Source: a virus
Taxonomy: Duplodnaviria > Caudoviricetes
Length of the DNA stretch: 42,936 bases
Reading direction: 5' to 3' (one strand)
Virus record (IMG/VR): IMGVR_UViG_3300020306_000003
Location: 1 to 42,936 of that record
Part shown: positions 1 to 42,936 of the stretch, one piece after another
Numbering within the stretch: the first letter of the stretch is position 1
Layout: each line of letters begins with the position of its first letter
Notes under the pieces: generated by a model
Database searches by the model: none
What the model was told of the DNA's origin: nothing
What the model saw: only the letters and a program-made list of their open reading frames with translations
Made by a program: the position numbers and the translations under genes

Positions 1-77
1 CAGTAATAAGACCAGGGTGAAGAGCTGATGCGAATTTATTATTCGCAGCCAAGTCAGTCCCTCACAGCCCCTATGCC
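1..77 (+). repeat. 77-bp exact terminal repeat, copy 1 (probable assembly overlap)
   Basis: Identical to 42860-42936; 77 is a common assembler k-mer. Confidence 0.95.
29..47. promoter_or_regulatory. Inverted repeat TGCGAA-N7-TTCGCA, second copy of the attP-like core arms
   Basis: tgcgaa tttatta ttcgca; same arms and 7-bp spacing as 37378-37396; lies between the divergent arms. Confidence 0.5.
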
Positions 78-423
78 TATCTAATTAAAAATAAGATCAA
101 TTATTTATATTTTTTTGCTTTTGTATGGCGATCTGGAGGGGGCCAAGGGGGGAATTTGAGAAAGTCGAGACGACGAACCCTACTTAATCGCGAGCAGCAA
201 AAAGGAAAGCCCCGCTGATGCTAGGAAAAGCGAGGCTAGGGGAGTATATATCGAGGTAACAGGAGGGGAATATCGGTGTGTTTCGTTAAAAACCCTGCCG
301 TCTGTTTATATGGGCGTTTGGAATGAAAGTCAATGTTCCGAGTTTACGTATTGAAACATTCTGAGGGGTTGAGTTAGTTTGATGGGGGTTGTAAGGTACT
401 GAAGCGACCAAGCATTAAGGATT

Positions 424-669
424 ATGATTAAAAGAAAGGAAACGTATTTGATGAAGAAGATGAAGGAGAGGGTGGGTATTGAGAGAGATCCAAGTGGAGG
501 GGAATTAGCGAGAGATTTTACGAAGAGTGAGAGGGCTGCTTATGGAAGTTACATGAGAAGTTATAGAGAGAGGTATGGATTAGTGGATGGTTTAAGGACA
601 GATAGAGAAGGGTTTAAGAAATATCTGCGGGAGCGTAGAGAAAAGGATAGAAAAGCTAGGGGATATTAG
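424..669 (+). CDS. Hypothetical basic protein
   Basis: 81-aa ORF preceded by AGGA; highly charged; very purine-rich coding strand. Confidence 0.6.
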   Translation: MIKRKETYLMKKMKERVGIERDPSGGELARDFTKSERAAYGSYMRSYRERYGLVDGLRTDREGFKKYLRERREKDRKARGY

Positions 670-701
670 TTATTGTGTAGTGGTCTTTTAGATTAAGAGT
701 T

Positions 702-770
702 ATGGCTCCATCTGGTAAAGGGACTTACGGAAGTAAGAAAGGAAGACCACCAAAGAAGGGGAAGAAGTAA
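702..770 (+). CDS. 22-aa basic micropeptide MAPSGKGTYGSKKGRPPKKGKK
   Basis: Read by hand, not in the ORF track; stop overlaps the next ATG (TAATG); GKGTYGSKxGRPPK resembles tiny marine phage peptides. Confidence 0.6.
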   Translation: MAPSGKGTYGSKKGRPPKKGKK

Positions 771-934
771 TGTATCAAAGAGAATGGTTAGAAGAAGATC
801 GTAAAAGGGTATTGGATATGGAGAGGTGGTATGTCTTAGATGGCAGGCATCATCAAGATCATCCGATGCATGGAATTTATACAGGACTTTCAGCTAAAGC
901 TGATGAACTAGAGAAAGAAGATTTAGTGAGTTAA
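770..934 (+). CDS. 54-aa hypothetical cyanophage-type protein (MYQREWLEEDRKRVLDMERWYVLDGRHHQDHPMHGIYTGL...)
   Basis: Read by hand; translationally coupled to 702-770; WYxxDGR...HPxHGxYTGL pattern. Confidence 0.7.
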   Translation: MYQREWLEEDRKRVLDMERWYVLDGRHHQDHPMHGIYTGLSAKADELEKEDLVS

Positions 935-941
935 AATGAAA

Positions 942-1024
942 TAGCCCTACGATGCTTGCTGCTTGGTCGTGGTCAGCTAGGGTTAGATGAAGCCTCCTGA
1001 CTCCTGCGTTGTTGGGGGGTTTTG
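942..1024 (+). ncRNA. Candidate small antisense regulatory RNA (stem-loop displaying UUGGUCGUGGU, followed by a terminator)
   Basis: -10-like TAAAAT at 932-937; stems TAGCCCTA(942-949)/TAGGGTTA(978-985) and GCTG(958-961)/CAGC(974-977); loop 962-973; G-U pairs and the T-tail favour the + strand. Confidence 0.6.
992..1024 (+). terminator. Intrinsic terminator
   Basis: GCCTCCTGAC(992-1001)/GTTGGGGGGT(1011-1020) stem with G-U pairs, then TTTGTTG. Confidence 0.6.
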
Positions 1025-1073
1025 TTGTATCTAGCCATAGTTACGTCAGAATAGAGAAAGTTAAAAAAGGACT

Positions 1074-1262
1074 ATGCCTTACCTCACAAACAATCAAAGA
1101 ATGGAGTTAGGTCTTGAAGGTGCAAGCTGTGTTAAGCCTGAGACTTTAAAAAATGCTGATACGTCTAATGTTTACGTGGACGAGGAGGTTCAAGAACAGC
1201 TATTAGCTCCACCAGTAAGACCAACAGCTACAGTTGAAACAACTGAAGAGACAGAAGAGTGA
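1074..1262 (+). CDS. Hypothetical protein
   Basis: 62-aa ORF with AGGA upstream; stop overlaps the terL start (GTGA). Confidence 0.7.
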   Translation: MPYLTNNQRMELGLEGASCVKPETLKNADTSNVYVDEEVQEQLLAPPVRPTATVETTEETEE

Positions 1263-3025
1263 AAAGTTTATGGGAACCGTTACCTCCTCAATTAAGAGAT
1301 AGCTTTCCTAATTTCACTTGTTATCTGCTTAGAGAGTTGGGGTTAGCTGATGCCCCAACTAAGCAGCAGATTTCTGTTTGTAAATGGATGCAAAATGGGC
1401 CAGATCGTAGTCTTACTGTTGCTTTTCGTGGATTAGGTAAGTCAATTCTTGCGTCTTTTTATGCTTTATGGAGATTAAGAGTAGATCCAAATGAAAAGAT
1501 TCTGATTGTCTCTGCTACAGCAGTCAAATCAACTGACTTTTCGTCTTTTATGCTTCGTTGTATTGGAGAAATTGATATTCTTCAATGTCTTATGCCTGGG
1601 CCAGAAAATAGATTCTCTAATGTTGCTTTTGATGTAGGGCCAGCTCAAGTTGAACAGTCTCCGTCTGTTCGATCTATGGGTGTTATGGGTCAAACAACTG
1701 GACAAAGATGTACTTGTGCAATTCTTGATGATGTTGAAACTTTAGCTAACGTAATTACACAGCTAAAACAAGATAGAGTTGCACACGCTGTTGAAGAAAT
1801 ACAAAGTATCATAAAGCCAGAGGAGGGCCAGCTTTTACCCCGTAAAATATTATATTTAGGAACGCCACATACGGAAACAAGTATATATTTAAGGCTTGTG
1901 AGAGAACGGAACTATTCTGCTCGTTACTGGCCTGCGTTGTATCCGAAGGAGTTCGATTGCTACGAGGGCAGTCTCGATCCGACGATTGAACAAGAGGTCA
2001 TCGCGAATACCAGCCTCGTGGAAGAGCCGACTGATCCAGAGCGATTTGGGCATGAAGACATCCTCCAGAGAAAAGCATCCATGACCAAGGCGAGCTTTGA
2101 ACTTCAGTTCATGCTCAACACCCGATTAGCAACTTTAGATAAGTATCCAATCAGGCTTGGGGATCTCATGGTGATGGATCTTGATGGGAAAGCCCTACCC
2201 GAGACTTGTATATGGTCTAACCAACCTGATATGAGATTGCAAGACCTAGTTTGTGTCGGGCTTGGAGCTGATAGGTTCTACCATCGCCCAATATTTCAAA
2301 ATGGATGGGTGTCAAAAACCGAATCGTGGCGGTGTGTCTTAGCTATAGACCCTGCTGGACGAGGTAAAGACGAATTAGCTTGGGCAGTTTTAGCGGAATT
2401 AAATGGAAATTTATTCTTACTTGAATCTGGTGGGTCTACTTTGGGCTATGCCGATGAAGTTTTGCAATATCTTTCTGAAACAGCAAAGAAATGGGATGTT
2501 AACTATGTGGTGGCTGAGTCGAATATGGGCGATGGTATGTTTAGTGCCTTACTAAAACCGCACCTAACAAGAACACATCCATGCACCATCGAAGAAGTTA
2601 GACATAACATCCGTAAAGAAGAAAGATTATGTGACACACTCGGCCCTTTAATTCAGCAACATCGTCTTATTGTTAATAGTCGAGTCATTAAAAATGATTA
2701 TCGTCTAACTGATGAAGATCCTGAACATGGATATTCACGAAGCCTTTTTTGGCAAGCCTCAAGATTGACACAAGAAAGGAATTGCCTCTCACATGATGAC
2801 CGCCTTGACGCTCTTGCTATTGCAGTCGGCTTTTTTGTTGAGTCAGCCGCCCAAGATCAGCAAGTTCAACAACAAGCTAGAAAAGATCAACTCTTCCAAG
2901 ACGAATTAGAAGCTTGGATGGATGAGACAACAGGTTCTATTGACTCAATAGCTTTCGGTTTTAAGAAAAAAACTACTTCGGGGAGAGCTTACGGAGGGGT
3001 TCGACGTTTGAAGGTGGGGTCTTAA
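1259..3025 (+). CDS. terL: Terminase large subunit (T7 gp19-like)
   Basis: AFRGLGKS Walker A, ILDDVE Walker B, YLGTPHT, nuclease motifs IDPAGRGKDE and HDDRLDALA. Confidence 0.97.
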   Translation: MKSLWEPLPPQLRDSFPNFTCYLLRELGLADAPTKQQISVCKWMQNGPDRSLTVAFRGLGKSILASFYALWRLRVDPNEKILIVSATAVKSTDFSSFMLRCIGEIDILQCLMPGPENRFSNVAFDVGPAQVEQSPSVRSMGVMGQTTGQRCTCAILDDVETLANVITQLKQDRVAHAVEEIQSIIKPEEGQLLPRKILYLGTPHTETSIYLRLVRERNYSARYWPALYPKEFDCYEGSLDPTIEQEVIANTSLVEEPTDPERFGHEDILQRKASMTKASFELQFMLNTRLATLDKYPIRLGDLMVMDLDGKALPETCIWSNQPDMRLQDLVCVGLGADRFYHRPIFQNGWVSKTESWRCVLAIDPAGRGKDELAWAVLAELNGNLFLLESGGSTLGYADEVLQYLSETAKKWDVNYVVAESNMGDGMFSALLKPHLTRTHPCTIEEVRHNIRKEERLCDTLGPLIQQHRLIVNSRVIKNDYRLTDEDPEHGYSRSLFWQASRLTQERNCLSHDDRLDALAIAVGFFVESAAQDQQVQQQARKDQLFQDELEAWMDETTGSIDSIAFGFKKKTTSGRAYGGVRRLKVGS

Positions 3026-3236
3026 GCGGAATAACTTTGTCATCCATGCTTGAGAAGTCCAATTTGTTGGCAAGTTTCTTTAACGTGCTTCCTTCTGCTG
3101 CAACAGCAGTCACATTGTTTTGTTTTAGAAGCATCATTGCTTCTGATCTTGCCTTGCGATCTCCATTTCTTAGATCATCTAATACTTGATCTATTACTTC
3201 GGAGTGCATCTCTGCTAATTTTTCTTGTAAATCCAT
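2973..3236 (-). CDS. terS: Terminase small subunit-like protein (T7 gp18-like)
   Basis: LAEMH...LRNG...AMMLLKQNNVTAVAAEGSTLKKLA resembles gp18 of marine T7-like phages; has its own upstream 15-bp motif. Confidence 0.7.
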   Translation of the reverse strand: MDLQEKLAEMHSEVIDQVLDDLRNGDRKARSEAMMLLKQNNVTAVAAEGSTLKKLANKLDFSSMDDKVIPLKTPPSNVEPLRKLSPK

Positions 3237-3241
3237 AAACT

Positions 3242-3256
3242 TCTACGGGGAAGTTG
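3242..3256 (-). promoter_or_regulatory. 15-bp motif copy CAACTTCCCCGTAGA (putative phage RNAP promoter or operator)
   Basis: 5 nt upstream of the terS ATG. Confidence 0.55.
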
Positions 3257-3309
3257 AATAACTCCTCTACTATGGTACATATTCACGATTATCGGTAGGC
3301 TGTAAAGGT

Positions 3310-3324
3310 CTACGTCCTTGGAGA
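3310..3324 (+). promoter_or_regulatory. 15-bp motif copy CTACGTCCTTGGAGA
   Basis: Abuts the GTG of the first gene of the head operon. Confidence 0.55.
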
Positions 3325-3516
3325 GTGGCTTATTTCCCAAACATAGATGAAAGATTTGTAGCTGCTTTAGATGAGCAGTTTCCAGATCAGTGTCCTGATT
3401 TGAGTCTTTCTGAAAAAGAAGTTTGGTTTAAGTCAGGCCAGGCATCTGTCGTCAAGTGGTTAAAACGCCGTTTGGAAGAACAGGAAAATGACGTTTATCA
3501 ACTGGAGGCAGTCTGA
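3325..3516 (+). CDS. Small conserved protein of the pre-portal cluster
   Basis: LDEQFPDQCP...WFKSGQASVVKWL pattern; coupled to the next gene. Confidence 0.8.
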   Translation: MAYFPNIDERFVAALDEQFPDQCPDLSLSEKEVWFKSGQASVVKWLKRRLEEQENDVYQLEAV

Positions 3517-3908
3517 TGTGTTTTGGTGGCGGCGGTTCTGCTGCAACAATTACTGTTCCTGATTACAAGGCTTATGATCAGCAATTTGATTTAATGAAAT
3601 CTGCGGTAGATCAGGCTTCTAGTACAGCAATATTAACTTCTCAGTCTGATTTGAACGCAGCATTAAACGCCAAACAAGATGCTGCTACAAAATTATTGCT
3701 GGCAAAGCAACAGCAAGCAGATGATACAAATGCAGCGGCGATGAGATTAGCTCAAGTTGTCGGGCCGCCGCCAAGAGAAGAACATGCTAAACCTCCTCAG
3801 ATTGGTGTTGATGAAAGAGGTGTGAAAACTAAAAAAGGTAAATCATCTTTAAGAATTGGCAAGGTTGCCACAACTTCAGGCCAAGGCTCTGGCCTCAACA
3901 TTACTTAG
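3516..3908 (+). CDS. gp6.7/gp7.3-like small virion protein, paralog 1
   Basis: MC start; C-terminus KKGKSSLRIG...GSGLNIT; located before the portal. Confidence 0.75.
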   Translation: MCFGGGGSAATITVPDYKAYDQQFDLMKSAVDQASSTAILTSQSDLNAALNAKQDAATKLLLAKQQQADDTNAAAMRLAQVVGPPPREEHAKPPQIGVDERGVKTKKGKSSLRIGKVATTSGQGSGLNIT

Positions 3909-3917
3909 GTACTAATT

Positions 3918-4328
3918 ATGTGCATCGGCCCCTTTGCTCCAAAAATCGAAATGCCAGAAATCGTTTACCAAGGCCCGTCTGAACAAGACTTGGCTGATCA
4001 ACGACAAATTTTAACTGATTACACAACAACGTCTGAAGCAAACACAAAAGCTTTTCAAGAAACAATTGATGCACGAATCGCTACTGCTCAAGCCTCAACA
4101 GACAGTATTTTGGACCAACTAAAAGAAACTTCAGCTCAGGCTGGGGCTGGTATTGAAAATTTAGTAAACGAAGCTCCTTATGCAATTACAACTGAAGACA
4201 ATGTAGACCCAGAAGATGCTCAAGTAACACAAAAAATTTCAAAGAAAAAGAAAAAACCAAGTACTTTAAAAATTGCAGCAGGCGGTCTTACCTCTACTGC
4301 TGGAACTGGTGTTAACTACGGAGTTTAA
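3918..4328 (+). CDS. gp6.7/gp7.3-like small virion protein, paralog 2
   Basis: MC start; C-terminus KKKKPSTLKI...GTGVNYGV. Confidence 0.72.
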   Translation: MCIGPFAPKIEMPEIVYQGPSEQDLADQRQILTDYTTTSEANTKAFQETIDARIATAQASTDSILDQLKETSAQAGAGIENLVNEAPYAITTEDNVDPEDAQVTQKISKKKKKPSTLKIAAGGLTSTAGTGVNYGV

Positions 4329-4330
4329 TT

Positions 4331-4849
4331 ATGTGCGAAGCCCCTGATGTTCCAGGTCCATTTGACAACCTTTGGAACGACGTAACTGGAGTTACGGCAA
4401 AAAAGAATGCTGTTAAAGAAGCGATGAAGCAACAAGCTGAAAATATTAGGATTGCAAACGAAAGGAATGCTGAATTAGCAGAGATCGCTAATCAAATAAC
4501 CGAAGTTACAACACAAGCAGAACAGACAAATCAACAAGCCGCTGCAAGTGGAGCTGAAGCTATTGAAGCAATAAGGCAGCAAGCACAAACTCAAATTGTT
4601 GTTGGAAGTTCTGGCCCAAGTGCTGCTGAGATTGAAGCTCGGAATGCTGCGATAAGTGCTGCTAGTAGTGCAGCTCAAACATCGCAAAGCATTCTTAACA
4701 AGCAAAAGAAAAAGAAGAAAAAAGGTTTAAAAATATCTCCAAAAGATGCTTATTCAGATGGTTCTGGAGCACCAGGATCTACTTCTGCTTCATTAAAAAT
4801 CGGTAGCCAAGGAACAACTCCTGGTACTGGTACTAATCTCCCTGTCTAA
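4331..4849 (+). CDS. gp6.7/gp7.3-like small virion protein, paralog 3
   Basis: MC start; poly-K tract and SASLKIG...GTGTNLPV. Confidence 0.72.
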   Translation: MCEAPDVPGPFDNLWNDVTGVTAKKNAVKEAMKQQAENIRIANERNAELAEIANQITEVTTQAEQTNQQAAASGAEAIEAIRQQAQTQIVVGSSGPSAAEIEARNAAISAASSAAQTSQSILNKQKKKKKKGLKISPKDAYSDGSGAPGSTSASLKIGSQGTTPGTGTNLPV

Positions 4850-4851
4850 TT

Positions 4852-6456
4852 ATGGCTACTGCTGAACAGCGTTATCGCTCAGGTGAAAATGATCGGAATT
4901 GGGTTTTAGATAAAGGCCGTAATTCAGCTCGTCTTACGGTTCCTTATTTAATCCCAGAATCAAACGATCCAGTTAACAACAACAAAGATACATACGCTGT
5001 TCCGTGGAATGGAATAGGAGCTAGAGGAGTTCTCAACTTAGCGAGCCGAATGCTTTTGGCTTTGCTACCTCCAACGCAACAATTTTTCAGATTTTCATTA
5101 GATGAAGCAGCATTAGCACAACAAGGAGTAGGGCCAGAGCAAAAATCTCAATTTGAAGAGGCGTTAAGCAAGATTGAAAGAATGGTGCTTAGGGAAATAG
5201 AGGCAAGTAATGATCGTGTTGTCTTCCATGAGGCGTTATTACATTTAATTGTTGCTGGAAATGCACTTTTATACGTTGCTCCAGAGGGATTAAGGGTATT
5301 TCATCTCAATCGTTACGTTTGTTTCCGCGATCCAATGGGTAATCCCCTTGAGATCGTGACATGTGAGCAACTTCCTTACTACGCATTGCCTGAAAAAGTT
5401 AGGCAAATGCTTGAACAAGAGGAAGAAGAAGATCTGAAAGGACTTTATAAACAACCAGAGCCATTAGAAGCAAAAGAAGAAGAAAAAAATTGCAAGGTTT
5501 ATACGCATATCAAGTGGGAAGGTAATCAAGTTAAGTGGCATCAGGAGGTAAAAGGAAAAATCGTTGAAGGAAGTGAAGGAAGAGCCCCTAAAGATTTAAG
5601 TCCTTGGCTCCCATTGCGTATGACGCGGGTTGATGGACAAGCTTATGGGGTTGGATATGTAGAAGCGGCAGCGATAGCTGATTTGCAAACAGTTGAGGCG
5701 TTATGTCAGGCAATCGCAGAGGGTAGCCTTGCGTCAGCAGCGGTACGTTTCCTCGTAAAGCCAAGTGGTGTTACGAAGGCCGCTGATCTAGCTAAGGCTC
5801 CTAATGGAAGTTTCGTTACAGGAGATCCCAACGATGTGCTTGCTTTGCAAGTTCAGAAATCGTCCGATCTATCCGTAGCGATGCAAGGAAAAGAACAGAT
5901 AGAACGTAGGCTGTCACAGGCTTTCATGCTTAATGATCAGCGAAATGCGGAACGCGTCACCGCGGAAGAAGTGCGTTTGGCCGCCCTTCAGACGGAAAAT
6001 AGCCTCGGCTCCATATACAGCATCCTCACTACAGAGTTCCAAGTTCCATACGTCGCTAGAAAGTTAGATATTCTCACCAGAGAAAACAAAGTTCCTAAGT
6101 TACCTCCTGATTTAGTGAAAGTTGTAATGACGGTTGGTTTGGCTGCTGTTGGAAGAGGAAATGATTTAGAGCAATTAGTCAGATTTACAACAACTCTGGG
6201 TCAAACCATAGGTCCAGAGGGATTAGCCCAGTACTTAAAACCTACTGAGTTAATCACTCGTCTTGCTTATTCAATGGGCATAGACACTTTGGGCTTAATC
6301 AAGACTGAGCAAGAGCTACAAGCTGAAGCACAGCAAGCCCAGGAGCAAGCACAACAGCAAGCTTTAATGCAATCAGCTATGGCTGATCCGCAGAAGTTAG
6401 CTAATGCTGCTCAAACCGCTAACGAAATGATCAATCCACCCCAAGAAGCACAATGA
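4852..6456 (+). CDS. Portal / head-to-tail connector (T7 gp8-like)
   Basis: GARGVLNLASRMLLALLPP, PWLPLR, YGVGYVE, RNAERVTAEEVR motifs; 534 aa. Confidence 0.97.
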   Translation: MATAEQRYRSGENDRNWVLDKGRNSARLTVPYLIPESNDPVNNNKDTYAVPWNGIGARGVLNLASRMLLALLPPTQQFFRFSLDEAALAQQGVGPEQKSQFEEALSKIERMVLREIEASNDRVVFHEALLHLIVAGNALLYVAPEGLRVFHLNRYVCFRDPMGNPLEIVTCEQLPYYALPEKVRQMLEQEEEEDLKGLYKQPEPLEAKEEEKNCKVYTHIKWEGNQVKWHQEVKGKIVEGSEGRAPKDLSPWLPLRMTRVDGQAYGVGYVEAAAIADLQTVEALCQAIAEGSLASAAVRFLVKPSGVTKAADLAKAPNGSFVTGDPNDVLALQVQKSSDLSVAMQGKEQIERRLSQAFMLNDQRNAERVTAEEVRLAALQTENSLGSIYSILTTEFQVPYVARKLDILTRENKVPKLPPDLVKVVMTVGLAAVGRGNDLEQLVRFTTTLGQTIGPEGLAQYLKPTELITRLAYSMGIDTLGLIKTEQELQAEAQQAQEQAQQQALMQSAMADPQKLANAAQTANEMINPPQEAQ

Positions 6457-7382
6457 CCGCGACCCCACAAGGTACTCCACAACTAACTATTCCTGAAGGA
6501 CAAGAAGGAATCGCTAGTCCTGATCAACAGGAATTAGTTGAACAGATTCAACAAGAAAGTCAGGTTGATGAAGATGCACAACAAGTTCTAAGTAAATTTA
6601 ATGGCGACAATGCAGCCTTAGCAAAATCTTACGCTGAACTACAAAGGAAGTTCACGCAAAATCAACAGCAAAAATCTGAAACTCAGCAAAAACCTGAGAC
6701 TCAGGAAAAGGCTGAAGAATCAACAACGGACGAAATTAATTGGCCTGAATCAATTGAAAACTATACGTTTGAAGTTGGAAAGAAGTTTTATGGATCAGAC
6801 GTAGCAACTGCTTTGCAAAATGCTGAAGTTAATCCAGTTGAGATGTGTGAAAAATTTTACGCAGGGGAAGATGTAAGTAGTTATGTAAATGACATCGTTG
6901 AAAAAGGCGGTCTGCCTAGAGATTTAGTCGAAAGATATTTAGAAGGAAGTCGTGTTCGTGCTGGCCTTAACAGGGAGTCTGCTCAAAAGGAAATGACAGA
7001 AGCAGAAGAGCAACAAATAAAAGATGAATTAGGAGGTGATGCAGCTTTTAACCAGATCGCTGATTGGGCTGGTAAAAACTTAAACGCAGAAACTTTAAAA
7101 GCTTATAACGACACTATTGATACGGGGAATCCAGATGCAATTCGTTGGGCAGTTAGGTCATTGCAAATAGAAATGGCAAATCCTAATGCTGTTGTAGAGC
7201 CAAAGCTCATAGGGGGTGGAGATGTACCAAGTCAGACTACATTTACAAGTAAGCAACAAGTATTAGATGCTTTAAGTAAAACAAATGAAAAAGGACAAAA
7301 GATATATGATTTAGATGGAACTTATCGAGATTCAGTGAAAGAAATGTTGGCAAGAAGCCAGCCGTGGGATAGTCTTAAGTAA
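6453..7382 (+). CDS. Capsid scaffolding protein (T7 gp9-like)
   Basis: Acidic; LAKSYAELQRK and GGDAAFNQIADWA; between portal and capsid. Confidence 0.92.
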   Translation: MTATPQGTPQLTIPEGQEGIASPDQQELVEQIQQESQVDEDAQQVLSKFNGDNAALAKSYAELQRKFTQNQQQKSETQQKPETQEKAEESTTDEINWPESIENYTFEVGKKFYGSDVATALQNAEVNPVEMCEKFYAGEDVSSYVNDIVEKGGLPRDLVERYLEGSRVRAGLNRESAQKEMTEAEEQQIKDELGGDAAFNQIADWAGKNLNAETLKAYNDTIDTGNPDAIRWAVRSLQIEMANPNAVVEPKLIGGGDVPSQTTFTSKQQVLDALSKTNEKGQKIYDLDGTYRDSVKEMLARSQPWDSLK

Positions 7383-7483
7383 GAACGCAACCAAAAGCAC
7401 TAGGCCCATCAAGGTGGACAACCTGAGTAGCGGAGGAACGGGCGATCTAACCAAAAGTATTTTTTTCTAAAAACTAGCTAATT

Positions 7484-8509
7484 ATGGCTGTTACTCTCAG
7501 CCGTATTGGTCAGATTAAAGGCTCTGCCGCTACTTGGGGAGCTGGTGCATCTGGTCTGGATACGGATAGAGCGTTAATGCTCAAGCTCGGATCTGCCGAG
7601 GTTCTTGAAGCGTTCATGACATCGTGTGTTTTCAAAGGCAAAACACGCGAAAGAAACATAAGAGGAGGCAAGAGCGTAGCCTTCCCAATCACGGGTAAAA
7701 TGACCGCTGCGTACCATCAGCCAGGCACTGAGCTGACAGGTACAATCAACGATCCTTCTGACCTCAACGAGAGGGTAATCAGCTTGGATGCGTTGATGGT
7801 TGCAGATGCGGCCATATATTCAGTAGACGAATTAATGTCGTATTTCGACGTTAGACAGATCTATACAAAAGAGTTAGGTCGTGCTTTAGCGGTTGAGTAT
7901 GACAAGCGTGTTGCAAGAATGATCTTTGCAGCAGCAAGTAACTCTACTGAGCCTTTAAATAAATCTTCTAACAGCGGAAGAACTGGACAAGGATTAACAC
8001 TAGGAACTGATTACACAGCTTCAGGTGCTACTCGTCAGGCAAAAGGTGATGCTCTAGTTAACGCGATCTTTGATGCTCGTGTTGGCTTTGAAGAGAAGGA
8101 CGTAAGTATCGACGACATGTACGCGGTATTTACTCCAGAGGATTACTACCTCATCTCACAATCAAGTCGTGCTATCAATGCTGACTTCGGTGGAGCTGGA
8201 ACCATTGCAGATGGCCGCACATTGCGTGTTGCTGGTATTCCTATACTTTCCTCAAATCATGTAACTCAGAGTGCTTACACGCTTGTAGCGGGTGATCACA
8301 ACGGTGATTACGCTCAAGATTTGAGTAAGTGTAAGGGGCTTATTTTCAATAAAGAGGCTGTTGGAGTAGTAACACTTCTCAGTCCAGCCTTGCAGTTAAC
8401 TGGTGAAGAATGGCGGGTGGTACACCAAGCTGATTTGATGGTGGCACGCCAAAGTCTCGGAATGGGAGTTCTACGAGCTGAGTCAGCTTGTAAAATTGTT
8501 ATTCCTTAG
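7484..8509 (+). CDS. Major capsid protein (T7 gp10-like)
   Basis: GKSVAFPITG, YHQPG, ELGRALAVEYDK, GMGVLRAESA motifs; 341 aa. Confidence 0.97.
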   Translation: MAVTLSRIGQIKGSAATWGAGASGLDTDRALMLKLGSAEVLEAFMTSCVFKGKTRERNIRGGKSVAFPITGKMTAAYHQPGTELTGTINDPSDLNERVISLDALMVADAAIYSVDELMSYFDVRQIYTKELGRALAVEYDKRVARMIFAAASNSTEPLNKSSNSGRTGQGLTLGTDYTASGATRQAKGDALVNAIFDARVGFEEKDVSIDDMYAVFTPEDYYLISQSSRAINADFGGAGTIADGRTLRVAGIPILSSNHVTQSAYTLVAGDHNGDYAQDLSKCKGLIFNKEAVGVVTLLSPALQLTGEEWRVVHQADLMVARQSLGMGVLRAESACKIVIP

Positions 8510-8537
8510 TAATCTAAATAAGAGAGATTGCAAAGCA

Positions 8538-8566
8538 GGGGCCAGCGAAAGCTGGCTCTTTTTTTT
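8538..8566 (+). terminator. Intrinsic terminator after the capsid gene (T-phi equivalent)
   Basis: GGGGCCAGC-GAAA-GCTGGCTCT followed by a T run. Confidence 0.9.
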
Positions 8567-8586
8567 GCTTGCTAATACAATGTATG

Positions 8587-8601
8587 CAACGCCCTTGTAG
8601 A
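8587..8601 (+). promoter_or_regulatory. 15-bp motif copy CAACGCCCTTGTAGA
   Basis: 6 nt upstream of the tail tube A ATG; TACAAT ends 5 nt before it. Confidence 0.6.
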
Positions 8602-8607
8602 TGAGAA

Positions 8608-9267
8608 ATGGGATTAGCAAATCAGTCGGTTACTCCAGGTAAAACTGGCTTGCTGGATGCAGTAAATATCTTGCTAGAGAATATTGGTGAGCAACCTGTT
8701 AACACCTTAGAAAATCAACAAATCACAGACGCGAGAATTGCTGAAAGAACACTTCTTGAATTTCATAAAGAAGGTCAAATTAAAGGTTGGAGCTGGAACA
8801 CAGAAAGAGATTTTCCGTTTTCTAAGGACACTAATGGAGAAGTAAAAATTCCGACAAATGTTTTAAAGCTTTCGCTAGATCCATATCTTTATGCAGGTCG
8901 TTATCAACATCGAGGCACAAGGTTATATGACACGGAATATCGAACTTATGTTTTAGAGACAACGGTTACTGAAGTTTTATGTGATGTAATTTTTGGAATG
9001 GCATGGGATGAATGTCCAGAAGCATTTAATCGCTGGATAACAATTCGATCAGCAAGAGTGTTTGCCCAAAGAGTTTTAGGAGATAGTGCTTCGTTTAGAT
9101 ATACGCAAGAGGATGAGAAAGCAGCTCAGGTTGTTTTAGAGCGAATGGAGCAAGAACAGGAGCAAGCGAATTTACTAACAGGAGGAAGAAATCATTTGCC
9201 ATTCCCAACTTATGCCCCTGCTTCGGGTCTTAGCACTCGCCGCATAACTACTGGTATCAGACTCTAA
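8608..9267 (+). CDS. Tail tubular protein A (T7 gp11-like)
   Basis: LDAVNILLENIGEQPV and GWSWNTE motifs; synteny. Confidence 0.95.
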   Translation: MGLANQSVTPGKTGLLDAVNILLENIGEQPVNTLENQQITDARIAERTLLEFHKEGQIKGWSWNTERDFPFSKDTNGEVKIPTNVLKLSLDPYLYAGRYQHRGTRLYDTEYRTYVLETTVTEVLCDVIFGMAWDECPEAFNRWITIRSARVFAQRVLGDSASFRYTQEDEKAAQVVLERMEQEQEQANLLTGGRNHLPFPTYAPASGLSTRRITTGIRL

Positions 9268-11762
9268 TGGCTTTACGTTCCTATTCAATACCAAACCTAT
9301 CTCAAGGTATTTCACAACAGCCTGACGCTCAAAGAGATCCATCCCAAGGAGAGATACAAATCAATGGAATGTCATCCATCGTCGAAGGTTTACGAAAAAG
9401 AGATTCCAGCGAAGTCTTGGCAGAAGTCTCTAGCACCAGTTTTGGAGACTGTTTCATCCATAGTATTCTTAGGGATAATACTGAAGAATATCTTGCAGTA
9501 ATAAGCAACAACAACGTAAAGGTTTACGACCTTAATGGGAATGCCATAACTGTTAATAAGCCTAGTGGAGTTAGTTATTTATCAACTGTTACTGATGCAA
9601 GGCAGCATATAAGAGCTGTAACGATTGCTGATTTTACTTTCATAACTAATACAAAGAAAGTTCCAGCAATGAAAACTGCTACGGCTCCAGCTACAGCAAG
9701 ACCTTCTGCACATGAAGCCTTGGTATGGGTCAAAGGAGCTTCATACGGGAACCGTTACAAATTGACAGTCAATGGTAGTTCTGTAGAAGTTGCAACTCCT
9801 GTTGCTGCTGTAATTTCTAGTGGTGGTTCGGTTACAGAAAATAGAATTAGTTCTGAAGATATAGCTGAAAATTTAAAAAATGGAATTAGTGCAAGTGGAG
9901 TAACGATTACTAGAAGTGGTTCTGTTTTGCATTTAACTTCTTCAAGTGCAATTATATTGGCCGCTACAGACGCAAAAGCAAATCAAGATATTGCAATTTT
10001 CTTGCATGAAGTTCAAGCATTTACAGAGCTGCCAACAATTGCTCCTGTTGGTTATCAGATTTCAATTATTGGTGATCCAGGCAATGATTTTGATGGTTAT
10101 TACGTTGAATTTAAACCTAAGAGTGGAACTTTTGGAGAAGGTGCTTGGACAGAAACAGTTAGTCCAGGCGTTGAATACGAGGTCGATGAAGACACAATGC
10201 CTCATATTTTAGTGAGATTATCGAATGGTCAATTTTATTTTGGGCCTGCTGATGCAAGTACTCAATCAGGAACAGAAATGCCCAAATGGGGTGATCGAAT
10301 AGCTGGTGATTTTAATACAGCTCCAGATCCGAGCTTTATTGGTTTTCCTATTAATGACATCTTTATCTATAAAAATAGACTTGGATTCTTGTCCGATGAA
10401 AACGTCATTTTAAGTCGTGTTCGTGCGTTTTTTGAGTTTTTTCCTGAGACAGTCACGACAATTTTAGATACTGATCCGATTGATGTTGTAGCAAGTAATA
10501 ACAAAGTTTCTATTCTTAAATATGCCGTACCTTATCAAGATGAATTAATATTATTTAGCTCACAATATCAATTTAGATTTAACGCTGCCGAGACAATATT
10601 AACTCCCAAAACTGCACAAATAACAGTTCTAACTCAATTTGAAGTTGATATAAATGTCAGGCCACAACTAGCGGGTGGGGGTATTATCTTTGCACAATCT
10701 AATGGAGATTGGTCGCAGTTCAGAGAATTTAGTGTTCGTGGAGCTGGCACTGCTTTGACAGCAGATGCAGCAGATTTAACAGGGTATGTATCGGCCTATA
10801 TCCCAAGTCAGATGTTCAAGCTGACTGTAAATGATACAAGCAATGTAATGTTTGGAATAAGTGGTAAAACTGGTCATCAAAGTCGTATTTATGTTTATAA
10901 ATTTTTCTTCCGTAATACAGGGGATGGAACAGAAAGGGCTCAGTCTAGTTGGAGTCACTGGGATTTTTCAGGAGCCGATGAAGTCCTTCAGGTACTTGCA
11001 ATAAGAGAAACGCTTTATTGCTTAATGAGATATGGAACGAAGGTTTATTTAGAAAAGATTTCGGTCATGGATCGAATGCAAGAGCCTCAAGTTGGCTCTC
11101 CATATCCTCTTCTATTGGATCGGCGTATCTCAACTACTACTGAAACTCCGTCCTCAATGAGAGTTTCAATAGTTAGTTATGACGCAGTTACAAAGAAGAC
11201 GACTTGGACATTGCCTTACACAATCGCGGCAAGAACAGAAGCGTGGAGTGGATTTAGCACAACAGGAAACGGTGGTGTATATCTCGGTTCGGCAACGTCT
11301 GGAACGACAATTGTTGCTGATGGTGATTGGAGTAGTTCTCCGGTTTATTTTGGAGAGTCTTATACCTTTAGATACCGTTTTACTCGTTTTAAACTTTATA
11401 AGGAAATAGGAGGAGGTAAAGCAGCAGCAAATGTAGAAAGAACACAGGTAAGACACGCAAAACTTCGTTATCACGAATCACATTATTTTGAAGTCCATGT
11501 CATTCCAGAGGGAAGAGATACAGGAATTTATAAGTTTGATGGAACAGTTTTAGGTTCTAGAAACTCAGTATTAGGAAGTGCTTTACCTGATGGATGGACA
11601 CAAGATGATGAAAGGTTTTTTGAAGGAGTGTTCAATATTCCAATCATGAGTAGAGGTGAGAGGTGCATGGTGGAGATCCAGAATGACACTCCTCACCCTT
11701 GTAAGTTTTCTACTTGTGAGTGGGTTGCATTGGTAACTGGAAAGGCGGCAGCAATCAGATGA
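9267..11762 (+). CDS. Tail tubular protein B (T7 gp12-like)
   Basis: GISQQPD, PSFIG, KNRLGFLSDENVILS, QSSWSHW motifs; 831 aa. Confidence 0.96.
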   Translation: MALRSYSIPNLSQGISQQPDAQRDPSQGEIQINGMSSIVEGLRKRDSSEVLAEVSSTSFGDCFIHSILRDNTEEYLAVISNNNVKVYDLNGNAITVNKPSGVSYLSTVTDARQHIRAVTIADFTFITNTKKVPAMKTATAPATARPSAHEALVWVKGASYGNRYKLTVNGSSVEVATPVAAVISSGGSVTENRISSEDIAENLKNGISASGVTITRSGSVLHLTSSSAIILAATDAKANQDIAIFLHEVQAFTELPTIAPVGYQISIIGDPGNDFDGYYVEFKPKSGTFGEGAWTETVSPGVEYEVDEDTMPHILVRLSNGQFYFGPADASTQSGTEMPKWGDRIAGDFNTAPDPSFIGFPINDIFIYKNRLGFLSDENVILSRVRAFFEFFPETVTTILDTDPIDVVASNNKVSILKYAVPYQDELILFSSQYQFRFNAAETILTPKTAQITVLTQFEVDINVRPQLAGGGIIFAQSNGDWSQFREFSVRGAGTALTADAADLTGYVSAYIPSQMFKLTVNDTSNVMFGISGKTGHQSRIYVYKFFFRNTGDGTERAQSSWSHWDFSGADEVLQVLAIRETLYCLMRYGTKVYLEKISVMDRMQEPQVGSPYPLLLDRRISTTTETPSSMRVSIVSYDAVTKKTTWTLPYTIAARTEAWSGFSTTGNGGVYLGSATSGTTIVADGDWSSSPVYFGESYTFRYRFTRFKLYKEIGGGKAAANVERTQVRHAKLRYHESHYFEVHVIPEGRDTGIYKFDGTVLGSRNSVLGSALPDGWTQDDERFFEGVFNIPIMSRGERCMVEIQNDTPHPCKFSTCEWVALVTGKAAAIR

Positions 11763-12205
11763 GGTGGATAAAAGCGGAGCCTGGTGATATGTACGTCATT
11801 GGAGAAAACTTAAGAGAACAAGATAAGACTGAGGTTCGCTTAAGTCATGGTTTATCTCCTGTAGAAGCCTGTATAGAAAGTTACATAAACAGCAATGTAA
11901 TACAAGCAATTGAAGGAGATGATGGAGATCCAGTTGGTATTACGGGGTTGGTGGACAATTACATTTGGTTGCTAGGAACTGATAAATTAACAGCAACAAA
12001 AAATCATAGATGGCAATTATGTATTCATGGGCGAGAATGGGTAGAGTATTGCATTGATAGAGCTGGTGGAATGATTGAAAATTATGTTTATTCAGAAAAT
12101 AAAGAATCAATTCGTTGGTTAAAACATTTGGGCTTTAATATTGGGGAGCCAGAACCTTACGGGGTCGCGGAGAAAATGTTCTGTCATTTTTGGAGGAAAG
12201 CATAA
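11759..12205 (+). CDS. Internal virion protein A / GNAT-fold protein (T7 gp13-like)
   Basis: LREQDKTE, IWLLGT, NYVYSENKESIRWLKHLGF; ATG 11759 (ATGA overlap) preferred to 11720. Confidence 0.85.
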   Translation: MRWIKAEPGDMYVIGENLREQDKTEVRLSHGLSPVEACIESYINSNVIQAIEGDDGDPVGITGLVDNYIWLLGTDKLTATKNHRWQLCIHGREWVEYCIDRAGGMIENYVYSENKESIRWLKHLGFNIGEPEPYGVAEKMFCHFWRKA

Positions 12206-13081
12206 ATGGCTGGTCCACTTGCTTTTTTAGCCACCCCTGGGGGCCAAGCTGCGGCTGTAGGAGGGCTTCAATTCCTTCAGGGAATGATGCAGTTTGGAGC
12301 GAAGAAACAAGAACATGCAAATCAGGTCGCTTATAAAGCTGCTCAAGATGAATACTCTGCTTGGAATGCTTCTCTACAAGCAAAGACATCTAACCTAAAT
12401 AAAAAATATAAGTATTTCCAAGATCAAGTTAATTGGGGCCAGCAAAATAATTACGTTGCGAGTTTAAGGAATTTCGAGTTATCAAAAGCAATAGCTCAAG
12501 CAGATGTTGTTAGAGATACGAGAGTTTCGGCTGGTGTTGATTATGTCCGACAAAGTGATGCGTTAAACGCTGCCAATGCAGAGCAAGCGATGTCTGATGC
12601 AATGTCGTTGTTCCATTACAAGACACAAGCATTAAGGATGGCTGCTAGTGCGATGGCTGGAGGAACAGGAATGGTTGATCGAATACAGAACGACTATCAA
12701 ATGCAGTTAGGGAATCAATCAACGATTATGGCAATTAATAAGGGATTTAGAGATCGACAACTTTCGAGAGAACAAGCAGGGGCAATAGCTGGATATTTAG
12801 AAAAGTTTAATTCTCAGCAGTTTTATCAAATGCAAGAGTACCAAGATCCATTACGTCCGTTTGCACCATTGCCAACATTGGTTGGTGCTGTACCTCCATC
12901 AATGGTGGGCGGGGCTCCAAGTGCTACTGCGGCATTCTTAAGTTCAGCTATTGGAGCTGTAGGAGCTGGTATCAACACTTATGGAACCTTAAGCAAGTAC
13001 ACGGCTGGTGGCGGCGGCCTCAAGATTAATAACACCGTGGTTGACGAATTTTCTACAACTAGAACAGCGGGGTATGCGTAA
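12206..13081 (+). CDS. Internal virion protein (T7 gp14-like)
   Basis: Ala/Gln-rich with hydrophobic ends; synteny. Confidence 0.75.
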   Translation: MAGPLAFLATPGGQAAAVGGLQFLQGMMQFGAKKQEHANQVAYKAAQDEYSAWNASLQAKTSNLNKKYKYFQDQVNWGQQNNYVASLRNFELSKAIAQADVVRDTRVSAGVDYVRQSDALNAANAEQAMSDAMSLFHYKTQALRMAASAMAGGTGMVDRIQNDYQMQLGNQSTIMAINKGFRDRQLSREQAGAIAGYLEKFNSQQFYQMQEYQDPLRPFAPLPTLVGAVPPSMVGGAPSATAAFLSSAIGAVGAGINTYGTLSKYTAGGGGLKINNTVVDEFSTTRTAGYA

Positions 13082-15333
13082 TGGCTAATGATCGTTTACC
13101 GCTAAGTCAGATCCAACCGTCTGCCAAACCTGTCTCAAGTTTTATTAGGACACAGGCTATTAATCCCGCAGCTCCAGCGAAGCCTTCAATGCTTCCAAGT
13201 GCTTCTGGAGTACAAATTGTTCAGAGAGGAAATGTTTCTAATATAAAAGGCTATAACAGCCTTCAAGAATTATCAGAGGCAGTTAAATTATTAGTTCCTG
13301 TTGTTGATGCAGGGTTAGAACTTTATGCGTCAAAAACGTATGTAGATGGACAGCAGCAATTATTAAAAGCAGCGAGAAATAATAATAATGCGATGGTAAA
13401 GAGTGGTGAGAATTATGCAGCAGAAAATAGAGTTGTTCATCGAAATAATGAGGCGGCTGGAATATTAATGGATGAAATGAATCCTTACCGAAAGGCAGGG
13501 ATGTTAGCTCAAGCAAGTGCAATCACAGCAACATTAGTACCGCAGGCATTTAACAAAGCATGGTTAGAGAATGGAACATTATTATCTAAATTAGATCCTG
13601 GTGATCCAGCGATAAATCAATTAAAAGCAAAGGTAACAAATGATCTTGCAAATGTTTATGGATTAGATGAATATTCTCCAGGTTTTATTGATAAAGTTCT
13701 TCCTAAAATTAATAGAGAATGGGAACAATTACAGAATAAACATTTTAGTGCAAATGTTAAATATAAGAAGCATGTAAAAGAAATTCAAACAGCAGATGGA
13801 TTAGAAGCAATTATGGAAAGTAATCTTAGTGAAAATGAAAAATATAAAGCGTTTGCTGGTTTTATATCTAAGGCAGCAGCGACTTCAGGTTTAACTGGTG
13901 AAGCACAACCAATGATAGAAGATGCAATTATTAGATTAGGAAAGAAATTACAATGGGAATCTGTAACTGGTGCAAATACAAAGGCACAAAGTTTATTACA
14001 ACAACTAAATAGGATGCCTTCTGGAATCGTTGGTGCAGATGGATTGATGCAAACGGTTGGTGATGTTCATGGCCCTAGATTATATGTAGATACTGATTCA
14101 GTTGCTTCTGTTGCTTATAAAGAATATAACAAAGGTCAAAAGAATTTAGGTGCTAGTTTTGAACAAACTTATGCTGAAGAATTTTATAAAGCTAGGAATA
14201 ATCCTCAGAAATTAGCAGAATTAAAAGAACAAGCACTTAGTGATAAAAACTTTGAAGGATATGCCTTTACTGAAAAATTAAAATATATAAATAATTGGAA
14301 TGAAACAATTGATAAAAATATAGAAAATTCAGTTGATATGACTGATTGGAACGGGTATTTAGAAGGACTTGATCGAAAGATTGGTAATGAATTTAATGTA
14401 GAAGAAGAGGATAAATTATTTTGGGAGAAGATGGAGTCTGTTCCATTAAGAGCAACAGAGACAAGAATAAAAATAAGAGATCGTTATAACAAAATAAGGG
14501 CGAAAAAAATATCGGCAGTTGAGCAAAGTATTGATGTACCTAACTTAAAAAGTGTTCTTAAAGATAGATTGGCAGCAATATTAGAAGATAAGTTTCCTGA
14601 CATGGAAACAGGAATATTTAGAGATGATAATTTCGATATTATGGATTACTTGGCAAATGGAGAGTTAAATAAGGCAACAGCAGAAGCGAAAATAGCTCAA
14701 ACTTTATACGAGAAATCTCTTGTTGGGATACAACAACAAGCAATAAAATTAGGTAAAGATGAATTATCTATTGTTGAACAAAATGAAGCAATTAATAAGG
14801 CTATTGATGAATATGTAGGATCGCCTTTATTTAAAACTCATGTTGGTGGCAATGCTGTTAAAGAAGATAACAAAGAGACAGCTAAAGGAGGAGAAGTTAC
14901 TACAGATAAACAAGTCAATGCTCCAGTAGATCGAATTTATTTCAAGGCTTCAATGCCAATTTCAAAAGAAAGATTGCAGCAATGGGAGACAGTACCAATT
15001 TATTCAGCAGATGAAATTAAAAAGATTTGGGAAAGAGTGAAAAGGGGATCTGAACCACCTTTGAATTTATTAAGAGGAGCGAATCAAAATGGTATTAATC
15101 CAGCGAAATTACTTCTACAAAATATAGATCTTTGGGAAAAGTTGAATGGGAAGCCATTCGATTGGACTCCATCTGCGGAAGAACGTCTACAACTTTTGAC
15201 TGAAGGTAATCAAGCTAAAGGTTTAATTGATGGTTCTTTAACTGCTGTTGCTCTTCCTGGGGCATTGGCTTCAGCGAGCAATGTTCTGAACAACATTTTA
15301 ACTGGAAATTCTTCTATCTCTTTGAGGGTTTAA
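13081..15333 (+). CDS. Internal virion protein (T7 gp15-like)
   Basis: 750-aa helical-looking protein in the gp15 position. Confidence 0.7.
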   Translation: MANDRLPLSQIQPSAKPVSSFIRTQAINPAAPAKPSMLPSASGVQIVQRGNVSNIKGYNSLQELSEAVKLLVPVVDAGLELYASKTYVDGQQQLLKAARNNNNAMVKSGENYAAENRVVHRNNEAAGILMDEMNPYRKAGMLAQASAITATLVPQAFNKAWLENGTLLSKLDPGDPAINQLKAKVTNDLANVYGLDEYSPGFIDKVLPKINREWEQLQNKHFSANVKYKKHVKEIQTADGLEAIMESNLSENEKYKAFAGFISKAAATSGLTGEAQPMIEDAIIRLGKKLQWESVTGANTKAQSLLQQLNRMPSGIVGADGLMQTVGDVHGPRLYVDTDSVASVAYKEYNKGQKNLGASFEQTYAEEFYKARNNPQKLAELKEQALSDKNFEGYAFTEKLKYINNWNETIDKNIENSVDMTDWNGYLEGLDRKIGNEFNVEEEDKLFWEKMESVPLRATETRIKIRDRYNKIRAKKISAVEQSIDVPNLKSVLKDRLAAILEDKFPDMETGIFRDDNFDIMDYLANGELNKATAEAKIAQTLYEKSLVGIQQQAIKLGKDELSIVEQNEAINKAIDEYVGSPLFKTHVGGNAVKEDNKETAKGGEVTTDKQVNAPVDRIYFKASMPISKERLQQWETVPIYSADEIKKIWERVKRGSEPPLNLLRGANQNGINPAKLLLQNIDLWEKLNGKPFDWTPSAEERLQLLTEGNQAKGLIDGSLTAVALPGALASASNVLNNILTGNSSISLRV

Positions 15334-15336
15334 CCA

Positions 15337-18300
15337 ATGACAACTACACCATTAAACGTCGATCTACTTGAAGAGGATGATGATGAAGAGAAGAACATAG
15401 GAGCTGAGACTAATGCTGTTCAGCCTCAAGTAATTGAGAAAAAAGATGATGAGCAGACAAGAGTAGATGAAATATCAAATAAGTACGACAAAGCAAGAAA
15501 AGATTTAACTGGTGCTGGTTTACATCCAGAGGCAAGCGTTGATTTAACGCAACCTTGGAATGAAGAGGAAGATACTTTTGCAGAAGGCAAATGGGGGAAA
15601 AGACCTTGGTATGACCAATTAGCATGGTGGATTCTTGCCCCAGATTTTGATCAACGTCAGACGGCTCATCTTCTTGATAATTTTGAGAAGGTAGAAAAAG
15701 AAAAATTAAATGTTGTAGAAGGTTTAACTAACTATTACACCGAAGGAATTACGAGAGGTTTTAAACATGAGCTAACAAGAATTGATAGTCCAGGGAAGTT
15801 TGCAGCAAGAGTTCCTTATGCAGCATTAAGAACTATTGGGATTCCAAAAGCTCAAGCAAATCTAGGTTATCTAGGAACAGGCGATGCAGTCCTTGGAGCT
15901 ATTCAGAATGTTGCTGATTGGGATTGGGGTGAGCTTGCAAAAGTACCAGGATTTGATGCTTTAGCTTTATTGCCTGAAAAATATCGAAAAGGTTCATATA
16001 TAGATAAAGGTTTTGGTTGGACAGATACAGCACAAAGAGCGATGTACACGGCACATGGATTTAAAGATCCAGCCGAATGGACGCAAGAAGAGATTAACGG
16101 TATGGAGGCAAGATCAAGTCTCATGCTCAATGTTGGGTTAGGACTTTTGACATTGGGATCTGGCAATCTTATTGCTGGCAGTTCAAATATTGCAACCAAA
16201 GCTCCATATCTTGCTAAAGCTACAAGATGGTTAAATCCTTCAAACGCAAAAAACATGTTAGATGCGTTTGCTCGTCTTTCTGTTATTAATGTTTTAGATG
16301 AATTTCCTTCTACTTGGTTAGATCGAAATGAAGGTGGAAGTGCTGCTTCGTTTTTGTCTTTTGCTGGTATTGATTGGGACCCAGCAACTACCCCAGGTCT
16401 AACGAAGTGGGAGTCTGCCGAAAAAGCTTTTGGGCCTAACCTTGCCGCAAGTTTGCTTTTTACAACTGCTTTAAATTATCTTCCTTTAAAGCAAGGTATT
16501 AAAGATGCAAAGACAGGATTTGAAAAGTGGGAACCTGATATTGAAGGCCCATTAGCAGCGGGGAAAAATATTTATGAAAGAGCAGATATTATTACGAATA
16601 AAGCATACGATTGGATAGAAGGTAATTTTCAAAATACTTATCGTGCTATTCGTTCTAAAGATATATTTAACCGTAGAACTGAGATAAGAAATAATCAAGT
16701 TAAGAGTGGTCTAATTGAAGAAACTACTGATGGAGGATATAAGCAAGGAACTTTAGCTTTTGAAGAAACAAAACCAACAGCAGAAGAAGCAGCACAAGCT
16801 TTAAAAGATAAGTATATAAAGCCTGAAAATGCTGTTGAGTCAGATGCTTTAGAGGAAGCTTTAGACACAGGTAGTACCGCAGAATTAATAGAAATTGAGA
16901 CAAGGGTTGAGGCAGGTGAGCCTGTTGTCACAGTTACCGATGAGGTCTTAAGTCGTCCTGTCGCTGAGAAAGAATTTCCATCAACTGAAAAGTTTAATTT
17001 AGTAGAAGAAAGTGAAGAGGGCTTAGAATTTGAATTGGAAATGGTAGATGATTTAGATAAAGAACAATTAGGTAAATTACTAGAAGATAGAAAGATTTTG
17101 GCGAGGATTAAAAAGTTAACTGGTAAGGACAAAGGTGATCCTTGGGTAACAATTGATCGTATAGATATTGCTAAAGCGTTAAAAGATTTACAGGCAAATG
17201 ATGGGTTAGTTATTCAAAGAACTCCTGATGTTTATGAAGAGGCAATGGAGAATGTTAGGAGAATCAATGAGAACTTAAAGGCTGAAAAAGTTGAAGGCGA
17301 AGCACCTATAGAAAGAGTTGATACAAGAGGATTTGAGAAAGAAGATATGTTGGCTTATCAGAGATTAGTAAATTCAATTGATAAGGCTATAGGTTCTGAA
17401 TGGAAAGGTGGTCTTGATTCAGCAGGGGATGTTTTAAATGTTTTAAATGTTGCAAGAGTTACGTTAGAAGAAGGAGTTCAAAGAGCTTTAAGAGATTTTG
17501 CAAGAGTAACAACGAGCCTAAGTGGAAGACGTTTAAATGTAGATGAGCAATTACCAGGGGCTAAATTTGTATTAAATCAAGCAAGAAGAGATAGAAGAGA
17601 GTTATTAAATGGAATCACTAAAAGAGCCCTAGAACGAGGAGAAGCAAGACCACCCTCAACAACACTTCCTAAGACACCAGAGCCAGGTAATTTTAATTCT
17701 GAAAAAGTAGTAGATGATTTATTAAATGGAAGAGTTACTGATGATGTTATTGAAGCATTAGACAATGAAGTTCGATTAATTGAAGAGAATGGAAAGCTAG
17801 ATGCTGCAAGAGAAGCAGACCAGAAGATTGCAGAAAGAAGAGTTAGCGATTACGAGAGTAAAACTTATGAACAGAAGAAAGCTGAAGGCCTTTTAGATAA
17901 TTTAAAGCAAAGAAAAGAAGGTTTTCTTCCTTTTGCAGCAAGAAAATTTAGTGATGTAAATGAAGAAACTATTCCAAAGATGCCTGATAGAGATCTGCTT
18001 GTTGAAATTGCAAGTAGGAAAAAGAAGAAATTAACAGCAAGGCAAATAGCAAATAGACAAAAAGTGCTTAAAAAGTTTCAAGCGTTAAATGATGAGCAAG
18101 CTGCTATTACACAAAAATTTTCAGATGCTTCTTTAGAAGAACTTGGAGATGATACAAAATATTCTGATTCACTTTTAGATAAGAGAGATGAGATATACGA
18201 GAAATTAAAAAAGGCTGGTGTGTTTAAGAAAGAAAAAGAGCTTGCTGAAAATGATCTTTTAAATCAATTGTTAGCAGAAAAAGCCAGGAGAGAAGCAGAA

Positions 18301-19470
18301 GGAATATCAATTCCAATATCACCAGCCACGCAAAATATGGAAAATCTTATGCGTAAAGGACAAGAGATAAAGTATCCAGACAGTAAAGCCTTTGATGTAA
18401 AGCAAAGCAGCTTTGGCCCTGATACAGATTTCACGGGTGGAGAATATAACGAGCGTTTAGTAAGACAACAGTTAATGGAGATTCAGGCAGGGGAAAAAAT
18501 AACGAAAAATCAACATTTAATGAATTATGGGGCAGAGATTGAAAACTCTTTAATAGGAAGGATACAACAATCGAAAGTGCTTGCAGACGAAGCGAAGGAA
18601 GCACTTAAGGATGCTTATAAAATATCTGGTCTTTTACCAGAGCAACTTGGTTATTTAAACGAAATAGAGTCAATAAAATTATTTGGTCTTGATGCCACAA
18701 TTGGCTCTGTTGCTGAGTGGAGGCCACATCATGCAACCTTTATGGCTAGGAATCCTGATGATCCTTTAACGAAAACTGCTGCTGGTCAAACCTCAGGTTT
18801 GTTTTATGGAGATAAAACTGGAAACGTTCACAAGTCGATGATCCTTCTTGCCCTTCATCCAAATCTAGGCCATCGCCTTGGAGGATTGTCAGCACTCGAC
18901 GGAGTTTCGCCAAGATGGCTTGGAATTGACGCTGCACATGAATCATTTCACTCTGTTCAAGAATGGTTGGATTTCTTAGGTGCTACTAAGTATCAGGAAG
19001 CACTTCTCTCTGAGAAAGGTTTAGCAGATATGGTAGAGATTATCAAGAAAGGCGGTGGAAATTATAAAGAGGGTATGTCTCCATTTGAAATACAAGCCGA
19101 AGCATTTGGTGTTTGGTTTGCTAATCGCAAGATCAAATTAAAGGCTGGGCCTATCAAATCTTCATTTGAAAGAATAAAAATGTTCTTATCTGCATTAAGA
19201 AGAAAAATAAACTTTATTAGAAAGAAAGATCCTTCTTTTGTTGATGTCTTTGAGTTAGCAGCGAATGGAACGATTGCAAGAAGAGGATTAATCAAAAAGC
19301 TAACACCTGAACAATTGCAGGGATTAGTCCCTCGAATTGATGCAGCTATTAATGCAGAAATGCCTGAGTTAACTATGCAAGTTTTCAAGTTCCTAGAAGC
19401 TAAGAAGCTTGCCTATGACGACTTGCTGGGCAGTAACAATTCAAAGTTCTACAAAGGAGGCTGTACCTAA
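15337..19470 (+). CDS. Large internal virion protein with a C-terminal zincin-like HExxH domain
   Basis: 1377 aa; HESFH at 18937-18951 and EIQAEAF at 19087-19107; position in the ejectosome block. Confidence 0.7.
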   Translation: MTTTPLNVDLLEEDDDEEKNIGAETNAVQPQVIEKKDDEQTRVDEISNKYDKARKDLTGAGLHPEASVDLTQPWNEEEDTFAEGKWGKRPWYDQLAWWILAPDFDQRQTAHLLDNFEKVEKEKLNVVEGLTNYYTEGITRGFKHELTRIDSPGKFAARVPYAALRTIGIPKAQANLGYLGTGDAVLGAIQNVADWDWGELAKVPGFDALALLPEKYRKGSYIDKGFGWTDTAQRAMYTAHGFKDPAEWTQEEINGMEARSSLMLNVGLGLLTLGSGNLIAGSSNIATKAPYLAKATRWLNPSNAKNMLDAFARLSVINVLDEFPSTWLDRNEGGSAASFLSFAGIDWDPATTPGLTKWESAEKAFGPNLAASLLFTTALNYLPLKQGIKDAKTGFEKWEPDIEGPLAAGKNIYERADIITNKAYDWIEGNFQNTYRAIRSKDIFNRRTEIRNNQVKSGLIEETTDGGYKQGTLAFEETKPTAEEAAQALKDKYIKPENAVESDALEEALDTGSTAELIEIETRVEAGEPVVTVTDEVLSRPVAEKEFPSTEKFNLVEESEEGLEFELEMVDDLDKEQLGKLLEDRKILARIKKLTGKDKGDPWVTIDRIDIAKALKDLQANDGLVIQRTPDVYEEAMENVRRINENLKAEKVEGEAPIERVDTRGFEKEDMLAYQRLVNSIDKAIGSEWKGGLDSAGDVLNVLNVARVTLEEGVQRALRDFARVTTSLSGRRLNVDEQLPGAKFVLNQARRDRRELLNGITKRALERGEARPPSTTLPKTPEPGNFNSEKVVDDLLNGRVTDDVIEALDNEVRLIEENGKLDAAREADQKIAERRVSDYESKTYEQKKAEGLLDNLKQRKEGFLPFAARKFSDVNEETIPKMPDRDLLVEIASRKKKKLTARQIANRQKVLKKFQALNDEQAAITQKFSDASLEELGDDTKYSDSLLDKRDEIYEKLKKAGVFKKEKELAENDLLNQLLAEKARREAEGISIPISPATQNMENLMRKGQEIKYPDSKAFDVKQSSFGPDTDFTGGEYNERLVRQQLMEIQAGEKITKNQHLMNYGAEIENSLIGRIQQSKVLADEAKEALKDAYKISGLLPEQLGYLNEIESIKLFGLDATIGSVAEWRPHHATFMARNPDDPLTKTAAGQTSGLFYGDKTGNVHKSMILLALHPNLGHRLGGLSALDGVSPRWLGIDAAHESFHSVQEWLDFLGATKYQEALLSEKGLADMVEIIKKGGGNYKEGMSPFEIQAEAFGVWFANRKIKLKAGPIKSSFERIKMFLSALRRKINFIRKKDPSFVDVFELAANGTIARRGLIKKLTPEQLQGLVPRIDAAINAEMPELTMQVFKFLEAKKLAYDDLLGSNNSKFYKGGCT

Positions 19471-22400
19471 TGTCTAGTTGCGACGAATTATTCCAAGAAC
19501 GTCAACGCCTTATTCAAGAGAAGGCAAAAAATGATGCTGATCTAGCAAGGATTAGAGGTATTCAGCAATCAAACTTACCTCCAGATGATGCTCTTAAAAA
19601 AGATCTTTCTGGGAAGTTTGCTGATGATATGCAAGAGATCCAAGATAGTGGAGAGATAGGAAGAAATATAGAAAATGCAAGTGATGTTGATGTCAGTATT
19701 CCTCAAGGTCAGCCAACTAATTACGTTCAGCTATTAAGAACTAATCCAAAAGGAGTCGTCGAAGATTTTGCATTAATGAATAAAACTCTGCAAAAGAGTG
19801 GGCAAAGATTAATGCCTGAAGAATGGAAGTTTTTGAATACAGATGTTAATGAATCAGCTCAAGAAGTAGCAGAGACTTTGGGAAATGATATTTCTAAGGA
19901 AAATGTTTTAGGTCTTTTAGAAAGAAATTCAAATTCGTTTAATGGTGCAGTTGAAAAGCTCTTAAGAGTGAGAGCTATGTATCAAGTTAGTCATAGAGAG
20001 TTGATTAATAAAATTAGTGAGATATTCGACTTTATGCAGAGGAATGATATTCCTCAAGCTGTATCAAATCAGTTGTTAGATGAGGCTCTTGATTTATATA
20101 AAATCTCTTTAATGACAGAGAGACAATATGACTTTATAAGAAATACTTGGTCAAACATGGGTAAAGCCATGCAGGGCAGAGGGTATCAGGATTTAGATCT
20201 TGATCTTGTTTCTAAAGGAGCTGCGGAAAATATAGATGATTCAATTGATGCTCCAAATGTTCAGGCTGCAAGAGATATGAAGCCTGAAGATTTTAGTGAA
20301 GAATCTCCAATAGCAAGAGTTCTAGCTGCGGCTGATTTATTTAAGTCAAATAGAAAAGAATCTCTTATTCAAATGGAGATGGCTCTGGGAGATATAAGGA
20401 TTAAAGGAGTTGATTATTTCAAACATTACGATCCAAAGACTTGGCAAGACAAGAGGATGAGAACTAGGAATTTAGTGGCGAAAGATTGGCAATTAATGAA
20501 TTTAAGAACTCAATTATTAAATGTTAATTCCAATGCTGTCTTAGCAATCTTCGGCCCAGCTCGAAAGATGTACGAAGAGGCTGCATATATTCCTTGGGGA
20601 ACTAAGGATATGAAACCTTATCGAGATGTATTGGAAGCCCATTTTGCTGGATATGGTGCGGCAATAAGAAAATTAAGAGATTCATGGAAAGAAGTTTTCA
20701 TGGATGCTATGAGTAATAAATCAATGCACTTTTCTGGAGCTGCGGATCATTATGGTAAATATCATGAGCCAACAGATTTACAGTTAATAAAACTAAGAGA
20801 TCAAAGAGATTACAGACCAAGATCAAAGAGAGGAAGAATAAAACAGTTATTGAATCCTTTGTATTACACAGGCAGTAGTTCAGCAGCTTTAAAAATATGG
20901 ATGTATGAGAAGACAGGAAATCCCGCTGCTCTTCGTCCAGCTCTTAATGCTTTATCTGCTGTAGATAATGTCGCTGGATTCTTCTTTCATAATTACTCGG
21001 TTAGATTTGACCTTGAGATGAAAGCAAGGAAGTCAGGTGTTCAACTTGGTTTAACAGATGTTGATGGAAATTTAAGTCAGCAGAAAATAGATGATTGGAT
21101 AAATACTGAGATGAAAAATAATTTTTATAGCAATCAAGTAACAGAAGATATGGTTAAACAGTATCGAAAAGATAATGGTTTGCCCCCAGAGATGATGGGT
21201 GACGTAGAGATAGAAGATGCAATTAGAGAAGAGTTTGTAGCTAACACTTACGGGGCTCCATTCATGGGAGCTGCGGAGGCTCAAGACGCTGCTCGTTTTA
21301 GTGAAGAATTACGCTTCCAAAATAAACCTAGTGATCAAAATCCTGGGAAGACAGCGTATGAAACGATGATGAAATTGAAGAGAGAAAGTTGGGTTGCTGA
21401 TTTAGCTTTTCCTTACATGCAAGCACCATTCATGGGTGAAAGTATGGATTGGTCTTGGACTCCATTTGGAACTTTAAGAGATGCTATTAACTACGAAAAA
21501 TTAAATCCAGCCGAACAAAGAAGAGCAAAATCAAATGCAATTATGATGGGTCATGTCATGGCTATATATGGGATGTTAAGTGCCAATAACTTGATTGTTG
21601 GCAATGGCCCTCCTGAATATATGTTTAAGGAAAGAGCTGAGTGGTTAAGGGATTTAGAACAAAAAGGATTAAAGCCAAATTCAATTGGTGGTGTTCCTTT
21701 AATTGGTGGTATTCCAGTTATTAGTTCACTCTTTTTATTAGAAGATTTTCGTTTTGCTGCACAACACGCTTTGATAACTGATCGTGATAAATATAATTTA
21801 TTAGATGCAATCTTTATGGTTGGATTTGGTAGCATTTCAAGGAAAACTGCGGTAGGAAATGTTAAACAATTGTTTGAAGTTATTTTTCCTGAGACTGCTG
21901 CTGGATTTGGTCAGCAAATGTCACGATATACAGGGTATTTAATGCAGGGACAAATGGCTGGATCTGGGCCACTTAGAGAAGCATCAAGATTATTAAATGC
22001 AAAACAAAGTCAGGTCTACACAGAAAGACCTATGACCGCAGAAGAAACAGATTTATTTGAACCTGGCTTCTTAGAAAGGACAGAGAGATATGTAAGAAAT
22101 GAAATAGCTTATAACCTCCTTCCAGGTAGTCCTTTCTTCGGTGGTAAGTTTAAAGAGAAGGATTGGTTAGGCACAAAGATAAGATTATCTTGGGGTGAAA
22201 ATTTAGGTCGTTATATGCAACATAGGTTCTTCCCAAGAGAACATCCAAATGACAAAGTTTATGCAGAATTAAATCATTTAAATCTGTTAAATCCTCCAGG
22301 GCCGTTAATGACTAAGACGTTAGAAGGAGTGCCAATGAGTGATGACTTACAGCAGCTATATAACCAGACTTATGGTTCAACTGTAGGTAACAAAGAAACT

Positions 22401-22871
22401 GCTTTTTTAAATATTAAAAAGAAAATAGTTATTAGTCCTGATACTACTCAAACTAAGATTATTAAATCAGGGCCGTTAGCTGGACAGGCAGTATCAGTAA
22501 AAGGGAAGAAATCGACAATTGATATGTCTACCATTTTAGCTAAACATGTAGAAGGCAAAACTCCTATTGAAGCGTTTAGGTCATTGATGAATGATCCTAA
22601 ATACATTGCACTTAAGAAGAACAAATCTACAACTACGGTTCAGGAAATTGTTAACAAAGAAATAAAAGAAGTACAGAAGGAGCTGCCCTACGTCTTAATG
22701 CAAGAAATTAAAAATTATTATGCTCAATTAACTATTAATCAGTTAAATCTAAGTGAAGAGGGTTCTGCTGTGAAATGGAGAGAACGCCGTGATTTATATA
22801 GTGCAACACGCCAGCAGAAGAGAACTGACGATTCAAGTGCAGCAGCAAAGATTCTTTCAGGAATAAAGTGA
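19470..22871 (+). CDS. Large internal virion protein (gp16-like position)
   Basis: 1133 aa, coupled to the upstream gene, precedes the tail fibre; hydrophobic segments as in gp16-type proteins. Confidence 0.7.
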   Translation: MSSCDELFQERQRLIQEKAKNDADLARIRGIQQSNLPPDDALKKDLSGKFADDMQEIQDSGEIGRNIENASDVDVSIPQGQPTNYVQLLRTNPKGVVEDFALMNKTLQKSGQRLMPEEWKFLNTDVNESAQEVAETLGNDISKENVLGLLERNSNSFNGAVEKLLRVRAMYQVSHRELINKISEIFDFMQRNDIPQAVSNQLLDEALDLYKISLMTERQYDFIRNTWSNMGKAMQGRGYQDLDLDLVSKGAAENIDDSIDAPNVQAARDMKPEDFSEESPIARVLAAADLFKSNRKESLIQMEMALGDIRIKGVDYFKHYDPKTWQDKRMRTRNLVAKDWQLMNLRTQLLNVNSNAVLAIFGPARKMYEEAAYIPWGTKDMKPYRDVLEAHFAGYGAAIRKLRDSWKEVFMDAMSNKSMHFSGAADHYGKYHEPTDLQLIKLRDQRDYRPRSKRGRIKQLLNPLYYTGSSSAALKIWMYEKTGNPAALRPALNALSAVDNVAGFFFHNYSVRFDLEMKARKSGVQLGLTDVDGNLSQQKIDDWINTEMKNNFYSNQVTEDMVKQYRKDNGLPPEMMGDVEIEDAIREEFVANTYGAPFMGAAEAQDAARFSEELRFQNKPSDQNPGKTAYETMMKLKRESWVADLAFPYMQAPFMGESMDWSWTPFGTLRDAINYEKLNPAEQRRAKSNAIMMGHVMAIYGMLSANNLIVGNGPPEYMFKERAEWLRDLEQKGLKPNSIGGVPLIGGIPVISSLFLLEDFRFAAQHALITDRDKYNLLDAIFMVGFGSISRKTAVGNVKQLFEVIFPETAAGFGQQMSRYTGYLMQGQMAGSGPLREASRLLNAKQSQVYTERPMTAEETDLFEPGFLERTERYVRNEIAYNLLPGSPFFGGKFKEKDWLGTKIRLSWGENLGRYMQHRFFPREHPNDKVYAELNHLNLLNPPGPLMTKTLEGVPMSDDLQQLYNQTYGSTVGNKETAFLNIKKKIVISPDTTQTKIIKSGPLAGQAVSVKGKKSTIDMSTILAKHVEGKTPIEAFRSLMNDPKYIALKKNKSTTTVQEIVNKEIKEVQKELPYVLMQEIKNYYAQLTINQLNLSEEGSAVKWRERRDLYSATRQQKRTDDSSAAAKILSGIK

Positions 22872-22907
22872 TTCTTTGCAAATTCCGATTAAGCCTTACA
22901 ATAAGGG

Positions 22908-22922
22908 CTACGTCCTCGTAAG
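22908..22922 (+). promoter_or_regulatory. 15-bp motif copy CTACGTCCTCGTAAG
   Basis: 11 nt upstream of the tail fibre ATG; TACAAT ends 5 nt before it. Confidence 0.6.
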
Positions 22923-22933
22923 AGTCCCGCAAG

Positions 22934-24991
22934 ATGGCTGATACCTATGTGCAAGTTACGAATACTGGGCAGACTGTTTTCCCTCTGCCCTTTAGTTCTA
23001 ATTATTTATTGAAGTCTCATGTCAAGGTTTATAAGGGAAGAGATCTATTAGCAGAAACCCAAGACTCAACATTAAGCGACGGAACAGATTATACATTTAC
23101 CAGTGCAACGCAAATAACTCTTACTACTGGTCTTGCGGCTGGAGAAGAGTTAACGATTCAAAGGCAGACACCAAAAGATGCTCAGTTGTCTCCTTGGAGT
23201 GATGGATCAAATTTAACTGCGGAGGCGAAGAATATTGCAGATTTGCAGAATTTATATGTAGTTCAGGAGCAAGCAGATCTAAATGCTTTAGGAGCAACTA
23301 AAGCTATTGCTGCTACGACTGCGAGTAATACGGCGACTCAAACCGCGACTACTGCTACAAACACAGCCGATCTAGCCAAACTTGCTACTGATACTTACGT
23401 CCACGATGGAACAACTGTAAAAGGTGATGGTATTGGTGGGAATCCAATAGGTCTTGCTTTTACTATCAATCAATCAGGACAAGCGAAAATTGATGCTGAT
23501 GCAGCGAAATTAGCTACTGATACTTACGTCCATGACGGAACAAGTCTAAAAGGAGATGGTATTGGTTCTAATCCCCAAGGTGTTAAATATGCGGTTGATC
23601 AAGCTGCTGCTGCTAAGACTGCGACAGATACTTACGTTCACGATGGCACTAGCGTAAAAGGAGATGGTATTGGCGGAAATCCTCAAGGATTGGCCTACGG
23701 AATTGCAACGGCAAATACAGCAAAGACAGCCGTCGATACTTACGTTCACGATGGAACAAGTTTAAAGGGAGATGGGATTGGAGGGAATCCTCAAGGTGTA
23801 AAATATGCAGTTGATACCGCAACGGCGGCAGATGCGTTAGCCAATACCGCAGATGGAAAAGCCACTACATCACTAGATCGAGTTGCTACATATTTGCATG
23901 ACGGCACAAACCCAACAGGCGATGGTATTGGCAGTAATCCACAAGGTTTAGCTTATGGAATTACAACAGCCGATAATGCTAAAACTTCGGCTGATGCAGC
24001 AAAATTAGCCAGCGACAGACTAGTTGCTACGACTTCAAATAATGGAAATACTTGGACGTTAACGGGGAATAATACAAATCCATCAACAGATCCTAAAGGT
24101 GTTGGTTATGCCGTCACAACAGCAGAAGCCGCCAACGTCACAGCAAATGCAGCTTCAGCCACCGCAAATACAGCCCAAGCGGCGGTAGCAAATGCTGTTA
24201 TTTTTTCTCCTGTCACTAATGTTGCAGCCATACCAGCTAGTCCTAGCGATGGTGATTATATAGAAATTGGGAACAGTACAGGGATAGAGTCATTTACTCC
24301 ATTAGCTTCATTACCCAATGGATTTACTGGTGATAGTGGACTAACAGTAAAACTTAAATACACATCAGCAGGATCTACTTGGAATTATTTATCTTATTTT
24401 TCTAATGATTCTGAAGATAGGTATTTAGGTGTTTATGGGAAACATATTCCAACCCATAAAACTTTTATAGTCAAAGTTGTTACAAAGACTTCTGCTCATA
24501 AAGAGCATGGAAATGGCTCTACTCTTGGGTACACAATTGGAGGTATAGAAAGCCCACATCTAGAATTAATTCCTGGCAATGCGTATGTTTTTGATCAACA
24601 AGACGCTAGTAATGCAGGGCATCCAATAGCGTTTTATAAAAATCGAGATAAATCAGGCGGTGCTTATACTGTTGGCACTGCCTCGGTTGGAACCCCAGGT
24701 AGCACTGGTGCTTTAACAACACTTATCGTTAGTGATAACACTGAAAGTTATTTGCATTATGGATGCCAAAACCATGCGTACATGGGCGGCTCTATACAGT
24801 CAAATAATAGTTCTGGTGGTAGTGGTGCAACAGGTGGAGGCATAGATGCTTGGGTAATTGAAAATGAAACTACGGCTACAAGTTCATACGAGTTAAGTGC
24901 AAATAAAAATGCTATGGCTGTTGGGCCGATAGCACTGAATAGTTCGGTGACTATCACCGTTCCTAACAACCAAGTCCTTATTATTTTCTAA
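22934..24991 (+). CDS. Tail fibre protein (T7 gp17-like N-terminus, internal repeats, cupredoxin-like C-terminal region)
   Basis: N-terminal FPLPF..YL...V.V...IQRQT...DGSNLTAE...Q.LYVVQE adaptor pattern. Confidence 0.9.
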   Translation: MADTYVQVTNTGQTVFPLPFSSNYLLKSHVKVYKGRDLLAETQDSTLSDGTDYTFTSATQITLTTGLAAGEELTIQRQTPKDAQLSPWSDGSNLTAEAKNIADLQNLYVVQEQADLNALGATKAIAATTASNTATQTATTATNTADLAKLATDTYVHDGTTVKGDGIGGNPIGLAFTINQSGQAKIDADAAKLATDTYVHDGTSLKGDGIGSNPQGVKYAVDQAAAAKTATDTYVHDGTSVKGDGIGGNPQGLAYGIATANTAKTAVDTYVHDGTSLKGDGIGGNPQGVKYAVDTATAADALANTADGKATTSLDRVATYLHDGTNPTGDGIGSNPQGLAYGITTADNAKTSADAAKLASDRLVATTSNNGNTWTLTGNNTNPSTDPKGVGYAVTTAEAANVTANAASATANTAQAAVANAVIFSPVTNVAAIPASPSDGDYIEIGNSTGIESFTPLASLPNGFTGDSGLTVKLKYTSAGSTWNYLSYFSNDSEDRYLGVYGKHIPTHKTFIVKVVTKTSAHKEHGNGSTLGYTIGGIESPHLELIPGNAYVFDQQDASNAGHPIAFYKNRDKSGGAYTVGTASVGTPGSTGALTTLIVSDNTESYLHYGCQNHAYMGGSIQSNNSSGGSGATGGGIDAWVIENETTATSSYELSANKNAMAVGPIALNSSVTITVPNNQVLIIF
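23383..24120 (+). repeat. Five intragenic repeats of DTYVHDGTxxKGDGIGxNPxG plus one degenerate copy
   Basis: Visible in both protein and DNA (gatacttacgt(c/t)ca(c/t)ga(t/c)gg), with Ala/Thr-rich linkers. Confidence 0.9.
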
Positions 24992-24993
24992 CC

Positions 24994-25833
24994 ATGGCTC
25001 CTTATGGAAAATTAAAAAGTAATACCCTGACTTACGACATAGGTTCAGGGGATACTGATGTCAATATTTCGTTGATACCGCCGTCAACGAATCCATTATT
25101 TAATGGTGAAGTACGTTTTGCCGATAGTGACGCAAGCCATTATACGGCGTTTAAATCGCCTGCCACAGTTACAACAAATGTTGTTTGGACTTTACCAGCA
25201 ACCGATTCAACAGGTACACAGTTTTTAAAATCAGACGGATCGGGAAATCTTGGATGGGCTACTGATGTCTCTTTGACATTGATTGATGAAGACAACATGG
25301 CAACTGATAGTGCCACTGCTGTACCAAGTCAACAATCTGTTAAAGCCTACGTTGATGCTCAAACTTTATCGTTAATTGATGAAGATGATATGGCGACTGA
25401 TAGTGCCACTGCTGTACCAAGTCAACAATCAGTAAAAGCATATGTAGATTCAAATGCTGCGTCTCTCTCTGGAGCAGCTTTCACTGGTGCGGTAACTAAT
25501 ACATCAACATTTTCTGATTCAAAAGGTGATGTAAGAGCAATCCCTTATCACAGTAGTAACTCAACTATAACTCTTACTGCTGCAATGGCAGGAACGGTAG
25601 TCAATGCTCAAGTTTCATGCACTGTCCCTGCGAATGTTTTTTCAACGGGCGACACCGTAACCATAGTCAATGAAGGTGCTGGTAACTGTACGATCTCTCA
25701 GGGTAGTGGATTTACACTTTATAACTCTATCGATGGCACAAGCGGCAACCGAACGCTTGGGCCTAAAGGCATCTGTACTATCTGGTGGAGGACATCAGGT
25801 TACGGATTTATCACAGGAGCAGGATTAAGCTAA
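24994..25833 (+). CDS. Second tail fibre / fibre-associated protein
   Basis: WTLPATD...QFLKSDGSGNLGW fibre motif; internal duplication. Confidence 0.8.
   Translation: MAPYGKLKSNTLTYDIGSGDTDVNISLIPPSTNPLFNGEVRFADSDASHYTAFKSPATVTTNVVWTLPATDSTGTQFLKSDGSGNLGWATDVSLTLIDEDNMATDSATAVPSQQSVKAYVDAQTLSLIDEDDMATDSATAVPSQQSVKAYVDSNAASLSGAAFTGAVTNTSTFSDSKGDVRAIPYHSSNSTITLTAAMAGTVVNAQVSCTVPANVFSTGDTVTIVNEGAGNCTISQGSGFTLYNSIDGTSGNRTLGPKGICTIWWRTSGYGFITGAGLS
25279..25449 (+). repeat. Tandem duplication with 93-nt period encoding LIDEDxMATDSATAVPSQQSVKAYVD twice
   Basis: Copies start at 25279 and 25372. Confidence 0.9.
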
Positions 25834-26801
25834 TGCCTTCACAACAAATGTTTCTCGGAGGTGGAAAGCCACCAGCCGATGTTGGGCAAGATACCTACAC
25901 AACTCCAGGCTCATACACTTGGACATGTCCATCTAACACAGAATTTATTTCTGTCTTTGTGTGTAGTGGTGGAGGTGCTGGAGGAGGTAATGCTCAACAA
26001 TGGAGCTATGGAGGCGGTGGTCAAGGTGGTAGCACCGCTTGGAGGAACTCGTTAGCAGTTACGCCTGGTGCAAGTTATACGGTTGTCGTAGGTGCTGGAG
26101 GCAGTCAATCTAATGGAGGCGATTCATACTTTAATGGTACAAATACTGCAGCTAATAATGTAAAAGCTAAGGGTGGCTACCGAGGGGAGTCAAGTTCTAG
26201 TGGTAGCACTAATGATTCTAATTACTCTGCTATAGGCCACACTAATGCTTTTTCAGGTGATACAGGTGGTATTGGATACGGTGGAAGAGGAGGAAAAGGT
26301 GGTCATGGCGGCGGCGGCGGCTGTGCTGGTTATGGCGGTAATGGTGGTTATGGTGCTCGTACAAATGCTACTAACTGGGTTTCTTGGGAGCAATATGTTG
26401 GGCAAGGAGGTAATTATGTATATACCCCAAGTTGCGGATATAACGGCGGCGGCGGCGGCGGTCATTATAGATGGGGGTCGCATTACGGCAACTCAGGAGG
26501 TGCTGGAGGTGGTATAGGTATATACGGAAGAGGAGGTAATGGGTGCCCACATGCAGGAGGTGGCAACAACCCAGGGAGTAGTGATTACAATTGGGGATAC
26601 GGTGGCTACGGCGGTTCTGGTGGTGCTTCTGGTGGTCATGGAGCTTATGGTTCTGCTGGTGATGGTGGAAATTACGGCGGCGGCGGTGGTGGGTCAGGTG
26701 GCCTTACTGATGCTGGCGGTGATGGCGGTGATGGTTTTGTCAGAATCCTATATCCAGGTGATCTAAGACAATATCCCACTACTCGTACAGGTAACGAATA
26801 A
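25833..26801 (+). CDS. Glycine-rich putative receptor-binding (adhesin-like) protein
   Basis: Many GGGGG/GGxGG runs; YTTPGSYTWTCP start and GGDGFVRI end; ATG 25833 (TAATG overlap) preferred to 25785. Confidence 0.8.
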   Translation: MPSQQMFLGGGKPPADVGQDTYTTPGSYTWTCPSNTEFISVFVCSGGGAGGGNAQQWSYGGGGQGGSTAWRNSLAVTPGASYTVVVGAGGSQSNGGDSYFNGTNTAANNVKAKGGYRGESSSSGSTNDSNYSAIGHTNAFSGDTGGIGYGGRGGKGGHGGGGGCAGYGGNGGYGARTNATNWVSWEQYVGQGGNYVYTPSCGYNGGGGGGHYRWGSHYGNSGGAGGGIGIYGRGGNGCPHAGGGNNPGSSDYNWGYGGYGGSGGASGGHGAYGSAGDGGNYGGGGGGSGGLTDAGGDGGDGFVRILYPGDLRQYPTTRTGNE

Positions 26802-27355
26802 TGGATCGTTTATTTATCAAAGTTGATAGCTCTAATACACCTATCAACGGTATTCATCCAAGTTGGGAATCTAATTTAAGGAGTTGTTTCCCTGAACATG
26901 ATTGGACTAGTGATGCACCTCCTACGGGTTATAAACTTTTTGAAAGAGTAGCTAAACCATCAATCGGAATTTATCAAAAATTTAAAGAAGAAATTGGTGC
27001 AGACATCGCAGGTGCTTTTGATCACAACGGATTGGAATATAAATATTTTCCTGATACAGACAAGGTAACAGATGTATGGCATTACAGAGATATGACTGAT
27101 GTTGAAAAACAAGCAAAGCAAGATGCAGTTAAAGATTCATGGAAAGTAGATGGTTACGCTTCATGGATTTTTGATGAGACTATTTGTGACTTTAGACCTC
27201 CTGTAGATTATCCATCTGACAACAAAATACATGCATGGAAAGAGTCAACTCAAGAATGGGTTCAATTCCCTTACAACGAAGACGAAAAATACTATGAATG
27301 GGATAAGACAAATGAATTATGGAAAGAAGTAGTTGAGGAAAAACCACCAGAGTAA
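26801..27355 (+). CDS. Putative tail fibre assembly/accessory protein
   Basis: SWIFDE...PPVDYP...W.E..QEW pattern; follows the glycine-rich gene. Confidence 0.65.
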   Translation: MDRLFIKVDSSNTPINGIHPSWESNLRSCFPEHDWTSDAPPTGYKLFERVAKPSIGIYQKFKEEIGADIAGAFDHNGLEYKYFPDTDKVTDVWHYRDMTDVEKQAKQDAVKDSWKVDGYASWIFDETICDFRPPVDYPSDNKIHAWKESTQEWVQFPYNEDEKYYEWDKTNELWKEVVEEKPPE

Positions 27356-27392
27356 TTGATTTGCATAGTTAATAAGAACAGCTAGGCTATAT

Positions 27393-27407
27393 CTACACGG
27401 CCGTAGA
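27393..27407 (+). promoter_or_regulatory. 15-bp motif copy CTACACGGCCGTAGA
   Basis: 4 nt upstream of ATG 27412; perfect TCTAC-N6-GTAGA dyad. Confidence 0.55.
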
Positions 27408-27411
27408 ATTA

Positions 27412-27612
27412 ATGCTTCAAAAAATCTGTAATGCTATGTCAGTAGCATCATTTGTTATGTCCTTAATGGTCGTAACTGCTGGAGGAGTGATGTATATGAA
27501 ACGAGTTGAATTTATGAATAATATGATGCTTAATCTGCAAGATCAAATGGTCGATGTTATTCAAAATCAAATAAAAATGCCTGGCAAAACTGGTCCAGCT
27601 CTACCTTTCTAA
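27412..27612 (+). CDS. Small membrane-anchored cyanophage-type protein
   Basis: N-terminal hydrophobic helix; ends MPGKTGPALPF. Confidence 0.75.
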   Translation: MLQKICNAMSVASFVMSLMVVTAGGVMYMKRVEFMNNMMLNLQDQMVDVIQNQIKMPGKTGPALPF

Positions 27613-28127
27613 TGAAAGAGTATTTTCTACCTGGACTACTAGGAATAGGGCTGATTTCTAGTAACTTAATGTCCTTAAATCTATTGTCTAATGCCAGTAA
27701 AGATGGCATACCCGATTTAGCTCGACTCCAAACGACTGAGAACTCGGCAAGTCAACTGCGATACAACCGTTCTGAGTCTGGTGATTTAGAGGTAGTAGTT
27801 ACACATAACATGCACCAGCCTAAAACAACTTTGCATAGCACAGAGAAAACTCGGTGGAACGGAAAAACTGACTATATAAGAAAAGAATATATTGCTCATC
27901 ATCCTGTAGATAGTGCAAGGCTTACATCTGAATACCTCGCTTGCATTAAGGATAAAGGCAGTGCCGAATCTCAGGGAGAGATAGTTGGAACCTCACTAAT
28001 TTCGGCAACTCCAGCGGGAAGCACGTTGTCTGGAATCCCTGTGGTGGGCTGGATTGCTAATGCACTCGCCACCAAAAAGGCAGGCCAGTTAGGGAAAGAG
28101 ATAGGTGGCGACTTCGTAGATTGCTAA
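27612..28127 (+). CDS. Membrane/exported protein with a glycine-zipper-like C-terminus
   Basis: Hydrophobic N-terminus; LSGIPVVGW...GQLGKEIG. Confidence 0.75.
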   Translation: MKEYFLPGLLGIGLISSNLMSLNLLSNASKDGIPDLARLQTTENSASQLRYNRSESGDLEVVVTHNMHQPKTTLHSTEKTRWNGKTDYIRKEYIAHHPVDSARLTSEYLACIKDKGSAESQGEIVGTSLISATPAGSTLSGIPVVGWIANALATKKAGQLGKEIGGDFVDC

Positions 28128-28919
28128 GTGGAAATTGAAGAGATAGGTATCAGGGAAATTCCTGATGCTTCTATTGATACAACAATAATTCGTACATCTA
28201 ACCCACAGATACCTAGCAATATAGGTTTCCCAGTTATCCAAATGCCTGGGTGTGTAAGAGCTAGGACGTTAAAAAATAAAAATCTTGTAGAAAATGATGA
28301 ACGTGGAAATCTAATAATCTGCGACGGCAATGTACCGACCCTTGAAAGCATGGCTGTTGATTGGGATGGATTGTCTACTGTTGCTCCATTAAAAGAAGAA
28401 ACAAAAATAGTTCCTCCTACTCCTAATTTAAAAACACCAAAAACGAAAACTAAAAAAGAAGAGAATAATCAAAAAACTGAGAGTCTTTCTAAAGGCTTGG
28501 AGCTGCCAAAGATTGACCTAACAGGAATAAACCAAACCATTGATCTTCCATGTCCTCGCCCTGGCTCACCTCCCCCTGGGGCAGTAGGAAAATTCTCAAC
28601 TAAGGTTGTTTTACGCTATGAAAAGAATGGTGATTTATGTGAAACCATTTATCAAGACAGAGCATTATTTGATGTCATTAATTCATACACGCCACCGCCA
28701 AGTACCCTCGTAAACACATCGACAATAGCTATCACTTCTGTTGTTGGTGTAACTGTGATTGGACAACCCCTAGCCAAATTCTTTCAAAAGCAATTAAAGG
28801 GGCAAATTAAAAAGTTTTCTAAGAAAATTACAAAAAAGTTATTAGCTATTCGGGGGAAGAAGGAGAAGATAAAGAGCCTCGCTGAAAGGAGAAAGGAACA
28901 GAGGGACTCTCGGAAGTAA
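28128..28919 (+). CDS. Hypothetical cyanophage-type protein with a late TM segment and basic tail
   Basis: IGFPVIQMPGCV, Cys pairs, hydrophobic segment then K/R-rich end. Confidence 0.75.
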   Translation: MEIEEIGIREIPDASIDTTIIRTSNPQIPSNIGFPVIQMPGCVRARTLKNKNLVENDERGNLIICDGNVPTLESMAVDWDGLSTVAPLKEETKIVPPTPNLKTPKTKTKKEENNQKTESLSKGLELPKIDLTGINQTIDLPCPRPGSPPPGAVGKFSTKVVLRYEKNGDLCETIYQDRALFDVINSYTPPPSTLVNTSTIAITSVVGVTVIGQPLAKFFQKQLKGQIKKFSKKITKKLLAIRGKKEKIKSLAERRKEQRDSRK

Positions 28920-29697
28920 CTTCAATTTTGTGTTTGTGATCTGGCAAAGTATTCGGGGGATTCTGAAGAACAACGTCAGAGCAAGTAACGAATGAGGGTG
29001 AAGAGGGTGAATATGAAACCCCAAGCTTAAGTTGTTCAGCACATATCTTTAAACGGCTCAGAGCATAGTCTAATTTTCTAGCTTTGTATGCTTGCTCTAA
29101 ATATTTAACTCTACTATTTTGGGCTCTCACGCAATTATTTAATAGCCTCTTATCAAGTGGAACGCTTATGGTTGCGGTCACTCCATAGTTGAAGGAGAGA
29201 TTATTACGAGCTTGTCCTGTTCTTACCTTCTTTTGATATAGAACACCGCCTGGATTAGTTAAATTACCATCGTCATCTGTACTATCATCATATATATTTT
29301 CCATGTAATGTGGTTCAAAAGGATCTTTCCATGCATTGACTTTTGAGATGAATGGATTAATAGTTAGAGTTGTTCCGCTGCAACGAATTCCATCGCCTAA
29401 TTCTTGATATATAAAGCCACCTTGATTCACACTTATACCCTGATTAATCACCGACCCGCTACTTGTAGCCTGGGGGGATGCTATTGTTGTATTGCTGGCA
29501 AAAATAGGCTGACTAAATATTACTGAGTAAAGACAGACACCGATTCCACTAAGGATTCTGTAGTAGTGGTTCGATTGATAGTTGTTATATTTGAAAGGCC
29601 GCTGTTTTGAAGGCTTTCCGTAAAGCTGAAAGCTTGGCCTGGATTGGTTATCTTCCAATCTGGTTTGTTGCCTGGGGTTACATCTACTGATGTCCAT
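28846..29697 (-). CDS. Putative exported protein, start uncertain
   Basis: Signal-peptide-like ILSGIGVCLYSVIFSQPIFA; GIRCSGTTLTINPF and NYGVTATISVPLDK; overlaps the upstream gene by 178 nt. Confidence 0.75.
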   Translation of the reverse strand: MDISRCNPRQQTRLEDNQSRPSFQLYGKPSKQRPFKYNNYQSNHYYRILSGIGVCLYSVIFSQPIFASNTTIASPQATSSGSVINQGISVNQGGFIYQELGDGIRCSGTTLTINPFISKVNAWKDPFEPHYMENIYDDSTDDDGNLTNPGGVLYQKKVRTGQARNNLSFNYGVTATISVPLDKRLLNNCVRAQNSRVKYLEQAYKARKLDYALSRLKICAEQLKLGVSYSPSSPSFVTCSDVVLQNPPNTLPDHKHKIEVTSESPSVPFSFQRGSLSSPSSPE

Positions 29698-29963
29698 GTG
29701 AAGTTGATGTTGTCAACAGTTTGAGGTTGATTTTTTATAAGTTTAGGAGAAATAACATTTGTATTTACTGGTTCAATATTGTGACCTGAAACAACATATT
29801 GTGAACCAGAAAAGTCTACACTCGTTATAGTTTCCGCTACTACAGTTTTAGTTTCTTGTCTGCTATTTAGAGTCCCCGTTGAGAAGGTTGGGACGACGGG
29901 AACAGCAGAAACACTTGTCCCTGTAAAGGATATAAGCAGTAATAACTTATATATTTTATGCAC
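29520..29963 (-). CDS. Putative exported protein (VPVVPTF-type cyanophage family)
   Basis: Signal peptide then AVPVVPTFSTG; PGQAFSFTES. Confidence 0.8.
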   Translation of the reverse strand: MHKIYKLLLLISFTGTSVSAVPVVPTFSTGTLNSRQETKTVVAETITSVDFSGSQYVVSGHNIEPVNTNVISPKLIKNQPQTVDNINFTWTSVDVTPGNKPDWKITNPGQAFSFTESLQNSGLSNITTINRTTTTESLVESVSVFTQ

Positions 29964-30460
29964 TATTTAACAGTAATTTCTGATGAAATTTGAGCCGTCC
30001 CAGTAGTTCCCGCACCTCCCGCTACTGTCGTGGCAATTCCAGAGCTAACTACTGTTCCACTTAGATTTCCAGCAACGCCCCCAGAGGTTACGACAGTGTT
30101 ACCGAAGGCTGGCATATCAGCAACAACTCCAGCAGATACGTCTACACCAGATCCTATTGCTGGAATAGCGTCACCTTGGAGCCAGCTCTCAGAGAATGAA
30201 AATGCAGATCCAGCAGTATTAACCTCATAAACTCCAACATCTAATGTGGCTGCTGCTGTAGCAGTTCCAGCGGTCAACTTGCCGAAATGTTCTCCAGTAG
30301 TGACCTTCATATTGTTGCCTGACACCGCGTAAGTAGATGGAACTCTGATAGCCTGAACTGCTGCTCCATCCACCTTCAAGCTTGTTGAGGCTGTGTGTTT
30401 AATCGAAATATCTGCATTAGCTGGAGCTGCTAATAGCAAAAGAAGAAATAGTTTTTTCAT
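29963..30460 (-). CDS. Putative exported beta-rich protein
   Basis: Classic signal peptide MKKLFLLLLLAAPANA; AGSAFSFSES. Confidence 0.8.
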   Translation of the reverse strand: MKKLFLLLLLAAPANADISIKHTASTSLKVDGAAVQAIRVPSTYAVSGNNMKVTTGEHFGKLTAGTATAAATLDVGVYEVNTAGSAFSFSESWLQGDAIPAIGSGVDVSAGVVADMPAFGNTVVTSGGVAGNLSGTVVSSGIATTVAGGAGTTGTAQISSEITVK

Positions 30461-30855
30461 GCGTTATTTGGATCAGGTTTTTTAGTAACAACTTGTACCT
30501 CAGTAGGAGGATATTTAACAAAAATAGTGTGCGTATTACCTCCTCCACCTTCGCCGTTTTTCTTTTTAGCTGTTGCACCCTTCGATACATTCAGTCCATA
30601 ACTTGTCAGGACCGTGCCTAACATCGCACTCGCAAAACTGGTGTCGGGTCGTTGGTCAGGCATCTCAAATTCTATATTTCCTATTTTAATTACTGGGGGA
30701 AAAGAGATGTACGCCAAGCTTAAAATACTGAGACTCCAGACCAACACTAGCGTTTTGACCCCATTTGATAAATAAAATAGGATCATATCTTGATACTCAG
30801 GCATATCATCTTCGTCTTTTACTTGTATGCTTTCAGTTTGGTTTTTGTCAGCCAT
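30457..30855 (-). CDS. Two-TM membrane protein (holin candidate)
   Basis: Two hydrophobic segments (LVLVWSLSILSLAYI; FASAMLGTVLTSYGL) and a charged C-terminus. Confidence 0.7.
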   Translation of the reverse strand: MADKNQTESIQVKDEDDMPEYQDMILFYLSNGVKTLVLVWSLSILSLAYISFPPVIKIGNIEFEMPDQRPDTSFASAMLGTVLTSYGLNVSKGATAKKKNGEGGGGNTHTIFVKYPPTEVQVVTKKPDPNNA

Positions 30856-30863
30856 AAGCTAGG

Positions 30864-30878
30864 TCTACAGGGTCGTTG
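30864..30878 (-). promoter_or_regulatory. 15-bp motif copy CAACGACCCTGTAGA
   Basis: 8 nt upstream of ATG 30855; TAAAAT ends 5 nt before it. Confidence 0.6.
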
Positions 30879-30886
30879 ATAATATT

Positions 30887-31666
30887 TTAATCATGTAATG
30901 TCGGAATAAACACCCCCTCAATAGACGTTGGCGGCTCCCATTCAACAGGTTTTTCAGCCGTAAAGTCATATTCGTTTTGTCTTAAAATTCTTGCACACCT
31001 AGCTTGAGAAAGAATATCGGGTATATCAGGATCTTTTGCTGCTGCCTTTAAATAAGCAGCTCTAACCTTTTCCCACATTTGCAATTCGCTTGTACAGTCA
31101 GCAAGTAACTTTTTAGCTGTTACAGGGCCGTAGCCTTTTAATCCAGGGAATCCATCTGTAGCATCGCCCGTTAAAATCGTTTGATAAAAAGATTGATTAG
31201 CATCAAATTCTTGTATCTTTTCGATTTTACCTTCAGCGTTTAAATGTAAGCCTGGAATAGTTTTTAGATCTTTATCCCTTGAATAAATAACATCTCCACT
31301 TTCTTGATCTGCAAGGATTCCTACAACATCATCGGCTTCAATCAATGGAAGCGTAATGACTTCAAATGTGTCACGTAACCATTGGCGTAATACTGAATAC
31401 CCTGCTGGCTTTCTAAATTTACGTCTGTTCGATTTGTAATTGGAATAGACACCGTACCTGAAGTTACTGGAGTCACCCAAGGCCAAGAATATCTTATGGT
31501 CTGGGCATAGCTTTTGTATGCGTTCAATCTCTGCGGTAACAGCATGTTTAGCCTCATCTAGGTTTGTTTGATAAGTCCATACTTCTGGAGTCCATTCGCA
31601 TTCATATTCTGCGGATGTCATGGCCCGATAAGCATCGGGTTCAATGTCATAGAAAAGTTTTTTCAT
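30887..31666 (-). CDS. 5'-3' exonuclease (T7 gp6-like)
   Basis: NFR...YKSNR, EADDVVGI, SRDKDLKTIPG, GDATDGFPGLKGYG. Confidence 0.95.
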   Translation of the reverse strand: MKKLFYDIEPDAYRAMTSAEYECEWTPEVWTYQTNLDEAKHAVTAEIERIQKLCPDHKIFLALGDSSNFRYGVYSNYKSNRRKFRKPAGYSVLRQWLRDTFEVITLPLIEADDVVGILADQESGDVIYSRDKDLKTIPGLHLNAEGKIEKIQEFDANQSFYQTILTGDATDGFPGLKGYGPVTAKKLLADCTSELQMWEKVRAAYLKAAAKDPDIPDILSQARCARILRQNEYDFTAEKPVEWEPPTSIEGVFIPTLHD

Positions 31667-31745
31667 GTTTTTTCCAATGCTTAATTAAGATTTTGAGTTG
31701 ACGTATTCGCTCCTCTGCATGGGCGATTTTCTCATCGGGAGTCAT
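31647..31745 (-). CDS. 32-aa hypothetical protein MTPDEKIAHAEERIRQLKILIKHWKKHEKTFL
   Basis: Read by hand; ATGA-coupled to the upstream ORF and fills the gap before the exonuclease. Confidence 0.6.
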   Translation of the reverse strand: MTPDEKIAHAEERIRQLKILIKHWKKHEKTFL

Positions 31746-31879
31746 CCGTAATTGTCCAAGAGGTGAAGAAGAGCTGTTACATAACCGTCGTTCCAAATCT
31801 CTTGAACCTTGTTCCCTTCTTCATGTGCTTCTTTGTATGCTTCTTCAGCTTTCAGCTTCAGAGTTTTGACGTAAATCAT
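31742..31879 (-). CDS. Small hypothetical protein
   Basis: ORF track starts at 31954; ATG 31879 minimises the overlap. Confidence 0.55.
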   Translation of the reverse strand: MIYVKTLKLKAEEAYKEAHEEGNKVQEIWNDGYVTALLHLLDNYG

Positions 31880-32099
31880 TTGATTCTGGGTCAACTTCCC
31901 TGACGCTTCTAATGTTTTCGAGGTCAACGATTCTTGTTGAGTGATCTCTGTCATTTTCTTGGTAGATAACGGTGCATGATGTTGGATAAGTTTCAGTAAC
32001 CATTGCTTGTTTCCAATGTGATGCTCGGAAAAAGATAAATACTGCTTGGGCTCGATTGAGCTGATTCCAGTTCAGAACTGGGTGTCCTGGTCGTGCCAT
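31845..32099 (-). CDS. Small hypothetical protein
   Basis: ORF track starts at 32228; ATG 32099 (MARPGHP...) near the helicase end is preferred. Confidence 0.55.
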   Translation of the reverse strand: MARPGHPVLNWNQLNRAQAVFIFFRASHWKQAMVTETYPTSCTVIYQENDRDHSTRIVDLENIRSVREVDPESNDLRQNSEAES

Positions 32100-33655
32100 T
32101 TGTGAGCTAGTTGTTGAGTTGTTTCGTCGAACTCGAAAGAGCCTGCATAACCACATCGGCCCAACATGCGGTTTTTTAAGCATTTCGAGTGAGTGAGGTT
32201 TGATCCTCTCGATCTGTTTAAGGCCCATATCGTGTCGGCAAGTTGAACTATGCTGTGAGAATTTCTTATGTTGTGCAGCTCTGGGGCAGCTCCGTTCTCA
32301 AAGTTCTCTCCAGAAGAAGAGCGATTGAGATGACTAATAGCGAATACTGTGCATTTAGTAGCCGCAATAAAGCTTCTAATCTTTGTAACGAGAGCGTCTA
32401 ACTGCCTTGTGTCTTGTGCTAATCCACTTCCTAAGATCGTTAAATGATCTAAGTAAATGTGTTGGCAGCCAAGACTTCTGACCATGTAATTCATCCGCTG
32501 GAGGATGACCTTTTCATCAAGAGATCCAAAGTGATCAAATAACTCAAGGTATCCAGAACCAGTAACAAACTTGTCAGCTTGGGCAATGTTTTGTACTTGC
32601 TCATCGGTAAGCCCTGCATAGTTTTCTCTGGCATGAATTTGAATCCCTGCTGCTTGACCAACGAAACGAAAGACCGCTTCTTCGGCTGTTTCTTCAAGGC
32701 CAATCCACCCGACTTTGATACGTCGTTCGATGTCATGTAATGCCAACGCCCTTGCAAAGGTTGTCTTACCAATTCCTGACCCCGCTATTAATACGATGAG
32801 TTGATTATCGTAAAAAGGAGTCTTGTCATTCCAGAACCCAAAAGCACAATTAGTAGCTTTTCGATCAGGTGGTTTGTTAACTATCCCTGCATAGGCAGAA
32901 GCAGATTTAATTCCATCAGGACGTAATTCTTTAGCAGCTTTAATCGCTTCATTAACTGCATGACTTCCTAGTTCTTGCAGCGTGTCGTTGGCATCTTTCT
33001 TGGGAAAGACAACACGCCTAACTTTGCCTGCTTCAAAAAGACTAACGAGATCACTCGCTGCATTTTCTCCAGGCTCATCCATATCTGTGGCGATATAGAC
33101 AGTTTTAAAAGAGCTAAAGAAATCAATGTGTTTCTTAACGAAATTCCCAGCATTTTGAGCCCCATTCGGAACTGAAATTCCAACTACGGTTCCTCTTGTG
33201 GCATGGAAGATGGTTGGGGCATCCATTTCGCCCTCGCAAATTGCGATTCCATCGTGGTGGCTAGGATTTGCGAGATGTGAACCAAACCCTGCGACTTTCT
33301 TTGCGTCTCCTCTCCAAGAAGTTTTTCCATTTCTAATTTTTTGTGCAATGTTTACGCCTTTTTTATCCCTGTATTGGAAGGCCACTCCATCGGCGTATTT
33401 GTAAACGCCGTATTGATCTAGAACTTTTTTAGGTATCCCTCTGTAGTGATCTGCATCCCAAGGAACGGTTAGATCAACGTCGATCATTGGCCGAATAGGT
33501 TTCGGTCTGGAAGTTTTTTCAACTTCTTCTCCTTCGCCTTTCGTGTACTTTTGACAGACGAAACAGAACGAGTGGTCTGTGTAGACCGCCAAAGCATCAC
33601 TGCTATCGCAGTCGGGGCAAGGATCGTGCCGAAGAAAACGGGATTCACCCATCAC
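32072..33655 (-). CDS. DNA primase-helicase (T7 gp4-like)
   Basis: CPDC/CFVC zinc finger, ICEGEMDA and DMDEPG TOPRIM motifs, AGSGIGKT Walker A, YLDHL, ISHLNR, LKNR. Confidence 0.97.
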   Translation of the reverse strand: MMGESRFLRHDPCPDCDSSDALAVYTDHSFCFVCQKYTKGEGEEVEKTSRPKPIRPMIDVDLTVPWDADHYRGIPKKVLDQYGVYKYADGVAFQYRDKKGVNIAQKIRNGKTSWRGDAKKVAGFGSHLANPSHHDGIAICEGEMDAPTIFHATRGTVVGISVPNGAQNAGNFVKKHIDFFSSFKTVYIATDMDEPGENAASDLVSLFEAGKVRRVVFPKKDANDTLQELGSHAVNEAIKAAKELRPDGIKSASAYAGIVNKPPDRKATNCAFGFWNDKTPFYDNQLIVLIAGSGIGKTTFARALALHDIERRIKVGWIGLEETAEEAVFRFVGQAAGIQIHARENYAGLTDEQVQNIAQADKFVTGSGYLELFDHFGSLDEKVILQRMNYMVRSLGCQHIYLDHLTILGSGLAQDTRQLDALVTKIRSFIAATKCTVFAISHLNRSSSGENFENGAAPELHNIRNSHSIVQLADTIWALNRSRGSNLTHSKCLKNRMLGRCGYAGSFEFDETTQQLAHKWHDQDTQF

Positions 33656-33848
33656 CCCCCCTAATCGGAATATCAGGAACTAAACCTCTTGTTTTGCCAG
33701 CATTAACAGCTAAATATTCAAGAGTAGTAAAAGTTTTGTGGCACTTTTTACAAACTCGATACCGCCTAATCATTCCTTCTGAACTTTTAGGCTGACTATC
33801 GACTTTTGATTCTTCATGCCCACAGTTGGGACATTTAATCATCGTCAA
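33645..33848 (-). CDS. NrdR N-terminal-like zinc ribbon protein without ATP cone
   Basis: KCPNCG..ESKVDS......IRRYRVCKKCHKTFTTLE matches the NrdR zinc-ribbon pattern; 67 aa. Confidence 0.8.
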   Translation of the reverse strand: MTMIKCPNCGHEESKVDSQPKSSEGMIRRYRVCKKCHKTFTTLEYLAVNAGKTRGLVPDIPIRGGDG

Positions 33849-34209
33849 CCTCCCAAGTGATTTGAATAATGATGTGAGAGTCTTTAATTTTCACTTTTGT
33901 AAAAGATAAATTGAGATTTGGAATAACTTTTACGCTGTCATCCGTCCACAGAATGTTTTTAGCTGCGTCCATAACTGAGCCAGATTTATTATCAAGATCT
34001 CCCATCTCTGCTCCACGAAAAAAAATGTCTAGTCGGTGAACTTTCGTGAGTGGTTCAAGTTTCCATTGTTCTTTTAAATGAACTTTGGCTTCTTTTAACC
34101 AACTCTTGTACTGAGGAGGATTGTATGGACGCTTTTGGCCCATAAATGATCTTGGTCTTGGCTTAGATATTGGACGTATAGGTAAATCAATCTGCTTAAA
34201 CTTCAGCAT
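33835..34209 (-). CDS. rusA: RusA-like Holliday junction resolvase
   Basis: SKPRPR and GDLDN...VMDA....LWTDD acidic motif. Confidence 0.85.
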   Translation of the reverse strand: MLKFKQIDLPIRPISKPRPRSFMGQKRPYNPPQYKSWLKEAKVHLKEQWKLEPLTKVHRLDIFFRGAEMGDLDNKSGSVMDAAKNILWTDDSVKVIPNLNLSFTKVKIKDSHIIIQITWEVDDD

Positions 34210-34769
34210 TAAAAGGACTTTTCAGCGTCTTCCTTTAATGAGTAACCGCCTTGGACGCTGCCAAAGACATCATCATCAGAGGGAATTGTGCCGCCTGAAT
34301 ACTCCACATAATCAATAATCATTACCTTCATTGGATCAAGAGTCATGCCTGAGCCTGACTTTGCAGACCAAGGAACAATCTTAAAAGCAATAATGCCTTT
34401 TGATCCGTTGCCTATTTCTTTACTAACAGGCCACTTTTCTAAACGTGAATCAATAACATTTGGGCCTTGAGTTTTAGTTCCATTGTTGTCAATAAAACAT
34501 CTCTTCTTAAATTTTACGCAAAGTTTACTTGGGTCTTCTTTATCTGGGTTGCAGTTAAACCACCAAGTATTTTTCTTGGCATCTTTGCCATGAATTTCTT
34601 CAAACTTATTCTCCATTAACATTGTCCATTCAATAGTTTTTGGATCTTTGCTATCTAAAAGCAATTCCATTGTCCATTCATCAGGCTTACCGTCTTCGTA
34701 TGCCTTTCTTGCTTCCCCTAATCCTTTAAACCAGCGAAGTTCTCCTGGTGGTGTTTTAACAAGTTCCAA
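34209..34769 (-). CDS. ssb: Single-stranded DNA-binding protein (T7 gp2.5-like)
   Basis: TPPGELRW, IGNGSKG, acidic tail ending in Phe; follows RNAP; TTG start. Confidence 0.85.
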   Translation of the reverse strand: MELVKTPPGELRWFKGLGEARKAYEDGKPDEWTMELLLDSKDPKTIEWTMLMENKFEEIHGKDAKKNTWWFNCNPDKEDPSKLCVKFKKRCFIDNNGTKTQGPNVIDSRLEKWPVSKEIGNGSKGIIAFKIVPWSAKSGSGMTLDPMKVMIIDYVEYSGGTIPSDDDVFGSVQGGYSLKEDAEKSF

Positions 34770-34853
34770 TTTGATGCCCCCATCAATAAGTTTGCTTTAT
34801 GAACATACAGTATTCCGAGCAGGTGTAAACGTCGCATGAATAATATGTTTATA

Positions 34854-37289
34854 TCAAGAAAACAAGTAAGGATTTGTTCCAATAAGTCTCGGATTAAGAC
34901 TTCCTTGTTTAGGCATATCAGGTAGTGACAACCCTGTTGACAGCTGAATTTCATCCACAAAACCTAGCAACCAATTAGGGGCGTAAAGCTCGTTAAATGT
35001 GTCGTGAAGTGTCTTATGAGCCACCCCAGCGTTAGCCGCATGTACCGCAAAACAATCGTGATTTGTAAGCACTTGTATGTTTTGTTCCACGGCCTTGTAA
35101 ACGAAGTTAATACAAAAAGCAGAATCCCAACTATGTGTAAAGTTCGCGGCTATTCCTTTATTGGCTTGTGTCGCACATAGAGGTGCATCTGTGGGTTGAT
35201 CTTTAATATTCATCGTTGCATGTTTGCCAAATAACATTGTCTGAATTTTTTTAATTCTTGGTTCTCTATCTGCAATTCTCATGGGCCATCCGCTTTGAGT
35301 TGTCCACTCCAAGGCGTAGCCCTTAGACATTACTTTTCTTGTTACTTTGTGGAGCCATTTTTTAAACTCAAGGCAAGGTTTAATTCTCTGTTTCGTTTCA
35401 TCCCATAAATGACTTGCTAAATATTTCGCAGGGATCGCTACCTCGTATGTGAAATTTTCAAGTGGCACGTATCCAAGGTGTTCATCTAATCGCTCAACCA
35501 AGGAATCACATAAGGACATATATGAACCGCCATACGGAGCTGCAAGGATTGGCTGCTTACATAAAGACCTATTAATTCCTTTCTGAAGCCATATTTGTGC
35601 TAACGCTTTGTCTCTCTCTTCTCCGAACTGGAGATCATGAACCAATCTTTCTGTGACTTTTTCAGCGACAAGGGTGTAAAGATCCCTTCGTTCATCGCCA
35701 AATAAATTGCACTCCCTCCCAACCTTTTCTGACCTCAACAGGGCCGCAAGTATCCCGCAGCCTGAAGTAGTTTGATCGAAGCGAACTGGACACCCTGTTT
35801 TACCTGTTTCAAGTACCTCTTTTACCCCTTTGCAAGCCTGTAAAAATTGCCAAGGATCGTTAGCGTTTCGCCACAATTCAAGCCTTCCAAGTGGATCTTC
35901 TGCCGCTGCCTTCATCAAATCAATATTCTTTCTTCCCCAATTCAAACGCTCATCCCATGACTTTCTTCCATATCCATAATGTCCAGCAGCTCCTTTCAGT
36001 AACCAATCAAAAGCCTCGTCGTTTAATGGCAGCTTTTCAGCAAAGTCCAGCATGGCCTTTTCGTAGTCTGGGCCTTGGTGAGATACATATTTATTAGATG
36101 TATAAAGCCTTGATCTATGGTCAGCGTGGTAAGCCTGATAAACAGTCCTATCTGCTAATCCTTCAGCCTCTTGTAACGCACGTTCAATCTTGATTCTTCT
36201 GGGTCTGTTTTGCTCTCTGTCTCTATGAGCCATTGAAGCAAGACGATTCCTAATCTTTAAGTCTTCTGGAGCTGGATCTTGCCCTAACCGTTCAGGAACA
36301 TCTAAGGGAATCTTCGCACAAGGCCACAAGCCCTCTGTTCCGTTCTCCCATGTATTTCTTTGGCATTCGATTATGTCCCGTTTAACGTGAAGTGGTGTCG
36401 CCTGGAGGTGGTTTGTCGCTACAAATGTTTTTGTTAGCTCTGCTCTTCTGTAATGCTCTATTGCTGTGGTGTCTTTTTCTTCAGCGTCGTGAATTGGAAC
36501 TCTGACAAAACATTCTTCGTTGCCTAATCTTCCTCCTCCGTACAATCCAGGCCAAGGAGCTGGAGGAGATACCATTGCCGAATAAGCAACTTTATAAGTA
36601 GAAGGTGGGCAGCTTTTGATTACTTTTTCAGCGTGATCGGTAGGAACTACAAATCTGGGAGTAGTACGACCAATCTTTCTTGTAATAACTTGAATCAAGC
36701 CTGTATGTATTAAATGATCTAAAAGGAACTGACCAATATGAAGACGACTTAAATCATTAAAAGGAAGAACGGGGCATCCCATCTTCCTCATTATTTCCAT
36801 TGTGCTGATCTTGTTCCGGCTCAAGCCTTGCTTCATTAAGTGCCGCAGCTCCACGGGACTTTTATCTGCCAGCCTCATTAATCGGATCTCTTTCTCAACC
36901 GCAGCTCCTAAGCCTTGACAGAAAGTGGCGATCCTTTGCCTTCTACTTAATTGATCGAGGGTCGCGACCAGGGCGATGGTTGCAACATGCTCTGGAGATT
37001 TAAAAGGATCAAAGAAAGGAATTGCAGCTCCATGAAATCTTGCTTTGTCTGGATTTTCTACAAAATCAATAAAAGTTTTATTTAATCGACTGCTTAAATC
37101 ATCAACTAATAATCCATATAATTTTCTGCCATAAATTAATGCACTCTCTTTTCCTATCTGTTTAAGTTTTCTTTCATTAGTTTTATGTGTTTCTTCTGCT
37201 CTTTTTTCTGCACGTAATTGTCGTGCTAATTGCTCTTTTTCAAGGGTCTGTATATCTTGCAACTCAGAAAAACGGGTGTTTACGACCAC
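34854..37289 (-). CDS. Single-subunit T7-like DNA-directed RNA polymerase
   Basis: DHRSRLY, motif A PVRFDQTTSG, motif B RSLCKQPILAAPYG, NFTHSWDS, motif C HDCF; in-frame GTG 37289 preferred, frame is open to 37472. Confidence 0.95.
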   Translation of the reverse strand: MVVNTRFSELQDIQTLEKEQLARQLRAEKRAEETHKTNERKLKQIGKESALIYGRKLYGLLVDDLSSRLNKTFIDFVENPDKARFHGAAIPFFDPFKSPEHVATIALVATLDQLSRRQRIATFCQGLGAAVEKEIRLMRLADKSPVELRHLMKQGLSRNKISTMEIMRKMGCPVLPFNDLSRLHIGQFLLDHLIHTGLIQVITRKIGRTTPRFVVPTDHAEKVIKSCPPSTYKVAYSAMVSPPAPWPGLYGGGRLGNEECFVRVPIHDAEEKDTTAIEHYRRAELTKTFVATNHLQATPLHVKRDIIECQRNTWENGTEGLWPCAKIPLDVPERLGQDPAPEDLKIRNRLASMAHRDREQNRPRRIKIERALQEAEGLADRTVYQAYHADHRSRLYTSNKYVSHQGPDYEKAMLDFAEKLPLNDEAFDWLLKGAAGHYGYGRKSWDERLNWGRKNIDLMKAAAEDPLGRLELWRNANDPWQFLQACKGVKEVLETGKTGCPVRFDQTTSGCGILAALLRSEKVGRECNLFGDERRDLYTLVAEKVTERLVHDLQFGEERDKALAQIWLQKGINRSLCKQPILAAPYGGSYMSLCDSLVERLDEHLGYVPLENFTYEVAIPAKYLASHLWDETKQRIKPCLEFKKWLHKVTRKVMSKGYALEWTTQSGWPMRIADREPRIKKIQTMLFGKHATMNIKDQPTDAPLCATQANKGIAANFTHSWDSAFCINFVYKAVEQNIQVLTNHDCFAVHAANAGVAHKTLHDTFNELYAPNWLLGFVDEIQLSTGLSLPDMPKQGSLNPRLIGTNPYLFS

Positions 37290-37352
37290 GTTATTCGCAA
37301 CACTCTCGCAATGCCAGCTCTTTTTGGTATCAAAAGAAAGTGTGTGACTTGC

Positions 37353-37367
37353 TCTACGGGGTCTAAG
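37353..37367 (-). promoter_or_regulatory. 15-bp motif copy CTTAGACCCCGTAGA
   Basis: Between the attP-like core and RNAP; right half matches the consensus. Confidence 0.45.
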
Positions 37368-37377
37368 ATGATGCTTA

Positions 37378-37396
37378 TGCGAATTATGAGTTCGCA
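37378..37396 (-). other. Candidate attP core: tRNA(CAU) anticodon-arm mimic TGCGAA-CTCATAA-TTCGCA
   Basis: 6-bp inverted repeats around a 7-bp spacer equal to a CAU anticodon loop; about 180 bp downstream of int. Confidence 0.7.
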
Positions 37397-37511
37397 ACCA
37401 GCCCAATGATAGCAAGGGATCTGAGCATTTTGCGTTGATCGTTTTTAAGGTAGAAAAAATATGTGCTTTCACAGTGCGAACGGTGCGAACTTACTTAAAC
37501 AAAAGTTGTAA

Positions 37512-37584
37512 TGGGGGTCGAGAGGATCGAACTCTCCTGAGCCAAATTATGAGTTTGGTGCGTTCACCAGATCGCTAGACCCCC
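37512..37584 (-). tRNA. tRNA with CAT anticodon (Ile2-lysidine or elongator Met), CCA not encoded
   Basis: Acceptor GGGGGTC/GACCCCC, D arm GCG..TGG..CGC, anticodon arm CCAAA-CTCATAA-TTTGG, T arm GAGAG-TTCGATC-CTCTC, discriminator A; lacks initiator features. Confidence 0.92.
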
Positions 37585-38417
37585 ACAAGAGCATTGTAAG
37601 CATTCGCATGTTCAGATCCATCCATATGAACATATCTAGTACACATCTGAGGATTGCTGTGACCTAACCAAGCAGCGATTTCTATGTTGGTGCAACCCTT
37701 TAGACCTAGATTTGTTGCACATGTATGTCTTGTTGCCTTAATGATAAAAGTCTTGGAAATACCACATTCATCTAGGGCTCGTCGCACCGCATGATGCAAT
37801 TCATTGTCTGATAAAGGCCAAACCAGCTCTCCTCTCATATTTAAAATCTGTTCAACGGCAGCTTTTAAAGCTTTAGGAGTTAAAGGAAGAGTTCTATTTC
37901 CTGTTTTGTTATCGTTATTGGCTTTAAAAAAAGAAACTAATCCTCTTTTTAAGCAGTAATCAGCTTTGGTGTGCCTTCTCATCTCAACAGGTCTGCAACC
38001 CATCTCACATAAAAAAACTAATTCCCTTGCTACATCCTTTCTATTTACTCTTCTCAAATATTCAACGCACAAATCAATTTCATTCTGAGTCCAAATAATT
38101 TGCTTGCGATTTTTAACTGGTAAATTTTTTGGAAATTGAGGTAAGTTTCTTACTCTGCCGTGGACAAGAGCCATTTCTTGAAAAACTCTTAGCTTGCTTG
38201 TCTTGTTATTAATTGTTGCAGGCAAATTATCTTTATATTCGGCTAAAAAATGCCTGTAATCCATAAATCTTCCAGCATCAATATCTTCTACTGGAGTATT
38301 AGGCCCAAAATAATTAACTGCTTCTAAGGCATAAATTCTTGTTGTTCTGGCTCCAGATTGATTTTTCCATTGATGAAGCCAAGCATCCTTAAATGCTTCC
38401 TTGATTGTGTAAGGCAT
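37575..38417 (-). CDS. int: Tyrosine recombinase / integrase
   Basis: GCR, KATRH (K in place of H in HxxR), WLGH, TRYV; 280 aa, apparently no arm-binding domain. Confidence 0.93.
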   Translation of the reverse strand: MPYTIKEAFKDAWLHQWKNQSGARTTRIYALEAVNYFGPNTPVEDIDAGRFMDYRHFLAEYKDNLPATINNKTSKLRVFQEMALVHGRVRNLPQFPKNLPVKNRKQIIWTQNEIDLCVEYLRRVNRKDVARELVFLCEMGCRPVEMRRHTKADYCLKRGLVSFFKANNDNKTGNRTLPLTPKALKAAVEQILNMRGELVWPLSDNELHHAVRRALDECGISKTFIIKATRHTCATNLGLKGCTNIEIAAWLGHSNPQMCTRYVHMDGSEHANAYNALVGV

Positions 38418-38427
38418 TGGTCGTGGT
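38417..38427 (-). promoter_or_regulatory. ACCACGACCA(A) leader motif abutting the int ATG
   Basis: One of six copies in early-gene leaders. Confidence 0.75.
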
Positions 38428-38438
38428 TTGTTTAGTTT

Positions 38439-38681
38439 TTATTTCCAGTTTTTTAAATATGGTTTCATTCGGTCTAAGAATTTTTGTGCTGTTGCTTTAG
38501 TGACATGATCTTCGCCCATAGATTCTCTTTCTTTATTAAGAATTAATTGCAATTCTTTAAGAGCTTCTTTTTCAGGCAAAGAATTAAGCGTTTTAAACAT
38601 ATTTAAAGCATCTACAAATGATTGAGGAATCATGGTTCCATCAATACTTGCAAAAGAATCGGGAATTTCAGGATTAGTCAT
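38439..38681 (-). CDS. Hypothetical protein
   Basis: 80-aa ORF with the leader motif abutting its ATG. Confidence 0.75.
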   Translation of the reverse strand: MTNPEIPDSFASIDGTMIPQSFVDALNMFKTLNSLPEKEALKELQLILNKERESMGEDHVTKATAQKFLDRMKPYLKNWK

Positions 38682-38691
38682 TGGTCGTGGT
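38681..38691 (-). promoter_or_regulatory. ACCACGACCA(A) leader motif
   Basis: Abuts ATG 38681. Confidence 0.75.
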
Positions 38692-38699
38692 TTTGTGGG

Positions 38700-39017
38700 T
38701 TAGATACCCTCAAGCGATCTGATCTTTGCTTTGCCTTTTTTAGAGAGCCTGACTCTGTATCTTCTGCCTTCCTCTGGGTCTATATAGATCTCTACAAGGC
38801 CAAGACAAGTTTCACGATGGCGAACAGTTTCACTGAGGGTGTGGACAATTCTTGAGGCTGATGCATTTGTTACATCAAACCTCTCTTCTATATCTCGATA
38901 CGTGCAACTCCCTTTTTCCGCAATGAATAAAAGAACTTGTGCGTGATGCACTGGAAAATTACCTGGGGCAAGAGAGCCCAATGATTCAAGAGCAGTTGAG
39001 AGTTTAGATAAATCCAT
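38700..39017 (-). CDS. MarR-like winged-helix regulator
   Basis: QVLLFIAE...TYRDIEE...TNASASRIV..L...GLV....DPEEGRRYRVRLSKKGK. Confidence 0.88.
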   Translation of the reverse strand: MDLSKLSTALESLGSLAPGNFPVHHAQVLLFIAEKGSCTYRDIEERFDVTNASASRIVHTLSETVRHRETCLGLVEIYIDPEEGRRYRVRLSKKGKAKIRSLEGI

Positions 39018-39178
39018 TTTTCAGTAGGAGGTGATCTCTTGCGACTCACGGTTCCTTCAATTCGTATTTGTTTACGATCCTGAAGGGGATGTTTGTAAAT
39101 AGCAAGATGGATCTCCCCAGTACGAATTGGGCAAATCAGGCTAAATATACATCTCACCTGTTCGTTAATGTGGTTCAT
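38888..39178 (-). CDS. Possible hypothetical protein
   Basis: 96-aa ORF downstream of a 15-bp motif copy, but overlaps the MarR-like gene by 130 nt. Confidence 0.35.
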   Translation of the reverse strand: MNHINEQVRCIFSLICPIRTGEIHLAIYKHPLQDRKQIRIEGTVSRKRSPPTEKWIYLNSQLLLNHWALLPQVIFQCITHKFFYSLRKKGVARIEI

Positions 39179-39208
39179 GCGACCACCTTATTAGGATTGA
39201 GATATAAG

Positions 39209-39223
39209 TTTACAGGGTCGTGG
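39209..39223 (-). promoter_or_regulatory. 15-bp motif copy CCACGACCCTGTAAA
   Basis: 13/15 identical to the copy at 30864-30878; lies between the two MarR-like genes. Confidence 0.5.
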
Positions 39224-39359
39224 AGTTCCCGTACTGTCTGATTCTCAAGATTGTGATCTCTGTTTCCCATGATGTGACTTGTTTTACAACGCTGTAACCT
39301 TCGTTTACCAAAAGGCCGTAATGAACATCGTTTTAGTTCCGATCTGTAAAGCAATATGA

Positions 39360-39716
39360 CTAAGCAAGGCCAACTTGCTTCATCAAGTCTTCTCCAGTTT
39401 TAGATAAAGAGACTTGATATTTTGGTGCTCCAACTTTTGCAGTCTGGACAAACTTTCTATTTAAAAGATGAATATCAGGTCTAATTAATCCATCTTTACC
39501 GACTCGTGGAGTCATTCTTTCGACAACTCTGGCAATAGATCCATTGTTTGTATTGGTTAAGGTTGCCAGCTCTTCATAAGTTCGAGGCTTGATTGCAACT
39601 TGCAGCATGACCTCGACCTGGAGTGCTGAAGGGCAGGTATGTTTTCTGCTGTTATATCTAAGAGTTTTTAGCAACTCCGACATAGCAGTTAAGGTTTTTT
39701 CTTTAGGCATAGCCAT
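39360..39716 (-). CDS. Second MarR-like winged-helix protein
   Basis: LQVEVMLQVA...TYEELA...NNGSIARVV...YQVSLSKTG; aligns by eye with 38700-39017. Confidence 0.8.
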   Translation of the reverse strand: MAMPKEKTLTAMSELLKTLRYNSRKHTCPSALQVEVMLQVAIKPRTYEELATLTNTNNGSIARVVERMTPRVGKDGLIRPDIHLLNRKFVQTAKVGAPKYQVSLSKTGEDLMKQVGLA

Positions 39717-39859
39717 ATCAAATAAGCTCCAAATCCAAAAACGACAAATGGTTCAATTAGAAACATCACACAATAAATAAAAGCGGGGACGATTACCACG
39801 CCCCCAGTTACTAATAATGTGTGACCTACTAATGCTTTAGGTAGATCTTTTTTTTCCAC
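39689..39859 (-). CDS. 56-aa two-TM membrane protein (MEKKDLPKALVGHTLLVTGGVVIVPAFIYCVMFLIEPFVVFGFGAYLIWLCLKKKP)
   Basis: Read by hand; GTG start with GGAGG 9 nt upstream; fills the gap between ORFs. Confidence 0.65.
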   Translation of the reverse strand: MEKKDLPKALVGHTLLVTGGVVIVPAFIYCVMFLIEPFVVFGFGAYLIWLCLKKKP

Positions 39860-40010
39860 TCTTTTTAACCTCCTCCTGACGCTTTATTGATTCAGCCAAT
39901 AAAAGATCAAAAGCTGCAATGATCTTGTCGATCTTGTTGTTGATTGTTCCGACTGAATTACGAAGCAAATGCAGCTCCTTCTCGATCTCTGAGTTGTACT
40001 GTTTAGGCAT
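39837..40010 (-). CDS. Small coiled-coil hypothetical protein
   Basis: ATG 40010 with AGGAG upstream preferred to 40028. Confidence 0.65.
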   Translation of the reverse strand: MPKQYNSEIEKELHLLRNSVGTINNKIDKIIAAFDLLLAESIKRQEEVKKSGKKRST

Positions 40011-40386
40011 TAGTTTTCTCCTTTGCACAATGTTCGCAATAAATAGTCAGTGGTTTTTTTGTAAGAATTGCAGCTAAAAATAAAACGGCAAGCATAGAAG
40101 GTGGCTGTAATTCATTAATAGGGAAAGTATGATCACTAAAATCATCATCCATAAATTCAATTCCATCCTCAAAACAAGCAATCATCGTGCTTAATGCAGC
40201 ATCTATTGATTTGTTTGTTCTTCCTGGTTTTAACTGACAAATAGAAAAACCAGTTCGACCATCAATATGTTGAACGTGCATAGGCCGAAAGCTATCTACA
40301 TCTAAACCAGCGGCCTCTATTCCTGCGGTTAAATGATTTGCGAATGATTGGGCATTAACTCCCAATGCTGGGTTTTCTTTAGTCAT
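40003..40386 (-). CDS. Hypothetical protein
   Basis: 127-aa ORF, C-terminal CxxC. Confidence 0.7.
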   Translation of the reverse strand: MTKENPALGVNAQSFANHLTAGIEAAGLDVDSFRPMHVQHIDGRTGFSICQLKPGRTNKSIDAALSTMIACFEDGIEFMDDDFSDHTFPINELQPPSMLAVLFLAAILTKKPLTIYCEHCAKEKTNA

Positions 40387-40409
40387 TTAAGCAATAAAAA
40401 AGTGAACAG

Positions 40410-40448
40410 TAAAAAAGAAATGCCAGTTAGCACCCGTATTTCCTGGCA
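40410..40448 (-). terminator. Possible intrinsic terminator after the first four early genes
   Basis: TGCCAG..CTGGCA stem with a large loop, then TTTCTTTTTT on the - strand. Confidence 0.45.
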
Positions 40449-40457
40449 TTGATTAAA

Positions 40458-40499
40458 GATGACTTGCTCCTGGGCCTGTAAAAGACCCAGAGCATCATC
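40458..40499 (-). other. Long interrupted hairpin (RNase III-site-like)
   Basis: GATGA-TGCTC-TGGGTCT / AGGCCCA-GAGCA-TCATC. Confidence 0.55.
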
Positions 40500-40528
40500 A
40501 GTTTCGGTGCTGTATTCGCTTATTTGTT

Positions 40529-41158
40529 TCATAGCCTTATTTGTATAGGCATTAACAGATACTCCAGATCGAAACCTTCTAACCCTTCAACATCACAACA
40601 GGCAGTAAAAAGAATTGGAGTTGTAGGATGATTAGTCACCATTTTCAAAGTTCCATTAGAGTATTTAGTCACCATTTGACAAAACTCTGAAAGATATTTT
40701 GAACTAAAAGCAATAGGTTTTTTAGGCTCATTGCTGAAAGAATCAGGAAATAATTGATTGTAGTTAGGGTAAACACCATCAAAATCCTGTAACTGATGTC
40801 TTTTTTCTAATAGATCTTTATGCTTTCCTTTTCCTCCTATAAATTCAATTGCGTTATCAGTACCGATAATTACATCCTTTGCATAGTTAACTTTTTTCTT
40901 AAATAGTTTGGCATCTAGTTTTAAGCCTATTGAACTATTGACCTTATAAAGATCACTAGCAGTTTTAAAAGGCATGACAAACCTAAAAAGTCTATGTCCA
41001 TCAGTGGATGCAATCTCAATACCTTTATCTGATTTGGTGGCATAGATACATTGAAGCAGTCGTTTTGCCTCGTCAGTACTCGCAAACTGAGCCGCAATAT
41101 GGAGAATAGGAGCCGGTAAACAGGCTTCAATGCCTGTAACCTCCTTATCTGTGGTCAT
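40529..41158 (-). CDS. DNA polymerase III beta-clamp (DnaN)-like protein, partial length
   Basis: IASTDGHRL, DGVYPNYNQLFP, IAFSSKYL, YLLMPIQI match clamp motifs; start ATG 41158 or TTG 41182, since the ORF-track start 41269 crosses a hairpin. Confidence 0.82.
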   Translation of the reverse strand: MTTDKEVTGIEACLPAPILHIAAQFASTDEAKRLLQCIYATKSDKGIEIASTDGHRLFRFVMPFKTASDLYKVNSSIGLKLDAKLFKKKVNYAKDVIIGTDNAIEFIGGKGKHKDLLEKRHQLQDFDGVYPNYNQLFPDSFSNEPKKPIAFSSKYLSEFCQMVTKYSNGTLKMVTNHPTTPILFTACCDVEGLEGFDLEYLLMPIQIRL

Positions 41159-41196
41159 TATCGGCCGTGTAGTAGTAGTCAAAATAAAAAACTCCT

Positions 41197-41207
41197 TTGG
41201 TCGTGGG
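41197..41207 (-). promoter_or_regulatory. Leader motif variant CCCACGACCAA
   Basis: Upstream of the clamp-like gene; one mismatch. Confidence 0.65.
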
Positions 41208-41226
41208 TTTAAATAGATACTCTCAA

Positions 41227-41268
41227 TGAGAGCATCAGGGAACCCCGAAGGGCTCCAGGATGCCGTCA
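41227..41268 (-). repeat. Intergenic UUCG hairpin repeat, copy 3
   Basis: TGA-GCATC-GGAGCCC-TTCG-GGGTTCC-GATGC-TCA on the - strand. Confidence 0.85.
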
Positions 41269-41775
41269 ATCTTCGGGCTCCAATGATGGATCAAAGCAGC
41301 TCAAAGCCTGAGTACTGTAAATGCAGTCAATCCCATAACTACTAGTTAAGTATTCTTCTCGGTAGATATACAATGATGATCCCCTGCAATCGTCCTGAAC
41401 GAACAATTTATTCAAAGGATCTCGGCTTGTGATGGCCTTGGTTACTACATCGACAATTTCTTTCTCTTTATCTTCTGTTTTAAATCTATGGACAAAATGT
41501 TTTCCATCTAATCGGCTGCGTCCTGTAACTCTGCCGTAGATGTTTCCATCATCCTCGTCCCTGTAGATAGTGCCGTTTGTCACATCTTCAAACCAGAGCT
41601 GCAACCATTTGTCCATTTTTCCAAATTCTTTGAACATAGCCGCAGGGATGTTGTACCTCTCCATTGCAATGATTGTTTTTTTCTCGTAGTCAATCAAAGC
41701 GTTTTTGTGTTGCTCTGCTACTTGCTCAGGAGTCAAGCCCCAGGCGTTCACATTGTCTATTTTTAAATCCTCCAT
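41266..41775 (-). CDS. Early hypothetical protein
   Basis: 169-aa ORF flanked by the leader motif and a hairpin. Confidence 0.8.
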   Translation of the reverse strand: MEDLKIDNVNAWGLTPEQVAEQHKNALIDYEKKTIIAMERYNIPAAMFKEFGKMDKWLQLWFEDVTNGTIYRDEDDGNIYGRVTGRSRLDGKHFVHRFKTEDKEKEIVDVVTKAITSRDPLNKLFVQDDCRGSSLYIYREEYLTSSYGIDCIYSTQALSCFDPSLEPED

Positions 41776-41792
41776 AAGAAAAAATAAAAGGT

Positions 41793-41803
41793 TTGGTCGT
41801 GGT
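41793..41803 (-). promoter_or_regulatory. ACCACGACCAA leader motif
   Basis: 17 nt upstream of ATG 41775. Confidence 0.75.
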
Positions 41804-41868
41804 TTAAATCAGGCCTAAAAGCTCTTAGTAGGACTAACCCACAATGTTTAGACCTGAAGTGATGCGTG

Positions 41869-41910
41869 TGAGAGCATCAGAGAGCCCCGAAGGGCTCTGA
41901 GATACCATCA
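41869..41910 (-). repeat. Intergenic UUCG hairpin repeat, copy 2
   Basis: TGA-GTATC-AGAGCCC-TTCG-GGGCTCT-GATGC-TCA; compensatory changes relative to copy 3. Confidence 0.85.
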
Positions 41911-42249
41911 GTGCAATAAATCAGCTAGTCCCAAATCCTTCCAGGCTTGTTCCTGCTTATCGTCGAGCATTGGGTCGATGTTCAACTTGTCATCGTTGTC
42001 TGCGTACCATTTAGCAGTAGACCGCATCAGGTCGACAAACTCTTCCTTATTCGGTGCAATTGAAACGGTTACATCACCTTCAACAAAGCCAACCAATTTA
42101 AAATCAAATGGATTGGCCCAATGGCCGTAATAGGAGGCGTCCTGCTTTGTATCAACTTGGGAGTATCCCTGAGAAGGTCTGCACAAATCAAAGTCAAAGC
42201 GGTATCTATCGCCGCACTCAATGAAATAAGTCTCTTTTTTAATTGCCAT
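41908..42249 (-). CDS. Early hypothetical protein
   Basis: 113-aa ORF; DRYRFDF...QVDTKQDASYYGHWANP. Confidence 0.8.
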   Translation of the reverse strand: MAIKKETYFIECGDRYRFDFDLCRPSQGYSQVDTKQDASYYGHWANPFDFKLVGFVEGDVTVSIAPNKEEFVDLMRSTAKWYADNDDKLNIDPMLDDKQEQAWKDLGLADLLH

Positions 42250-42259
42250 TTAAAAACCT

Positions 42260-42270
42260 TTGGTCGTGGT
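42260..42270 (-). promoter_or_regulatory. ACCACGACCAA leader motif
   Basis: 10 nt upstream of ATG 42249. Confidence 0.75.
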
Positions 42271-42278
42271 AATACTGG

Positions 42279-42320
42279 AGAGCCCAGCGTGGAACCCCGA
42301 AGGGCTCCAGGATGAGTTCA
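42279..42320 (-). repeat. Intergenic UUCG hairpin repeat, copy 1
   Basis: GGAGCCC-TTCG-GGGTTCC core just after the stop of 42318-42635. Confidence 0.8.
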
Positions 42321-42635
42321 AACAGGGCTTAACTCTTCTATCTTTCTCATTACCTGATTAAATGAATAATCAGCCTTTGCTGGGTAGCGGTCATAATCTC
42401 TTATTTTTGAGTGACCGTCTTCAAAGCAATCAAACCAATCTGGCTGCTTGCCATGCTTTGCTTTATAAGCAGCAATAAACAAACTTGCGTCTTGGTCTTC
42501 CTCTAAATAAACCTGTTCATCTTTTAAATAACTAAAGCGAGAAACATAATGCTCAATCTCTAATTCATCTAAAAGACGTACAGGCACTTGTAGCCACCCA
42601 TGACCGCCGTCATGGTGAAAACTAAACTGTTTCAT
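42318..42635 (-). CDS. First early gene, hypothetical protein
   Basis: 105 aa; DGGHGWLQVP...YLEED pattern. Confidence 0.8.
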   Translation of the reverse strand: MKQFSFHHDGGHGWLQVPVRLLDELEIEHYVSRFSYLKDEQVYLEEDQDASLFIAAYKAKHGKQPDWFDCFEDGHSKIRDYDRYPAKADYSFNQVMRKIEELSPV

Positions 42636-42649
42636 TTTTCAAGGTTCTG

Positions 42650-42659
42650 TGGTCGTGGT
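42650..42659 (-). promoter_or_regulatory. ACCACGACCA leader motif
   Basis: 14 nt upstream of ATG 42635. Confidence 0.75.
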
Positions 42660-42859
42660 TGCAAGCGGACTAATGGCAGAGGCCTAGTCATTGAAGAATG
42701 GCAGTCTTGTTGCCGCTTGCTTCCCATTAATAACGAATACTCCACACCCCTGCAGACTTTACCTTTAAAGCTTAACACTCTGTAACTTTCACAGCTCACC
42801 AACACTCGCGGCGGGCTCTCACTTGTGCGTATGCCTGTCAGTCTCCTTTGGAGCTGAGC

Positions 42860-42936
42860 CAGTAATAAGACCAGGGTGAAGAGCTGATGCGAATTTATTA
42901 TTCGCAGCCAAGTCAGTCCCTCACAGCCCCTATGCC
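42860..42936 (+). repeat. 77-bp exact terminal repeat, copy 2 (probable assembly overlap)
   Basis: Identical to 1-77. Confidence 0.95.

Follow-up and report, generated by a model that had tools for sequence, protein, structure and literature searches.

The window, the whole 42,936-nt stretch of DNA analysed here, is a complete circular phage contig whose first 77 bases are identical to its last 77 bases, and the virus is likely a phage of marine cyanobacteria. The + strand carries the terminase and virion genes, and the − strand encodes a T7-like RNA polymerase, a primase/helicase, an exonuclease, an SSB, a tyrosine integrase, a tRNA, and a MarR-like regulator. Among the 38 ORFs scanned, no DNA polymerase was recognized, bar a marginal match on an early gene of 217 aa (40529–41182, − strand) that bears weak likeness to the DNA polymerase III beta (sliding) clamp. 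The large terminase (terL, 1259–3025, + strand) shares 77–80% identity with two MedDCM phages, 58% with Synechococcus phage S-SRP02, and at most 44% with other lineages. The window phage fits clade S, the S-SRP02-like clade of T7-like cyanophages defined in PMC12695635 (excerpt), judging from its nearest relatives, S-SRP02 and the MedDCM group, and from the DNA polymerase that was not found; our placement uses terminase identity and gene content, set against the definition as that excerpt gives it.

The RNA polymerase ORF (34854–37472, − strand; phrog_414) has a GTG start as called (37472) that is probably too early, with the profile match beginning at residue 76. On the same strand lie the tyrosine integrase gene (int, 37575–38417; phrog_1, E = 1e-26) and the MarR-like regulator (38700–39017; MarR_2, E = 2.9e-7). 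A full-length tRNA with a CAT anticodon (37511–37585, − strand) directly follows int and is a candidate attP. Its best matches (89–91%) fall in 1.5–1.7 Mb genomes of the Synechococcus order sample, and 22 nt around the anticodon match exactly the tRNAs of small cyanobacterial genomes; the size of the best-matching genomes suggests Prochlorococcus as the host. We found no integrated prophage of the lineage: two loci lie in genome contigs, and the terminase occurs in 5 of 401 cyanobacterial genomes. The contig stretch G369:C25, 12000–30915, contains phage-type genes with no host junction seen, in a follow-up that covered stretches other than L273 and L275–L277.

Upstream of terL, as throughout the lineage, lies a predicted small RNA of ~80 nt (943–1024, + strand; putative ends). 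It is preceded by a predicted −10 box, TAAAAT, which lies at 932–937 as the preliminary description had placed it and overlaps the stop codon of ORF 770–934, and by a weak −35-like TAGAGA (909–914). The RNA is predicted to consist of two hairpins. The first (942–985, + strand) has an upper stem in two alternative registers and bears the seed UUGGUCGUGGU (963–973), of which residues 963–968 form the predicted loop and 969–973 lie within a G-U-rich stem. The second (986–1026, + strand) is terminator-like, with a U-rich tail; its stem and loop vary among homologs, and the hairpin is retained. No ORF of at least 50 aa spans the unit, so that, judged by sequence, a predicted promoter and terminator without a coding frame sit together as expected of a trans-encoded base-pairing sRNA. 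A BLASTN search of 700–1300 against phage records matched only the short ORF upstream, and Rfam, proposed earlier as a check for a known family, returned no match to the unit in the window (E up to 1; the sole hit was a tRNA) or in eight related loci. Read coverage from four of six runs is limited to 672–829, with none over 932–1030, and bears neither way on a transcript. Shortly 3′ of the terminator, the heptamer CGTCAGA or CGGCAGA is kept (window 1044–1050; L192–L204); it is possibly a terminase-operon promoter, and CGTCAGA does not recur ahead of other late genes in the window.

The strand assignment is clear from folding. The + strand of 932–1030 folds at −35.9 kcal/mol (z −3.41) versus −14.6 kcal/mol (z 0.24) for the − strand, in agreement with the proposal that the hairpins work on the + strand only. 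The 12-nt loop of that proposal fared less simply. In the minimum-energy fold the loop has 6 nt, UUGGUC (963–968), with GUGGU paired to GCUGC, and forcing the 12-nt loop costs 6.1 kcal/mol more; its stem, however, is paired in 15 of 15 aligned homologs, as is the upper stem of the 6-nt register (100% for both). The 4-bp stem of the 12-nt register has changed on both sides at two of its four pairs, and that of the 6-nt register at one of eight. The lower stem is 72% paired in an alignment that is partly wrong there, and the seed is invariant. A YUNR motif is typical of the loops of antisense RNAs, and the UUGG of the predicted loop fits it.

The sequence complementary to this loop recurs at early genes. 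All seven copies described earlier were recovered: TGGTCGTGGT occurs exactly six times in the window, at 964, 38418, 38682, 41794, 42261, and 42650, and with one mismatch at 41198. Six of these lie at the starts of early genes, in − strand leaders, and the seventh lies inside the + strand unit. A genome-wide count bore out the suspected enrichment, with eight matches at up to one mismatch against a mean of 0.82 in shuffled sequences, none of 100 shuffles reaching eight; the eighth match, at 24817 inside a late ORF, is probably a chance one. From the 5′ end of the early strand, the tags precede ORF 42635–42318 (105 aa, the first early gene; tag at 42650–42659), ORF 42249–41908 (113 aa; 42260–42270), ORF 41775–41266 (169 aa; 41793–41803), the clamp-like gene (41197–41207), ORF 38681–38439 (80 aa; 38681–38691), and int (38417–38427). 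In the last two leaders the 11-mer takes in the A of the ATG, as had been reported. For the gene that follows the 41197 copy, TTG 41182 is the most likely start, and the mismatch in that copy is a true, non-wobble one. A T7-type promoter reading of the tags was rejected because two of them abut the ATG. Hairpins with a CUUCGG loop stand upstream of three tagged leaders (42307, 41897, and 41255, − strand), and the early genes resemble repeated cassettes.

Predicted binding energies single out the tagged leaders. Co-folding of the hairpin with the leaders gives a net gain of −6.9 to −9.9 kcal/mol for five targets, in the order above −9.9, −7.0, and −8.2 kcal/mol for the first three, −6.9 kcal/mol for ORF 38681–38439, and −8.0 kcal/mol for int. 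The gain is ~0 for RNA polymerase, two untagged early genes of the window, and the MarR-like gene, where no binding is predicted. When the loop was scanned for duplexes with 46 ORF starts, tagged leaders likewise took the five best scores (−18 to −19 kcal/mol); the scan missed the sixth because that ORF had been called from an upstream TTG. A further 8-nt core, 37 nt before ATG 39178 (39216–39223, − strand), is a doubtful target, with a net −2.1 kcal/mol from pairing that bypasses the seed. Two modelled features speak against an antisense role: the predicted fold has half of the core base-paired, and the net binding predicted for the sixth target, the clamp-like gene, is only −3.2 kcal/mol. 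The unit lies 1.2–5.4 kb from its putative targets, on the opposite strand and across the genome junction.

We asked how widely the arrangement is kept. A 17-mer from the hairpin matched 49 viral loci, 35 of them homologs and 14 chance coding matches, and the set was enlarged by terminase-anchored searches and four GenBank genomes, two of which L204 and L208 probably duplicate. Where the terminase match runs from the N-terminus, 59 of 77 loci, a partly redundant set of non-independent loci, have a late-strand TAnnnT, the seed, and a hairpin upstream of terL, and none of the 77 has the unit on the other strand. The proportion rises to 46 of 48 among loci with at least 1.5 kb of upstream sequence. 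Sixteen of the 18 misses have less than 1.5 kb upstream; of the remaining two, L218 reflects a limit of the pattern, its unit being present on individual inspection, and L248 is without explanation. Thirty-five loci, picked for variety with many near-duplicates left out, were inspected individually. TAnnnT begins 37–51 nt before the seed end in all 28 loci with an 8-nt core, at a distance fixed within each scaffold family and with its three middle letters varying; its background of 0.006 per position amounts to ~9% over this range, which was picked after data inspection. In a stricter but noisy automated test, only 15 of 35 loci had TAnnnT at 2–6 nt from the computed stem base, on its 5′ side. 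The late strand folds more stably than the early strand in 28 of 28 units, in a comparison whose trimming removed the terminator of several, the window's included, and so understated their z-scores, and all 36 units pass a hairpin test run with no shuffled control.

The scaffold around the seed is variable. Across unrelated scaffolds, 18 of 23 loci with the 8-nt core have a predicted loop of 6 nt; some scaffolds are long hairpins that present the seed in their loop, and the predicted RNA of the S31-C1 group, ~52 nt long, has the seed free at its 5′ end. The unit is retained from 37% to 65% GC. Because the seed is invariant within lineages and the stems vary with compensation, the unit must be under selection. 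A loop-free pattern scan returned at least 119 loci, almost all by chance, and found no homolog with another loop, since distant homologs also change the stem.

The constant position of the unit upstream of terL, on the same strand, is also what one would expect of a structured 5′ leader of the terminase operon, with abundant tagged early mRNAs tuning terL read-through or translation, or with pairing that stabilises or activates. Only 19 of 36 units end in a U-rich tail after their last hairpin, and transcription of many may therefore continue into terL; the 17 without such a tail favour a leader, as does the last hairpin abutting the terL start in S-SRP02 and G369. Yet the unit ends in a strong, U-tailed hairpin in 19 loci, the window among them, several lineages have the unit 1–3 kb and several genes before terL, and a strong anti-terminator was not seen by inspection. 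Antisense pairing over an AUG hinders ribosomes, and should do so here, given tags that overlap the AUG or come very close to it. We regard the terminase-leader explanation as unlikely.

The tags of the relatives show the same tie to start codons. Within 8 kb upstream of terL in 28 loci, counting copies other than the odd one in the RNA unit and collapsing tandem copies, 108 of 123 tags lie at most 30 nt from an ATG that opens at least 30 aa, against 23% of random positions; under a strict first-Met rule the figures are 65 of 123 and 7.5%. Only five copies in these loci have the opposite orientation. The odd copy heads an ORF of at least 30 aa in 2 of 36 loci. In 151 cyanobacterial genomes, tag plus ATG does not exceed a reversed-pattern control and is mostly absent from those of 1.5–1.9 Mb, so the tag is not a host signal. 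Tandem tag arrays of two to five units occur in early leaders of L194, L195, L197, L232, and L272.

Loop and leader motifs change together among relatives, as the preliminary description had asked of them. The core is CCACGACC in most loci, CCACGACT in L218, CACGACAAC in the S31-C1 group, CAACAACCACC in S-SRP02, CCAACCAAC in S38-C3, and CACCACCACC in L234 and G369. On a terminase tree with a midpoint root and two long branches, these amount to at least five independent core changes, and the tags changed with the seed each time. L218 branches within a set of loci that share its scaffold and have the common core, which its sister loci retain. Its own loop reads UUAGUC (G-to-A), and the corresponding T is found in all six of its tags. 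Tag position −1, immediately 5′ of the core, also follows the RNA (A in 56 of 57, C in 22 of 24, T in 4 of 4). At paired flank positions, 10 of 11 deviations still allow a G-U pair, a count of single copies near an ATG, excluding the non-wobble 41197 site of the window, that is small, clade-biased, and confounded by transition bias. A matrix of cognate energies would look alike for a protein-bound site and is circular because the leaders were chosen by their core.

Co-change alone does not separate the readings, since RNA pairing and a DNA site both predict it. The 10-mer could be an oriented, asymmetric DNA site (or an mRNA site) for a phage protein, the odd copy being another such site that fell in a hairpin by chance. 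The stoperators of mycobacteriophage L5 are protein-bound DNA sites of this oriented, asymmetric kind, and like them the repeat lies in intergenic gaps; all copies share one DNA orientation, some leaders have tandem copies, and the phage encodes a MarR-like protein. In many unrelated scaffolds, each genome places precisely one copy on the opposite strand, inside a promoter-hairpin unit, which this leaves unexplained, and a protein that binds the tag in mRNA needs no antisense copy. In S-SRP02, moreover, the RNA and the int leader show complementarity along 20 nt and again in a second, AUG-spanning block, with spacers of different length; this two-block complementarity is hard to read as a protein site, and the second block finds no account there. 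The palindrome TGCGAA-N7-TTCGCA, described below, is also a better candidate operator for MarR. We consider a protein site improbable.

Two other accounts of the copies were weighed. The tags might be unstructured, C/A-rich translation enhancers, with the odd copy a functionless inverted relic of a duplicated leader: the tags in the leaders are predicted to be largely unpaired, several tagged leaders have no Shine-Dalgarno sequence, and in S-SRP02 the odd copy has 20 nt in common with the int leader and stands at the head of an early-strand ORF of nine codons. The signs of selection on seed and stems noted above, and the persistence of the unit over so wide a GC range, make a relic very improbable; an enhancer role as such is compatible with antisense control. 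TGGTC is the T7 primase site and lies within each copy (the pentamer occurs 39 times on the + and 21 times on the − strand of the window), and S-SRP02 and S38-C3, with no annotated primase, have tags without GTC, as primase recognition sites would predict. But the conserved CGTGG, the start-codon tie, and the hairpin unit would all go unexplained, and the primase-less phages keep the same architecture, by which the primase account is largely refuted and, to our minds, scarcely credible.

The tag/antisense element is real and lineage-wide. From sequence comparison, we think it probable that the window segment encodes an antisense RNA with many targets, which prevents early genes and int from being translated. 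The conserved unit, the co-change, the start-codon tie, and the two-block complementarity of S-SRP02 all speak for the multi-target RNA first suggested for this segment. In the mechanism we propose, host RNA polymerase would make the ~80-nt RNA from a promoter recognized mainly by its −10 element. The exposed UUGGUC loop would start pairing, the weak G-U-rich upper stem would open, and the G/U-rich seed would form a 10–11 bp duplex with the C/A-rich tag. This duplex would cover or border the ribosome binding and start region, and the six early genes would be less translated. We infer repression, as opposed to activation, purely from where the tags lie.

The choice of tagged genes is selective. 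Tags stand before the integrase gene in 18 of 21 loci, before the MarR-like gene in 2 of 21, before SSB in 4 of 15, and before RNA polymerase in 0 of 20. The clamp-like gene, which occurs in a phage with no DNA polymerase found, is tagged in 4 of 4 loci. With int and the early cassette genes tagged and the MarR-like repressor and polymerase mostly not, the RNA may be the translational arm of a temperate switch; the three untagged integrases and the two tagged MarR genes count against this assignment. Since the polymerase is never tagged and MarR rarely, the RNA alone could not block the lytic programme. The earlier idea of an RNA-based immunity is accordingly weaker than proposed, the more so with no integrated prophage found; what the pattern would suit is a shutdown, during lytic growth, of the integrase and of the early programme run by host polymerase after their phase is over, with a like shutdown possibly also in the integrated state.

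Repressor and polymerase would be left to separate, protein-level control. A candidate for this protein arm is the palindrome TGCGAA-N7-TTCGCA, present exactly at 37378–37396, before the likely RNA polymerase start, and at 42888–42906 (= 29–47), before the early genes. At up to two mismatches it has four matches in the window, a number reached by 4 of 100 shuffles, and it was found exactly in only 5 of 282 loci; it is a candidate MarR operator, better than the 10-mer. The spacer of its first copy is the tRNA anticodon loop and may relate to the attachment site. In LUZ100, the MarR-like gene and int are co-transcribed (PMC10134795, excerpt); if the same holds here, the repressor would be made while int stayed silent. 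More speculatively, genome ends located between the early promoter and ORF 424 would make the RNA gene the last to enter the cell, where it could act as a timer.

The proposed control combines features of several known systems. The Hfq-dependent RNA GcvB has a G/U-rich seed and C/A-rich targets. Such sRNAs use a single conserved seed to pair with numerous leaders a short way 5′ of the ribosome binding site (PMC3879156, excerpt), and the present unit is alike in having one conserved, G/U-rich seed for many C/A-rich leaders. GcvB, however, is chromosomal and acts on host genes, and here the regulator and its near-identical tags share one phage genome and change together. The c4 RNA of P1/P7 has loops that pair with short regions near the ribosome binding site and block translation, with a specificity that varies between phages (excerpt of PMC12197685). 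Like c4, the unit would be a phage-encoded structured RNA whose loop pairs near a translation start; unlike c4, which has a single target mRNA, ant, it is a stand-alone unit on the opposite strand of three to eight separate genes including int, and the C4 covariance model has no match in the window or eight related loci. None of the early ORFs scanned belongs to an antirepressor family, the targets being int and small early genes. The CI RNA of P4 derives by processing from its own target transcript, between two target sites, and brings transcription to a premature stop at seqA and seqC (PMC4825925, in part); our unit resembles it as a small structured RNA with short complementary sites predicted in the phage's own genes and differs in having its own predicted promoter, on the opposite strand and up to 8 kb from start-codon targets. 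By our assessment, the unit is a new RNA family, given the absence of an Rfam match, and the control itself is of a known kind.

A close parallel to the tags is the SAS (Start Associated Sequences) of Cluster K mycobacteriophages, an asymmetric repeat in one orientation directly ahead of the start codon in non-structural genes. Four genomes also have one copy in the opposite orientation, not tied to a gene start, and the excerpted account leaves the function of the repeat open, RNA or protein binding included (PMC3203893). A start-codon repeat in one orientation with a lone inverted copy is common to both. SAS differ in containing a Shine-Dalgarno core and in sequence and host, and the passages on SAS in PMC3203893 describe no RNA gene at the opposite copy. 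By analogy, the lone inverted SAS copies are candidate antisense RNA genes, and lone inverted copies of start-associated repeats in other phages are worth searching for such genes. More broadly, we entertain as a tentative, less than even prospect a self-contained, lineage-wide RNA regulon of the lock-and-key kind, whether acting as an RNA co-repressor that silences a prophage and shuts out phages with the same tag or serving as a late-entry timer, which may explain start-associated repeats with a single inverted copy elsewhere. We found no paper describing the element in a literature search confined to open-access articles, and the words 'promoter' and 'motif' are absent from the main text of the S-SRP02 paper (PMC8790148).

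For integrase-bearing T7-like phages, only a MarR protein has been proposed as a control, and stable LUZ100 lysogens were not obtained (PMC10134795, excerpt). The window shares with LUZ100 a MarR-like gene next to the integrase and upstream of RNA polymerase; it departs from the control proposed there at the protein level and from the antisense RNA there, which lies in cis over structural genes (same excerpt). To the choice between lysis and integration, the present finding adds a conserved RNA layer that sets int and the early genes apart from the repressor and polymerase. With seed and targets named, the predictions are testable in the cultured pair S-SRP02/Synechococcus SR-C1. The natural seed and tag variants are ready-made specificity swaps and could possibly serve as orthogonal translational switches for cyanobacteria. 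Units of like layout with further seeds also lie upstream of terL in L209 and L215, two loci whose sequence does not reach the early genes.

What the first reader, a model, noticed from the sequence alone, without database searches (positions are those of the whole stretch)
37294..37584. attP reduced to a tRNA(CAU) anticodon arm, next to a complete divergent replacement tRNA(CAU)
Seen: 37378-37396 reads TGCGAA-CTCATAA-TTCGCA on the - strand, a perfect anticodon stem-loop with no D arm or T arm around it. About 115 bp away is a full tRNA with the same 7-nt loop but a different stem (CCAAA/TTTGG). Established: tyrosine integrases often cross over in the 7-bp anticodon loop, and attP normally carries the tRNA 3' half so the gene is rebuilt. 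From memory (unverified), cyanobacterial tRNA-Ile2(CAU) has the arm GCGAA-CTCATAA-TTCGC. Inference: integration would break a normally single-copy, essential host tRNA, and the phage supplies a recoded copy that its integrase should not recognise. The lysogen would then depend on the prophage unless excision is precise.
Basis: partly seen in the sequence, partly recalled or inferred. Interest (0 to 1): 0.88.

Follow-up and report, generated by a model that had tools for sequence, protein, structure and literature searches.

The report
Cyanophage breaks host tRNA, carries spare
This marine T7-like phage has a short copy of the anticodon arm of a single-copy cyanobacterial isoleucine tRNA gene right beside its own whole copy of that tRNA, so it likely integrates into the host gene, breaks it and supplies a replacement, a strategy proven in actinobacterial phages but not found by my searches for phages of Prochlorococcus or Synechococcus.

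Summary
Confirmed. The window is a circular 42.9-kb S-SRP02/MedDCM-G9-like T7-like phage. Between integrase and RNA polymerase lie a tRNA(CAU) (37512-37584) and a 17-bp exact copy of the picocyanobacterial tRNA-Ile2 anticodon arm. Junctions modelled with 4 host loci rebuild no tRNA. Of 80 viral relatives, 21 have a whole tRNA-Ile2 plus a core-only site and 41 have a tRNA 5' half and no tRNA; none mixes the two. A conserved upstream motif sits 21 bp (two helical turns) closer in the core-only form. Freshwater relatives show real junctions at a tRNA-Tyr loop. No junction or prophage was found for this marine clade.

Two corrections. In this family attP normally carries the 5' half, not the 3' half. 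The phage tRNA's stem is a natural host allele, not phage recoding, although all 22 phage copies lack the CG pair that their attP cores keep. The integrase lacks the N-terminal domain of its relatives.

This is tRNA-dependent lysogeny as published (Ile2 cases included; same layout in pelagiphage HTVC025P), here in a new host group. Stable lysogeny is unshown. The scan noted a tRNA-Lys case on other DNA.

The parts
37575..38417 (-). Tyrosine integrase, 280 aa. It lacks the ~55-60-aa N-terminal domain of relatives. R142, R230, H254 and Y262 are present and Lys227 stands at the His-II position. Its stop codon is tRNA nt 8-10.
   Evidence: phrog_1 E 1e-26; PF00589; alignments; upstream frames; stop position. 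Catalytic roles are assigned from recalled family motifs.
37512..37584 (-). Whole tRNA(CAU), classed as Ile2 (G3-C70; body of picocyanobacterial Ile2), anticodon stem CCAAA/TTTGG
   Evidence: 9 differences from the GCGAA host allele and 5 from the CCAAA allele, all but nt 46 in compensating pairs; rule and reference sequence from PMC1635315
37474..37490 (-). Direct repeat GTTCGCAC x2 in the left arm, likely extra integrase-binding sites
   Evidence: TTCGCA/TGCGAA occurs 6 times in 37280-37620 against 0.07 expected (P about 1e-6 for the 4 outside the core); a TTCG..TTC pair is kept in 8 of 8 aligned rows
37402..37419 (-). Conserved motif, likely a host DNA-bending-factor site, ending 11 bp before the loop
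   Evidence: A matrix built from 5'-half attPs (gap 31-32 in 41 of 41, leave-in) finds it at gap 10-11 in 20 of 22 tRNA-carrying loci. The host-factor label is inference.
37378..37396 (-). Predicted attP core: 6-bp inverted repeats around the 7-bp overlap CTCATAA (37384-37390); 17 bp identical to the host tRNA-Ile2 anticodon arm
   Evidence: CTCATAA kept at this place in 21 of 21 tRNA-carrying relatives
37283..37299 (-). Right-arm site (CGAATAACGTGGTCG, with a TTCGCA on the + strand at 37294), likely integrase-binding
   Evidence: found in 7 of 7 group A records searched, G407-G413
34854..37262 (-). T7-like RNA polymerase. The likely start is TTG at 37262; the listed 872-aa ORF from 37472 overruns attP.
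   Evidence: phrog_414, match begins at aa 76; start inferred from the annotated start in AP013547
38700..39017 (-). MarR-type regulator upstream of int, as in S-SRP02 and MedDCM G9 phages
38439..38681 (-). 80-aa ORF of no known family inserted between MarR and int, with an 18-nt repeat of the translation start region
   Evidence: (present in L001, absent in L002-L005)
29..47 (.). Second TGCGAA-N7-TTCGCA palindrome (spacer TTTATTA) in the region between the divergent gene blocks; repeated at 42888-42906 in the 77-nt terminal overlap
   Evidence: shuffle mean 0.09; a CGAA-N7-TTCG site 4.1-5.8 kb upstream of att in 8 of 11 related records long enough

Best explanation
The 19-bp palindrome is likely a core-only phage attachment site: the neighbouring tyrosine integrase would cross it with the anticodon loop of the host's single tRNA-Ile2 gene, which would leave that gene in two halves, and the whole tRNA-Ile2 beside it would then supply reading of AUA codons. 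The host is inferred to be a picocyanobacterium, most likely low-light Prochlorococcus. The genome would open between int-tRNA and RNA polymerase. The site likely arose from the family's usual attP, which carries the tRNA 5' half, by loss of about 21 bp once a whole host tRNA had been captured. The captured alleles lack the CG pair of the target stem, which probably keeps the phage's own tRNA from being used as a recombination partner. Shown: sequence, isotype match, single host copy, no rebuilding in silico, family-level crossover at anticodon loops. Inferred: activity of this integrase, expression and lysidine modification of the tRNA, stem avoidance. Open: whether integration gives stable lysogens.
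For: (1) Exact 17-bp match to the tRNA that PMC1635315's supplement lists as cyanobacterial Ile. (2) Three CAT tRNAs in each of 4 host genomes; only the G3-C70 one has this stem. TilS in 5 of 5 genomes; no tRNA-Ile(UAU) found by pattern in 5. (3) Of 80 viral loci: 21 tRNA plus core-only, 41 5'-half without tRNA (6 Ile2, 35 Leu), 5 Tyr 3' half plus whole tRNA-Thr, 13 with no att seen; none mixed. At least 2 origins on the quick tree, with L605 nested among half-type loci. (4) Upstream motif moved from gap 31-32 to 10-11. (5) attL and attR modelled with 4 host loci give no ARAGORN tRNA at two thresholds, while a 5'-half control does. (6) Real junctions in the family: L644 runs int, tRNA-Thr, intact tRNA-Tyr, then host-like coding sequence, and IMGVR_UViG_3300044621_001214 has both ends; identity with the attP form breaks 2 nt past the loop. 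(7) Near-identical integrases (L596 against L587/L588) carry Leu or Ile2 loops with the same GCGGA stem, so the stem is likely what the enzyme reads. (8) 22 of 22 phage tRNAs, of 5 stem types, lack CG at 28-29/41-42; 22 of 22 cores keep it on at least one side.
Against: No junction for this clade: 0 hits in GTDB contigs, metagenomes and IMG/VR; no loose end at the core among those listed for 8 runs (11 rows not shown in 39, one run laid nothing in 79); no marine-clade integrase among the 6 hits in 401 Cyanobiaceae genomes. PMC8776855 found integration but no stable lysogens in T7-like cyanophages (passages). The integrase lacks the N-terminal domain and has Lys at His-II. The window tRNA has G12-C23, which PMC1635315 calls an fMet-like pair. 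No sigma-70-like promoter was found on the - strand in 37000-40000. Some attP half-sites also lack CG (L575 right; L576 and L605 left), so CG is not strictly needed on both sides. CG-less stems are common in other phages' copies of this tRNA, so 5 of 5 types is only suggestive (about 0.03 at even odds, my rough estimate). The 21 loci are close kin, so the Fisher P values overstate independence.
Confidence: 0.7

Rival explanations
1. Integration happens but is transient during lytic infection, as in S-TIP37. The tRNA only bridges AUA decoding while the host gene is split, and no dependent lysogen forms.
For: PMC8776855 passages; no prophage of the marine clade in 401 genomes and no junction in any scan
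Against: A brief split would hardly need a new tRNA gene, because mature tRNAs are long-lived (general knowledge). The tRNA is kept in 21 of 21 core-only loci. Freshwater relatives occur as assembled prophage junctions. A MarR-type regulator is conserved upstream.
Confidence: 0.3
2. The stem difference is neutral: the phage took the tRNA from whichever host it infects, and its integrase also accepts CCAAA or CTGAA targets.
For: Relatives' tRNAs are identical to host alleles; attP half-sites vary widely; 29 of the 150 host rows shown lack CG (counted by eye)
Against: 0 of 22 phage copies carry GCGAA or CCGAA, although these make up 17 of the first 33 small-genome host rows. All anticodon-arm targets seen for the family share GCG-R-A stems. 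No self-deletion joint between tRNA loop and core among the joints listed for 4 runs.
Confidence: 0.3
3. The site is a relic or a plain operator. The shortened integrase no longer integrates and may bind CGAA-N7-TTCG palindromes as a regulator, while the tRNA is kept for lytic translation or against host tRNA nucleases.
For: N-terminal domain lost and His-II changed; second conserved palindrome with an unrelated spacer; ATA is 141 of 490 Ile codons in 16 ORFs; many integrase-free phages carry this tRNA
Against: The 7-bp CTCATAA spacer is invariant in 21 of 21 relatives while flanks diverge, which an operator would not need. Catalytic Arg, Arg and Tyr are invariant in 9 of 9 and 20 of 20 rows. 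Group B keeps the N-terminal domain with the same layout.
Confidence: 0.15
4. The target is another host tRNA with the same loop (initiator tRNA-fMet), or the phage tRNA is a Met tRNA.
For: The fMet loop also reads CTCATAA; ARAGORN labels the gene Met; the G12-C23 pair
Against: The fMet stem is unrelated; the elongator Met loop is TTCATAA with C3-G70; the phage tRNA has G1-C72, G3-C70 and the body of the listed cyanobacterial Ile gene
Confidence: 0.03

Closest known systems
tRNA-dependent lysogeny of actinobacteriophages (Fionnbharth K4, LeBron L1, Gordonia OneUp and Mollymur; PMC10865867)
   Same: Tyrosine integrase, short core (8-17 bp there, 17 bp here) at an anticodon arm, no rebuilding, same-isotype phage tRNA. 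OneUp and Mollymur also target tRNA-Ile2-CAT (Table 2).
   Different: T7-like podophage of picocyanobacteria; tRNA abuts int and attP; integrase lacks the N-terminal domain that the paper says its integrases have; stable lysogeny and tRNA requirement proven there, untested here
T7-like pelagiphages HTVC025P, HTVC011P, HTVC119P, HTVC200P, HTVC019P (bioRxiv 10.1101/410191)
   Same: attP between int and RNA polymerase. HTVC025P has int, whole tRNA, core, RNAP, and its integration disrupts the host tRNA without repair; the authors propose that the phage tRNA is used instead.
   Different: SAR11 hosts, tRNA-Leu or tRNA-Cys; junctions were sequenced there; in the passages I saw there was no test of tRNA requirement and no comment on stem alleles
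T7-like cyanophages P-SSP7 and S-TIP37 (PMC8776855)
   Same: Integrase followed by an attP matching a host tRNA; rebuilding part is the first half of the tRNA
   Different: Their 39-42-bp attP matches the first half of tRNA-Leu, which by my reading rebuilds the gene; no whole phage tRNA is mentioned in the passages seen; integration is transient
S-SRP02-like / MedDCM group G9 phages (Nohivirus S31C1, Oinezvirus S37C6)
   Same: Terminase 77-80% identical to S31-C1 and S37-C6, 58% to S-SRP02; MarR-int-RNAP order. S31-C1 has the same tRNA plus core layout.
   Different: S-SRP02 has a 5'-half tRNA-Leu attP and no tRNA. G9 had no host assigned (PMC3861242); the tRNA evidence here points to picocyanobacteria.

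Membership tests
tRNA-dependent lysogeny | Phage-encoded tyrosine integrase next to attP | tested here: met
   activity of this protein not tested
tRNA-dependent lysogeny | attB overlaps a host tRNA gene, sharing only a short core | tested here: met
   17-bp identity to the Ile2 arm and none beyond; the target is inferred from sequence and from family junctions at tRNA-Tyr
tRNA-dependent lysogeny | No functional tRNA rebuilt at attL or attR | tested here: met
   0 of 8 modelled junctions give a tRNA, the control does; in silico only
tRNA-dependent lysogeny | [quoted passage not shown] | tested here: met
   tRNAscan-SE 2 was not among the tools; one fMet-like pair (G12-C23)
tRNA-dependent lysogeny | Disrupted host tRNA is single-copy and essential | tested here: inconclusive
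   Single match in 277 of 280 genomes; the 3 doubles are whole or contig-end copies. TilS present. Essentiality is inferred.
tRNA-dependent lysogeny | Integration at this site occurs and gives stable lysogens | tested here: inconclusive
   no junction or prophage for the marine clade
tRNA-dependent lysogeny | Phage tRNA is required for survival of lysogens | not testable with these tools
   needs genetics
Lambda-like three-domain integrase | N-terminal arm-binding domain | tested here: not met
   The window protein starts at the core-binding domain; relatives have 55-60 more residues. That this piece is an arm-binding domain is inferred from place and size; Pfam names none and the fold job never returned.
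Canonical tRNA-rebuilding attP | attP carries one whole half of the tRNA | tested here: not met
   met in 41 relatives

The most novel reading that the evidence does not exclude
An arms race at the anticodon stem. Picocyanobacterial hosts change the stems of tRNA-Ile2 and tRNA-Leu(UAA) to escape this integrase family. Marine phages capture those escape alleles as replacement tRNAs that their own integrase cannot cut, delete the tRNA half from attP, and integrate with a Cre/Xer-sized integrase into Prochlorococcus, giving lysogens that cannot lose the prophage except by exact excision. This would be a stable T7-like prophage system in a host where lysogens have not been obtained.
Probability: 0.2. 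Interest if true: 0.8.

Novelty: new variant of a known kind. Interest (0 to 1): 0.55.

Why it matters
It extends tRNA-dependent integration to phages inferred to infect picocyanobacteria, where the purpose of T7-like integrases is unresolved (PMC8776855). PMC10865867 leaves open which came first, rebuilding or tRNA-dependent sites. This one integrase family holds both forms, and the 21-bp shift plus the nested L605 case favour rebuilding first. It gives a likely host to unassigned MedDCM G9-type phages, which long-match attP searches would miss. It names exact junction sequences to screen for and a simple assay of whether host stem alleles confer escape.

Tried and rejected
Junction patterns found nothing: core plus right arm in GTDB contigs, attL in metagenomes and IMG/VR (GCGAA hosts only), attR in both. 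Read laying on 8 runs, all assembled contigs that drop rare variants, listed no loose end at the core; no RNA holder was listed.

RNA polymerase search: 23 of 401 Cyanobiaceae genomes matched. Of the 20 loci read, 4 were int-attP-RNAP phage forms and none was an Ile2 junction. Integrase searches in two genus sets were empty but small (1 and 15 genomes).

My first idea, that the host stem is invariant and the phage recoded it, came from a search biased by the arm itself and was rejected by the unbiased search. A 7-mer search was too short to use. The weak Rfam hits SNORD65 and Plastid-ycf2 were set aside. No solved structure matched the integrase. The structure prediction of a long-form integrase never returned. 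The careful tree did not finish, so only the quick tree is cited, and it warns of long branches.

Paper searches for an earlier description in cyanophages, for stem polymorphism as attB escape and for arm-less integrases at anticodon loops found none; the library lacks most subscription papers. The pelagiphage preprint's supplements (its core alignments) were not seen.

Full report
Observation. The - strand reads TGCGAA-CTCATAA-TTCGCA at 37378-37396, and a tRNA(CAU) with stem CCAAA/TTTGG lies 115 bp upstream at 37512-37584. The arm has no tRNA body around it. Both lie between a tyrosine integrase (37575-38417) and a T7-like RNA polymerase. The window is a circular 42.9-kb phage (77-nt end overlap, 40% G+C). 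Its closest named relatives are MedDCM S37-C6, S31-C1 and Synechococcus phage S-SRP02.

Target. The 17-mer lies in an ARAGORN tRNA in 115 of 120 GTDB hits shown. In Prochlorococcus, Synechococcus and Cyanobium that tRNA has the same body as the phage tRNA. The supplement of PMC1635315 lists this sequence as cyanobacterial Ile, and the paper's G3-C70 rule agrees. Four host genomes each show three CAT tRNAs: initiator, a C3-G70 Met, and this one (for G004 the initiator was seen as a pattern match only). It is single in 277 of 280 matching genomes among 301 searched. TilS is present in 5 of 5 complete genomes, and a pattern search found no tRNA-Ile(UAU) in those 5. Essentiality follows from standard knowledge of AUA decoding and was not tested. 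One caveat: the window tRNA has G12-C23, which that paper calls fMet-like, but it lacks the other initiator marks.

Family. A profile search gave 80 viral loci, sorted. Twenty-one carry a whole tRNA(CAU) and, 100-158 bp on, a bare CTCATAA core. Forty-one carry the 5' half of tRNA-Leu (35) or tRNA-Ile2 (6) ending at the loop, and no tRNA. Five carry the 3' half of tRNA-Tyr plus the whole downstream tRNA-Thr on the other strand. Thirteen showed no site. No locus mixes forms. Two contigs in Cyanobiaceae genomes add 5'-half Ile2 sites. On the quick tree the tRNA-carrying form needs at least 2 origins, and freshwater L605 sits among half-type loci (the careful tree did not finish). A motif found 31-32 bp before the loop in half-type sites is 10-11 bp before it in 20 of 22 tRNA-carrying loci. 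That is a loss of about two helical turns, which suggests a working site kept in phase. Modelled junctions with 4 host loci rebuild no tRNA, while a half-type control does.

In vivo crossover. L644, from a Cyanobiaceae genome, runs int, tRNA-Thr, intact tRNA-Tyr, then coding sequence that I read from recalled motifs as host aroQ and miaE. One IMG/VR record has RNA polymerase after a Tyr half at one end and int before an intact Tyr at the other. So the family integrates at anticodon loops and opens between int and polymerase. Its targets (Leu, Ile2, Tyr) differ in loop but share GCG-R-A stems, and near-identical integrases carry different loops (L596 against L587/L588). The stem is therefore likely the binding site and the loop the overlap. 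For the window's marine clade no junction or prophage was found in any search.

The stem. An unbiased search showed that hosts vary here: GCGAA, GCGGA, CCGAA, CCAAA, CTGAA, GTGGA and others. L558's tRNA equals 7 host genes with CCAAA and L559's equals 5 with CTGAA. So the stem was captured, not recoded. Still, 22 of 22 phage tRNAs (5 stem types) lack the CG at 28-29/41-42, and every core keeps it on at least one side. This fits selection against using its own tRNA, which lies 163 bp away in direct repeat. It is only suggestive, since CG-less stems are common in other phages and three cores lack CG on one side. In 4 complete genomes, 22 of 28 isoacceptors have one stem; Ile2 and Leu(UAA) have four. 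I chose the genomes by their Ile2 allele, so only the Leu result is unbiased, and the comparison covers the 30 best tRNA loci per genome plus Ile2.

The integrase. It starts at the core-binding domain. Groups A and C lack the 55-60 residues that group B and freshwater relatives have. The arm-binding label is inferred, as the fold job never returned. Lys replaces His-II in groups A and B; other substitutions at this position occur in pelagiphage integrases reported to integrate. Core-like TTCGCA words cluster around the site (6 against 0.07 expected), and a second palindrome is conserved about 5 kb upstream.

Comparison. The system works like tRNA-dependent lysogeny (PMC10865867; I read parts 1, 2 and 5 of 8 and passages), whose Table 2 already lists Ile2 cases. 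The same int-tRNA-core-polymerase layout with an unrepaired host tRNA is reported for pelagiphage HTVC025P (10.1101/410191, passages only). PMC8776855 (passages) found integration without lysogeny in T7-like cyanophages. Also seen: PMC1635315 (part 2, passages, supplement rows) and passages of PMC9860041, PMC8790148, PMC3861242, PMC10134795, PMC12361551, PMC2784084 and 10.1101/2020.12.28.424599. Searches found no description for cyanophages, nor of stem alleles as escape. The scan holds one similar note for a tRNA-Lys phage (e1-9764084), which I did not check.

Verdict. The feature is real and is best read as a core-only attP with a replacement tRNA-Ile2 (0.7). The sequence-level criteria of tRNA-dependent lysogeny are met; the genetic ones are untested. 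It is a new variant of a known kind: new host group, captured CG-less allele, shortened integrase, and evidence for the order of evolution. Interest 0.55.

Noticed in passing
window 37575-37584: The integrase stop codon is tRNA nt 8-10 in 16 of 22 tRNA-carrying loci, and nt 38 in S31-C1. tRNA 5' processing would leave a stop-less int mRNA, a possible route to tagging and degrading the integrase.
   Followed up: partly
window 29-47 and 42888-42906: Second perfect core-like palindrome with an AT-rich spacer between the divergent gene blocks, conserved in 8 of 11 relatives; could be an operator or a self-resolution site
   Followed up: partly
L577, L583, L585, L611, L612, L644: Relatives that target tRNA-Tyr carry the whole downstream tRNA-Thr(GGT), which would restore the host Tyr-Thr pair after integration
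   Followed up: partly
G105, G038, G058, G007 (L650-L769): tRNA-Leu(UAA) has 4 anticodon stems in 4 genomes and Arg(UCU) has 3, while 22 of 28 isoacceptors are invariant. Leu(UAA) is a target of this family, and Arg-TCT is listed as a tycheposon site.
   Followed up: partly
window 38439-38681: Unknown 80-aa ORF inserted between MarR and int through a repeated translation start sequence; shared with L001 only among L001-L005
   Followed up: partly
window 40529-41269 and 30887-31666: The phage has a sliding-clamp (DnaN-like) gene and a 5'-3' exonuclease, and no DNA polymerase domain among the 39 ORFs scanned
   Followed up: no
L014 3700-3960 (AP013546): S37-C6 keeps the upstream motif but has an AAGACT..AGTCTT inverted repeat instead of an anticodon arm and no tRNA, so it has a different, unidentified target
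   Followed up: no
L151-L270: Many viral tRNA arrays carry this tRNA(CAU) next to a tRNA-Ile(UAU), which would read AUA without lysidine
   Followed up: no
L614, L616, L620, L621, L625: Family integrases followed by other genes, with no att site or RNA polymerase seen next to them
   Followed up: no
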